Notes under the pieces: model-generated
What the model saw: only the letters and a program-made list of their open reading frames with translations
Databases searched by the model: none
What the model was told of the DNA's origin: nothing
Position numbers and translations under genes: made by a program
Shown here: piece after piece, positions 1-64,000 of the stretch
How positions within the stretch are numbered: the first letter of the stretch is position 1
How the letters are laid out: each line of letters opens with the position of its first letter
NCBI GenBank assembly: GCA_964016885.1
Contig: OZ024741.1
Location: 232,996,001-233,060,000, forward strand
Reading direction: 5' to 3'
Origin: Eledone cirrhosa
Lineage: Eukaryota
DNA: 64,000 nucleotides

Positions 1-511
1 AGTAATTCTAATTATAACTTGGATAACTTTTCTTCGTCAGATCGAATTTCGAAATCGTATTTCAACTTTGCATAATTTCATAATTTCAACGTTGCATAAA
101 ACTCAGTCTATCGTACTGTATTTCTCTACTTCAACTTGAAAACTGTCGTTCAATTAGCCGTGAAATTTAAAATGTTTGTCGTACTTATACTTCATACTCA
201 TTCCACAAATGGGTATAGGTTTCGAATAATCTAGATATATTTAGAAAATATGCTGACTATTCAGGTTACGGCTTCTTTGAGTATACATTCCCAAAGTGAA
301 TGTGCTACCGTATATTCAAGGATCACCAAGAATTCGACCAAATGTCACTTTAATATTTCAGCAAAATAACCCTCATCCCGCCGACTTGTTTGCTTAAAAT
401 TTTACTGACAAATTTGAAAATTATATTTGAATGTAATGGATTGTAACCCTCTAAAACATTTAACCAGATCTAATGATATTAGAAATTGGACCAAATTTGA
501 AAAGAATAGCA

Positions 512-577
<66 letters not shown>

Positions 578-840
578 CGATAACATGCCGGAGAGAACAC
601 ACACACACACTAATATACGTTCTCGATAAATATATTTCTGTCCCCTCTCCACGATTATTCTATCTAGAGATGACTAGGCAGATACAATTGAACGCACATA
701 TAGACGCCCACATACATATGAACACTCACTAAGCTAGTTATCTATATACACAACTACTTCTTCAATTAAAAAGACACTCTCGTGAAAAAAAATTCTTTAC
801 AGCTGGATAAAAAAATGTATGGCCTTATTTGGAAAACAAT

Positions 841-922
841 GACACTTTCTGAGGAGACAGTCAGTTAACTTCCAATGCCTTTGGTATTCAGTATGAAACT
901 AGCTGTTGAAACGGCAAGTGCT
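841..922 (+). ncRNA. Degenerate type I hammerhead ribozyme motif
   Basis: CTGAGGA (849-855), long stem II gacagtcagtt/aactagctgtt, GAAAC (908-912), cactt/aagtg stem I. The NUH triplet is not intact. Confidence 0.4.
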
Positions 923-1088
923 CAGTCACCGGGGTACCGACTCTTTATAAAATAACCATACTTTATTACCCCAAGTATCGATTACTCGGTTGTGTAATGG
1001 TCTATTTACGTTCCCGAGGCAATCCAAACTGAAACGACAAGGGAACGGACAAAGAGGGTGTTCATGAATCCTTCGCTCGTTCCCTTAT

Positions 1089-1206
<118 letters not shown>

Positions 1207-1334
1207 ATTATGCATAATTTGAAGAATGTAATGCTTCAACTTTGCGATTGACAGCGTATAATTCTTAAACATGTTGAAATCTATCTGTGAGACGGTCTGA
1301 TATTTCACACTGCTTTATATTTATCTCTTGACAG

Positions 1335-1426
1335 CTCCATTAAAAGAAACCGTTACAGACTTTTGGCGAATGATATGGCAGCAGGAATGCTCATTGATTA
1401 TCGCGTTCCCTGGACCTGTAGAAAAG
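1335..1426 (+). CDS. Receptor-type protein tyrosine phosphatase, PTP domain exon A (gene starts upstream of the window)
   Basis: ttgacag acceptor, GTAATG donor. Translates (x)PLKETVTDFWRMIWQQECSLIIAFPGPVEK, matching the PTP motif PxxxTxxDFWRMIW. Ends in phase 0. Confidence 0.9.
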
Positions 1427-1633
1427 GTAATGTGTCCTTAGAATCAACTCAGTATTTGTATTAGAAATGCCAATATATTACAGAACCGTGGTTGGTAGCG
1501 TTATCACTACGTGTACTATTGACGAATTTAATACTGATGTGTGGTCCCAGCCTTGGCTCTTCTCATGATTGTGCCCACCTCTATAAAAAGACGCATCATC
1601 CATAACCATACACTTTCCCTTTTCTCTTGCGCG

Positions 1634-2068
1634 TTGCCTATGTAATACCACGAATTACGGCATTGCCTATGTAATACCACGAATTACGGCATTGCCTATG
1701 TAATACCACGAATTACGGCATTGCCTATGTAATACCACGAATTACGGCATTGCCTATGTAATACCACGAATTACGGCATTGCCTATGTAATACCACGAAT
1801 TACGGCATTGCCTATGTAATACCACGAATTACGGCATTGCCTATGTAATACCACGAATTACGGCATTGCCTATGTAATACCACGAATTACGGCATTGCCT
1901 ATGTAATACCACGAATTACGGCATTGCCTATGTAATACCACGAATTACGGCATTGCCTATGTAATACCACGAATTACGGCATTGCCTATGTAATACCACG
2001 AATTACGGCATTGCCTATGTAATACCACGAATTACGGCATTGCCTATGTAATACCACGAATTACGGCA
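1634..2068. repeat. Perfect 29-bp minisatellite, 15 copies
   Basis: Unit TTGCCTATGTAATACCACGAATTACGGCA repeated head-to-tail with no spacers. Confidence 0.97.
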
Positions 2069-2298
2069 TGCTCTATTTACTTGGCTACGGACATAATAAT
2101 GTGTGACCATTGATTTCAAGATACGTTTTATATTTTCGCCCTTAGGAAAATTCAAGTAAATTTGAAAGGTACATAATATTTTGGCCGCAAATAGCGCGTT
2201 TTGCTTTAGATCAAATTAAAATTAAAAATGTTAAGGAACGTGTGAGTGTAATTTTTCAGTAATAATATTTGATTCTACGTGTGTATATTTCTTGGGCT

Positions 2299-2361
<63 letters not shown>

Positions 2362-2454
2362 ATGTATATGTATATATATATGTATGTATATGTATATATA
2401 TATGTATTTATGTATATATATGTATTTATGTATATGTATATATATATATGTATG

Positions 2455-2485
<31 letters not shown>

Positions 2486-2534
2486 GTGTATATTTATATA
2501 TATGTGTATGTATATGTATATATATATGTGTAGG

Positions 2535-2601
<67 letters not shown>

Positions 2602-2603
<2 letters not shown>

Positions 2604-2864
2604 GAGAAACAAAATGGCGTAGGACAGAAGAAAGGAAAGGCACAGAAAAAAAGAAAGGAATCCCCAGTCACTGAAGAGGTCACAGAGTGTGTGACGAAAG
2701 GACTATGACTATATATAAACAACTATCTGGTTGTGGAACCAACCAACCAGAAATTTATAAGTTTGTAGATTTGTAAATTTATAAATTTATAAATATATAA
2801 TAAATTGAAGTGAAAGCAACTGGTGCGTGTGTTTCTTATTGGCAACATGACCCTCCCAAAGTAT

Positions 2865-2870
<6 letters not shown>
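2602..2870 (+). mobile_element. Short HHR-bearing Penelope pLTR-like / retrozyme-like element (family H1) in (TA)n
   Basis: Homologous to 15661-15953 (- strand) and 15967-16140 (+ strand tail). Flanked by (TA)n on both sides and contains an HHR. Confidence 0.7.
2666..2710 (+). ncRNA. Type I hammerhead ribozyme (H1)
   Basis: Stem I AGTCA/TGACT, CTGAAGA, one extra G, stem II GTCACA/TGTGAC, GAAA, minimal stem III AG/CT, triplet CUA. Confidence 0.75.
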
Positions 2871-2941
<71 letters not shown>

Positions 2942-2952
2942 TATATATATAA

Positions 2953-3008
<56 letters not shown>

Positions 3009-3055
3009 ATGTGTGTATATTTATATATATGTATATGTATATATATATGTGTAGG

Positions 3056-3103
<48 letters not shown>

Positions 3104-3106
3104 ATG

Positions 3107-3139
<33 letters not shown>

Positions 3140-3452
3140 GTATATATATATATGTGTATATTTGTATATATATATGTATGTATATATATGTATATGTATA
3201 TATATATATATGTATATATATGTATGTATATGTATATATATATGTATGTATATGTATATATATATATGTATGTATATGTATATATATATATGTATGTATA
3301 TGTATATATATATATATGTATGTATATATATATGTATGTCTATGTATATATATATATGTATGTATGTGTATATATATATCTATGTATGTATGTATATATA
3401 TATATGTATGTATGTATATGTATATATATGTATGTATGTATATGTATCTATA

Positions 3453-3499
<47 letters not shown>

Positions 3500-3514
3500 G
3501 TATATATGTGTGTG

Positions 3515-3547
<33 letters not shown>

Positions 3548-3600
3548 ATGTATATATGTGTGTGTATATATATATATATATTTACATATATATGTATATA

Positions 3601-3641
<41 letters not shown>

Positions 3642-3658
3642 ATATATGTGTGTGTATG

Positions 3659-3733
<75 letters not shown>

Positions 3734-3758
3734 GTATATATATATGTATATATATATG

Positions 3759-3793
<35 letters not shown>

Positions 3794-3808
3794 GTATATA
3801 TATGTATA

Positions 3809-3854
<46 letters not shown>

Positions 3855-3881
3855 CATGTGTGTGTTAGTGTGTGTGTGTGT

Positions 3882-3953
<72 letters not shown>

Positions 3954-3989
3954 CGATATCATCTTTTTTTCTTTATACTTTCACTCGTG

Positions 3990-6203
3990 TAGGACACCTC
4001 GGTTATATATATATCGACTTCACCTCATCCCACACTACACAAACCAAACACTCCATTCCCTACTCCCAACTCATCCGGATCCGCCGCCTCTGCAGCCGAG
4101 ATGCTGACTTCGAGTCCCAAGCCCTTTCTCTAGTCAGCCATTTCATCCGGAGAGGTTACCCCTCCCTCGTCCACATCGCCCTCACTCGCGCTCGTGCTGT
4201 CCACCGCCCCAACCCACACCCCTCGCACCTCCACCCACGTCTCCCCTTCCCGCTCACCTACCACCCCTCCACCGCACCATTCTCCGCCTCTTCCGACGCC
4301 TCCAGTCCGACCCCCTCCCCCTCTCCGTTCTTCTCCCCCCTCCCCGGTTCCCTTCCCTGCTCCAGGCCTCGCTGCCACACCTGCCCCCACATCACCAACA
4401 CTACCTCCTTCCAGGATCCCAACGCCTTGCGCTGCACCGCCCCAACCTCGTCTATGGACTTCACTGTACGGAGTGCAGCGCAACCCACGTCGCACAGACT
4501 GGACCTCACCTGGCGGATCGGTTCACGGGCACCTCCGCGATATTCGTCTCGGCGGGAGTTCCCCCATCGCCCGCCACTTTGGCTCCCCTGGACATTCCGC
4601 CCACCACCTCACAGTCTGTGGCCTGATCCAATGCCATGGGACACCCCCCACCCGCATCACGGTCGAGCAACACCATCTTCACCCTACAGACCCACACAAT
4701 CCCCCGGCCTGAACTCTTCACCCCTCTTCCTTTAACATTCGACCGTCCACCTCCCCCCCCCCACATCCCCCACTAACACCACTAACACGCTCCCCAGTTT
4801 CACCACCCCCTCCACTCCCAGCCTAGGGCCCACCCCACAACTAATAATACTAACACCCCCACCCTCCCCGGTCCTCCCCCAACTAATAATACCAACATCC
4901 CCACTCCTCATCCTAGCACCCACGCATCCACACCCCCACACGCAATCACCCACCTGCACATATATACACGCACTCACACTATTCACACACCCTATTACCA
5001 CCACTGACTCCCACCCACACATTCACATCTGATTACCCCACCACTAACATTACTAACACCCACCCAACCCGCCTTCCCATCACCACACACACACCAGTAC
5101 ACTACACTCCCTCCTACCGTCCCCAACACCTTCTCTCTCCCCGCTCCACCAACACCCCCTCAAACACACATCCCACTAACACCTCCACTAATATATACAC
5201 CAACCCCCACACCAACACCTTCTCTCTCCACCTTTCACACCTACCCATCCGCTCCTCTGACCACCGCACCTCCGCACATACATACACACGGTCCACAAAA
5301 CATACAGACCCTCACTATTCCTGTCATCCTCCTCTACTGCCTGCTAGCATCTCCCTACTGCTATCTCTTCATCCTGCCTTGACCCTCTGGCCACTTCCGG
5401 TTGCGCGCGCACCCCACATCTCTCCACTTCCTCACTACCATACCAGGATTTTACACCACTGGTCATCGCACCAGCTATCCATCCTACTAGACGCGGAATC
5501 TCCACCATCTGGTCTCACACCCCGTGGAAATACCCCAGGAACATACACACAAACAGACACATTATTTTCGAACCACGTCACCATACATCCACACCACATA
5601 TAAACACACACACACACACGTGCATATCCTCACATACACACACTCAGCCTCTGGACTTCACACGCCCCCTCTCCGCCACTCCCTCTGACGTCTCTCCATC
5701 CACATTCACACACCGACTTACACCCCACCCCATGTACACACTGTTTTCCCTTTTACCCGAACATGGAACCTCGTTCTTCCCCAAACTCTCACATTCACAT
5801 ATACACGTACACTTACACACACACACACCATCTCCAGCCCTCCCCGTTCGGACCCCCCACCCTGTCTCCCTTTTCCCTCTCCACCCCCTCCACCCACCAC
5901 CACCCCTACACGACTCACACCCTTTCACCACTTGTTTCTTTTATTTAAAAGATATTTTTTTACTCTCTAAAAAATGTTTTCCCCACTTTTTTTAAATCAT
6001 TTTAAATGTCTTTTTTGTCTCCCCCCCCCCCACCCTAGGAACTCTCTTCCTACCCACTTTTCTCCTGGTGAAAGGCTTATGCCGAAACGTCATCCCACAC
6101 CCTCCACTCTCAAGCGTAAAACTAATAATAACATTTGTACTGCCTCTTCACTTCTAAGTTTTTTTTTTGTTTTTGTTTTTTATTTTCTGTTTACTGTCTC
6201 AAC

Positions 6204-6205
<2 letters not shown>
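3990..6205 (+). mobile_element. Penelope-like element (Neptune-type), 5'-truncated: RT thumb, Cys linker, GIY-YIG endonuclease relic, C-rich 3' region
   Basis: [15 protein letters not shown]...F.RRGYP (PLE thumb); PCSRPRCHTCP Cys linker; frameshifted GHLRDIR...PIARHF...GH...EQ...GLN endonuclease end. The tail matches 32520-33180 and carries an HHR-like core at 6065-6091. Confidence 0.85.
6065..6091 (+). ncRNA. Degenerate hammerhead core in the PLE 3' tail
   Basis: CTGGTGA (A6>G), GGC-TTAT-GCC, GAAACGTC. The paralog at 33063 has canonical CTGAGGA. Confidence 0.5.
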
Positions 6206-6295
<90 letters not shown>

Positions 6296-6302
6296 TTATA
6301 CA

Positions 6303-6536
<234 letters not shown>

Positions 6537-6565
6537 CATATATATATATATATATAAATATATAC

Positions 6566-6634
<69 letters not shown>

Positions 6635-6665
6635 CATATATATATACATATATATATATACATAC

Positions 6666-6696
<31 letters not shown>

Positions 6697-6809
6697 CATA
6701 TATATATACATATATATATATATGTAGGAGGTGAGTATTATTGTAGTACAATAAAGCAATGCAGATATCAGATAAGAAGCACTCTACAGTTTGTAGCACT
6801 GGAGTATAC

Positions 6810-7385
<576 letters not shown>

Positions 7386-7560
7386 TTAAGTAAAGTTAAT
7401 TTTTTAAAATTTATTTTGAAACTTTTTCTTATTTGCTAAACCTTGATTATATATGTTCTGGCTCGTTAATTTATTAACCTGCCATTGAACCACGTTTGCA
7501 TATGGTTGGACAATACATGTGTCCCTTAGCGCCTTGTGCGTGTAGGAACACATATTCTAT

Positions 7561-7611
<51 letters not shown>

Positions 7612-7740
7612 AAATATAGCGAAAAATACTGCAGGTAGCACATGGATAACATGTAATAAAATGAGTCCTTCATCAGTGATTTGCCGACGATCATCGATAT
7701 TTCATTGCATTAAAAATCATATACCTCATATATATATATA

Positions 7741-7950
7741 TAACGAAGGAAATGTGGTAAGGAACCAGGTGGACCATAACGCACCAAAGTACTCAATACT
7801 TAGGGTAGTAGAGTGGGTAATAGGAACAAGTAAAACCCCGACGGCTAATTCTTACAGAATTAGCCGTCGAAACGGCTTGAGCTCAGCCGTCGGGGTCTTA
7901 ATTAGCCGTCGAAACGGCTTGAGCTCAGCCGTCGGGGTCTTACTTGTTCC

Positions 7951-7953
<3 letters not shown>
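7741..7953 (+). mobile_element. Inverted-tail element with the 3' half of a hammerhead (family H3), copy 1
   Basis: 12-bp hairpin GACGGCTAATTC/GAATTAGCCGTC, then GAAAC, stem III ACGGCT/AGCCGT and triplet GUC. CTGANGA is replaced by the inverted tail. Has an internal 42-bp tandem duplication. Second copy at 8245-8445. Confidence 0.65.
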
Positions 7954-8008
<55 letters not shown>

Positions 8009-8053
8009 CCTATATATATATATACATATACATATATATATATATACATATAC

Positions 8054-8558
<505 letters not shown>

Positions 8559-8747
8559 GTATATATATATAAATATATATATATATATAATTGTTTCTAC
8601 TTTAGGCATAAGGCCAGTTGGTTTTACGCTTTGCTTTTATGTATATTTAACAAGCTATAATAGCAGACAAATATTGGTTTATCTCTCCACTGAACTGGAG
8701 GTAGAACTACTAACAATGTTTGTATTCGCTATTTTTTATTAGATATA

Positions 8748-9110
8748 TACCGTTTCATTAATATCTAGTATATCAATGTATAGTTTGTGCAAATATGTTT
8801 ATCTAGTGTAATAACATAATCGTAATTACACTTATATGAAACTAACAAAGATTATAATCGTTATTCTTTATTAAATGTATACCGTTTCATTAATACTTAG
8901 TATATCTCTATATATAGTTTGTACAAATATCTTTATCTAGTATAATAACATAATCATAGTTACATTTGTATAAAACTAATAACAATGATTATAATTACTA
9001 TTTTTATTAAATGTTTACCGTTTCATTAATACCTAGTTCATCTATATATAGTTTTATACAAATATCTCTATCTAGGATAATAACATAATCGTAGTTACAT
9101 TTTTATAGAT
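8748..9110. repeat. Degenerate tandem repeat, about 3 copies of ~134 bp
   Basis: TACCGTTTCATTAATA...CTAGTATA...TAACATAATCGTA recurs at about 8748, 8880 and 9016. Confidence 0.8.
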
Positions 9111-10187
9111 AATGTAAACACCCAAATGACATTATTATAAGTGTTTGGTCTTCCCTGCAAGGTCGAACTTATATGAGCATTTACTTAATATAATATATGA
9201 ACTAATAATTGTTTCTACTTTTGGCACAAGGCCAGCAATTACCCAGTGTATTACTGGTACTTTATTTTATCGACCCCGTAAGGATGAAACTATGAATATA
9301 TGAACTAATAATAAATTATAATTCGGTTTTCCCTAAAAGGTCGAACTTATATAATCACTTACTTAATATAATATATGAACAAATAATAAATTATAGTCCT
9401 GGTATTATGATCAATACACACATATATATATATAGCTGAAAACTCTGACTGCTTTAGGTTTAATTATAAGACCTGTTAATACTTTAGGCACTGTAACTTT
9501 TTAACAATAAATTCTTTAATAGTTATAACTGTAAATATCTCATAAATTATATTATAGAAAATGTCAGTGTTATAAGTAATTTTGTTAAAGATTACCTTTG
9601 TGGGAATATTGAACATTATATGTATATTTTCTTTCTTTCGCGGGCTTCGTTAATCCTTTAAATTTGTCTTCATAAAATTTTGAATTTTAGAAATTAACAT
9701 AATTATATTATAATATTAATACAAATACCCATCAACTTTTAAAACCTAAAATGTTGATTCTTTACCCTGAAATAACATAAATTAAATATTTTGAAAATTA
9801 ACCGCCAAAACTATATATGATTGTGTGTGTGTGTAAAGAAATTTGAGCATAAATTACTCCCCTTTGTCTCTCTCTCTCTTTAATTATCTGTCATTTGTCT
9901 TCTCAAGCTAAATACTAAATAAGTTATAACTTCAGCTACGTCTTCCGCTATACTTTCCTCTACCGCATAGTTCTATAGCAGTATTTCAAATATTAAAAAT
10001 TCTATAACTGTTGCATTAAGGCAATGTATTTCTTAAAATATATTACTCACACTCTCTCTATTGATTCTATTACGTTTTCTCATGTTCTCAATATTAGGGT
10101 ATAAATATTGAGTTTTCTCATAAGTTAATCACTACCTTGATTAAATCTTAACCATCTAACATGTCAGGGTGTGTCATGTATCATTTT

Positions 10188-10252
10188 ATTTTATCTGATG
10201 AGGACGTACTGTTGAACTTAATTCAGTACCTCAGAAATATGTATAATAAAAT
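10188..10252 (+). ncRNA. Type I hammerhead ribozyme (related to H2)
   Basis: Stem I ATTTTAT/ATAAAAT, CTGATGA 10195-10201, stem II GTACTG/CAGTAC with a mismatched base, GAAA 10234-10237, near-palindromic stem III ATATGTAT, triplet AUA. Confidence 0.75.
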
Positions 10253-10504
10253 TTAATTGATCACAAGAATATCTATTTTGTTAATATTTGAATTAATATT
10301 AATAACTCTGGAAAATATCTCTTGTAGAGTGCTTCCAATCTACTGTAAAACTCATTCTTTGATGTACTCATTGAATCTTGTTTAACTCTTTAATATATAT
10401 ATATGTATATATATGTATATATTGAGATAAGCGGAGCAAGCAAGATTCAAACAATTTTTTAAAATAAATTAAAAAATATAATTTAAATATTTACCTATTC
10501 CAAT

Positions 10505-10588
10505 TGCTTTTACCGATCGGTTTCACTTCACAAAAGATTGGAGATCCCTAGGGACTTCCAATGGAAAAGTTTAGATCATCAGAAAGCA
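10505..10588 (-). ncRNA. Type I hammerhead ribozyme at the 3' end of the APE-RT LINE
   Basis: Minus strand reads TGCTTT-CTGATGA-[51-nt bulged stem II with ATTGGA/TCCAAT and GTCCCT/AGGGAT]-GAA-ACCGATCGGT-A-AAAGCA. Stem III is a perfect 10-nt palindrome; triplet GUA. Confidence 0.85.
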
Positions 10589-13500
10589 TTTTCCTTTCCT
10601 AGGACTAAAAGTCCCAGGAACGGCAAATCGAGCAGAGAATTATTGTTTACGGTGGCATATCCGGGTGTAGGAGGCTTATCCGGGATTTCTTGAAGGAATT
10701 TATCCAAAGACTTCTTGAACTTGATGGGGTCTGTCTCTGCTTTGATGTGTTTTGGTGTAATGTTAAAGATTTGCAGGGCCAATTGAGGTGAAATAATTGT
10801 GCCGTATTGTTGTTATGTGATGCGAGTGGGATTTTTGTCGTGGGCGGATAGCACGGGGCCCAAGCCTTGGGTATACACTAAAAATGATGCCAATATCATT
10901 TGGGCTAAGCTGATGGAATATTTTCCACATCATACAGATAATGTAGCGCTCACGGCGACGTTGAAGAGAATAAAGTTTGAGCTTTTCTAATCGACCCCAA
11001 TAGTCAAGGCTTGTCATGCCCACTATCTTTTTTGTAATTGACTTTGGGGTGCTTCAACTTTCATGATACTTTGTTTCGTGTAGGGTGACCACAGTGGACA
11101 ACAGTATTCAAGGTGGTGTCGGGCAAAAATGGAGAACAGAAGGACAACAGTGTGGATATCTCTCGATTGGAAAGTTCTGAGAATCCAGGAACAGATTCTG
11201 CGGGCCATATCAACTTTGCTGTTTATATGAGTGGCCCAGCTTATATTGTTGTCCACAATTACTCCCAGGTCTCTGATGTTATTGGAAGCCACTAGAGTTT
11301 CACCCGAAGGAAGAGAGTATGGTAGTTTCAGGATATCCTTTTTTTCCAAAGTGGATTATTTCAAATTTATCCTCATTCAACAGCATATTATTCATCTCTG
11401 CCCATTGGATAACAGCCAGTAGGTCTGACTGAAGGCAAGTCCGGTCATCCACCTCATTGATAACCCTTTGGAGCTTGGAATCATCTGCGAAGATTCTGGT
11501 GTTGCTGTGTTTGATGATGTCAGTAATGTCATTAATGTAGATGATGAAAAGAAGTGGGCCCTACACATTGCCTTGTGGGACGCCACTGCTGATTTTGGCA
11601 GGGCTTGATTTTACTCCTTCGACTACAACATGCTGGGTTCTGCCTGTCAGGAAACATTTGATCCACTGTAGTAACCTTCCAGAGACACCAACATTGGATA
11701 GTTTTTTCTGTAGAATCTTATGATCAACCCTGTCGAAGGCCTTGCTGAAATCAAGGTAGACGACATCAGTGTTGGAGCCCTCTCCCAAGGCTCTCAAAAC
11801 ATCGTCAAAGAGATGCAGGAGCTGCGTTAGGCAGTCCCTTCCATTACAGAACCCATGTTGGTTGGAGTTCAGCAGGCCGTTGCTTTCAAGAAAGTGGGTT
11901 ATTCGTGATCTCACCACCCTCTTAAATACCTTGATAATATGAGAGGTGAGTGAGATCGAACGGTAGTTCACTGCAAGGGACTTATTTCCCTTTTTGATGA
12001 CTGGGACAACGGACTGGGACAGAAAGTTTTCAGGAATATAGCCAGTGTCCAGTGAGTTCTTCCACAGGTTAGGAAGAGGAGTTGCAAGTTGGTGACGACA
12101 CACCTTCAGGAGACAAGCAGGGAACCTGTCGGGGCTTACTGCTGGATTGTGTTTAATTTCGTTTATTGTTGCTAAGACATCAGGGGCGCCAAATGTTATG
12201 TCTGATATAGTGTGTGGGGGGTTAATATCACTGATACGGCCCAGATTGGCCATATCAGGGTTGCTGAAAACAGAGCAGTATTGTTTCTGCAGTATCTCGC
12301 CCATGGTTTTTGCATTGTCCTGGAGTGTGCCATTTTCATCAACTAGGGGGCCAACAGTGGAGACAGTGACCTTGTGTTTTTTAGCGAATGAGAAGAACAC
12401 TTTGGGGTTGAGTTTGATTTTCTCAATGGCCCACCTCTCTTCAGCTATTCTCTGGTTATTGATGATGTTGGTGGAAGTGTGTGCGTGTGTAAAAGACCAG
12501 TCGACATGTGATAGTTCGTTCATAATTGCATCCCAGTTGGCATTGTGGAGATCCATGTTATCAAATAGGTGGGCAGGAGAGAGGACGCTGGGATTAGCTT
12601 TCGGCTGGTGGAATCTCAGGTTACAAAGAACCATGTCATGGTCTGAGAGAAGGGTTTTTTCCACTGTAATATTATGTATAGTGTTAGTGTGGTTACTAAA
12701 CACTAGATCCAGAATGTTCTTCTGATGCCTCGTTAGTGCAAGGACAAGTTAGGACAAGAAAAACTCATTCATGAAGTCAAGAAGTGACTCGACAGCCTCT
12801 TTGTCAGTGGTTGAGGCTGTGGAGCCTGGTTTCAAACTACATGTAGACCAATCGACACAGGGTAGATTAAAGTCTCCCATCAAAAGTATATTGCTAAAAT
12901 GGCACTGTTTAATAAAGCATTTAATACTGTTGAGGCATTCTTTGAAACAGATTATAGGTGTTTGTGGTGGCCTATAGAGCCCAACTAATGTCAGGTCATT
13001 GGCTTTATTGTGCACAGTGACTGATTCACAGTATCCATTAGAGAATGTTGTATTGCCATCTGCCGTAAAGGAATCATGCAGGAAAATGGCAGTTCCACCC
13101 TTCCTTCTGCCAACACGATCCGCACGGATGGTTGTGAAATTTCTCACTCTTACTTCGGCCTCTAAATGGGAGTTGTCAAGGTGGGTCTCAGTAAGAATGA
13201 AGAAGGGGATGTGAAATCGATGGTTACCAACCCAATCCTCAATGAATTGGATCTTCCATTTCTGTGCATTGGTGGATGGGCTGATACCTTGTGTATTCAG
13301 TAAGAATGTGGAGGCTAGTGTGGTGGCTGGTTTTGACTGTTGCAGGGGGCTTGTTTTGTGATTGTATGTTAGTGACAGCAAGGTTGGTGTTGGGTGATGG
13401 CTAAAATGTTTTTCTCTATCTCTTATGCCAGGTTCATGGCTAAAAAAGAAAGATTTTTTTTTGTTCAGGGAGCAGTTTTTGATTGGATTTGTGGTTACAA

Positions 13501-14820
13501 ATATGGATAGGTTTGTAGTTCCATCTTTTGCTGTTGTTGTTGTTGTTGTTGTTGTTGTTGTATTTGTTGTAATTGTGTCTTTGCGAAAAGACTGGAGCAG
13601 CGTTATTTTTGTTGTTGTTGTGATCTTGTCTTTGTGACAAGACTGGCGCAGCATTACTTTTGTTGTTTTTGTTGTTGTAATCATGTCTTTGTGAGGAGAC
13701 TGGAACAGCATTACCGCAGCAGGGGGTGGCTTTATTGTGGTTTGTGGGTTGGCATGAAGCGCCTTTTCTGTTCGTGCGTTGTGTCCTAGGAAGATGAGTG
13801 AAGTGACAGTCAGTCAGCAGACATGCCTCTCACGTTGGGAATGTTGGCAGATTTTGGGACTGCGACCTATACGTGGAGGCAGCGTGCTTTGGTGATGGCT
13901 GGCAGTGATAGTGCGCCTAATACCCGGTAAATGGGTAAATATACAGTCGCTACGTGTGCATAGCCTCTGACGTAGTGAGTAGCGGCATATTTGGGGGTTT
14001 TTAGTATGTGTAGTGGGAGGTGCATACAGATCCATAGAACTTTTTTTTTATAGTTCTTTTGACTATGGCATTGCAGTGGTGGTGATGTGGGGGAAGAAAG
14101 CATTGGTGGTGGTGATGATGATGATGACAACTGTGGTGGGAGAGAGAGCAGTGGTCCATTACTAGCAGTTGGTGTGGCAGAAGATGTAGATGTGGCAGGA
14201 GATGGTGACGGTGGTCATGGTAATGGCGATAATGATGGCTGAGTGAGTGGCTGAGTGATACTGTCATTCAGTAGTTCAGCGATTATGCTTGAATTCATTA
14301 GTGGTTGCTCCTGGCTTTCTGGCTGTTGTTGTTGTTGTGGCTGTTGTTGTTGTTGTTGTGGCTGTTGTTGTTGTTGTTGTGGCTGTTGTTGTTGTTGTGG
14401 CTGTTGTTGTTGTGGCTGTTGTTGTTGTTGTTGTGTTTGTCCATTAGAGTAAATATGTCGAAGTTTTTCAAAATGGTTTTGAATTAGTTTGAAAGAGACT
14501 TCTACATGTTTTAGTTTGTTGTGTATCTGCTTAGCAGATCTCGTCGTAAATGTTTGGGCTGTTTTTTCAGCAATTTCATTCAGACATGACGCGTTAATGT
14601 TTGATGTTTGTGACAGAGAAAACCATGTGTTTATTAAGAGGTCAATTTCATTTTCAGACCAAAATGAGATCTCTGTTTGCTGAGATCAAAGTAAGTGAAT
14701 TTGTCACTACTTTAAAACAATAGCTTACGGTCTTCAAAATGCTTTTAATTAAGCATAAAGTGTATTACAAAATACATTATATATACATCCATATATATAT
14801 TGCTATTTCAGAGCTCCAAT
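10579..14820 (-). mobile_element. CR1/L2-group (jockey superfamily) LINE, near full length, decayed: ORF1 with CCCH finger and poly-Q, ORF2 APE-RT
   Basis: APE motifs ILTETHL, GGTAIF, GLYRPP, MGDFNLP, SDHDMV; RT motifs YRSISLTS, YLDFSKAFDRVDH, GVPQG, FADDSK; C-terminal LYSLQRRRERY and NNNSLLD. Contains stops, frameshifts and an apparent internal deletion near 12460. The 5' boundary is approximate. Confidence 0.9.
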
Positions 14821-14889
14821 TCTAATATATGTATATATATATATATGTATATATATATGTATATATTTATATGTATATATATATATATG

Positions 14890-15013
<124 letters not shown>

Positions 15014-15018
15014 TGTAT

Positions 15019-15478
15019 GTCAAAGGGCAAAGGAGCTCTTAAGAGTCAATGGCCATCCAAAATCACCGGGAGAGATGACCCCTTAGCCTTTGTCAAGGCA
15101 GAATTCTAGGAGAAGGAAAACTCTGATATAACACCTGCAACCCTGATGGTATCCAATGATGTTGACTTGTTCTTCTTTTTGGTAAATATCATCTTGGTTA
15201 AGAGAGTGGGACTGGCTTTGTGCAGTGCCTTTGCTCACTATAAAAGCTTCACGGCACAGGCATTGCTTTATATCTGGAGATCTCTCTGCACTTGTCGTCA
15301 CATGTTACCATGGGCCCAGCACTATGTGTCAGTAATTGTCACAAGTGTAGTGTTTGTACCAGAGTTTTCAAGTCGCTGGCTGGACTAAAAAGTCACACTC
15401 GTTCAGCGCATCGGTAGGGGTTCTCCTACATGGATATAAAGTAGTGGCCGTACTCGAAAACGAGTTGGCAGCCACCAT
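15019..15478 (+). mobile_element. Non-coding interspersed repeat (possibly RTE-derived) in (TA)n
   Basis: Similar to 28880-29465 (AAGAGTCAAYGGCCATCCAAAA, CCTTTGTCA, GAGAGTGGGA, GGCCRTACTCGA). Its 3' end also occurs inverted at 44025-44060. Confidence 0.6.
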
Positions 15479-15483
15479 ATATG

Positions 15484-16140
<657 letters not shown>

Positions 16141-16195
16141 CGGTTTCAACACACGTTTTCAGATGAAAGAATCTTGCTAAACAAATTCAGAAACG

Positions 16196-16270
<75 letters not shown>

Positions 16271-16271
<1 letters not shown>

Positions 16272-16860
16272 GTTATTCCGGGTTGAATCGGAGGTAACCA
16301 CAGTAAGTAAGGTACTCAATACATAGCAGAGTATAACAGTTTTAATATAGATGAGATTCTACAGGACTAGAACTGTTTCATTCATTTGAAATCATCAGGA
16401 ATCTGGGTATCAAAAAATAAATATGGTATTTATAGGTCTCTACAAGTGGTAGGAGAGGGTGGGGAGTGGGATGGGTGCAGGTCATTGGTTGATAGAAAAG
16501 GGAATTCATTAAAAGCTAATTCTACAAAGCTATAGTTTATTTTTATTTTTATTTTTATTTATTTATGTTTTTAGAGTAACAAGGGCAGACAGAATTCTAT
16601 AAACAGGTTCCGGATGGCCTACCATTCCTTGTCAATAAGTTTCTCTTAAGCTAACAGATGTCTATAAAATCAGTGGGGGGTCAGTCATAGTCGATAGAAT
16701 TAAAGAAAAAGGAGATTCTTTAAAAGCTAAAGTCAATAAGGTTCTACTAAGTGACAAAGGTCTAGAGAATTCTGCAGACAGATTCAAAATACTGAGTGCA
16801 TATCTTACTATTATCTTCGAACTTCTCTTAAACTAATCAACTATATGCCAAAAATCAACA
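16271..16860 (-). mobile_element. HHR element family H4, longest copy
   Basis: 16271-16404 is the reverse complement of 20183-20316. Abuts (TA)n. The upstream boundary is approximate. Confidence 0.7.
16354..16404 (-). ncRNA. Type I hammerhead ribozyme (H4)
   Basis: AGATTC-CTGATGA-TTTCAAATGAAT-GAA-ACAG-TTCTAGTC-CTGT-A-GAATCT. Identical to 21543-21593. Confidence 0.8.
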
Positions 16861-17040
16861 GACACATTCACAAAAAAACAAAAAAACACATACTCACTCA
16901 CACACTTACGCGCAACCATAAACACACACACAAACACATATACACACATAAAAACACACACACATATATATAAAAATATATAAATATATATTCATGTACA
17001 CACACGTACATACAGACATACATACACACATACATATATA

Positions 17041-17123
<83 letters not shown>

Positions 17124-17136
17124 TATACACATATAT

Positions 17137-17209
<73 letters not shown>

Positions 17210-17379
17210 TACACACACACACATACACATACATACACACACACGCACATATATATATACACAAATAAATACATTCACACGCATACATACAAACACGAAT
17301 ATACATGTATATACACACAAATACACATAGACATATATACATACACAAATATATATATATATATATACATACATACATA

Positions 17380-19716
17380 CTGATAATTAGCGACCCCATA
17401 GTCAGGACGAGACGTACTCGACAGCAGAAGAGGACTATCCTCAGGAGGAAAATATGGAAACTAAAGGACCCCACAGCCAGAAATAAATTTCAAAGCATAT
17501 TACTTGATGCTTTCGACAGTAAGGAAGAGCATCTAGAATCGGACAATATAGAGGGACAGTGGGAATTTCTGAAAGCAAACCTGCTGTTGGCGACAGACGA
17601 AGTCTGTGGCTGGAGCAGGCCTGTAGGCAGGAGGAGAGTAACTTGGTGGTGGAACAGTAGGGTGGAGGGGTCAATTAAGGCCAAAAAGCAGGCTTGGAAA
17701 GTATGGCGGGATGGGGGAAGTAGAGTAGACTATCAAGTGGCCAGGAGGGAAGCTAGGAGAGAAGTGTACTTAGCAAGAAGGGAAGCTGAGGAAAGAAAGT
17801 TCAAGCATGTTCTACAACGCGATGACCAAAAACGTGAGGTGTTCAGGATTGCCAGGCAATGCGTCAAGGAAAACCGTGATATTGTCGGGGAGAAGTGTGT
17901 ACTTAACGATGATGGCATACTTGCCATCACCGACACTGATAAGAAGGTAGCTTGGAAGTGTCACTATGAAAGGCTACTAAATGAGGAGAATAAATGGGAG
18001 AAAGACAGTCTCCCCCATATCGACCCGATAGAGGGACCAGCAGTGTTAGTCGAGGGGAGTATAATAAGTAAGGCAATCAAGGATATGAAGACGAGTAAGG
18101 CGGCTGGGCCTTCGGAAATAGTTGCTGAGATGCTGAAGGCATCTGGCACGGTGGGACACACCGTGGTCACCCGCATAGTTAACCAAGTCGTACAGAATGG
18201 GGTTGTTCCGAAGGACTGGCATAGCAGCATCATCGTTAACTGTTATAAGGGTAAAGGAGACGCCCTAGATAGGAGTAACTATAGAGGCATTAAATTAATC
18301 GACCAGGTCATGAAGGTCACGGAAAAAGTAATAGCGCAACTAATCAGAGAGAGAATTGACCTAGATGAAATGCAGTTCGGGTTTGTGTCAGGCAAAAGCA
18401 CCACAGACGCTCTTTTCATAGTACGACAACTACAGGAGAAGTACCTAGCTAAAGGTAAACCCCTCTACTTAGCTTTTGTCGACCTGGAGAAAGCCTTCGA
18501 CAGAGTCCCCCGCTCCATTATCTGGTGGGCTCTTAGAAAACTAGGCGTTGACGAATGGCTTGTGAGGGCTATACAAGCCATGTATAAAGAAACAGTCAGC
18601 AAGGTTAGAATTAACAACGAATATAGTGAAGAGTTTAGCGTAAAAGTTGGCGTCCATCAGGGCTCTGTTCTCAGCCCCCTACTATTTATTATTGCCCTTC
18701 AGGCTATAACAGAGGAGTTCAAGACAGGCTGCCCATGGGAACTCCTATACGCAGACGACCTGACACTCATAGCGGAATCAATGGCCGAGCTAGAGAAGAA
18801 ATTCCAAACATGGAAGCACGGCCTAGAGTCAAAAGGACTTAAAATTAACCTGGCTAAGACCAAAGTTCTAGTTTGTAGGAAAGAAAACAAGGCGCCGGTC
18901 CCTTCTGGGAAATGGTCGTGCTCGGTGTGTAGGAAAGGCGTAGGTAGAAACTCCATTTTATGTCCTAATTGCAAAGTATGGGTGCATAAAAGATGTAGTG
19001 GGATCACAGGTAAGCTAACTAAGAACATAGATTTTACATGTGGCCGGTGTTCTGGTGCAATAAGTAGCAGCAAGTGCCCACACAATACTAGCTCTTTCAA
19101 TTGCGCAGAGGGTTCTATAGAAATAGTGGACAGCTTCCGTTACCTGGGCGATAAAATCAGCAGTGGGGGAGGGTGCTCTGAAAGTACTGTAGCTAGAGTC
19201 AGAACTGGTTGGAAAAAGTTCAGAGAGCTTATACCACTATTAGCTGCTAAAGGGTTCTCCCTAAAAATGAAAGGCAGGTTGTACGATGCCTGCATACGAA
19301 CAGCAATGTTGCATGGTAGTGAGACCTGGGCATTGTGTGCAGAGGATATACGCAGACTAGAGAGGAACGAAGCTTGCATGCTCCGCTGGATGTGTAACAG
19401 TAATATACGTGAACGGCAAAGCATAAACGAACTAAGGAAAAAATTAGAGATAAGAGGGATCAGATGTTGTTTACTCGAGAGAAGGCTGCGTTGGTATGGA
19501 CACGTGATGCGCATGAAAGTCGATAGCTGTATAACAAAGTGCAGGGCAATAAAGATAGACGGTAGCCACGGAATAGGCAGACCTAGAAAAACATGGGATG
19601 AGCTGATAAACTCCGACCTCACACACTTACACCTCTCCAAGACAATGTCACTGGACCGAGACCTTTGGCGGTACTCAGTAACAGAGAAGACCCGCCTTGC
19701 CAGTAGGCATCTCTAA
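17380..19716 (+). CDS. LINE reverse transcriptase (APE domain lost by 5' truncation)
   Basis: 803-aa ORF 17305-19716 whose first ~25 codons are microsatellite read-through. Confidence 0.85.
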
Positions 19717-20070
19717 CAAAATACACCCCGTCCCGCCACCACCCCCACCACATCCACACCACCCCGTTCTATGTAAAGTTGTGTTGGTGCCGCGCCATCC
19801 AGGCCGAAACAAATGAGATCGTGTAGGTGTCACGACAAAAAAACACACAGTCCACGCTGTAATGTGGCCGTGTAAGCAACACGGTAAAAACCTCCCAGAC
19901 CCACACTGTAAATGTGGTTGGTGTTAGGAAGGGCATCCAACTGTAGAAAACCGGCCAGACAGCCCTATGCGAGCAAGACAATCACTCTTGCCTCAAGTGG
20001 GACTACCCCCGTCCAAACCCATGCAAGCGTGGAACACGGACGTTAAACGTTGATGATGATAATGATGATA
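17380..20070 (+). mobile_element. RTE-X-like LINE, 5'-truncated, open RT ORF with PHD finger, (GAT)n tail
   Basis: Uninterrupted ORF to 19716. Motifs [53 protein letters not shown]4HC3 insert, [18 protein letters not shown]. Tail GGACGTTAAACGTTGATGATGAT. Confidence 0.95.
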
Positions 20071-20081
20071 CATATATATAT

Positions 20082-20431
<350 letters not shown>

Positions 20432-20579
20432 ACACATACATACATACACATACATATATACACACACATACGTATACATATATATATATACATATACATA
20501 TACACATATACATATATATATATATATATATATACATATATACACATATATACATACACACATGCACACACACACACAC

Positions 20580-20648
<69 letters not shown>

Positions 20649-20785
20649 CCCATACACACACATATATATATACATATACACACACATACACACAAACACA
20701 CACACACATATATATATACACAAATACATATATATATATATACATTCATATATATAACCACATACATATATACATACATACACAT

Positions 20786-20846
<61 letters not shown>

Positions 20847-20913
20847 TATATATATATACACACACATAAACAAATATATACACATACAAACACACACACA
20901 CACATACATACAT

Positions 20914-20988
<75 letters not shown>

Positions 20989-21081
20989 TATATACATATA
21001 TATACACGCACACACATATATATACACACACACACACATACACATGCATATGTATAAACATCTATACATACACACACACAC

Positions 21082-21176
<95 letters not shown>

Positions 21177-21306
21177 CACATATATATATATATATATATA
21201 TATCCATACATATACAAATATACACATACATACACAGACCTATACATAAATATACACATATATATACACAGACATATAACGCATATATACACACACATAT
21301 ACATAC

Positions 21307-21428
<122 letters not shown>

Positions 21429-21487
21429 GCGCATACACACATACACACACACACACACAAAAATATATACACACTCTCTCTCTCACG

Positions 21488-21529
<42 letters not shown>

Positions 21530-21542
21530 TATACATATACCC

Positions 21543-21593
21543 AGATTCCTGATGATTTCAAATGAATGAAACAGTTCTAGTCCTGTAGAATCT
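21543..21593 (+). ncRNA. Type I hammerhead ribozyme (H4), near-solo insertion
   Basis: Stem I AGATTC/GAATCT, CTGATGA 21549-21555, short stem II TTC(A)/(T)GAA, GAAA 21568-21571, stem III ACAG/CTGT, triplet GUA. Confidence 0.8.
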
Positions 21594-21789
21594 CATCTAT
21601 ATTAAAACTATATATATATATATATATACATCCGTATGTGGCTGATGGCTGAGAGAAATGGGTGTTCAATATTGAAGTAGAGTGTTAATATTTTCTTTGC
21701 TAAGGCTGAATGGTGAGTCCTTATAAACTGGAGTTTTGTCCGGTTACCACAGATAACACTGTGATAAACAGGCGAAACTCCAAAGTAAT

Positions 21790-22394
21790 ACTTGTTTCTA
21801 TTTAAGGCACAAGGCTAGTAACTCTGGGGGAGGGGAAAATTCTATTAATTCAACCCCAGTGCATTACTGGTGCTTCATTTTATCGACTTCGCAAGGATGA
21901 AAGGCAAAGCTAAACTCGGCGGGATTTGAACTCAGAAATGTAAAAGGCCATAATTTTATGCTGCAAAGCTCAATCGATAGATAGATAGATATGCTGACGC
22001 TCTATCGATACTGTCAATAATAATTGTTTCTACTTTCGGCACAAGGCCAGCAATTACCCAGTGCATTACTGGTACTTTATTTTTATCGACCCCGTAAGGA
22101 TGAAAGGCAAAGTTAACCTAGGCGGGATTTGAACTCAGAATGGCAAGGGCCGTAACTCTATGCATCAAAGCATGGCATCCAACCCTCTACCGATACTGCC
22201 AATAATAATTGTTTCTACTTTAGGCACAAGGCCAGCAATCACCCAGTGCATTACTGGTACTTTATTTTATCGACCCCGTAAGGATGAAAGGCAAAGTCAA
22301 CCTCGGCGGGATTTGAACTCAGATCGTAAAGGGACGTAACTATGCTGGAAAGCATGGCGTCCGACCCTCTACCGATACTGCCAATCCACCGCCC
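21790..22394 (-). mobile_element. Three tandem tRNA-derived SINE copies (about 21790-22015 diverged, 22020-22203, 22206-22394)
   Basis: Minus strand has A-box-like TGGCAGTATCGG, B box GAGTTCAAATCC, Nin-like core CCTTTCATCCTTACGGGGTCGATAAA and an (ATT)n tail. Confidence 0.9.
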
Positions 22395-22471
22395 CTAATA
22401 ATACTCACATTTCTGCCTTAATAAAATAAATAAACATACGCTCACACACGGACACGCCCCCCCCCCCACGC

Positions 22472-22559
<88 letters not shown>

Positions 22560-22637
22560 ATACATATGTATGTGTGTTTGTATCTATAAGTATCTGTTTA
22601 TGTGTATACACACAGACACACGCATATATATATATGT

Positions 22638-22675
<38 letters not shown>

Positions 22676-22799
22676 ATGTGTGTCTGTCTGTCTGTGTGTG
22701 TGTGTGCGTGTACTAGCACAGTTTCCCGTCATTGTCACTCAAATGTCTCTATAGAATGGCCCTCTTTCATTATTTTTTCATTCCATATCAGACTACGTT

Positions 22800-23005
22800 A
22801 CTTTACTCCTGTGCCTCATCTCCCTTTACTTATTCCCCGTGGCCCGTCACCTTGAATCGTCAATCGGCCCTAAGTGAGTTTCTAGGAAAAGGGGACTGGG
22901 GCAACGCGAAATAAAGTGTATTGCTCTATGACACAGCGGACCATCGGGAATCGAACTCACAACCTAACGTTGGAGAGCCGAAAACCATATAAACCAAGCC
23001 ACACA
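22800..23005 (-). mobile_element. Diverged tRNA-derived SINE head of a second family
   Basis: Minus strand GTGGCTTGGT...GTGAGTTCGATTCCC (A/B boxes), followed by a GAGCAATACACTTTATTTC core-like segment. Confidence 0.6.
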
Positions 23006-23388
23006 ACAACGAAAAGTGATACACACACTAACGAAAGGAAATAGAAAGACGGAGAAAAGAGAGAGTTTTGACGGACGAAGAAAAAATGTGTCAGTGAGGT
23101 CAATTCACTTATCTGGTAGCTATCCCTCACCTTTTCACTCCTCAAATTAAGGGATATTTTCCTTGAGAGAAATGACATACGTTTATATTTATGTATTATT
23201 TTCTTTTATTCTCTTCAGAATTAAGAAACTCTTTGTGTTCAAAACCTTCTCCTTGGGACACATATTTCAAAAAAAAACAAATTAATTTCTCTCTACGACG
23301 CAGCATTTTGTTTCCTTTCGGCAAAACACACATGAATATATCATACACACACACTTTCAAATATAGAGTAGATATGATTGTGTGTGTG

Positions 23389-23473
<85 letters not shown>

Positions 23474-23843
23474 TGTGTATGTGTGTGTGTGCGTGCGTGT
23501 ATATATGTGGGGGGGGCGGTATTTCCTACATGTTTGTTTAATCATTCTTGTCATCCTTTATCTACTCACTCATGATTTTTTTTCATATTTGCTTTTTTGT
23601 AATTTTTTTTTTATTTCCTTCACTTACTCTTGGTTCCCATGAATACCTATTTTGTTTACCGTAAACATACTACACCGAGATCTTACATAACTTAACGTAC
23701 ATATCCATATAATTATTTATCTGACTAACTGTGTCTGGCCGTGGTTGTGTCCTTGGCAATCTATAACAATCAGTTCCATTGTCTACAGTATTCGTAGCTC
23801 CAATGTAGTTTTTCTGATGTTAGAAATATGTATAACATAATAC

Positions 23844-24254
23844 TGTTATCATATGGAAAATCCATCCTACTCATAGGCCAGACACTCTGGTTCTGACTCA
23901 TGCAGGCTCCATCAAAAACAGTAATCTACAGCCACCGGAAATAACAGCTGTGAAATATACAGCGCCATCTACCTGTTAGCTAGCTACTCAACGTGAAACA
24001 AAAGAACCCTTGGAACCTACCAGAATAAGAACCTACACGTCGACTAAACAACAAAGGATTGTTCCTGTATAAATAGAGTCGACTTTTGGCAGAGTCAGCT
24101 AGCGCATCGTTGTTCCTCGCCTCTGCCACGCTTTGTCACTCACACGCCTTGTATCTTGTATCGTCGCTTCATGTGAAAATAAATGGCTGATCGAATTTAC
24201 ATCTCGCCTTGCTTCGTCATTTCAACTTGTGCTTTCGTCTGTCCATCCTCAACA
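23844..24254 (+). mobile_element. Possible solo LTR
   Basis: TGTT...AACA termini, TATAAATA at about 24068, AATAAA at about 24178. No target-site duplication seen. Confidence 0.35.
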
Positions 24255-24344
24255 GTTCTTTTAAGGGCTATATGCGACAACAGTCCTTTTAAGGGCTATC
24301 TTCATATCTGATCAGACCGTATGCGATATCGAGTGAAATAAAAT

Positions 24345-24614
24345 GATTGTTTCTACTTTTGGCACAAGGCCAGCAAATATCCAGTGTATTACTGGTACTT
24401 TATTTTATCGACCCCGTAAGGATGAAAGGCAAAGTTAACCTCGGCGGGATTTGAACTCAGAATGGCAAGGGACGTAACTCTATGCATCAAAGCATGGCGT
24501 CCGATCCTCTACCGATACTGCCAATCCACCGCCCTTAAATAATAATTGTTTCTACTTTAGGCACAAGGCCAGCAATTACCCAGTGCATTACTGGTACTTT
24601 ATTTTATCGACCCC
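24345..24614 (-). mobile_element. SINE full copy (24345-24534) plus truncated copy (24542-24614)
   Basis: Same sequence as 22206-22394. Confidence 0.9.
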
Positions 24615-26020
24615 CTGCCGACACAAATGAGCCGATTTTTTTATTTTATTTTACATTTTTAATTTTTTTATGAATTATGCTTGGAAAAATAAGTGGCCAT
24701 ACTGTATCCATAGCTTTACAAGTTCTCCACAAGCAGAACGTCTGCAAATTCGGAAAGTTATTGTTACACTGACAAATGTTAGAAGATAATGTCCCCCACC
24801 CTCCTAATAGTTTGATTGCCTCCCTTCCTCTCACCGAGCAGTTTACATATATTGTAACAATAACGTATCCAATTTCGATATTACGATTCCCGTTTATTTT
24901 CCAATGTTCTCATCTTTTAATATTTTGTACTAGCAGAAAAACCACCTGTCGGGTGGTTTTCTGTTAACATGTGTAGTGTGCATATTGATATTATACGCAA
25001 ATATATATGCATGTAGATATGATACGTCAAATAAAATGGCAATTGACAATATGCACAGAAATTGAACGAAGTCTGTGTTACACTCTCTTCTGTAATCAGT
25101 AAAGTAATCGATGATACATTTAAAAAAGACGATATTATATATAAACTACATATATGATAAACTAAAATGTTATCAAAATGAAAAAGGAGAAAATTAGCGA
25201 CGGAAATATAAACCTTATAACGATGCAAATATATGAAAGTTTATATAAGCAAAGTGATGAGTGTTATGATATAACGGACGCTAACCGGAAGTGTTGACAT
25301 TTGAAAATTTTAAATGTTAAAATAAGTAATACTTTATATATAATAATATTATGTTTAATCAAGAGGTACGAAATTTAGTAGAGAAATTACATAATTCATT
25401 CATTATTTATTCAAAGTAATCCAACTTATTTTACTAACGGGATAAAAAAAAATATAAAACGGACGCTGTCCCGCATTCCTCCCTTTATTATGTTATAGAT
25501 ATATGAATATTGTTCTATGTATGCTTAAAAATTGTTATTTTCATGCATGAAATTGGATGTATTATTCGTTTCTTACTATTACTTGATTTTTATATTTTTG
25601 TTTTGTTTTTCTTTGAAAAATACCGTCGGAGCGCATTTTAGTTCATAAAATGAAAATCAATGGTAAATTTCAGTAACACATTCATTTTGTAACGCAAGGA
25701 ATTCATGAACTACCTTATCCAATATTCCTCCTCTATCTTCAAGACAAGAGGGTTTAATATGAGAAAGAATTTTCTGCTATTGCTAGCAGATAAAGAACCT
25801 ATAAAAGTTATCCCCGGCAATAATGTTTTATATATACATTTGTAGTTCTTGCCGTTGTGTTGCCAATATAATTTCCGATACTTGACATTTTTAACACGAA
25901 GTTATCCACATAAACATCTAGAATATAGCCGAGGCATTAGAACGTCGGACAAATGTCCGTAGAGTATTAAATCCGGCTCGTGCTTTGTGAGGTCAACACC
26001 CTCCCCCCATTACCACTGAA

Positions 26021-26205
26021 ATAATTGTTTCTACTTTAGGCACAAGGCCAGCAATTACCCAGTGCATTACTGGTACTTTATTTTATCGACCCCTTAAGGA
26101 TGAAAGGCAAAGTCAACCTCGGCGGGATTTGAACTCAGATCGTAAAGGGACATAACTATGCTGGAAAGCATGGCGTCCGACCCTCTACCGATACTGCCAA
26201 TCCAC
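26021..26205 (-). mobile_element. tRNA-derived SINE
   Basis: Same family as 22206-22394. Confidence 0.9.
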
Positions 26206-26283
26206 TAATGTGTTCTATTACTTTTTCTATAAACCATTCTGAATGTGAATAGAATTATAGGGCATTAATTTTTATTAAGATAT

Positions 26284-26471
26284 GGCGGTGGATTGGCACT
26301 ATTGGTAGAGGGTCGGACGCCATGCTTTGACGCATAGAGTTACGGCCCTTGCCATTCTGAGTTCAAATCCGCCGCGGTTAACTTTGCCTTTCATCCTTAC
26401 GGGGTTGATAAAATAAAGTACCAGTAATACACTGAGTAATTGCTGGCCTTGTGCCTAACGTAGAAACAATT
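26284..26471 (+). mobile_element. tRNA-derived SINE, inverted relative to 26021-26205
   Basis: GGCGGTGGATTGGCACTATTGG...GAGTTCAAATCC...CCTTTCATCCTTACGGGG...TAGAAACAATT. Confidence 0.9.
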
Positions 26472-26579
26472 AATTTTTATTAAGATTACGGCTGTTTTTG
26501 TCAGGCATATTTTTGGATATGGGTGTCATATTGGGAACATTCTTGTGTATAATCAAATTATGCCTATGCTTGATTCTAG

Positions 26580-26702
26580 AGAAAGTCTACCAAATACTGG
26601 CCAAATAAAAAAGAAATAGAGAAGTATGGTTCAATGGAGGTTGTAGGAATAAATGAAATAACCAATGCAGTCTACGCAAAGAGGACACTCATCATATCAA
26701 AG
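26580..26702 (+). CDS. RPTP exon B
   Basis: ttctag acceptor, GTAATG donor, 123 nt, phase 0/0. RKSTKYWPNKKEIEKYGSMEVVGINEITNAVYAKRTLIISK contains the KCxxYWP-like motif and YG-x-x-V. In frame with exon A. Confidence 0.88.
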
Positions 26703-26799
26703 GTAATGTGATAACGTAATATGTCATGTTGACGTTTTTACAACTGCCATTCTTTAGGGCATATGAATTAATTTCGTACTTATGAATTAATAAATTACT

Positions 26800-27262
26800 T
26801 TAGTGTAGGTGACCAAGCATTCCCCAGACACGTGTACCCTTAACAGTTATCAGGGAAATTCAGTATAGCACAATATTTCACAGGATGACATGTTTTATAT
26901 CGGGAACAATTGTTTTTGTATTACAGTGTAATTGGCTGAGTTATACACAGGCATGTATAGACTTTAAACATAATTCTCAGGGAGATTCAGCATGTGTGTG
27001 AAAGGCTGATCCTTTGAATTACAGGCGTAGTCCATCTTGTATTATAGTGTTAAATGTCTGAGCATTTAACGAACACGTGTACCCTTAACATAATTCTCAG
27101 AGAGATTCAGCATGGTACAGTGTGTGACATAACTGACATTTTGTATTACAGAAAATTGTTTTTTGTATTATAGTGTAAGAGATTAAGTATTCCATAGACA
27201 CGTGCACCCTTAACGAGTTCTCAGGGAGATTCAGCATTTCAGGGCTGGTCCTTTGAATTGAC
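26800..27262. repeat. About 4 diverged tandem copies of a ~122-bp SINE-body-like unit
   Basis: ACACGTGTACCCTTAAC...TCTCAGGGAGATTCAGCA recurs at about 26828, 26950, 27073 and 27197. Confidence 0.75.
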
Positions 27263-27283
27263 CTTGCACAATTACGCCTCTGA

Positions 27284-27750
27284 ATGTCAATGCGTTATGC
27301 AAAAATAAGAAATTCGGTTTTTATCGCAACCCTTACCTATGGTCATGGATCTTGGGTAATGACCGAAAGAATACGATCGCGAATAGAACCGGCCAAAATG
27401 GGGTTCCTACGAAGGGTCTTTGATGTAACATTATTCGATAAAGTGTATAGCTTGGTTATCGGAGAGTCACTCCAAGTAGATCCGCCACTTCTCCGAACTG
27501 AGAGATCACAGCTCCAATACTATGAACATGGGGTTAGAATGTCTCAGGAAAGAATCGCTGGACAGCTTATACGGTGAAAACCAATCGGCAGGAGACACAG
27601 TGGTAGACGTCCATGAGCTTGACTGGTCCGCTTGCGGATCTAACCGAATCTGTTGGAGACGGTTGCTTCTGACAGTACCCGCTGGAGGGAGTGTTTGAGG
27701 ACTCGGCTCCCACGACCCTCTGGGGAATAAGTGGGTGAAGAAGATGAAAG
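27284..27750 (+). mobile_element. RTE-clade LINE 3' relic
   Basis: TLTYGHGSWVMT...MGFLRR...IGESLQVDPPLLRTERSQL...HGVRMSQER. Confidence 0.75.
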
Positions 27751-28039
27751 TTTAGTGCTCGCCACATCTTGAATATTTGTTAAAATAACTTTCTATTCTT
27801 AGTAATATATTTTTTTAAATAAGAAATAAGACTTTGCAGTGGTTTTGCATGTTTTTTTTTGGGGGGGGGGGGGGGTAATGATGTAGATGATTAATACGTT
27901 GACCAAGTTATATGATGAAAAAGAAACAACACATTTTTCCCTTCGCAATTCTTAGTGGTAGAAATCCTATGACATTATCAATATTAATTATCAATAATTA
28001 AATAAATTTACTATTTTCTGGCAACTCTTTCACACTTAG

Positions 28040-28400
28040 AGGGACTAATGTATAGATTGGGGACGATTTGGCTGCTATTTCTAGCAGGTTTAACCGAAGT
28101 GTAGAGATTAGTCTTTGTTGGTGTATATATATAGATAATATAGTACGGTGTATTTTGAGGGGGAAATTGGTTGCTATTTCTGACAAATCTAGCTGCTATG
28201 AAGAGGAAGTCTACCACATTGACTTATACATATATACAAGTAGCTCCCAAACAAAACACCTTTATTTACTTTGAGGGAGATTTGGCTGCTACTTTTAACA
28301 TGTCTAGTTACCATTACCTCAAACAAACATAATACTGGAGGGTGTGATTTGAGGGAGAATTAGCTGCTATTTCTATTATGTCCAGCCACCATGTGGTTGC
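28040..28400. repeat. Short dispersed/tandem motif GAGGGAGATTTGGCTGCTATTTCTA, 4 copies
   Basis: Copies at about 28059, 28157, 28272 and 28350. Another lies at 38796. Confidence 0.7.
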
Positions 28401-28463
28401 ATCGCTCTTTTGTCTCATATATATTTCTTCGTTATTCACTATAGATTCCCTTGTCCGATCTCT

Positions 28464-28530
<67 letters not shown>

Positions 28531-29581
28531 ACATAAGAAGTCTATGTATATTCTGTATTTAGAGATGTATATCTACATTTATATTTATATGCTGCTTTTT
28601 TTTTTTCAGAGCCTTTGGGTATGTATGTATACATATACGACATTTTTTGTGTGTTTTGATCCGTGTGTGTGTATATATGTATGTATATTGTTTTTGTATG
28701 TGTATGTGAATGTATGTATATATGTCTGTCTATCCTTCTTTATGATCTGAATTATTATTTTTCATTACTCCCTATTATCTACATACACCCTCATCGGAGG
28801 GCATATATGCATATATGAGTGGAAATGTATTTATGCGTTTATATGTATGTATGCACGTATGTATCTAGAGGTATAGCACTCTTGAGTGCTACTGGTAACA
28901 TGTAACCCAGTACAATCTGTCGCATGGTCGTGTGGTCGGTGACTAAACCGGCAACCCCACCAGGTTTAAGGTCACCCTGCAGGACAAAAAACAAAAACTG
29001 ACAAAGGGCGGAAGATCTCATAAGAGTCAACGGCCATCCAAAAATGTGTAAAGATGTATATACATGTGTATATATGTATATATGTATATATGTATATATG
29101 TATATGCATGTGTATATATATATATATGCGCGGGGACTAAGAAATAATCGGGCTGGATACCCGATCGCGCGGTTAAACCACTGGGAGTGAAGGACCCCTA
29201 GCCTTTGTCATGGCATGCTTCTAGGAGTATGCAACTCAGCAAACTAGGATTATTCCGACATAAAACCTGCGGCGCAGTAGTTACCGATGATGTTGATCTT
29301 ATCTTCTTTTCGGGTTATAGCTACTGTCGCTCAGAGAGTGGGATTGGCTCAGTGCACAGTCTTTCCTCACTTTAAAAAAAATCTTCAGGATAACATTAAT
29401 TGATAATTATTAATAATGTTATATTGTACAATGGCCATACTCGATAACGAGGGAGTAGACATCATAGGTATAGGTGTGTCTATATACCAATAATATCATA
29501 TATGTGTGTATTTTCTATACGCCCATATACATATGTTAGTTTTATAGTCTGGTGGACAGTAATTTTTATATGTGTGTGTGT

Positions 29582-29615
<34 letters not shown>

Positions 29616-29659
29616 CTATGTGCGTATGCGTACATATGTGTATATATATATATATATAT

Positions 29660-29807
29660 ATAATAAAATAAGTCCCTCATCAGTGATTTGCCGAAGATGA
29701 TAGATATTTCATTGCATTAAAAATCAGCTGATCTTCGGCAAATCACTGATGAGGGACTTATTTTATTACATGTTACCCATGTGCTACCTGCAGTATTTTT
29801 CTCTATA

Positions 29808-29815
<8 letters not shown>
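29660..29815. mobile_element. Inverted-tail short element in (TA)n, CTGATGA-containing (family H5)
   Basis: 29660-29698 is inverted relative to 29731-29768. A homologue lies on the - strand at 7608-7719. No complete HHR could be folded. Confidence 0.6.
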
Positions 29816-29869
<54 letters not shown>

Positions 29870-30086
29870 AAAAAAGGAAAAGAATGACTTTACTTGTAGT
29901 GTTAAACATTTTTTTTATTTAATCTTATAATATTATAGTATGATGTGTTGGTAGATCCAGTAAGTTCTTTGTTAACCTCGGTGGGAAGAATTTTAAAGAT
30001 TCCTGGTTAACTTGGGCTGGAGAACTTTCTCGCATTCGTCTGTGGCGATTGTCAAACTGAGATCAGGTTGTGTTGAAATATGTGAC

Positions 30087-30263
30087 TTGGCAGTATCGGT
30101 AGAGGGTTGGACGCCATGCTTTCTAGCATAGTTACGTCCCTTTACAGTCTGAGTTCAAATCCCGCCGCGGTTAACTTTGCCTTTCGTCCTTACGGGATCG
30201 ATAAAATAAAGTACCAGTAATGTACTTGGTATTGCTGGCTTTGTGGCAAAAGTAGAAACAATT
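30087..30263 (+). mobile_element. tRNA-derived SINE
   Basis: Same family as 26284-26471. Confidence 0.9.
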
Positions 30264-30629
30264 ATATATAAGAGAGATTTGGATGTGTCTGGGGTGTGGC
30301 TTGTGGTGTTAATGAGTGTTGATGATGATGACGGTCCGGAGGAATTGAAGCATACATACACATACACACACACGTACGCACACATACACACACACACATA
30401 TATATACACTCAGAAAATGGGGAGGTTTCAAAGATAAGGGTGTTTGAGACGGTGGTTGTAAACATACTCTCCTGCTGGTTTTATTTTATTAGCTGACCTT
30501 TGATGAGTATATAATGGCATAGCTGAATCAACTCTCCCAAATTCATAAAGAATATCATCTAGAAATTTCTATATCAAAAATGAATTTAGGTGCTTGTACC
30601 AAGGATCTCACACATTTTCCTATATATAT

Positions 30630-30662
<33 letters not shown>

Positions 30663-30779
30663 GTAATATATGTGTGAATGAAGTAATTCCGTCGGAAAAG
30701 TCCAGGAAAAAAGAGTGCTCTATATAGGTAACAGAGCTTAATTATTATTATTATGTAATAAACAACATAAGGCAATTAT

Positions 30780-30837
30780 TCCATTTACCAGTGGTTTCTT
30801 AAAAGCAAAAGGTTTTGCTTTCAATCCTCAGAATGAA
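30780..30837 (-). ncRNA. Type I hammerhead ribozyme (H6, minus arm)
   Basis: Exact reverse complement of 30848-30905. Confidence 0.85.
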
Positions 30838-30847
30838 AAAATCCTGG

Positions 30848-30905
30848 TTCATTCTGAGGATTGAAAGCAAAACCTTTTGCTTTTAAGAAACCACTGGTAA
30901 ATGGA
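30848..30905 (+). ncRNA. Type I hammerhead ribozyme (H6, plus arm)
   Basis: Stem I TTCATT/AATGGA, CTGAGGA 30854-30860, stem II TTGAAAGCAAAA/TTTTGCTTTTAA, GAAA 30887-30890, stem III ACC/GGT, triplet GUA. Confidence 0.85.
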
Positions 30906-31141
30906 ATAATTGCCTTATGTTGTTTATTACATAATAATAATATATATGTAATATATATATAATATATATATTTCTAATATATATATTTCTAATATATATA
31001 ATATATATATATATATAATATATATATATATATAATATATATATATAATATATATATATATATAATATATATATATAATGTATATATATATAATGTATAT
31101 ATATAATATATATATATACATATAATATATATATATATATA

Positions 31142-31210
<69 letters not shown>

Positions 31211-31216
<6 letters not shown>

Positions 31217-31864
31217 AACATGATGCTGGACTGGTGTAAATCCTTGAAAGGTTTATTATACTATGATCACTTCAATGACCGGGTTCAGTATGAATCCGGT
31301 GATATCATCAGGTATTCGAAATATAACAAAGGAATATAACATATAAAATCCACGGGGCTGAAAATCAGATCTTATTTTTCTAATTTCATCCTATAACTCT
31401 AAACATAAGTCTAACATTCCTAATTGCTAACCGAAATTTCTGTCCTCACATTATACCATACAGATACCCACTATATATGCCTTTATTAAAGATATATGTG
31501 CTTTGGAAAAAACATTTTTCGCGGCAATTTTCTACGCATCCACGGTCAGTCTGATTGTGGCATGACCTTTTCTCTTTGATGGGGAGGTAGTAGTACATTA
31601 TAAGCTTACGTCCCCTCACCTAATGGTCATAAGTAGACTTAATAATCAACACTCGAGGGCGACCGACTGAGGTAGAAGCTGCTAAATAGTCGGTCGTCCT
31701 CTCGTCTCTGATTTTCAGCCCCATGGATTTTATCTGTTATATTCCTTTGTTATATTTCGAATACCTGATATTACCGCATTGATACTGAACCCGGTCATTG
31801 AAATGATCATAGTATAATAAACCTTTCAAGGATTTACACCAGTCCAGCTACCCTGTTATTTTAT
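31211..31864. mobile_element. Inverted-tail HHR element (family H7)
   Basis: About 160-bp inverted arms (31211-31370 and 31706-31864), each with a damaged HHR (31258-31315 on -, 31761-31815 on +). Internal 14-bp hairpin at 31655-31701. Confidence 0.75.
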
Positions 31865-32051
31865 AATAATTCACTCCGTAATCGCACCACCAACTACACA
31901 AGACGGGTGAGTTGCATTACGTTGTGTACTCTCCATAATATTACATCAAGATTGACCATACGGAATGACCAGTTCTATCCAGTGGTGAACCCACTAACCT
32001 AAATAAATATATATATATATATATGTATATGTGTATATATATATATGTGTA

Positions 32052-32158
<107 letters not shown>

Positions 32159-32159
32159 C

Positions 32160-32256
<97 letters not shown>

Positions 32257-32269
32257 GTATATATGTATA

Positions 32270-32358
<89 letters not shown>

Positions 32359-32359
32359 G

Positions 32360-32478
<119 letters not shown>

Positions 32479-32519
32479 GTATATATATATGTATATATAT
32501 ATATATGTATATATATATG

Positions 32520-33182
32520 TAAAAAAAAATTTTTCTCCACACGCCACCCACACCCACAACACGCTTTAACCCCACACACACGTGCTTCCCACCACATATT
32601 TACACCCTCAGCCTCCTGATTCCTCTCCCCCACCCCCTATCCACACACGCACAGACACTCCGACCCACAAGAACACCCCCCACACACACCTCTTCCTGAA
32701 CATGCAACCCCGTTCTTCCCCCAACCCTTACTTTCACATACACACACACACACACACACGCACACCTACACACACACACCACCTTCAGCCCTCCCCGCTC
32801 GGACACCCCGTCTCCCTCTCCCCACTCCACCCGCCACCACCCCTACTCACCCCACACCCTTCCACCACCTGTTTACCCCCCTTTTAATTTCAGTTTATTT
32901 TGATCATGCCTTTATTTTTAAATTTTCTCATTCCTTGTATTTTGATCATGCTTTATTTTTATATATTTTTTATCTTTTATTTATTTTTTATCTTTTTTCG
33001 CTATATGTCTCTCCACCACTCCCCTACACACCTTTTGAACTCTGTTCCCACACACTTCTCACCTGAGGAAGGGCTTATGCCCGAAACGTCGTCCCCCACC
33101 TACCCCCCACTCTCCTGAGCGTGAAATTAATAAACATTTATTGTACTGCCTCTCTGTTTTGTCCCTGTTCAAATTTTTTCAT
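32520..33182 (+). mobile_element. C-rich Penelope 3' tail (same family as 5640-6205) in (TA)n
   Basis: Shares CCAGCCCTCCCCG(T/C)TCGGAC...TCCACCC and CTGAGGAAGGGCTTATGCCCGAAACGTC (33063-33090). Confidence 0.8.
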
Positions 33183-33218
<36 letters not shown>

Positions 33219-33974
33219 TACGTATACATGAGTGCGTTTGTACATCTATATGTATACAAGTGATTTTGTAAGTATTTATATGTGTATCTCCGTTCATATA
33301 TACATACACAGTATATGTATATATGAACGGAGATTATTTTTAGAACGTGCTTAATAGGCCTACTGTTCTCTGATTACACCAGTTTTGTTTGATTAAAAAA
33401 CCACGCTTGATTTCTAAACGTCCAACATGTTTATTCACCACCGAAAACTTAAAAACAATTGAGGTAGTATTTAATAAGTTTTATTACACAACTAAAATTT
33501 ATCTGGAGACAGGATAATCTTACTGATTAATCTATACACCAGAAATTACCCTAAAAATAGATTATTAATTTTAACGGAAAATTTCTCACTCTAATTCGTT
33601 TGTATATTGTTGAGCTATATGTAAACCTTCTTGAGTAGGTACACTTTTAATACATCTTTATATTCATTAATCAATTATTGCATCAACATAGTTTTCCATT
33701 TTTTCTTTTTTTTCTACAATTCTTCTTGTGTTTGTTTACGTAAAACTCCCATGATTTTGCTTTTCTGTGTCTACGGAAGCTTTAGCCTTGTAACAACCTC
33801 GTTTCACAAGCTTCTTTGCTATGATATGAATATATATTTTAAATATAACATTTATATAATTAAATTCATACACTGGAGTACTGAATTTTTATTTATTTAT
33901 TTCTATGCTTCTTCTGTATTATAATGTCACCTTTTGTTGTTCGTATTTCAATGATTACTAGAGGAATACGACTC

Positions 33975-35930
33975 GTACAGGATCGCCCCTTATCTCAAAT
34001 TGGGAAGAACTCTTCTTTACTAGACGCCAATGCGCTTTCGTTACTTTGCAGATGTAACTCACGGCAGGATATGAGATCCGTCTAGAAATCCTCGGTAACT
34101 CACGGCAGAATATGACCCTCGAAGAGGCCTTGAGGTAGGTCGAGGGGAAAGAAAGAAAGGGAAAACGCTCAGCTAGCCGTTTTCTAGGATACTACATCAC
34201 CTCAACCGTGCCCGCCTCAAGCTCGTACAGACGCCAGGAGAAGAGCCGATACGTCAACCGGTCCGAAAACTCTCAACCTTCCCCTGCCCTTTGCACCTAC
34301 TGTGGGAAACAAGCCCTGCCGACAAACGTACTAAGTGTGGTATCTTACATCACCATGAGGGTGTCTGCCGCCAACAACGGTGCCGACCCCAACGCGGGCT
34401 CAAAGCAATGCAGCGGAGGCTGAGGATCACACCAGTGCCATATTCAACAACCGAAGCAATGTAATTGACGCACCTGCCCGATCCTCTACCGAAGCATTAA
34501 CCCTTGATCTCCACGTGTACAACGAATTCTGCAATGCGTGGATGAAGTGCTCTTCTGACAGTCACCCCTTGGTCAATGTCTCCATCCAGGCTGACGCAGA
34601 CGATACACAGGCCCAAACCCGATCATCTCTTACAAAGCTATGGCAGACACTGGATGCCAGTCATGCCTGGCTGAGACAATTCTCCTGCCCAGACTCTGCT
34701 TGGACCGACATCATCTCATACCAGTGAAGATGACTGCCGCCAACAGCAGCCTCATTGACATCATCGGTGCCCTCACCTTGCAAATACCTGGGACGGGACT
34801 GCCCCATCCATTAAAAAGCACCAAACCCACCAGGTTATCTACTTCACCTCCACAACCGACAAGCTCTTCCTCTCCAAACAAGCCTGCATTGTTCTACTGA
34901 TGATCTTCCCGCCCACTTTCCCACAGTCGCGGAAAGTAATGAGAACACGTGCGTCCCACTGGATATAACACCTTCCACAATGACCAACACATCTAGAGAG
35001 CAGACGCAGAACATGTGCAGCTTCCCTCAACGCTAACAACAACCACCTACTCCCACATCACTCCCGTTCACACCCAGCGAGGAGAACCGAGGTCACCTAG
35101 AGAAGTGACTGCTGGAATATTATAATTCCAGCACATTTAACGTGTGCCAACATCAACCCACCCCCACGCCAGGATTCCCGGTTCACCAATCCACTTAATG
35201 GTAGATCCCCACACCAAACCAGTGACCCACCACACACCAATCCCAGTCCTAGTCCACTGGCAAGATGACGTAAAAGCGGGCCTCGACCGCGATGTTCACC
35301 TTGGAGTAATAGAGCCCGTTCCTATCGGTACACCCATCATCTGGTTCCACAGGATGGTAGTAGGCCCCAAGAAGTCAGGGAAACCTCGACGAACAGGCGA
35401 CCTCCAACCCCTCAACCGACACGCAGTTCGCGAGACACACTACTCTCAGTCACCATTCCAGCAAGCCCACGCAATGCCACCTTACACCTACAAAACCATA
35501 TTTGACGCCTTGAATGGTTACCACAGCATCGCTCTCAACGAAGAACATCGCCACCTTACAACCTTTATCAAAGCGTGGGCATCACTATCTTTATTGTGTC
35601 GCATCTCAGGGATACATTGCCTAAGGAGACTGCTACAGCCGACGGTTTGATGAGATTTCTCAGACGCCCCCCCGAAAAACGAAGTGTATTGATAAAACAT
35701 TGCTGTGATCCGACTCCAATCAGGCTGTCCAATGGCTAAACATCTGTCGTTTGAACGGCATCATCTAGAACCAAATTGGACCTAACCCTATGAAGCGGGA
35801 CGAAACCGGCATTGAGGTAGAAGTGCGCTAGTTCGATCAGTACGTGATGGACGGCTCATGACGAATCACACTGCGAACAGGAAGTTCCTCCAGAAGTCCC
35901 TCCCAGTTGTAGCGCGTACACCGATAGTCA
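33975..35930 (+). mobile_element. Ty3/Gypsy LTR retrotransposon internal relic (gag, protease, RT)
   Basis: CTYCGK knuckle remnant; ADTGCQSCL protease; DVKAGLDRDVHLGVIEPVPIGTP...VVGPKKSGKPRRTGDLQPLN...FDALNGYHSI...TTFI. Many disablements. Confidence 0.88.
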
Positions 35931-36461
35931 AGGACTCATTTAATTACAACAACATCTATGCTACTATTGAGTCTATTGAGTCACTCCTCTATAAGTTAAC
36001 TGCTTTACTCTCTTCATGCTTCGAGGTTTAACACACCTCCTTATGGTTTCTTAGCTTTACTCTCTCCATCGCTCTTCCCTCTCTCTATAATAGATCAATT
36101 CCCCTCTTCGTTCAGGAACGCGAAATAAACTTTGATAACTAAGCAACACATCAATTTATACAACAACAAACATAGTCATAACGACGCTCATACATCAAAT
36201 AACAAAACTTAAAAAGCCGATAACACTAAATACATACTGCTCTCTCAACGTTATATTTTACTCACTTACATTTTACATCAAATAAAAAATATTCAAAAGC
36301 AACAGATGAATTTATAAAATAACAAACGTAATCATAACGACGCTTAAGCATTTATTTATATGAATCTCAACAAAGACATTATATTTTATTGTTGTCCTTT
36401 TTGTAATTTTTTTTTCTTTGTTTTCCGCAATATGAGACAAAAAAATAATGAGAAAACTTTT

Positions 36462-37861
36462 TAGGAATCGCCCTGGCTGTAGCTTCTTCTGGGATTGCCG
36501 CAACTCTGCTGCTCGGAGGTAGGACAGCTCATTCCGCATTTTAAACTACCCTTCAACACGACTTCAGACGACACAATGACCTGCAACATCACCAAGGACT
36601 CTGACAAAGCGGAAGTCTTGAAAAGATGCCACCTAATTGTGTGGGACGAATGCACAATGGCCCATAAAGGGTTCCTTGAGGCGTTAGACAACACCCTACG
36701 AGACATCAGCAAATGCAACCGACCGATGGGAGGAGTACCTCTACTGGTGTCTGGCGATTTTCGACAAACACTTCCAGTTGTTCCAAAAGCTACCATGGCC
36801 GATACTGTGGGGGGCTTGCATTAAGTCATCTCCCCTGTGGCAGGAAGTGACAATTCTGACCCTCACAACAAACATGAGAGCCCAACTTCTCGGCGACCAC
36901 TCATCAGCCGACTTCTCAAAGACCTCTTAACAGTTGGTGACGACACTGCACCTTCAGATGCAGCTGGAGAAATGGCAGTCTCGCAAGTAGGCACCGTTGT
37001 CGACACTGTTGACGACCTCACAGCCTCGGTCTTTCCCGATATAGCCATCAACTACAAAAGCACGAGTTGGCTGTGCGATAGAGCCATATTGGTTCCCAAA
37101 AATGTCTCCGTTGCAAATATCAATGAGGACCTTCTGCAACGCATTTCTGGAAACCTCCGTACCTACAAATCTGTGGACAAAGTTGTGGACAAAGATGAGG
37201 TTGACGATTTTCCCACAGAATTCCTCAATTTCTTAAACCTTTCTGGACTGCCACCTCATGAACTGCGCGTCAAAGTTGGGACTCCAGTGATGCTGTTGAG
37301 GAACCTGGAACCACCGCGTCTCTGCAACGGAACACGGTTAGTGGTAAGAACCTCCTGCCGCATGTAATTGAAGCCACAATTCTCACGGGCTGCGGCGCTG
37401 GAGAAAACGTCTTTATACCCAGAATACCATTAACTCCATCAGGTACGGAATGCCCCTGTACTCTGCGCCGACTTCAATTCCCCGTTAAACTTTGCTTCGC
37501 GATGTCAATCAACAAGTGCCAAGACCAAACGCTATCAACGGCAGGCCTCCATTTAGCCCAGCCGTGCTTCTCACACGGCCAATTATATGTCGCATGCTCA
37601 AGAGTGGGATGCAAGCAGAACTTATTCATACTTGCGCCCAAAGGCAGAACAAAAAATGTGGTCAACAGAGAGGTGTTGTGACTCCTCTATTCAGCCCCAC
37701 TACAGTCTTGCCGGCCTGGCATATGGTGAGTAGATGTTTTGTTGTATATTTTCAAACTTACCCGTATTTACTTTCAATGCCTCAATAATCATAATTGAGT
37801 GGAATCATTAAAAGTACTTTAAAGCAATTAAACTCCGAGCAACGCCGGGCACTTCTGCTAG
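36462..37861 (+). mobile_element. Helitron 3' portion: PIF1-like helicase relic, subterminal hairpin and CTAG end
   Basis: ASSGIAATLL.GGRTAHS, LIVWDECTM, GDFRQTLPVV, PPHELRVKVGTPVMLLRNL...LCNGTRL, FAMSINK.Q, HGQLYVACSRV. Terminus TCCGAGCAACGCCGGG...CTAG followed by T at 37862. Confidence 0.93.
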
Positions 37862-37871
37862 TATATATATA

Positions 37872-38546
37872 TATAAACGGAAAAAATGAAACGAAATTTC
37901 ATTTCCAACTCTTAGTACGGCTGTTACTTAAATATAAGTATGTACACGTACATACATATATGCATACAGACGTACAGTAGTATGTATATATATATATACA
38001 TACATTCACACATATATATATGTACGTATGGATTCACCGAACATTTATTGTAATGCTCGGTGTGTTTGTAAACAAACATCCCGTATTAAGCCATAGTGTC
38101 TATGTATATGCATATATGTATGTACGTGTACATACTTATATTTAAGTAACAGCCGTATTAAGAGTGGGAAATGAAATTTCGTTTCATTTTTTCCGTTTAT
38201 CGTTTTCGGTGCACCCGGCCGATTAACCCACTCGATATGCAAATTGGGCTACTCAGCCGTTAATATGCATAAGGTAAGTATAAACGTTCAACAATCTGGC
38301 AGGAAGGTATATGTTGCTGACGAGAGCTAATAAGCTTGAAACTAGTACAGCGTTCCTTTGTCAGTGTTGAACAAACGAGCAACGATGGCTTAATACGGGA
38401 TGTTTGTTTACAAACACACCGAGCATTACAATAAATGTTCGGTGAATCCATACGTACATATATATATGTGTGCATGTATGTATATATATATAAATATACA
38501 TACTACTGTACGTCTGTATGCATATATGAATGTACGTGTACATACT

Positions 38547-38548
<2 letters not shown>
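37872..38548 (+). mobile_element. HHR element with doubly inverted tail (family H8)
   Basis: Its distal part (about 37872-37970) is inverted relative to 38097-38200, and its proximal part (about 37930-38093) is inverted relative to 38383-38548. HHR at 38311-38353. Confidence 0.75.
38311..38353 (+). ncRNA. Type I hammerhead ribozyme (H8)
   Basis: Stem I ATGTTG/CAGCGT (two G-U pairs), CTGACGA 38317-38323, stem II GAGCT/AGCTT, GAAA, palindromic stem III ACTAGT, triplet GUA. Confidence 0.85.
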
Positions 38549-38637
<89 letters not shown>

Positions 38638-39479
38638 AGAGAGATAGTCGTAGGGTTAGGTAGGTACATGACACAGTATGGTGTGGGAGAATTGTCTGAT
38701 ATGTTTACTAGGTCTAACTAACATGTAGAGATTCTACTATATTGACACATACAATATATGCTAGCAAGTTGCTCCTAAACAGAGCTCCTGTATTTTGAAG
38801 GAGATTTGGCTACTATGTCTAGCTACCATGTAGAGGCTCCTTGTATATATATATGAAATCACTGACACTGAGAAAGACTAGAACTACAGGCTTTGAGGCC
38901 TAGCCTCCTCCTTTGCATATATATAATGCTAGAAGTTCCAGTAATGAAAGCTGTCTCCGGGATGTATGACTGGAATTTTGTAACGGATTACAAGTAGAAG
39001 ACAAGTGGAATCGGCATGTGTCTCTGAATTATATTTTCTACTCTGTGCGGCATATAGATTCTAGAATGCAAAAAGTGTCTGTCTGAGGACATCGTTGACT
39101 GATCAGCTGCGCATTACTCCTGTATATAGGATGTCGGTAAGTCAAGACGACGTTAAATCACAGTTCCAAGAACATCCACGCATGCTAGCCACATTCTAAG
39201 AGTACTCACTACGAGACATAATGGTTTTAGCAAGCCTGAAGCAAGAGGGAAGAAAGGAACCAGAAGGAAAAAGACGTGAGATAGTTCAACAAAGATCCAT
39301 TCTAACTCACCTGAAAACTATTTGAACAGCATAAATCATGGACACTCGCATCTAATAAGGAAACAATTGAGTAGCAACTTGTGAAAACATATTCAGACAC
39401 ACAGGGTGAGACACCACATGAAATCCAGGATTGTGTTAGTCCTGTTCTGCCATGCAAATTGTTCGATGAAAGCCTACCA

Positions 39480-40420
39480 GTACTGGAACAAATCATCAGC
39501 GAGGCCCAAATAGAATACCCAATTTGCTGTACAAGAAATGTACAGTGTCCTTGAGTAACTCCACAAAAAGATTGGGTCAGCTACTTGGAAGAAAATGAAA
39601 ATCATCGTCAAATGAATAAGAGCCAAACGTGTGTACATTCCGAAACAGCAGAACTCAAGCAACATCAAGTTATTCAGATCAATATCACTTTTGAAAGTTG
39701 AAGGAACAATATTTGTCTCTATTATGACAGCAAAGCTAAATAAATATCTCACTGATTATAGGTATCAGTACATGAGAGTCTAGAAGTGAGGCATGCCTGG
39801 AATATCTGACTGTGTAGAGTATGCCTAAATAATTTGGGAGGAAATTTAAAGAACTAGAGCAGGAAAGAGAGACCTTCATATTGTGGGGCTTGACCATGAC
39901 ATTTCCTATGGTTCGTTCTTACACAAAATGAACCAATTAGTTGTTAAGGTATATCATATTGGAAAGAACATACGAGAAATGCTGAAGAAGGATTTTATGT
40001 TTCTGTATACGATTCTCCAATAATGATAATCAACCGTCTGGATCAATTTGAAAGTTGGCAGAGCAAAGGGCTATGAAATCTGTATATATGTTTAATGGAG
40101 GTCATTCTGTTGGCAGCAATGATGGGGTCTGCTTTAAAAGACCACACGGAGAGAGATTTCGAATATCTCTTTTAAAAGCCTTCACGGATAATACTACAGT
40201 CTTTCTACAAAGGAAGCTGAAACACGTAGAATACTGAAACAGTAGATGAGATAATTAAATCTTTGAGAATAAGATTCACGTTGAAGAAAACTTGGAGCGT
40301 TTCTCTGCGGAAGTGGAACTAATTGGAACAGCTGAGTTCAAAATGGTCAAACAAACCTTTCCAACAATGACAGAGCAGCCAGTTAAAAACCTGGAACTTT
40401 TTATGACGGCACTCTGTAGA
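39480..40420 (+). mobile_element. Highly decayed RLE-type (R2/HERO-like) LINE RT fragment
   Basis: Remnants GMPGISDCVE, IWEEI, DLHIVGLD...YGS and LKAFTDNTTV, resembling the LKAFMDD motif. Confidence 0.5.
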
Positions 40421-40849
40421 ATCGAAAATATTAAACAAACAACAAATACATGGTTTCGTGTTGCAGTTCATGTTGATATCGCAACTTGTCAGTCGTCTCC
40501 TGATAATCGATATAAGCATTAGGACAATAGATGCTATGGAGGTTAAATCAACAGAAACACAGATCTCACTGATTTTGCACTCTACTGTCGCCAAGCCAAG
40601 ATTAACCTCCCTCTGAATTCGATTAATAAATAACACAAATAAGTTACTTGAGCATACTTGAGAACTCGGAAGACAAGGCTGTGAATTTGACCCGACTCAA
40701 GCTGAAGACAGGGAGAGCATGGACAATGGAAGATATAGATTGTGATAAAGGCAGAAATGGAAAGCCTTACGATTAGGGAACTATTGATAGGCACTCTGAC
40801 GAAGAGGAATGGAATGTGCTTAAAAACGGAAGGTTTGTCAAAGACCAGG

Positions 40850-41400
40850 GGAAAATGGAAAGATCTGAATTTATGTCAGGGGTTCTCCTGTCTTGATAGA
40901 AGTGCATCCTCGTGAGATGGAGAGAATACTTTGCTGATCGCCTAAAGCCGAACAAAGCAGCCTTTTGTGATGTACAAGAGATGCATCTGGGAGCGGTGAT
41001 ATATCTCTAGGAGTCTGAGGTCACAAGAACAGTAAAAAAGATCAAACGTCGCAAGCTCACTGGGGAAGATGAAATCCGACTATAGATGTTATGAGCCATA
41101 AATAGAGAAGGTATTTTCTGGCTGTAATGTGCGTTCCGAGTAGCCTGCATCTCTGGAAAGCACCTAAGCTATGGTAACTGGGAGGGACAATTCCAATTTT
41201 CAAAAGGTAAGACAAGACAGATTGTTCTAATTAAGGAGTGATCTTGTTAAGGCTCCCCGGTAAAGTCTATGTTAAGTGTCTGGCAAAGAGATGTAAGGAG
41301 TTTGTCGAATCCAAACTAGCTGGTGAATCATGTGGTTCTCAACCCGGACGCAGGACAGCCGACTAAATATTCACACGTAGACAAGTGTTCCATAAATCGT
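40850..41400 (+). mobile_element. Decayed RTE-clade LINE fragment
   Basis: RWREYFADRL, GEDEIR, PIFK, LPGKVY, CGSQPGRRTAD remnants. Related to 49320-49650. Confidence 0.7.
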
Positions 41401-42295
41401 TGCTGTGTTGCTGTAGTATTGTAATAGGCTAGGCACACTAAGGAACATGTTCTGACCTCATGCAGAGTTTAGTCCAAAGAAGATTCACGTGGAGTCACAA
41501 TCAAGTGTTCAAGTAGACCGTACATTTGATAAGTACGGCCAAAGTAATATCCATAACCCCAGAATATCCGACAACATTTTACACTGCAGAAAATCATGGA
41601 CATGAACAGCTATGACATATGATAGAGTCTTCTGCATTGTGCGCATAACTGGGCGTGCACAACAACCCTACAATGGCCTGGGTCTAGTCATCGTATTCCA
41701 ATCCAGTTCATCAGAGTAGCTGATTTTGATTGAACTCAAATAGAAAAGCACACGATTTCTGGATCGAAAAATAAGCCCGTTTGGCCAATATCCTGAACGA
41801 AGCCAATTTCAGGGTCAATTTTCTAACTTTAGAAGGTAGAATGGTTGTTGGCAAATCTGTCCATAGCCTCATAAACCAGCTCTCAATCTCTGAGAACAGG
41901 ACAAAAGACCAGTGTAGAGGAGATCCAATTGGATCTGGATACGGAAGAACAAAACAACCTTTATAACGTTTGTGGGTAATATGTTTGTAATTTAACCTTT
42001 GCTAAGGGAAATAACTCAGTGTGGTGATTTATAGTGGTGGTCATGGCGGCGTCAGTGTCATTTTTGGTGTATCACAGTTACCATGACTACCGATGTCATT
42101 TTTGTAAATCCACCTCAAAGATGTTATTCTATGTAAGTTTGAAAGCAGAGGCAACGAAATTGATTTCCAACTGGATCGTATCGAAAACAAAATCTCCTTA
42201 CTAAAATGTGGTAAGAGAACCGTACCCAGAAATCATAAGTTGGATGCAGCCAGGACACCTAAAGGCAGAAACACATGTCTGGGGCTGTGTGCTAT

Positions 42296-42296
42296 C

Positions 42297-42368
<72 letters not shown>

Positions 42369-42850
42369 TGTTTCTTTATTAGCCACAGGGGCACAAAAGA
42401 AGGGGACAAATACAAAGGGGGAAGTTTACATACAATAAAAACGTGTAAAATAATATCACAAATGCAATTTTAAAAATTAGTCGATTTTCCCCAATAGGGG
42501 GAGATAGATATGCTTCTTTTATTTGCCACAAGGGCATCAAAAGTGGGACAAGTACAATGGGGGGAGTTTACAAAACAAGGCGTCCTCAATAGGGAGGAGG
42601 CAATAACAATATATAAAAATAAAATAAAATATAACAAAAAATAGAATTATAACAAAATCCTCAATAGAGGATCTTGTTATAAAATATAACAAAAAATAAA
42701 ATTTATAACAAAATCCTCAATAGAGAGGAGGCGCCTTGGGGGGTCGCACACACCCCCGAAAAAAGTGTGCAACCCTTTTCCTCAGGAGCACAGAGAGGGG
42801 GTGCTCCCTCGTTCCTTCCTCTTTTCCACCTACAGGCTCATGTAAAGAGA
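42296..42850 (-). mobile_element. (GATA)n array followed by two Tx1-like 3' UTR remnants
   Basis: TTTATTAGCCACAGGGG and TTTATTTGCCACAAGGG...GGGACAA...GTTTACA match the Tx1 ends at 58745 and 63040. Confidence 0.6.
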
Positions 42851-42879
42851 AGGCCCATTCACACACACGCTAGTCACTT

Positions 42880-42945
<66 letters not shown>

Positions 42946-44254
42946 CCGTCATTACTTAATGCACTGGGTAATTGCTGGCCTTGTGCCTAAAGTAGAAACA
43001 ATTACTGATACAAGATTACAAGATTATGTCAACTGTTGACTTTCAAGAGTTTGTATAGTTGAAGCCGTTCGTATTACAGTCCAGTATTATTATAATTGCT
43101 TTACAGCATAGAGTTATGGCTCTCCACGCTCTGAACTTAAATCTCGCCGAAGTCAACCTTGCCTTTCATCCCCACGGAGTCAACAAAAGAGAGTACCAGT
43201 GATGCGCTGGACAAGTCGCTGGATCCGTGCCAAAAGCAGAAAAATTATTATTAAAGTTGTTTTCTTCAGGCCCGGTCGCTGGTGATGGTGATGGCGGCGG
43301 TGGTGACGGTGGTGGTGGTGGTGGCAGTTGATATTGTTGTTGTGTTGTGTGCGTGTGTGTGTGTGTGTGTGTTTTGTTATTTTGAGTTTTTTTGTTTGTT
43401 TGTGTTTTTTTTGTGTTTTTTATCTTTGATGTCGCTGCTGTTGTTGTTGTTGTAAATGTTCATTTCAATTCATTCTGAAGCTGTTGTTGCTGTAAACATT
43501 AGTGCCGGTGTTGTTGTTGTAGATGTTGGGGTTGAAATCTGGTCGTTTGACTGAGTGATGTATATACACACATATACATACATATATATATATATATGTA
43601 TACACATTCAACACAGAGTAGAGAGTTTGACAACAGGTCGATGACTTTAGTCTAGATAGGGTAATCACATGTGATGGTGGGGAGAGAGTGTAGACGTTAT
43701 TGTGGTGGCGAGGGACAGTGAGATGTATCTAGTTCATTTGTCCGTTTTCTTCTCTTTGCAAAATTTGAATTTTACCCATGTTATATTGAGATGTAAGTAA
43801 ATGTAAAATGTAAAATATAAATAAGGATTGCTCTGGTAAAATATACTTAAATATTTGTGTAACTTCCACAAACTTCTGTCGTGACATTCTCGAATTCAGT
43901 GACCAAAATATTGTTGTATTTTGATGTTTCAGAATACAAAAATTAATTAAAAACTTACCCCACGAAAAGACAGCGTGTGTTGTTCTATCTATAAGCTCCC
44001 TCATATATACATACATACATACATGATGGCTGCCCCCTCGTTATCGAGTATGGCCATTGCACGAGAAGAAAAAAAAAATAAATAAATAAAATAAAATAAA
44101 ATAAAATAAAATAAAAAAATAATAATAATAATAATAATAAATAAATTTAAAAAAAAAAAAAAGAAATATATATATATATATACATACATACATATATACA
44201 TACACACATACATACACATACACTCACACATATACACACACATACATTAATAAC

Positions 44255-44285
<31 letters not shown>

Positions 44286-44606
44286 GCAATAATAATAATA
44301 ATAATAATAGCAATAATAATAATAACGACAACAACAATAATAATATACATATTCATATATATATATACACACACACACGCACGCACATAAGCATATCTAC
44401 ACACACACACACACACACACACGATAGCAACTAACAGTGCTGCGATCGAATATACATACATACATACATACATACATACATACATACATACATACATACA
44501 TACATACATACATACATACATACATACATACATACATACTTGAATGTTCCTATCAGACTTAACATATCTTCTTAATATTACCGGATGTTGGAAATTTTCA
44601 TTGCAG

Positions 44607-44761
44607 AAACAAGAAAAGCAATCTGAAAGGCGCAAAGTCTACCATCTCAGTTTTTTGAAATGGCCTGGCAATGGTGTACCCATTCCAGAACATATCCTAG
44701 ATTTTCGGAATGTTGTTAATGATTGTCCAAATGTAAAACCACCAATTATTGTTCATTGCAG
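44607..44761 (+). CDS. RPTP exon C (WPD-loop region and start of the P-loop)
   Basis: ttgcag acceptor, GTCAGT donor, 155 nt. KQEKQSERRKVYHLSFLKWPGNGVPIPEHILDFRNVVNDCPNVKPPIIVHC(S). Has the phase-2 split after HC typical of classical PTP genes. Confidence 0.93.
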
Positions 44762-45141
44762 GTCAGTAAATTTCTTTCTAAGACAGGGAAGATGTCAGAA
44801 ATTTCTAGGGTGGTTGTGGTAGGCTTAATTTAGGAAAAGCCCATCACTTCATTAGTACTACATTTTGTTGATCTCGGAATTATCCGCCTCTGGGGTTTGA
44901 TCTCAATGCTTATAGACTAAAAAATACCAAACGCCCTTTTATCCGACATATTAGACATTCTGTAAATCCTCCAGGACAGCATAATTGACTATGAAATAGT
45001 ATTAGTTAGAAAAAATGTACCATTTATTTTCTAGCACAGATTACCTTAATCTTCTTAATCTTCTTTGCAACATCTTAAACGCAACGTCTAAAAATGTAAT
45101 GTTGCCCCGCCCAACCAATATAAATACCTGCTTGGCGTGAA

Positions 45142-45192
<51 letters not shown>

Positions 45193-46894
45193 GTAGAATA
45201 TATAAAGATATCCTGCTTCTATAATATCAAAATGTATGTCTTGTCGGATGTGTCTTGTGTTTAGAATAATTTCAAAGATTTTCTAGAAAGCTCTAAAAAT
45301 CCTCTAAATCTCTGTGGTGTATTAGAACTTTATTTTATGTACACCAATATGTTGAACAGGACGTTGATTTTGTCAAGACTGGAACACAACGCGGTATCAT
45401 ATAAAACTCCCGCATTTTGTCCGTACTCTATTGATCCTACCAACTCACAGCTTTTCTACATACTAACAGTTCTAGCCTGATCCACCCGACAAATTTCTCT
45501 CACACACTTTCTTTCTCTTCCCAAGCCTCACACTATCCAGAACATAATGACTCTGGAATTTCTGACCTGACAAGTCTATTCATACACACTTCAACTGACC
45601 GATGTTTCAATTCAACATCAATAGTATCAATGTCACCAATCTCAGAGAGTATTCGATGTTCATGATTATTTCTTCTTCCACCATTGCTCAAAGCATGAAT
45701 ACATAGCTGGCAAGATGTGATTGGCTTCTATAGATATTTGAAGAAAACTACGGATGCCAAAGTATAGCCTATAAAAAATTTATTATTTATGCCAGTATAT
45801 TCTGTCTATAGATGGATGCTAGCTGAATGTAACAATGTATATAAAAAGGGGGTTTTAATGGTGGTCTCTTTAGAATGGCACAACAAACAAATGCGCTTCT
45901 TATTTAAACTGTTTAATGAAAATCAGCGCTTTTACTGATACTCTTCCAAAGAACTAATCTAAGGTGGTACTAAAATTATTCATGTTATGCGACAACATAT
46001 ATTTACACCAAGACTAACATATGGTGTATGTTTGTATGTATGTACGCATGTATGTATGACATAGCGCTCTCTCCATGCTTACGCAGTGGTATTTTGAGGT
46101 TGGGTGCAGGGTAATCTGTCTATAAAGTCCGTTTTGTGATCCTTCAGGACAATTACGGCTTCACGCTTTGCTAAACCTTATAGCCTATTATCTATTTTAA
46201 AACCTCTAGCCAATCCTTTGACCTTTTTATTAATAGCGTTGTAATTGTCAGGTGTGGTTTTCTGATATTTGCTAGTTATATAGTTTAGTATAAGTTGATT
46301 ATATCGGTCCCTATTTACTTCATATAGATTCTTAGTTCTGTCAGAAAAAATATATTTTATGACGATCCGAATTCCTTAATATCATTTAGGACATTTTGGA
46401 AGGAACTGTGGGATTTACGGAATATTATACTAGGTATTAAATGTAATATGTCTGCCTCGAAGTCTACAAGGTCCCCAAATTTGGGCGGGTCTTGGTGGAT
46501 TTTATGTTGAAATTTTCGGTAGTGGTGGTTGCCAAGTCTCCGTCAAAAAACAAGGCCTTCCATCTCAGTCTACTTACAACGTCTCTAGTAACAATTTGGA
46601 TTTTGCGTGGTTAGATGGTCTTTGTGTCTTTTGGAGAGTTATTCATTTCATATATGCCCTTAGGTTGAATGATATACTTAGGTCTGATGAGTGCTCAACT
46701 GTTCTGGCTTTTATGCTAGTCTATCGTACAGTATATAGCGGACGGACGTTGGTGTAAAAATCCACGCTAGGAGCAATATGCGTTGGAGGAAATCCGTAGA
46801 TGAAAGGTCAAGCCTAACAGTGCTCAATATGTTGTTTTTCTCTTTCTTTCACAACTGTTTGTGAAATACAATATTTTTTGTAAAACAATTTCAG

Positions 46895-47030
46895 TGTTGG
46901 AGCGGGACGAAGTGGAACATATGTGTGCATTGATAAATTGTTATGTATGAATTTGAATGACACAAATTTCAATCCAATGGACCACATCTACGAGTCTTTT
47001 TATGACAGGACATCCTTAGTTCAGAACAGA
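46895..47030 (+). CDS. RPTP exon D (P-loop and Q-loop)
   Basis: tttcag acceptor, GTGAGT donor, 136 nt. (S)VGAGRSGTYVCIDKLLCMNLNDTNFNPMDHIYESFYDRTSLVQNR completes HCSVGAGRSG. Confidence 0.93.
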
Positions 47031-47797
47031 GTGAGTAAATTATATTTACCTTATCAACAACATTACCTGTGCCATATTTAGAAATAGTTATTGTATCATA
47101 TTACAGACCGAAGGCTTTATTCTAATAATATAAATTTTCGCAACAATATGTTCATTAGTAATGGAAATATAAATATTATAATTAACAAACTGTTACTAAA
47201 TATTTTCTGCTAAATCATTACGGGATGTTAAGAGTTATAGCTCATGTCATGGGTATGACGATTTTTGTGATTTAGCCATCACACCTAAGTCATTATGCAG
47301 TATGCTTTAGCATTCACTCCCATGGCCATATTTAATGTTTTAGCCATCACATCCAACGTTAAAATATATATTTTAATCATCATATTCAAGACCAGTTCGT
47401 TTGTTTTATCCAGCATGTCCAATACATCATGCTATATCTGTACCAATCACGCATAAGGCTGTGTTATGTGTTTTAGTCTTCCTCTAAGATTATGATGAAT
47501 GTTTTAGTCACCAGGCCCAGGACAATTCATTTTTGCCTGTTTTGGCAAGGCTTTCAGGTCTTGACCACTGCCGAGATCATCGTAAAATAATAAGAAACAT
47601 TTATATCACGGTTAATAGATTTATCCTTAGTCACAGCTTATTTACACTCTGAATGTTTCAGAGATTCGTACGAAGAAAATATTCCGAGAGTGGAGAATGT
47701 TCTCCCTAAGACATGCAAAGTCTAATTAAATTGAATGCCAGATTATAACAGCTACCACCCAGTACATATAATTGTATCTAATATTAATTTCTTCCAG

Positions 47798-47947
47798 GCA
47801 CAGCTAGAATTTATTTATATGGCATTATCTGAAAGTATTACTACTGAACGATTTACTTTCGGGATTGATGAATTTGAGCAAAATTATGAGGAATTAAAGA
47901 AGAACGACAAAATGACAGGAACATCCAATTTAGAGAAGGAATTTGAG
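47798..47947 (+). CDS. RPTP exon E (end of domain and D1-D2 linker-like segment)
   Basis: ttccag acceptor, GTCAGT donor, 150 nt. AQLEFIYMALSESITTERFTFGIDEFEQNYEELKKNDKMTGTSNLEKEFE contains QxxFIYxAL and LEKEF. Confidence 0.9.
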
Positions 47948-48679
47948 GTCAGTACTCTTGTTCGGGAGCATTTTATGCAAAGTTTGAGGAATTTTCGGTA
48001 GGTTTCGACATAAACATGAATGGTATTTCCGCTGAAATGGGACATTGTTAATTCATGGTTAGTTACGCTCGGGGTGGAAAAACTGATAAAAGATAATGTC
48101 TTTGATATAAGAGGTGGAAGACCTTAAAAAACAATATAGAAAAAGTTAGTTCTGTAAAACAAATTCCTCGCTGCTTTCTTTATTTCGTTTCCGATAAAGG
48201 AAAACCCTTTAACTTTGAAACTATGATTTCCAACATCATGCAAGCAATAATGCATGAAAAGGTGGTAAAAAATAACGAGTGGCTATAAGTGTGAAATGAA
48301 GTGCTTCTACTTTGATGAATGCGTGTAGTTGCATTCATCTAACTTTCGAATCATATCACCTATGCAGAAACTAGATATCTTTCTAAGCCAAATCAGTAGC
48401 AAATAACTTATTTAGAAAAAAGTACTCCCAACAGTTGAAGACTAAACCCATTCAATATTGAAGATTTTATCTTTCTTTGTCATTTTACTCTCTAAGATTT
48501 CTTAGTAACATGTTCTGTCGCTCATAAAAAATTATTCTGGTTACATCTGTAGAAATAAAAATTCTTTATTGCATATTAATTTAAGAAATTCATATGGCCA
48601 GTCGAACCTTTTACGATTGAACAACGCCGAGCAAGTATCAAGTCGAGCCGTGATGGTAAGATATATCTCTTCTTCTTCT

Positions 48680-49095
48680 TCGTCTTCCTGGGGGCAGAGT
48701 GACTAGGGCGCCGGGTCCTCAAACACTCCTTCCAGCAGGTCCTGTCAGAAGCAAAAATCTCAAAATGATCTTGCTTGAGCCCCAATTGAGACCAGCCGAG
48801 CTCATGGATGTTATCCAACCATCTTGCTCAGAGTCTACCCATGGGTCTCCTGTCGGTTGGTTTTGCCCATAAAATCTGTCCAGCGATTCTTTCCTGGGAT
48901 ATTCTAGTAACACACCTGTAGTATCGGAACTATGATCTCTCAATTCGGAGAGGTAGCGTTGACTCTACCTGCAGCGACTCTCTGATCTCCAACCTACGCA
49001 CTTTATCGAGTGACGGTTCCTCCCGAGACTCTTCTAAGGAATCCCATTTCGGCAGTTAGTATTCGTGATCATATGCTTTCAATCATTACATGGGA
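48680..49095 (-). mobile_element. RTE-clade LINE 3' relic
   Basis: Minus strand MGFLRRVSG...GRPMGR...WLDNIHELGWSQLGL, (GAA)n tail. Same family as 27284-27750. Confidence 0.65.
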
Positions 49096-49319
49096 GGATT
49101 TGGGGGTTAAGCTGGAATCCGACTTCAGATCAACAAAATTAAAGCGCTTTGGTAGACCATCTATCGACTTCGTAATTAGAAGTCCACCGCCACACTTGCT
49201 ATCAGGAAGGAGTTTGGGTTCTCCTTTCTTCAAAAAGGTGCATACTCATGAGGTGGAGAGAATACTTTGCTGGTTTCCTAAATCTGATCCTATCAGCATC
49301 TTCGGATGTACACGAGTTT

Positions 49320-49650
49320 CATCTGAGAGCGACGACTAATCTCCCTGCGGCTGCGGTCACAAGAGCAATTAAGAGTTCAAATGTCGCAAGGCCACTGGGG
49401 TAGATGGAATTCTTTCTAAGATGTTAAAAGCCTCAAATAGAGAAGATAGTCTCTGGCTAATTCCTCTGTGCCAAGTGGCCTGTATCTATGGAAATACACC
49501 TAACCAATCGCAATCTATAGTGATAATCCCAATTTTCAAAAAGGGAAACAAGAGACATTCCCCCTATTACAGAGAAATCTCCTTGTTAAGCCTCCCCGGA
49601 AAAGTCTATGCTAAGTGTCCGGCAAAGCGATGTTGGGAGATTGTCGAAAT
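49320..49650 (+). mobile_element. RTE-clade LINE fragment
   Basis: IVIIPIFKKGNKRHSPYYREISLLSLPGKVYAK. Confidence 0.75.
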
Positions 49651-49967
49651 ATATCTCATTTACTACTTAATTCCTTGAAGCACATCTAAATGATATTTCA
49701 ATATATGACACAAATGTGCATTTCAATTAACAAAATTGAGACAACCTTTTTGTAGATGCCTTGGATGCACGGGAGAAATAACGTATAAAGAAAAACATTC
49801 TTGCAAAAGAAACATAGACTCTCCGGTGTTAATTTTTAGTTTCAGGTCGACTCGCCTAAAAGCTAATTTTTACCTAAACCTCGTATTCTGTCCTAATATT
49901 AGGATGTACATTGTTGTACTTTTGATTGCTAAAAATGATTCTTGAGTTGATACTTTTCCAGCAACAA

Positions 49968-50120
49968 TCTCTCTCTCTCTCTCTCCATCCCTCTCTCTCC
50001 ATCCCTCTCTCTCCATCCCTCTCTCTCCATCCCTCTCTCTCCATCCCTCTCTCTCCATCCCTCTCTCTCCATCCCTCTCTCTCCATCCCTCTCTCTCCAT
50101 CCCTCTCTCTCCATCCCTCT
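49968..50120. repeat. 14-bp minisatellite (CCATCCCTCTCTCT)n
   Basis: About 10 near-perfect copies. Confidence 0.95.
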
Positions 50121-51844
50121 TTCGATTTCGTCATAACTACATCTTGAGATTATGTATTAGCTGTAGTTGCTATTGGATAGGAAATATCTTCTCAAATACG
50201 TTATTCTATCAGGAATATCACACATCGTCTAACATGTTTACCACATCAAATCATTTCTTCTTATGTACGCCCAATTCATTCTACACGTAACCATGTCAGA
50301 AACTTCTGATGTAATGATTTCAAAATATTACAATTTACTCTGAACAAATTTTTATCTTCCGTCAACTCTTTTTGATAAATGGTAAAAAAACTACGTTCTT
50401 GCTATCTCATGTTTTTATTTTATTTCTTAACAATCCGTGGTTTGAGAATTTGAAATTGATTTTTGAAAGAGAAGAAAATATTTTCGAACGACTAAGTAGT
50501 AACAACAATTTACAGATGATTTGTGAAAGAGGTTTACCATCTGAAAATATGTGGTATGTCTTTCGAAACAATCATAATTAAATTGGAACAATATATTGTA
50601 AGATCGAAGTATTGTTCGATCTATTGTTTGACAGACCTTTTAAATATCCTCATACACTAAATCATTGCGATAAAACAATTATGGATCATCTTAGAGCAAT
50701 AAACATTAAATAGTAGAGAAGACAATGACATAACCTAGATTTCCAGTTATGTTTAAATTACTTTCATAATATAGTTAATGTAATAACGCCATTTCTTAAT
50801 GGTCTCCCGCAAACAAACCTATTCACTGACATTAACGTGAAATAATAATGGATCTTTTTTTAACCTTGAATTCTCGCCATTGAAGTGAGTCAAATTGTTA
50901 GAACTACATATCATAGTTAGTTGTCACAAACAGCGTCACCGAGATAATAATTTGGCAATGAATGGCAAAACAGAAAAATGTTCTCTAATTGTGCAACAAA
51001 ATATATACTGAATGAATGCAAGGATATCGCAATAATAATTATTTTCTCTGAGTCTGTTTTTGTGTATCTTTATGTAGATGAGTGTGTATGTAATAATTAT
51101 TTTTAACTAGCGTTCTTAGATTGGCTACACCTTTGTGCGTGTATGTGTGTGTGAGTGTTTGTGTGTATGTGTTGTTCAAAGAGCCAAGTCCCTAGCAATA
51201 TCGAAATAAATCAGAATTATCAAGAATATAAAACGACCGCAGTTGAAAGGTATGTACATATAGACATCTACCCTTTAGCCGTCATGTTTGACCGCACGGG
51301 GCCAGCTAGTATCATGATATTTTGTTATATGAATATGCACGTCTTAGTGGATAAAGCTCACGATCGTAACGTCATTAGTTCCATTTCTGGAGCCGTGTCG
51401 TGTCATAGAGCAAGACACTTTATTTCATGTTGCTCCAGTCCGCTTAGATGGAAAAATGAATTGTATCTGAAATTCAAGTGTTCAGCCTTGTCACAAAATG
51501 TATCACTCAGGATCACCATGAAAATTAATTCACCATTCATAATTAATTCTTACGGTTGTTTTTAAATATTTCACTGTTCTCTTACTTCCATTGCATATTT
51601 TTATAACACGTAACGACCGTGTATTCTGTCCATCATGACCAACTTTCTATAGATTCTGTAAATATCTGTAACGAACGACTTGTGTGAGACAAATCAGCAT
51701 TAGAGGATTGTCATATTTTCAGCCAAACTAAAGAATGATCTTTGTTATATTGGTTGTTTTTTAACGTCATTGACTTTGCAGTAGCCCACCATTAGAGAGG
51801 TAGTCGGTTCCTCGATTTATATAATAATAATAACAACAACTACG

Positions 51845-52787
51845 AACGGAGGATGGTTACAGTGACTGGTTTGAGGTGGTTACTGGCGTGCGTCAAGGTT
51901 TCTCGCTCTCTCCAATTCTTTTTGCCATAGCCATTGACTGGGTACTAAGAAGAGAGTCTAAAGACCAGGGTATATCTTGGGTGGGAGAGCAAAAGTTGTC
52001 TGACCTTGACTTTGCGGACGATATTGCTGCACTTGCAGTGAGCACAGCTCACCTGCAAATCAATGTCGAAGCAGGAAGCTTAGGTCTCAATATCAGTGCC
52101 AAGAAGACCAAAAGCATATTATCTGGGACACACCCACCACCAACCAGTGTCTTCATTGAACAGGGGGAGGTGGAGATAGTGGACAACTTCACCTACCTAG
52201 GAAGCTCCATTAACAATGAGGGCACCATGGACAGTGAACTGCAATGTAAAATGGGAAAGGCATCAGCAGCATTTAACCAGCTTGACAAGATCTGGAAGAG
52301 CAGGAAGTTCACCGTCAAAACAAAGATGAGATTCTACAACAGCAACGTGCTGTCCACACTCTTGTACGGAAGTGAAACATGGCACCTTAAGACTAGCCAA
52401 GAGAAGAAATTGAACGCATGCGATTCCAGATGTCTGCGAAAGATCCTGGGGATTAAATGGAGTGACCATGTAACAAACCAGGAAGTCAGGAACCGCACCA
52501 ACCAGCAGCTAGTCTCTTCTACCATCTGCAAGTGATGCCTGGGATGGTTTGGACACGCTTTGAGACTTCCCCCGGAGAGACTGGCGAACCAAGTAATTAA
52601 ATGGAGCCCGCAGGGAAGCAGACGGAGAGGGCGACCCAAAATGAACTGGCGCCAGACAGTTGAGAGGGACCTGCGAGCGACAAACAGACAATGGCGGGAC
52701 GCTGTGCAACTGGCTTCTGACCGAACGCGATGGAACACTATGATTGCCTCATGCGTCGAAAGACGCGGGAGCTTCTGAGCTGAGCTG

Positions 52788-52844
<57 letters not shown>

Positions 52845-52845
52845 A
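51845..52845 (+). mobile_element. RTE-like LINE, 5'-truncated, (CAA)n tail
   Basis: TGVRQGFSLSPILF, DLDFADDIA, FTYLGS, STLLYGSETW, GRPKMNW. One in-frame stop at 52533. A short CAA repeat also lies at the 5' junction. Confidence 0.92.
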
Positions 52846-53223
52846 ATAAGAGAAGGGAAGAAGACGCACGTGGTGGATAGAATGGTATGAAATCGCTGCC
52901 GTAAGTTTTTGATTTTTAACATATTTAAAACAATTGTGATATAACAATTCTTAGTACAAATGATACATAAAGCACCAAACTCAACTCTCAGAAAATTCGG
53001 ATCCATAATATCCTGTTATATCGCTCAAATATTCAATTTTGTATTATAAATTTTATATTCAAAAAAGAAAATGGTTATAAATGGAAGAAAACCCCCTCTG
53101 TCTACACTATATAGAACAGCCAAATAACAGCAATTTCACCAAAACCACAAATTAGATACACCACCTATCCCATCAGCCAGATAATGGCAATTTCACCACC
53201 CCATCACCAATCCCAGCATAATA

Positions 53224-53351
53224 ATAATTGTTTCTACTATTGGCACAAGGCCAGCAATTACCAGTACATTACTGGTACTTTATTTTATCGACCCCGTAAG
53301 GATGAAAGGCAAAGTTAACCTCGGCGGGATTTGAACTCAAATGGCAAGGGC
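53224..53351 (-). mobile_element. Truncated tRNA-derived SINE between (TAA)n runs
   Basis: Same family as 22206-22394. Confidence 0.85.
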
Positions 53352-53999
53352 ATAATAATAATAATAATTACTATTATTGTATCTCAAGTTTTCTCAAAAT
53401 TTTTAATTCAAATATTAAGGGAATATGTCAACACATATCTTAAACATACGCGACAAACCGCATAGATACACAGATCAAACAAACGCATACTACTACAGTC
53501 TATTTAACAGAACTCAGTAACGACAACGCCATCATTATAGTCACCGCCGTCACCACTCCATCATTGCTACCACTATCCCATCACTATAGTCACTGCTGCC
53601 ACCACTCCATCCATGCTACCACTATCCCATCACCGCCGCCACCACTCCTTCATTGCTACCACCACTATTCCCCCACTACCTTCTGTTAACATAAGAAAGG
53701 GGAAGGTGGTGGTATCACTAGACAAGGGAGAGGCTAGCAAAAGATATAAATAGACTGACTTAGTGACTCGGTCAAACGTCAACGACTATGGCACTGCTGG
53801 GTCCCCCCTTCCCCACCAACAATAGAAAAAGCCCCAGCACCACCACCGACATAGCCAACAACAATAACAGACAACTTCAGCAAAAAGTATATTATATTAT
53901 TAATAATAATTTCATTCTTAAGCCACGCAATACTCACATTAAGGAACCACTCATGATAATAACAATTTAAAAAACAACAAAAAGAAAACCCCGTGACCA

Positions 54000-56900
54000 A
54001 GAAATACCGGGATGGCGGCCGTGGGGGAATAGCTGTGTCTCTAGGGGAGGACTACCCCTCTAGTCTTGGTTGACACTCGTCCTAGAAGTGGTAACACGAA
54101 ATGATTACTCCTTGGCGGTTAAGGATAAAATGCTACAAAATAAAGTAAATGTCAAATGATAACATCTCATACCGGATCGGTCGTCACCCGGGTCAAAAAG
54201 AGCCGCGTCCCTCAGAGAGGAACCAGACTGGGGTCGAAAAATCAGCTAATGGTTCAAACCTTCCCATCACTTCGGAGCTGGAGACCTCCCATAACCGGAA
54301 TACTCCTACTGTTGGCCCTCCATGCTCACCACCAAGAAATCCAAAGAAAAAGAGAGAAAAATGGTCAAAGGCAGACAATAAAGAAGTACTTGATGTTTTC
54401 TACACTGCCATGTACTACCCATCAAATATATCGAATACAGAACAGACATATATCAACTGGAAAAAGAAACATCCCGAAAACAGAGGCTATATTGACAGTA
54501 ATAAACTAGCCAATATACGAAGAAATATTGTTAAAAAAAAAGTTACTAACTGATATAGAAATTGATCAGATCAAGCTATTAGCACAAAGTCAGCGAAGGG
54601 AAAATGAAACATGTATCAGTGAAAACGAGGTAAATTGTAACACTTCGAATCCCAGGGTTGGGGCGGAATGACTGACAACAGAACAAATTAAAGAAAGGAT
54701 CGAAAAAGTGGAGGGAATGCATGCTCAAGATGAAACTCAAAATGAAAACAATGAGATCGTAAATGATAAAGAAATGAATGAGAATGAACTTGCCAACTTG
54801 AAGGATGAAATTATGATCGAATGGATGAAAATGAAAGAATCTGACATGGGGGAACGAGACAACCTCCCTAAGATCCAGAACTCCAAACAGAACCAAAAGA
54901 TAATACACAAGACTAACATAATTCTCAAAAACATTATCATAACAAACAAACTAAACATTACTGATTTAAATCATCTCTATTATGCATCGGCTAAAGTCAC
55001 CACTTACTTATGTGGAGTGAAAATGAAAAGGCAAAGGTATTCCTACAAGAAATCTACTTGGCAAGAGAACATCAATCGACAAATAAACCTTCTCCGATCT
55101 GACAGAAATTTTAACAAACAACAAAGTAGGTGAACATGTTAAACAAACTATACTTAGAAAATTGAAAATAAAATACAGTATAAAATCAACAAGTGACATA
55201 GACATACTGATAGAAATAATCAAGCAAAAAGTGTCGGCTAAAGCTGCTCGTATAAGGCGCTTTGAAAAACGATCTAGATTCTATAAGGACAACATGTTCA
55301 AAAACAACCAAAGAAACTTCTACAGAATAATTGGCACGTCAACAATAACTGCTAAATCAATACCACCCAAGGAGGAAGTGCAAGAATTCTGGGAAAAGAT
55401 CTGGGCCGAAGAAAAAGTCCATAATATACATGTCCCATGGATAGACAGACAACTGAAAGATACAGCTCACCTTGAGGAACAAATATGGGAAAATATAACA
55501 GTTGAACAGTTGCGTTTGGCTCTTAGAAAAACCAGCAAATGGAAATCCCCAGGAAAAGACAAAATACCAAATTTCTGGATAAATGCCTTCACAGAGTCTC
55601 ATGAGCTGTTAGCCCAACTTTATAATGAAATAGTTAAGGAGCCAGAAAAGATACCATCATGGCTAGTTAACGGCATTACATTCCTGCTTCCGAAGAATGA
55701 TGAGACAAACAATCCCAAAAATTACAGACCGATAACTTGCTTGACCACAATGTATAAAATTTTAACATCAGTCCTAACTGAATATACATATGACCACCTG
55801 ATAACAAATAACATATTTCCCAACGAGGCTCATATGGCTGTAAGGATCAGCTTTTGGTTAACAAAATGATACTGGAAGATTGTCGTAATAGACACAAAAA
55901 ACTATCAATTGCTTGGATAGATTATAAAAAAGCATTCGATAGTTTGCCACACAGTTGGATTGAAAAATGTTTAAAGATTTTCAAAATATCTCCCGTTGTC
56001 AGGAGGTTCTTGTCATTCAGTATGAAGTCATGGAAAACGACACTCCTTTTGAATAGTGAAAAGGAATCACTGGAAGCTGGAGAAGTTAATATTAATTGTG
56101 GAATTTTTCAGGGTGACTCTTTATCACCGCTTTTATTCTGCATCGCACTTATACCATTAAGTAAAATGCTCAATGAAACAAAACAATGATATAAAGTCTA
56201 TGACAAAACCATTAATCACTTGTTCTACATGGATGACCTGAAACTATTTGCAAAAAATGATGAACAATTGCAAGGGCTATTATCCACTGTGGAGCAGTTC
56301 AGTGATGACATTAAAATGGAGTTTGGACTAGATAAATGCGCCAAAGCAACGTTCACCAGAGGAAAGCTGCTGAAAAGTTCAGACATTAATCTTGATCGGG
56401 GGAATGTGATAAGAGAACTTGATCAAGAGGAAACTTACAAATATCTAGGTGTTTGTGAAGGAGACGGAATCAAGCACTCGACAATGAGGGAAAGGATAAG
56501 GAAGGAATGTTACCGCAGAGTAAGAGCAATCTTAAGAACGGAATTGAATGCAAGGAATAGGATCGATGCCATAAACACGCTTGCGATACCAGTAGTAACC
56601 TACAGCTACAATGTCATCAACTGGTCAAGCACAGAGATCCGTAGGCTCGATACAAAAATTAGAAAATTCTTAACCATGCACAGAATGCATCACCCTAAGG
56701 CAGATATAGATAGAATATATCTCCCTAGGAAAGAAGAAGGACGTGGGTTAATCCAGTTAGATATTGCGTTGAAAACTGCAACAATTGGATTATCTACATA
56801 TCTAAGGAAATCACATGATTGGATGATCAAACTCGTTTTGAAACACGAAAGCATCAAAAGATCATACTCCGTAACAAAAGATGCACAAAGATACAGTAAT

Positions 56901-57910
56901 GGACTACAAATTTCAGAAGTCTCATTTACTGCTGAAATGGAAAACACAGAAAAAGCAAAGCAGGTAAAAGTAACAGCAAAGAAAGAACTGCTACAGAAAC
57001 TGGCTAAGAAATGGCAAGAAAAGCCTCTGTATGGAAAATACCCAGAAAGAGCTAACAATCCTGATGTTGACAAAACTTTAACCCATCAGTGGTTGGCATC
57101 CTGTGGACTGAAATCGGAGACTGAAGGACTGATTATATCAGCACAAGATCAGTGTCTGCCAACAAAAAATTACCAAGCAGACATAATAAAAAATGGATGC
57201 AACCCATTATGCCGTGTATGTAAAAAACAACCAGAGACCATTGATAATATAATTTCAATGTGCAGTCCTATAGCTCCAACCGAATACCTAAACAGGCATT
57301 ACAGAGCTGCACAATACATACATTGGATAATGTGTAAGCATTTTGACCTGCCCCATCAAAAGAATTGGTGGGAGCATCAACCACCTCCCATACTTGAAAA
57401 AGATCACATCTCAATCTTGTGGAACTTTAGCATCCAAATAGACCGAAAAATAGATGCAAATAGACCTGATATAATACTGAAGGACTTTAAATAGAGGGTA
57501 ATTGATATGTCCGTTCCAATAGACAAGAAATTATCTATAAAAACATTTGAAAAATTGAGCAAGTATAAGGACCTGGAGATAGAAATTGGAAAAATGTGGA
57601 AATTGAGAACTAAAACAATACCAGTGGTTGTAGGCGCTCTAGGAATGATAGCTAAGGGGTCTAATGATTACTTATCGCAAATCTCAGGAAACCCGCGTAT
57701 AGGAGAAATACAAAAGATAGTACTAATGGGAACTGCCCATATACTAAGGAAGATTCTGTCAATATAAGTACATCACAAGTCTAAACACTAAAGATGCATG
57801 TGTGAGTATGTATGTTCTTTCTTGAACATGGCGGACCTTGTTGTCTCTTGAGGTCACTGGTTGTGACTTGGTGATAACTCGTATGAACATAAAGCAAGAT
57901 AAATGCAACT

Positions 57911-57950
<40 letters not shown>
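54000..57950 (+). mobile_element. R4/Dong-clade RLE non-LTR retrotransposon, near full length, frameshifted, (TAA)n tail
   Basis: N-terminal KWSKADN...KLANIRRNI; WKSPGKDKIPNFWI; YRPITCL; [10 protein letters not shown]; GIFQGDSLSPLLF; FYMDDLKL; CCHC CRVC...ETIDNIISMC; RLE RPD...IDMSVP...EKLSKYKDL. Confidence 0.93.
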
Positions 57951-57952
<2 letters not shown>

Positions 57953-58540
57953 GGCTGGAGACATGATGTGATAGGCAGGGCGATCCACTGACATCTATGC
58001 AAAGTAAACAATTTATCACATTCTGAGAAGTGGTATGAGCATAAGCCAGAGTCGGTGATAGAAAAAGATCAGGTGGAGGTGCTATGGGATTTTAGGATAC
58101 AGACGGACAAGAAATTAGAACACAATAGACCTGACCTGGTGGTTTTGGACAAGGAAAAAAAATCTTGCCTGATTGTAGATGTAGCCTGCCCATTTGACAC
58201 GAGAGTGCAAGAAAAGGAGAGGGAGAAAATTAAAAGAGATCAGGACTTAAAGTGGGAGTGAAAAATGATTTAGAACTGCCATGAAATCAAGGTCGTCCCG
58301 ATTGTCATAGGAGCACTAGGTACTATCTCAAAGAGTTTCCAAGGATGTTTAAAGAAGATTAATCCAGCCCCGCTTTTTGGAACACTTCAAAAGGCATGCT
58401 TGCTGGGAACAGCAAGAACACTCCGATACGTCCTGAATATTTGAGGCTGCAGGTAGTGGCTTGATATTCATTTCAACAAACTTTCCAGTTAAATAACATC
58501 AATGACTGAGACTCAAAGAACAATAATAATAATAATAATA
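57951..58540 (+). mobile_element. R4/Dong family B, 3' fragment
   Basis: WDFRIQTDKKLEHNRPDLVV...VDVACPFD; near-identical to 62425-63035; (TAA)n tail. Confidence 0.9.
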
Positions 58541-58730
58541 ATAATTGTTTCTACTTTAGGCACAAGGCCAGCAATTACCCAGTGCATTACTGGTACTTTA
58601 TTTTATCGACCCCGTAAGGATGAAAGGCAAAGTCAACCTCAGAGGGATTTGAACTCAGATCGTAAAGGGACGTAACTATGCTGGAAAGCATGGCGTCCGA
58701 CCCTCTACCGATAATGCCAATCTACCGCCC
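58541..58730 (-). mobile_element. tRNA-derived SINE in (TAA)n
   Basis: Same family as 22206-22394. Confidence 0.9.
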
Positions 58731-58740
58731 TACTAATAAT

Positions 58741-60402
58741 AATGATTTTTTTATTGGCCACAAGGGCTAACATCAAGAAAAACATTACAGACGGCACAGG
58801 ACGGTACGATGTGGGTTTTGTGCGTGGAAATATTTTTATTATTTATATATGCAAAGAAAAAAAAAAGACATAGAAACATATATATATATAAACAATAAAA
58901 ATGAAAATTGAAACAATGAAAAATTCCCCAATAGGAGGGAAACCTCCGAGGGTTACTCGTGGCTAAAACCACACAAAAGACCACGGCCAGCCTGACCACC
59001 AGGGCAAGCGCCCTCTCTCAATTTTTCCATTTCTCTAACTACAGACGTATATTCAGAACGGTCCCGTTCACTCGGACCATTCTCGCTACATTCACCCACC
59101 TTTCAACAAACTTGCTAGAAGGCAGCACTTGCCTCTCCACCCTGATTTTCCTCTTCAAGTGAAACTTGAAAAAGTTAATTAGGGATTCGCCGAAGAGGAA
59201 AGTGTCTGTCTTTAACCCTTTTAACCTTGTCCACCACACAATCTCTTTCGCCATGGCCACCGGGCAGTTGAAAACCGCCTGCCCTTCCTCCTCGAAGGAA
59301 GACGGCGAGACCATCTGCACAATGGACTCAGTCGATAACCGGATCCGTCCTACACGCGACAGCAACTGTTCGACATAGCTCTACAAGTCAGCAATGCTCG
59401 GGCACTGAACGAGTGCGTGCACGAAGGTTTCGTCGCTCTGCGCGCATCTCGGACAGGCTCGGCTGACGGCACTTCCTTGCCTGTAGAGCTTATCTCGAAC
59501 CGGCAGGGTTCCCCGCTAGCACTGCCAGGTCAGGGATTTTGGAAATTATCCATAGGCCCTGATCTTCTTCAACGCCCAGGATCTCTCCGAGAATGTCGTC
59601 GCTCTTCCCCTCCACTTGTCCTCTATAGAACGCCGAGGTGGATGTTCCACCAATACTGGTTACCAGCTGGCAGAGGGCAGTGAGCGCCTGGAGCGCCTGG
59701 AGACATTCCAGTTTCCAAGCGCTATCCCTCGGTCTTTTTCTGACCCAGGACTGCAGCTCCGTCAAGGAGACGAGCTGTGGGAAAACGTGCCTGGCGAACG
59801 GCGACCACACCTGTTCACCGTCAAGGAAGCACCAGAGATGTCGCAGCCTCAGCGCATGTTTGCGCATCATCATCTATGGCATGCCCAGTCCTCCACGCGA
59901 CGGGTGTTGACAGCAGATGGATCGTCTGACCATGGGAGCGCGTCCCTTCCACAAAAGGCGGAAGAGGAGGCACTCCATTTTGGTGAGAGTTGGACTGGAG
60001 CAAGGGACGACGGTGAGGCGGTAGCAGATGACGGATGCGATGTACGCATTCGCCACCTCCGCCCGGCCTTTCAGGGACAGCTTCCTCTCGGCCCATTTCT
60101 GGGTGAGAGAGGCCACCCTGCTCGTCACCTCGTTCCAGTTTTTCTCCATCTAGAGGTCCGGTCCGAACCAGACCCCGAGCAATTTAACCGGTCCGTCCGT
60201 CCAACGCCTCACGGCGCTGTCGGACGGCATGGACTTGCCTCTCCAGGTGCCGAGCTGCAAGCCCACCGACATTTGCTGGTTTATTTTTGCTCCTGTCAGC
60301 GCTTCGTATTCCTTGTGAGCGGTGCCGAGCATCTGGGCGTGTCTGGTGCTCGATACCACCACGGTGACATCGTCAGCGTAAGCCAACTCGGATTTCCCGC
60401 AT
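58741..60402 (-). mobile_element. Tx1-like (L1 clade) LINE, 5'-truncated
   Basis: LAYADDVTV, YEALTGAKIN, KLLGVWFG, WAERKLSLKGRAEVAN, GGLGMP, zinc knuckle CPRC...ETFVHALVQC, AMAKEIVW. Confidence 0.9.
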
Positions 60403-60417
60403 CTTAATAATAATAAT

Positions 60418-63005
60418 AAAAATAGATTGGAAATAAAGTACAAAACTAGGGGAGAAAAGCTAAATATTATCATAGAGGAACTGAAGCAACGCATTGTAGC
60501 AAAAAGTGCAAAGATTAGGCGGTATGAGAGCAGAGTCAGTTAGTATAGACAGAACCGCATGTTTGACAACAGCCATAAGATGTTGTTTGGACAGCTTGAA
60601 GGGAAAGAAAGAGGCAACGACTTGATCCCCGAGGCGGAACAGACTAAGACAATCTGGAGAGGAATATGGGAGCAGGATGTTGAACATAATGGTCAGTCAG
60701 TGTGGATTGAGACAGTACAAAAGGAGATTAGTGAACAAGCACACCAACAAACTGATTTGAGTATCACAGTTGAAACTCTTAACGGGCAGGCCAAAAAACT
60801 AACCAACTGGAAATCACCAAGCCTAGATGGTGTGCAGGGGTATTGGATTAAAAATATAACATCCCTCCACCCGAAACTGACAACGATGTTCAATGACTGC
60901 TTGATGTCGGATGAGGTACCAGAGTGGTTGACAAAATGTACCACAGTTCTGGTAATGAAAGACCGAATCAAGGGTAATGATGTTAGCAACTATAGACCTA
61001 TCACATGTATGTCCGTAATGTGGAAACTGTTAACAAGCATTGTGTCTGAGATCTACCATCTACCATCACCTCCACATAAACAACTTGTTACCGGATGAAC
61101 AGAAAGGATGCTGAAAGAAGTCCCGTGGTACAAAAGACCAGTTACTTATTGATAAGATGGTAATGAGGAATTGCAAGAGGAGACACACTGGTCTTGCCAT
61201 GAGATGGATAGATTACAAAAAGGCATTCAACATGTTATCTCATTCTTGGATAAACTCTAGAGATCTTCAAGGTGGCAGATAACATCAGACAGTTGTTGAG
61301 CAAAAGTATGAAGTCCTAGAAAACAGAGATAACATCGGGTGGAGAATCCTTGGGAGGCGTGAAGATCAAGAGAGGTATCTTCCAGGGAGATAGTTTGTCC
61401 CCTCTGTTGTTTGTCCCTGCCCTGATACCCCTGACCATTATATTGCGAAAAGTAAGAGCAGGATACAAGTTGGGAAAATGAGAGTTTACAATCACTTCAA
61501 GGACGATCTTAAACTCTTTGGGAAGAGTGAGAAGGAGTTGGATCTACTTGTTGACACTGTCCGTATTTTCAACAATGATATATGTATGGAATTTGGTATT
61601 AATAGGTGTGGAGTCCTTGTGATGAAGAGGGGTAAATTGAGCAGAAGCAACGGAATCCAGGTACCAACAGGTGAGATGATAAAGGAAATTGACACTGAAG
61701 AAGGATACAAATATTTAGGTGTTCTGGAGGCAGATGACATCAAGAACAAAAAGATGAAGGAATTGATAAGATCCGAGTACATTTAGAGAGTAAGGAGCGT
61801 ATTAAAATCACATCTAAATAGTAGGAATGTCATAAGTGCAGTGAATTCCCGAGCTGTGTCTATTATTAGTTACAGTGCGGGAATTCTGAAATGGAATGTT
61901 GCTGAACACAAAGAAGTGGATAGGAAGACTAGGAAGCTATTGACTATCTACAACATGTTCTACAAGAGGAGTGATGTCGATAGACTCTACTTAAGGAGAT
62001 CTTAGGGTGGAAGAGGTCTTATCAGCATAGAGGACTGTGTTCAGATGGAGAAAAACAACCTGCACAAATACGTGACTGTCAGTAGGGAACCAATGCTCAA
62101 AATTGTACTGAAGGAAAAGACAATAGACCAGGGGATGTCCAAGGAGGAAATAACAACAAGGAGGCAGAGCAACTTTCATGAAAAATCCCTTCATAGTACC
62201 TTCTTTAAGAAAACTGAATTTAACTGGTTAAAAAGAGCAAACCTTAAAAAGGCTACAAAAGGAATGCTTATGGCTGCGCAAGAGCAGGCCCTCAGAACGA
62301 AGTGGGTGAAACACCATATTTACAAGGAGGAAGCTAGCCCACTGTGCAGGGTCTGTGGAGAGAGAGAGGAGACTGTGGCTCACATTGTATCCGAGTGTAA
62401 ACACCTAACCCAGACTCAATATAAAGGCTGGAGACATGATGTGATGGGCAGGGTGAGCCACTGGCACCTATGCAAATTAAACAATTTACCACATTCTGAG
62501 AAGTGATATGAGCATAAGCCAGAGTCGGTGATAGAAAACGATCAGGTGAAGGTGCTGTGGGATTTTAGGATACAGACGGACAAAAAATTAGAACACAATA
62601 GGCCTGACCTGCTGGTTTTGGACAAGGAAAAAAGATCGTGCCTGATTGTTGATGTAGCCTGCCCATTTGACACGGGAGTGCAAGAAAAGGAGAGGGAGAA
62701 AATTAATCGATACCAGGACTTAAAGTGGGAGGTAATAGGGATTTGGAACTGCCATGAAGTCAAGGTCGTCCCGATTGTCATACGTGCACTAGGTACTATC
62801 TCAAAGAGTTTCCAAGGATGGGTAAAGATTAGTGCAGTCCCGCTTTTTGGAACACTTCAAAAGGCATGCTTGCTGGGAACAGCAAAAACCCTCCGATACG
62901 TCCTGAATATCTGAGGCTGCAGGTAGCGGCTTGATATTCATTTCAACAAACTTTCCAGTTAAATAACATCGATAACTGAGACTCAAAGAATAAAAATAAT
63001 AATAA

Positions 63006-63035
<30 letters not shown>
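60418..63035 (+). mobile_element. R4/Dong family B, 5'-truncated, decayed
   Basis: NWKSPSLDGVQGYWIK, NYRPITCM, GIFQGDSLSPLLF, DDLKLF, YKYLGVLE, CRVCGEREETVAHIVSEC, RPDLLV. (TAA)n on both sides. Confidence 0.92.
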
Positions 63036-63037
<2 letters not shown>

Positions 63038-64000
63038 ATTTCATTTATTAGCCACAAGGGCCGACATGTAGGGGACAATACAAAGACAGGGACAGTGGGG
63101 GTTTACAATAAGGTCGAGTAAAAGTGCACAATGGCAAGACTAATTTAACAATGAAAATATAAAAATATAAAATAAACTATGCATAAATATAACAAAATAA
63201 ATTCCCCAATAGGGGGTGGACGACCCTGGGGTGACTCGGGTACCCCACCAATCCTGAACCACCCTGCGCTTCTAGGGCACCCAGGGAGAGCACCCCTCTC
63301 CTCAAGTTAGCTAGCCTACAGGCGCATGGTCAGAGTAGGCCCATTTACACGAGCCATTCTCGCCACATTCACCCACCTTTTCGCAAATGTACTGGGGGGC
63401 AGCACTTCTCTCTCCACCCTCACCTTCCTTTCCAGGTGAAACTTGAAGAAGTTAATAATGAGGGATTGGCCGAAGAGAAAAGTGTCTGTCTTCAGTCATT
63501 TTAACCTGGTCCACCATACAACCTCTTTTGCAACTGCCACCAGACAGAGGAAAATGTCCTGCTCTTCCTGACCTAAGGAAGTCGGTGGATCGATCTTCAC
63601 TATGGACTCGGCCGATAGCTGGATTCGTTCCACACGCGACAGTAGCTGTTCGACATAACTCCACAAGTCAGTAATGCACGGACATTGGACAAGTGCGTGC
63701 AGAACGGTTTCGTCGTTCTGTGCGCATCTTGGGCAGGTCCGTCAGACAGCACTTCCGTGCCTGTAGAGTTTATCCCGAACCGGCAGTGCCCCCCGGTAGA
63801 AATTGTCCATCGTCCCCGGCTCGAAAGTCCTCCAGTACAGACTGGTCAGTTCGACTTCGTCGAGGCGCAAAGCTTCTCCGAGTGCGTCATCGCACTTGCC
63901 CACCACTAATCCTCTATAGAACTCGAGAGTGGAAGTTCCACTGATCGCATTGCCCGCTTGGTAGAGGGCAGTGAGTGCCTGGCAACATTCCAGGTGCCAG
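63036..64000 (-). mobile_element. Tx1-like LINE 3' end (continues past the window edge)
   Basis: Homologous to 58741-59720, for example GATAAACTCTACAGGCACGGAAG and CPRC...ETVLHALVQC. Confidence 0.88.

What the first reader, a model, noticed from the sequence alone, without database searches (positions are those of the whole stretch)
10420..10640. Hammerhead cassette fused to the 3' end of an APE-RT (CR1/L2-group) LINE
Seen on the minus strand: ORF2 ends NNNSLLDL, then an 11-bp hairpin (TTCCTGGGACT-TTT-AGTCCTAGGAA), then a complete HHR in the same orientation whose CTGATGA supplies the TGA stop of the terminal ORF (10579). An ~80-nt tail and (TA)n follow, with no separate poly-A tail. Known: LINE ribozymes are typically 5' HDV-like, whereas HHRs typify PLEs. 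Inference: either this LINE family uses a 3' HHR to define its RNA end, or it is a LINE/PLE chimera made by template switching or adjacent insertion.
Basis: partly seen in the sequence, partly recalled or inferred. Interest (0 to 1): 0.75.

Follow-up and report, generated by a model that had tools for sequence, protein, structure and literature searches.

The report
One-off retrozyme stub on dead LINE
The hammerhead motif is real but belongs to a separate, common 0.5-kb repeat of a known kind (a retrozyme), and a 205-base stub of it likely landed by chance on the clipped end of one dead LINE copy, so this LINE family does not carry a ribozyme at its end.

Summary
The motifs are present as described, but the main interpretation fails. 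All 29 other fetched copies of this LINE's 3' end leave the window sequence at 10628 and continue into their own hammerhead-free 3' UTR. The hairpin, hammerhead and tail (10627-10423) are a 5'-truncated piece of a separate ~488-nt tandem repeat, a non-LTR retrozyme: 1,931 search candidates, 0 of 29 other copies joined to this LINE. The junction occurs once in the 3-Gb genome. The stop codon inside the ribozyme core is an accident of that join. The hammerhead fold covaries across subfamilies. Its U-U mismatch at the base of stem II is a published variant. The family's two fixed 3' ends, two-armed insertions and (TA)n targets point to Penelope-type mobilisation; no partner element was found. The LINE copy has 44 private changes in 1,773 bases against 0 in 205 for the stub, which favours sequential insertion over a template switch (p=0.012). 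No read set confirmed the junction. The scan reported similar retrozymes and another one-off retrozyme-LINE chimera elsewhere in this genome. Ordinary; interest 0.15.

The parts
10628..14800 (-). Decayed APE-RT LINE copy with a Myb/SANT-like upstream frame; ORF2 broken by stops (12749, 11561) and frameshifts (near 11300-11355, 11023-11053, 10763-10812); its last ~100 bases and own repeat tail are missing. The 5' boundary is approximate.
   Evidence: family comparison
10627..10628 (-). LINE / retrozyme junction, blunt (0-1 base of shared sequence), single copy in the genome
10423..10627 (-). 205-nt 5'-truncated stub of a ~488-nt tandem non-LTR retrozyme, ending at the family's commonest fixed 3' end
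10596..10620 (-). 11-bp hairpin upstream of the hammerhead; part of the retrozyme monomer, not of the LINE
10505..10588 (-). Type I hammerhead: 6-bp stem I, CUGAUGA core 10582-10576, long stem II with U-U at 10.1-11.1, GAAA, 3-bp palindromic stem III; predicted cut 10511/10510
10423..10510 (-). 88-nt AT-rich retrozyme sequence between the predicted cut and the fixed insertion end
10396..10422 (.). (TA)n microsatellite, the inferred insertion target
   Evidence: 44 of 53 family copies have TA repeats at their 3' flank
10188..10252 (+). Unrelated second hammerhead of another high-copy repeat, tail-to-tail with the stub across the same (TA)n
14825..15018 (.). (TA)n tract on the 5' side of the LINE copy

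Best explanation
This is a single-copy join between a decayed LINE and a 205-base stub of an unrelated hammerhead retrozyme, likely made when a Penelope-type enzyme copied the retrozyme RNA into the (TA)n tail of the already resident LINE. Shown: the two parts belong to separate repeat families, the join is unique in the assembly, and the LINE lacks its last ~100 bases. Inferred steps: (1) the LINE inserted first into a (TA)n tract and decayed; (2) a Penelope-like RT/GIY-YIG protein acting in trans nicked the (TA)n and began reverse transcription at the retrozyme's fixed internal site, 88 nt downstream of the predicted ribozyme cut; (3) it copied through the cut site, so the template was uncut, multimeric or circular RNA; (4) copying stopped after 205 nt and the new end was joined upstream with loss of the LINE's 3' end, either during integration or by a later small deletion. 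The ribozyme most likely serves the retrozyme's own cycle (cutting multimeric transcripts to unit length, probably as a dimer) and has no role for the LINE.
For: LINE side: 39 of 39 other scored matches stop at query base 271-279, that is at window 10630-10622; 29 of 29 fetched copies continue into one shared 3' UTR, in most copies followed by short repeats and (TA)n; 0 of 29 have a hammerhead or a CUGANGA there; RAD-seq reads of two other samples break at 10628/10634 into that UTR (143+228 and 179+192 reads). Retrozyme side: 1,931 candidates, 40 scored; 0 of 29 other copies preceded by the LINE; head-to-tail period 485-488 nt; monomer 34% GC with stops in all six frames; the LINE's ORF2 matches 0 of 89 retrozyme loci, some of them the same place fetched twice. 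Junction: 1 match in 3.0 Gb for a 21-mer with up to 1 mismatch and 1 for a gapped pattern allowing 0-30 bases between the two sides. Penelope-type signature: of 53 copies 40 end at monomer position 208-212 and 6 at 320, 5' ends are scattered, 11 are two-armed; 5 of those 11 pair a 211-212 end with a 320 end; a 67-70% relative ends at the same 320 site. Two internal start sites, AT-rich targets and inverted 5'-truncated arms are described for Penelope-like elements (PMC11167929, PMC8557442). Joins to other elements are common: 15 of 53 copies (this one included) have a non-TA 5' flank, and 2 of them sit on the intact tail of an RTE-type LINE at different monomer positions. Order: 44 private changes in 1,773 LINE bases against 0 in 205 retrozyme bases, Fisher p=0.012.
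Against: No autonomous Penelope-like element carrying this repeat as its terminal repeat was found in 38 GIY-YIG loci, out of 10,596 candidates, so the mobilising enzyme is inferred. The age test rests on 205 bases and on copies chosen for similarity to the window, and a rare older LINE subfamily could inflate the private changes. There is no microhomology or target duplication to mark the event, because both flanks are (TA)n. No contig or read in four runs spans the junction, so it is seen only in this assembly. The DNA searches scored only 40 of 1,931-3,710 candidates, and the junction patterns cover only joins within about 30 bases of this one. Self-cleavage is not shown, and 8 of 9 predicted frog retrozyme dimers failed to cut in one study (bioRxiv 10.64898/2026.07.22.740005).
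Confidence: 0.8

Rival explanations
1. One-step template-switch chimera: reverse transcription began on the retrozyme RNA at its fixed end and jumped after 205 nt onto a LINE RNA about 100 nt inside its 3' end, giving one 4.4-kb insertion between two (TA)n tracts.
For: Same orientation, blunt junction, nearly full-length LINE, (TA)n on both outer sides. The family's two-armed and scrambled copies show frequent jumps during copying. An earlier unreviewed note reads another locus this way (e1-8817471).
Against: The LINE part is more decayed than the stub: 2.5% against 0% private changes, p=0.012 over 1,773 bases and p=0.022 over the last 273. Other copies sit directly on intact tails of resident elements, and one (L041) lies ~370 bases downstream of an intact 3' tip of this same LINE, as nesting in microsatellites predicts.
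Confidence: 0.12
2. Assembly artefact: two repeats were mis-joined, or ~100-400 bases between them collapsed.
For: Zero depth over 10631-10638 and no spanning record in four runs. The locus is wholly repetitive.
Against: Those runs are contigs or reduced-representation reads whose relation to the assembled individual is unknown, and the tool warns that a hole proves nothing. The LINE copy carries its private changes right up to the junction (10653, 10639), and 15 of 53 family copies have comparable non-TA joins.
Confidence: 0.06
3. A LINE family or subfamily that uses a 3' hammerhead to define its RNA end.
For: Only the local layout: same strand, ribozyme core supplying a stop codon, no poly-A.
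Against: 0 of 29 LINE copies and 0 of 29 hammerhead copies share the join; the junction is unique; the natural stop is EWAMVPKH-stop; sequence downstream of the predicted cut is present in the insertion.
Confidence: 0.02

Closest known systems
Metazoan non-LTR retrozymes (Cervera and de la Pena 2020, PMC7229834, 12 passages read; Li, Clavereau and Pollet 2026, bioRxiv 10.64898/2026.07.22.740005, parts 1-3 of 5 read)
   Same: Non-coding, low-GC (34%) tandem unit with one type I hammerhead per unit; dispersed monomers and partial multimers; short palindromic stem III suited to dimer cleavage; co-occurs with Penelope-like elements in the genome.
   Different: Unit of ~488 nt is above the 170-400 nt expressed RNAs of the 2020 paper but inside the 51-972 bp range of the 2026 survey; stem II is very long and starts with U-U; arrays seen are short (at most ~2.2 units); expression, cleavage and circles are untested; no matching Penelope terminal repeat was found.
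Penelope-like element pseudo-LTR hammerheads and insertion signature (Cervera and de la Pena 2014, PMC4209133, parts 1-2 of 4 read; Frangieh et al. 2024, PMC11167929, parts 1-2 of 4 read; Craig et al. 2021, PMC8557442, 12 passages read)
   Same: Partial tandems, 5' truncation, inverted arms, two fixed 3' ends, AT-rich or (TA)n targets, copying through an uncut ribozyme.
   Different: No RT or GIY-YIG frame in the unit; the two ends are 108 nt apart rather than the 30-40 bp tail described; the hammerhead lacks the G10.1-C11.1 pair reported as conserved there.
Natural hammerheads with a U10.1-U11.1 mismatch (Perreault et al. 2011, PMC3088659, passages read)
   Same: Same mismatch at the base of stem II, there said to support more cleavage than other mispairs.
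   Different: Here it is the majority state of a repeat family (63 of 69 sequences unpaired at this position) and is followed by a ~50-nt stem II.
APE-RT LINEs of the CR1/L2 group, and LINE-borne 5' HDV-like ribozymes (group label recalled from the C-terminal motif, not tested; HDV link seen as a statement in PMC4209133 and in search listings)
   Same: APE endonuclease plus RT, a 3' UTR with a terminal stem-loop and short tandem repeats in the intact family copies.
   Different: The family has no hammerhead in its 3' UTR; this copy has lost that UTR. Its 5' end was not examined for a ribozyme beyond the Rfam scan (no match).
Template-switch chimeras such as U6-L1 (recalled; search returned one listing, PMC2912911, not read)
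   Same: Two unrelated RNAs' sequences joined in one orientation at one site.
   Different: In those the LINE forms the 3' part; here the LINE is 5' and is the more decayed part.

Membership tests
Type I hammerhead ribozyme | Core CUGANGA, GAAA and NUH in order | tested here: met
   core columns at least 71 of 73 conserved in family copies
Type I hammerhead ribozyme | Stems I, II and III pair, with compensatory change | tested here: met
   Across subfamilies 57 cells changed on both sides against 31.8 in shuffles, 0 of 500 as high, slid controls 6-22 (core and stem III were fixed by the search pattern in 30 of 34 rows). Weak within the young subfamily: 23 against 22.9. Relatedness inflates these counts.
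Type I hammerhead ribozyme | Standard pair at 10.1-11.1 (usually G-C) | tested here: not met
   U-U in this copy; unpaired in 63 of 69. A tolerated natural variant according to PMC3088659.
Type I hammerhead ribozyme | Self-cleavage after the NUH | not testable with these tools
   No RNA run was available; 5' ends of copies are not enriched at the cut (2 of 53 within 115-122, about 0.9 expected)
Non-LTR retrozyme | Short non-coding low-GC unit in head-to-tail tandem, one type I hammerhead per unit | tested here: met
   loci with two hammerheads one period apart, e.g. L057, L058, L064, L074
Non-LTR retrozyme | Many dispersed genomic copies | tested here: met
   1,931 and 2,472 candidates; 446 exact matches to the family hammerhead pattern, 0 for the reversed control
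Non-LTR retrozyme | Expressed as unit-length linear and circular RNA | not testable with these tools
   No RNA holder listed
Autonomous Penelope-like element | RT plus GIY-YIG frame flanked by this repeat as pseudo-LTR | tested here: not met
   No coding frame in the unit; no attachment in 38 GIY-YIG loci, where the one relative found is a separate insertion ~240 bases of (TA)n away from that element's own end. The sample is small against 10,596 candidates.
Penelope-mobilised non-autonomous element | Fixed internal 3' ends, inverted 5' arms, AT-rich targets | tested here: met
LINE family with a 3' ribozyme | Ribozyme shared by independent copies of the LINE | tested here: not met
   0 of 29; junction unique
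CR1/L2-group LINE | APE endonuclease plus RT in ORF2 | tested here: met
CR1/L2-group LINE | RT phylogeny places it in the CR1/L2 group | not tested
   No reference set was at hand; the atlas look-up gave no answer

The most novel reading that the evidence does not exclude
A Penelope-type reverse transcriptase started on the retrozyme RNA and switched onto a LINE messenger, inserting a nearly full-length LINE in trans. That would be a genomic record of cross-order template switching that can hand a self-cleaving 3' module to a LINE.
Probability: 0.1. Interest if true: 0.45.

Novelty: new member of a known kind. Interest (0 to 1): 0.15.

Why it matters
A LINE family with a 3' hammerhead would have been a surprise, but the copy survey rules it out. 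What remains is one more retrozyme family in a genome rich in them, and an example of how elements that target (TA)n pile up and clip one another, producing false composites in window-level reading. The family has modest value for the open question of how animal retrozymes move: its two fixed ends 108 nt apart give defined predicted start sites for an in vitro Penelope priming assay, and its U-U stem II base is a natural variant to assay. The scan has noted the same signature for several other families in this genome.

Tried and rejected
Rfam: 0 matches in the window at gathering scores and no hammerhead family at E up to 10 around the finding; my reading is that the long stem II escapes the models, and the motif was judged by descriptor and covariation instead. 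Autonomous partner: 20 short and 18 long GIY-YIG loci gave no linked pseudo-LTR. Enrichment of copy ends at the predicted cut: 1 of 53 3' ends (L063) and 2 of 53 5' ends nearby, not above chance. Expression: no RNA holder listed. Junction in other samples: not spanned in X1, X3, X21, X23, inconclusive. Target-site duplication: cannot be read in (TA)n flanks. Covariation in the young subfamily alone: at shuffle level on four of five measures. In one search, 60 loci were examined and 7 dropped as duplicates by flank; 4 are true repeats of a place and 3 (L070, L079, L086) were probably dropped only because both flanks are pure TA. The first translation was out of frame and was redone. Literature: searches listed no paper on a LINE family with a 3' hammerhead, judged from titles and abstract starts only; a repeat annotation of one octopus species has 0 occurrences of 'ribozyme' in its main text. 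No supplements were opened; those of the 2026 preprint list retrozyme families for 35 species and could hold a relative.

Full report
Observation. On the minus strand the window holds a decayed APE-RT LINE running from about 14800 down to 10628. Pfam finds Exo_endo_phos and Exo_endo_phos_2 in the 12752-13813 frame, RVT_1 in 11564-12748 and 11303-11560, and a Myb/SANT-like domain just under the cut-off in 14218-14685. ORF2 is cut into six frames by stops and frameshifts. Directly after it come the 11-bp hairpin (10620-10596), a type I hammerhead (10588-10505, predicted cut 10511/10510), an 88-nt tail and (TA)n at 10422-10396. Rfam reports no hammerhead. A descriptor of my own finds this motif and six others in the window, against 0.03 per shuffled window.

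Is the hammerhead part of the LINE family? No. A search of the 3.0-Gb own genome with window 10420-10900 gave 3,710 candidates, 40 scored; the 39 non-self matches all stop at query base 271-279. The 29 fetched copies continue into one shared ~100-base 3' end, in most copies followed by short repeats and (TA)n. None has a hammerhead or a CUGANGA there. Twelve of 29 end NNNSLLEWAMVPKH-stop, the rest are variants, and none reads like the window. The stop codon inside the ribozyme core is therefore read-through across a junction. RAD-seq reads of two other samples break off at 10628 and 10634 into that native UTR in 143+228 and 179+192 reads.

What the cassette is. Searching with 10430-10632 gave 1,931 candidates, 40 scored, 96-99% identical, nearly all starting at window 10627. 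The 29 other fetched copies are preceded by their own shared upstream sequence or by (TA)n, never by this LINE. Several hold head-to-tail repeats with a period of 485-488 bases. The unit is 34% GC and has stops in all six frames. A pattern for the family hammerhead has 446 exact matches and 0 for its reversed control. This fits the non-LTR retrozymes of animals (PMC7229834, passages read; bioRxiv 10.64898/2026.07.22.740005, parts 1-3 of 5). The LINE's ORF2 matches none of 89 retrozyme loci, and the unit matches none of 29 LINE loci.

The junction is unique. A 21-mer across it, with up to one mismatch, occurs once. A gapped pattern allowing 0-30 bases between the LINE end and the hairpin also occurs once. 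Joins at more distant breakpoints are not covered by these patterns. The join is blunt. No contig or read in four public runs spans it; the tool warns that such a hole proves nothing, so polymorphism or an assembly error stay open.

Is the hammerhead fold real? Within the young subfamily (69 sequences) covariation is mostly at shuffle level, with 82% of cells paired against 29-47% for slid partners. With 30 copies taken in genome order from the pattern search plus 3 others, cells changed on both sides number 57 against 31.8 in shuffles, 0 of 500 as high; the core and stem III were fixed by the pattern, and relatedness inflates the count. Stem II begins with a mismatch in 63 of 69 sequences, mostly U-U, a natural variant already described (PMC3088659, passages read). 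This copy's basal stem II has two more mismatches than the best subfamilies, and its predicted monomer fold hides the core (-23.2 against -18.7 kcal/mol), while the palindromic stem III can pair between two molecules. Dimer-dependent, weak cleavage is what is reported for Penelope hammerheads (PMC4209133, parts 1-2 of 4). Cleavage itself is untested.

How the family moves. Of 53 copies (60 loci examined, 7 dropped as duplicates, 3 of them probably wrongly), 40 end at unit position 208-212 and 6 at 320, while 5' ends are scattered; 11 are two-armed, and 5 of the 11 pair a 211-212 end with a 320 end. 44 of 53 have TA repeats at the 3' flank. A 67-70% identical relative with a ~459-base unit ends at the same 320 site. 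Two internal start sites on an uncut RNA, AT-rich targets and inverted truncated arms are Penelope traits (PMC11167929, parts 1-2 of 4; PMC8557442, passages). The test of paired ends followed a lead from earlier unreviewed notes. The genome has many GIY-YIG elements (10,596 candidates), but none of 38 loci examined carries this unit as its terminal repeat. The enzyme is inferred.

How the join arose. The window stub ends at the main fixed end and runs through the predicted cut site, so its template was not an RNA ending at the cut. At the 5' side, 27 of 53 copies meet (TA)n, 11 meet an inverted arm and 15 meet other sequence, including two on the intact tail of an RTE-type LINE at different unit positions and two on another repeat's tail. 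Such joins are a routine result of sharing microsatellite targets. The LINE copy has 44 private changes in 1,773 bases and the stub 0 in 205 (p=0.012); in the last 273 bases the window LINE is more private (2.56%) than all 29 other copies (maximum 1.83%). The LINE is therefore probably older, and the retrozyme probably inserted into its (TA)n tail with loss of about 100 bases of LINE 3' end, at integration or later. I put this at 0.80, a one-step template switch at 0.12, an assembly artefact at 0.06 and a LINE family with a 3' hammerhead at 0.02.

Novelty. The retrozyme family may be unnamed, but it is a member of a known kind, and the LINE fusion is a one-off. Paper searches listed nothing on a LINE family with a 3' hammerhead, judged from listings only. 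The CR1/L2 label is recalled from motifs and was not tested. Interest 0.15.

Noticed in passing
window 10070-10395, + strand (core at 10195-10201): A second, unrelated hammerhead repeat of higher read depth lies tail-to-tail with the stub across the same (TA)n.
   Followed up: partly
window cores at 6920 (+), 16398 (-), 21549 (+), 30831 (-), 30854 (+): Five further type I hammerheads: 16398 and 21549 are the same family in opposite orientations on either side of the RTE-type LINE; 30831 and 30854 form a tight inverted pair.
   Followed up: no
window 17269-20064, + strand: An RTE-type LINE (label recalled) with an open 815-aa frame holding RVT_1 and a PHD-like finger; two retrozyme copies elsewhere (L040, L084) sit on the tail of this family.
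   Followed up: partly
L113:5996-6962: A 67-70% identical retrozyme relative with a ~459-base unit, compensatory stems I and II, the same U-U at the base of stem II, the same 3' end and, by eye, a different-sequence hairpin at the same place upstream of the hammerhead.
   Followed up: partly
L113:2230-5780: A Penelope-like element (RT plus GIY-YIG) whose terminal region seems to hold a minimal hammerhead variant with a changed core near 5610-5635, seen by eye; related minimal motifs lie downstream of long frames in L115, L116, L118 and L126.
   Followed up: no
L113, L117, L121, L122, L124, L127 hammerheads: A mismatch at positions 10.1-11.1 (U-U or A-A) recurs in several unrelated hammerhead families of this genome (by eye).
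   Followed up: no
L074, L075, L081, L082, L087: An older subfamily has A-G at 10.1-11.1 and a nearly fully paired basal stem II, a natural comparison for cleavage assays.
   Followed up: partly
L041:710-750: An intact 3' tip of the same LINE family lies about 370 bases upstream of a retrozyme copy in the same orientation, with microsatellite in between: a possible unclipped analogue of the window's arrangement.
   Followed up: partly
window 1634-2069 and 49977-50120: Perfect tandem arrays: 15 copies of a 29-mer and 10 copies of a 14-mer, both 100% matches.
   Followed up: no
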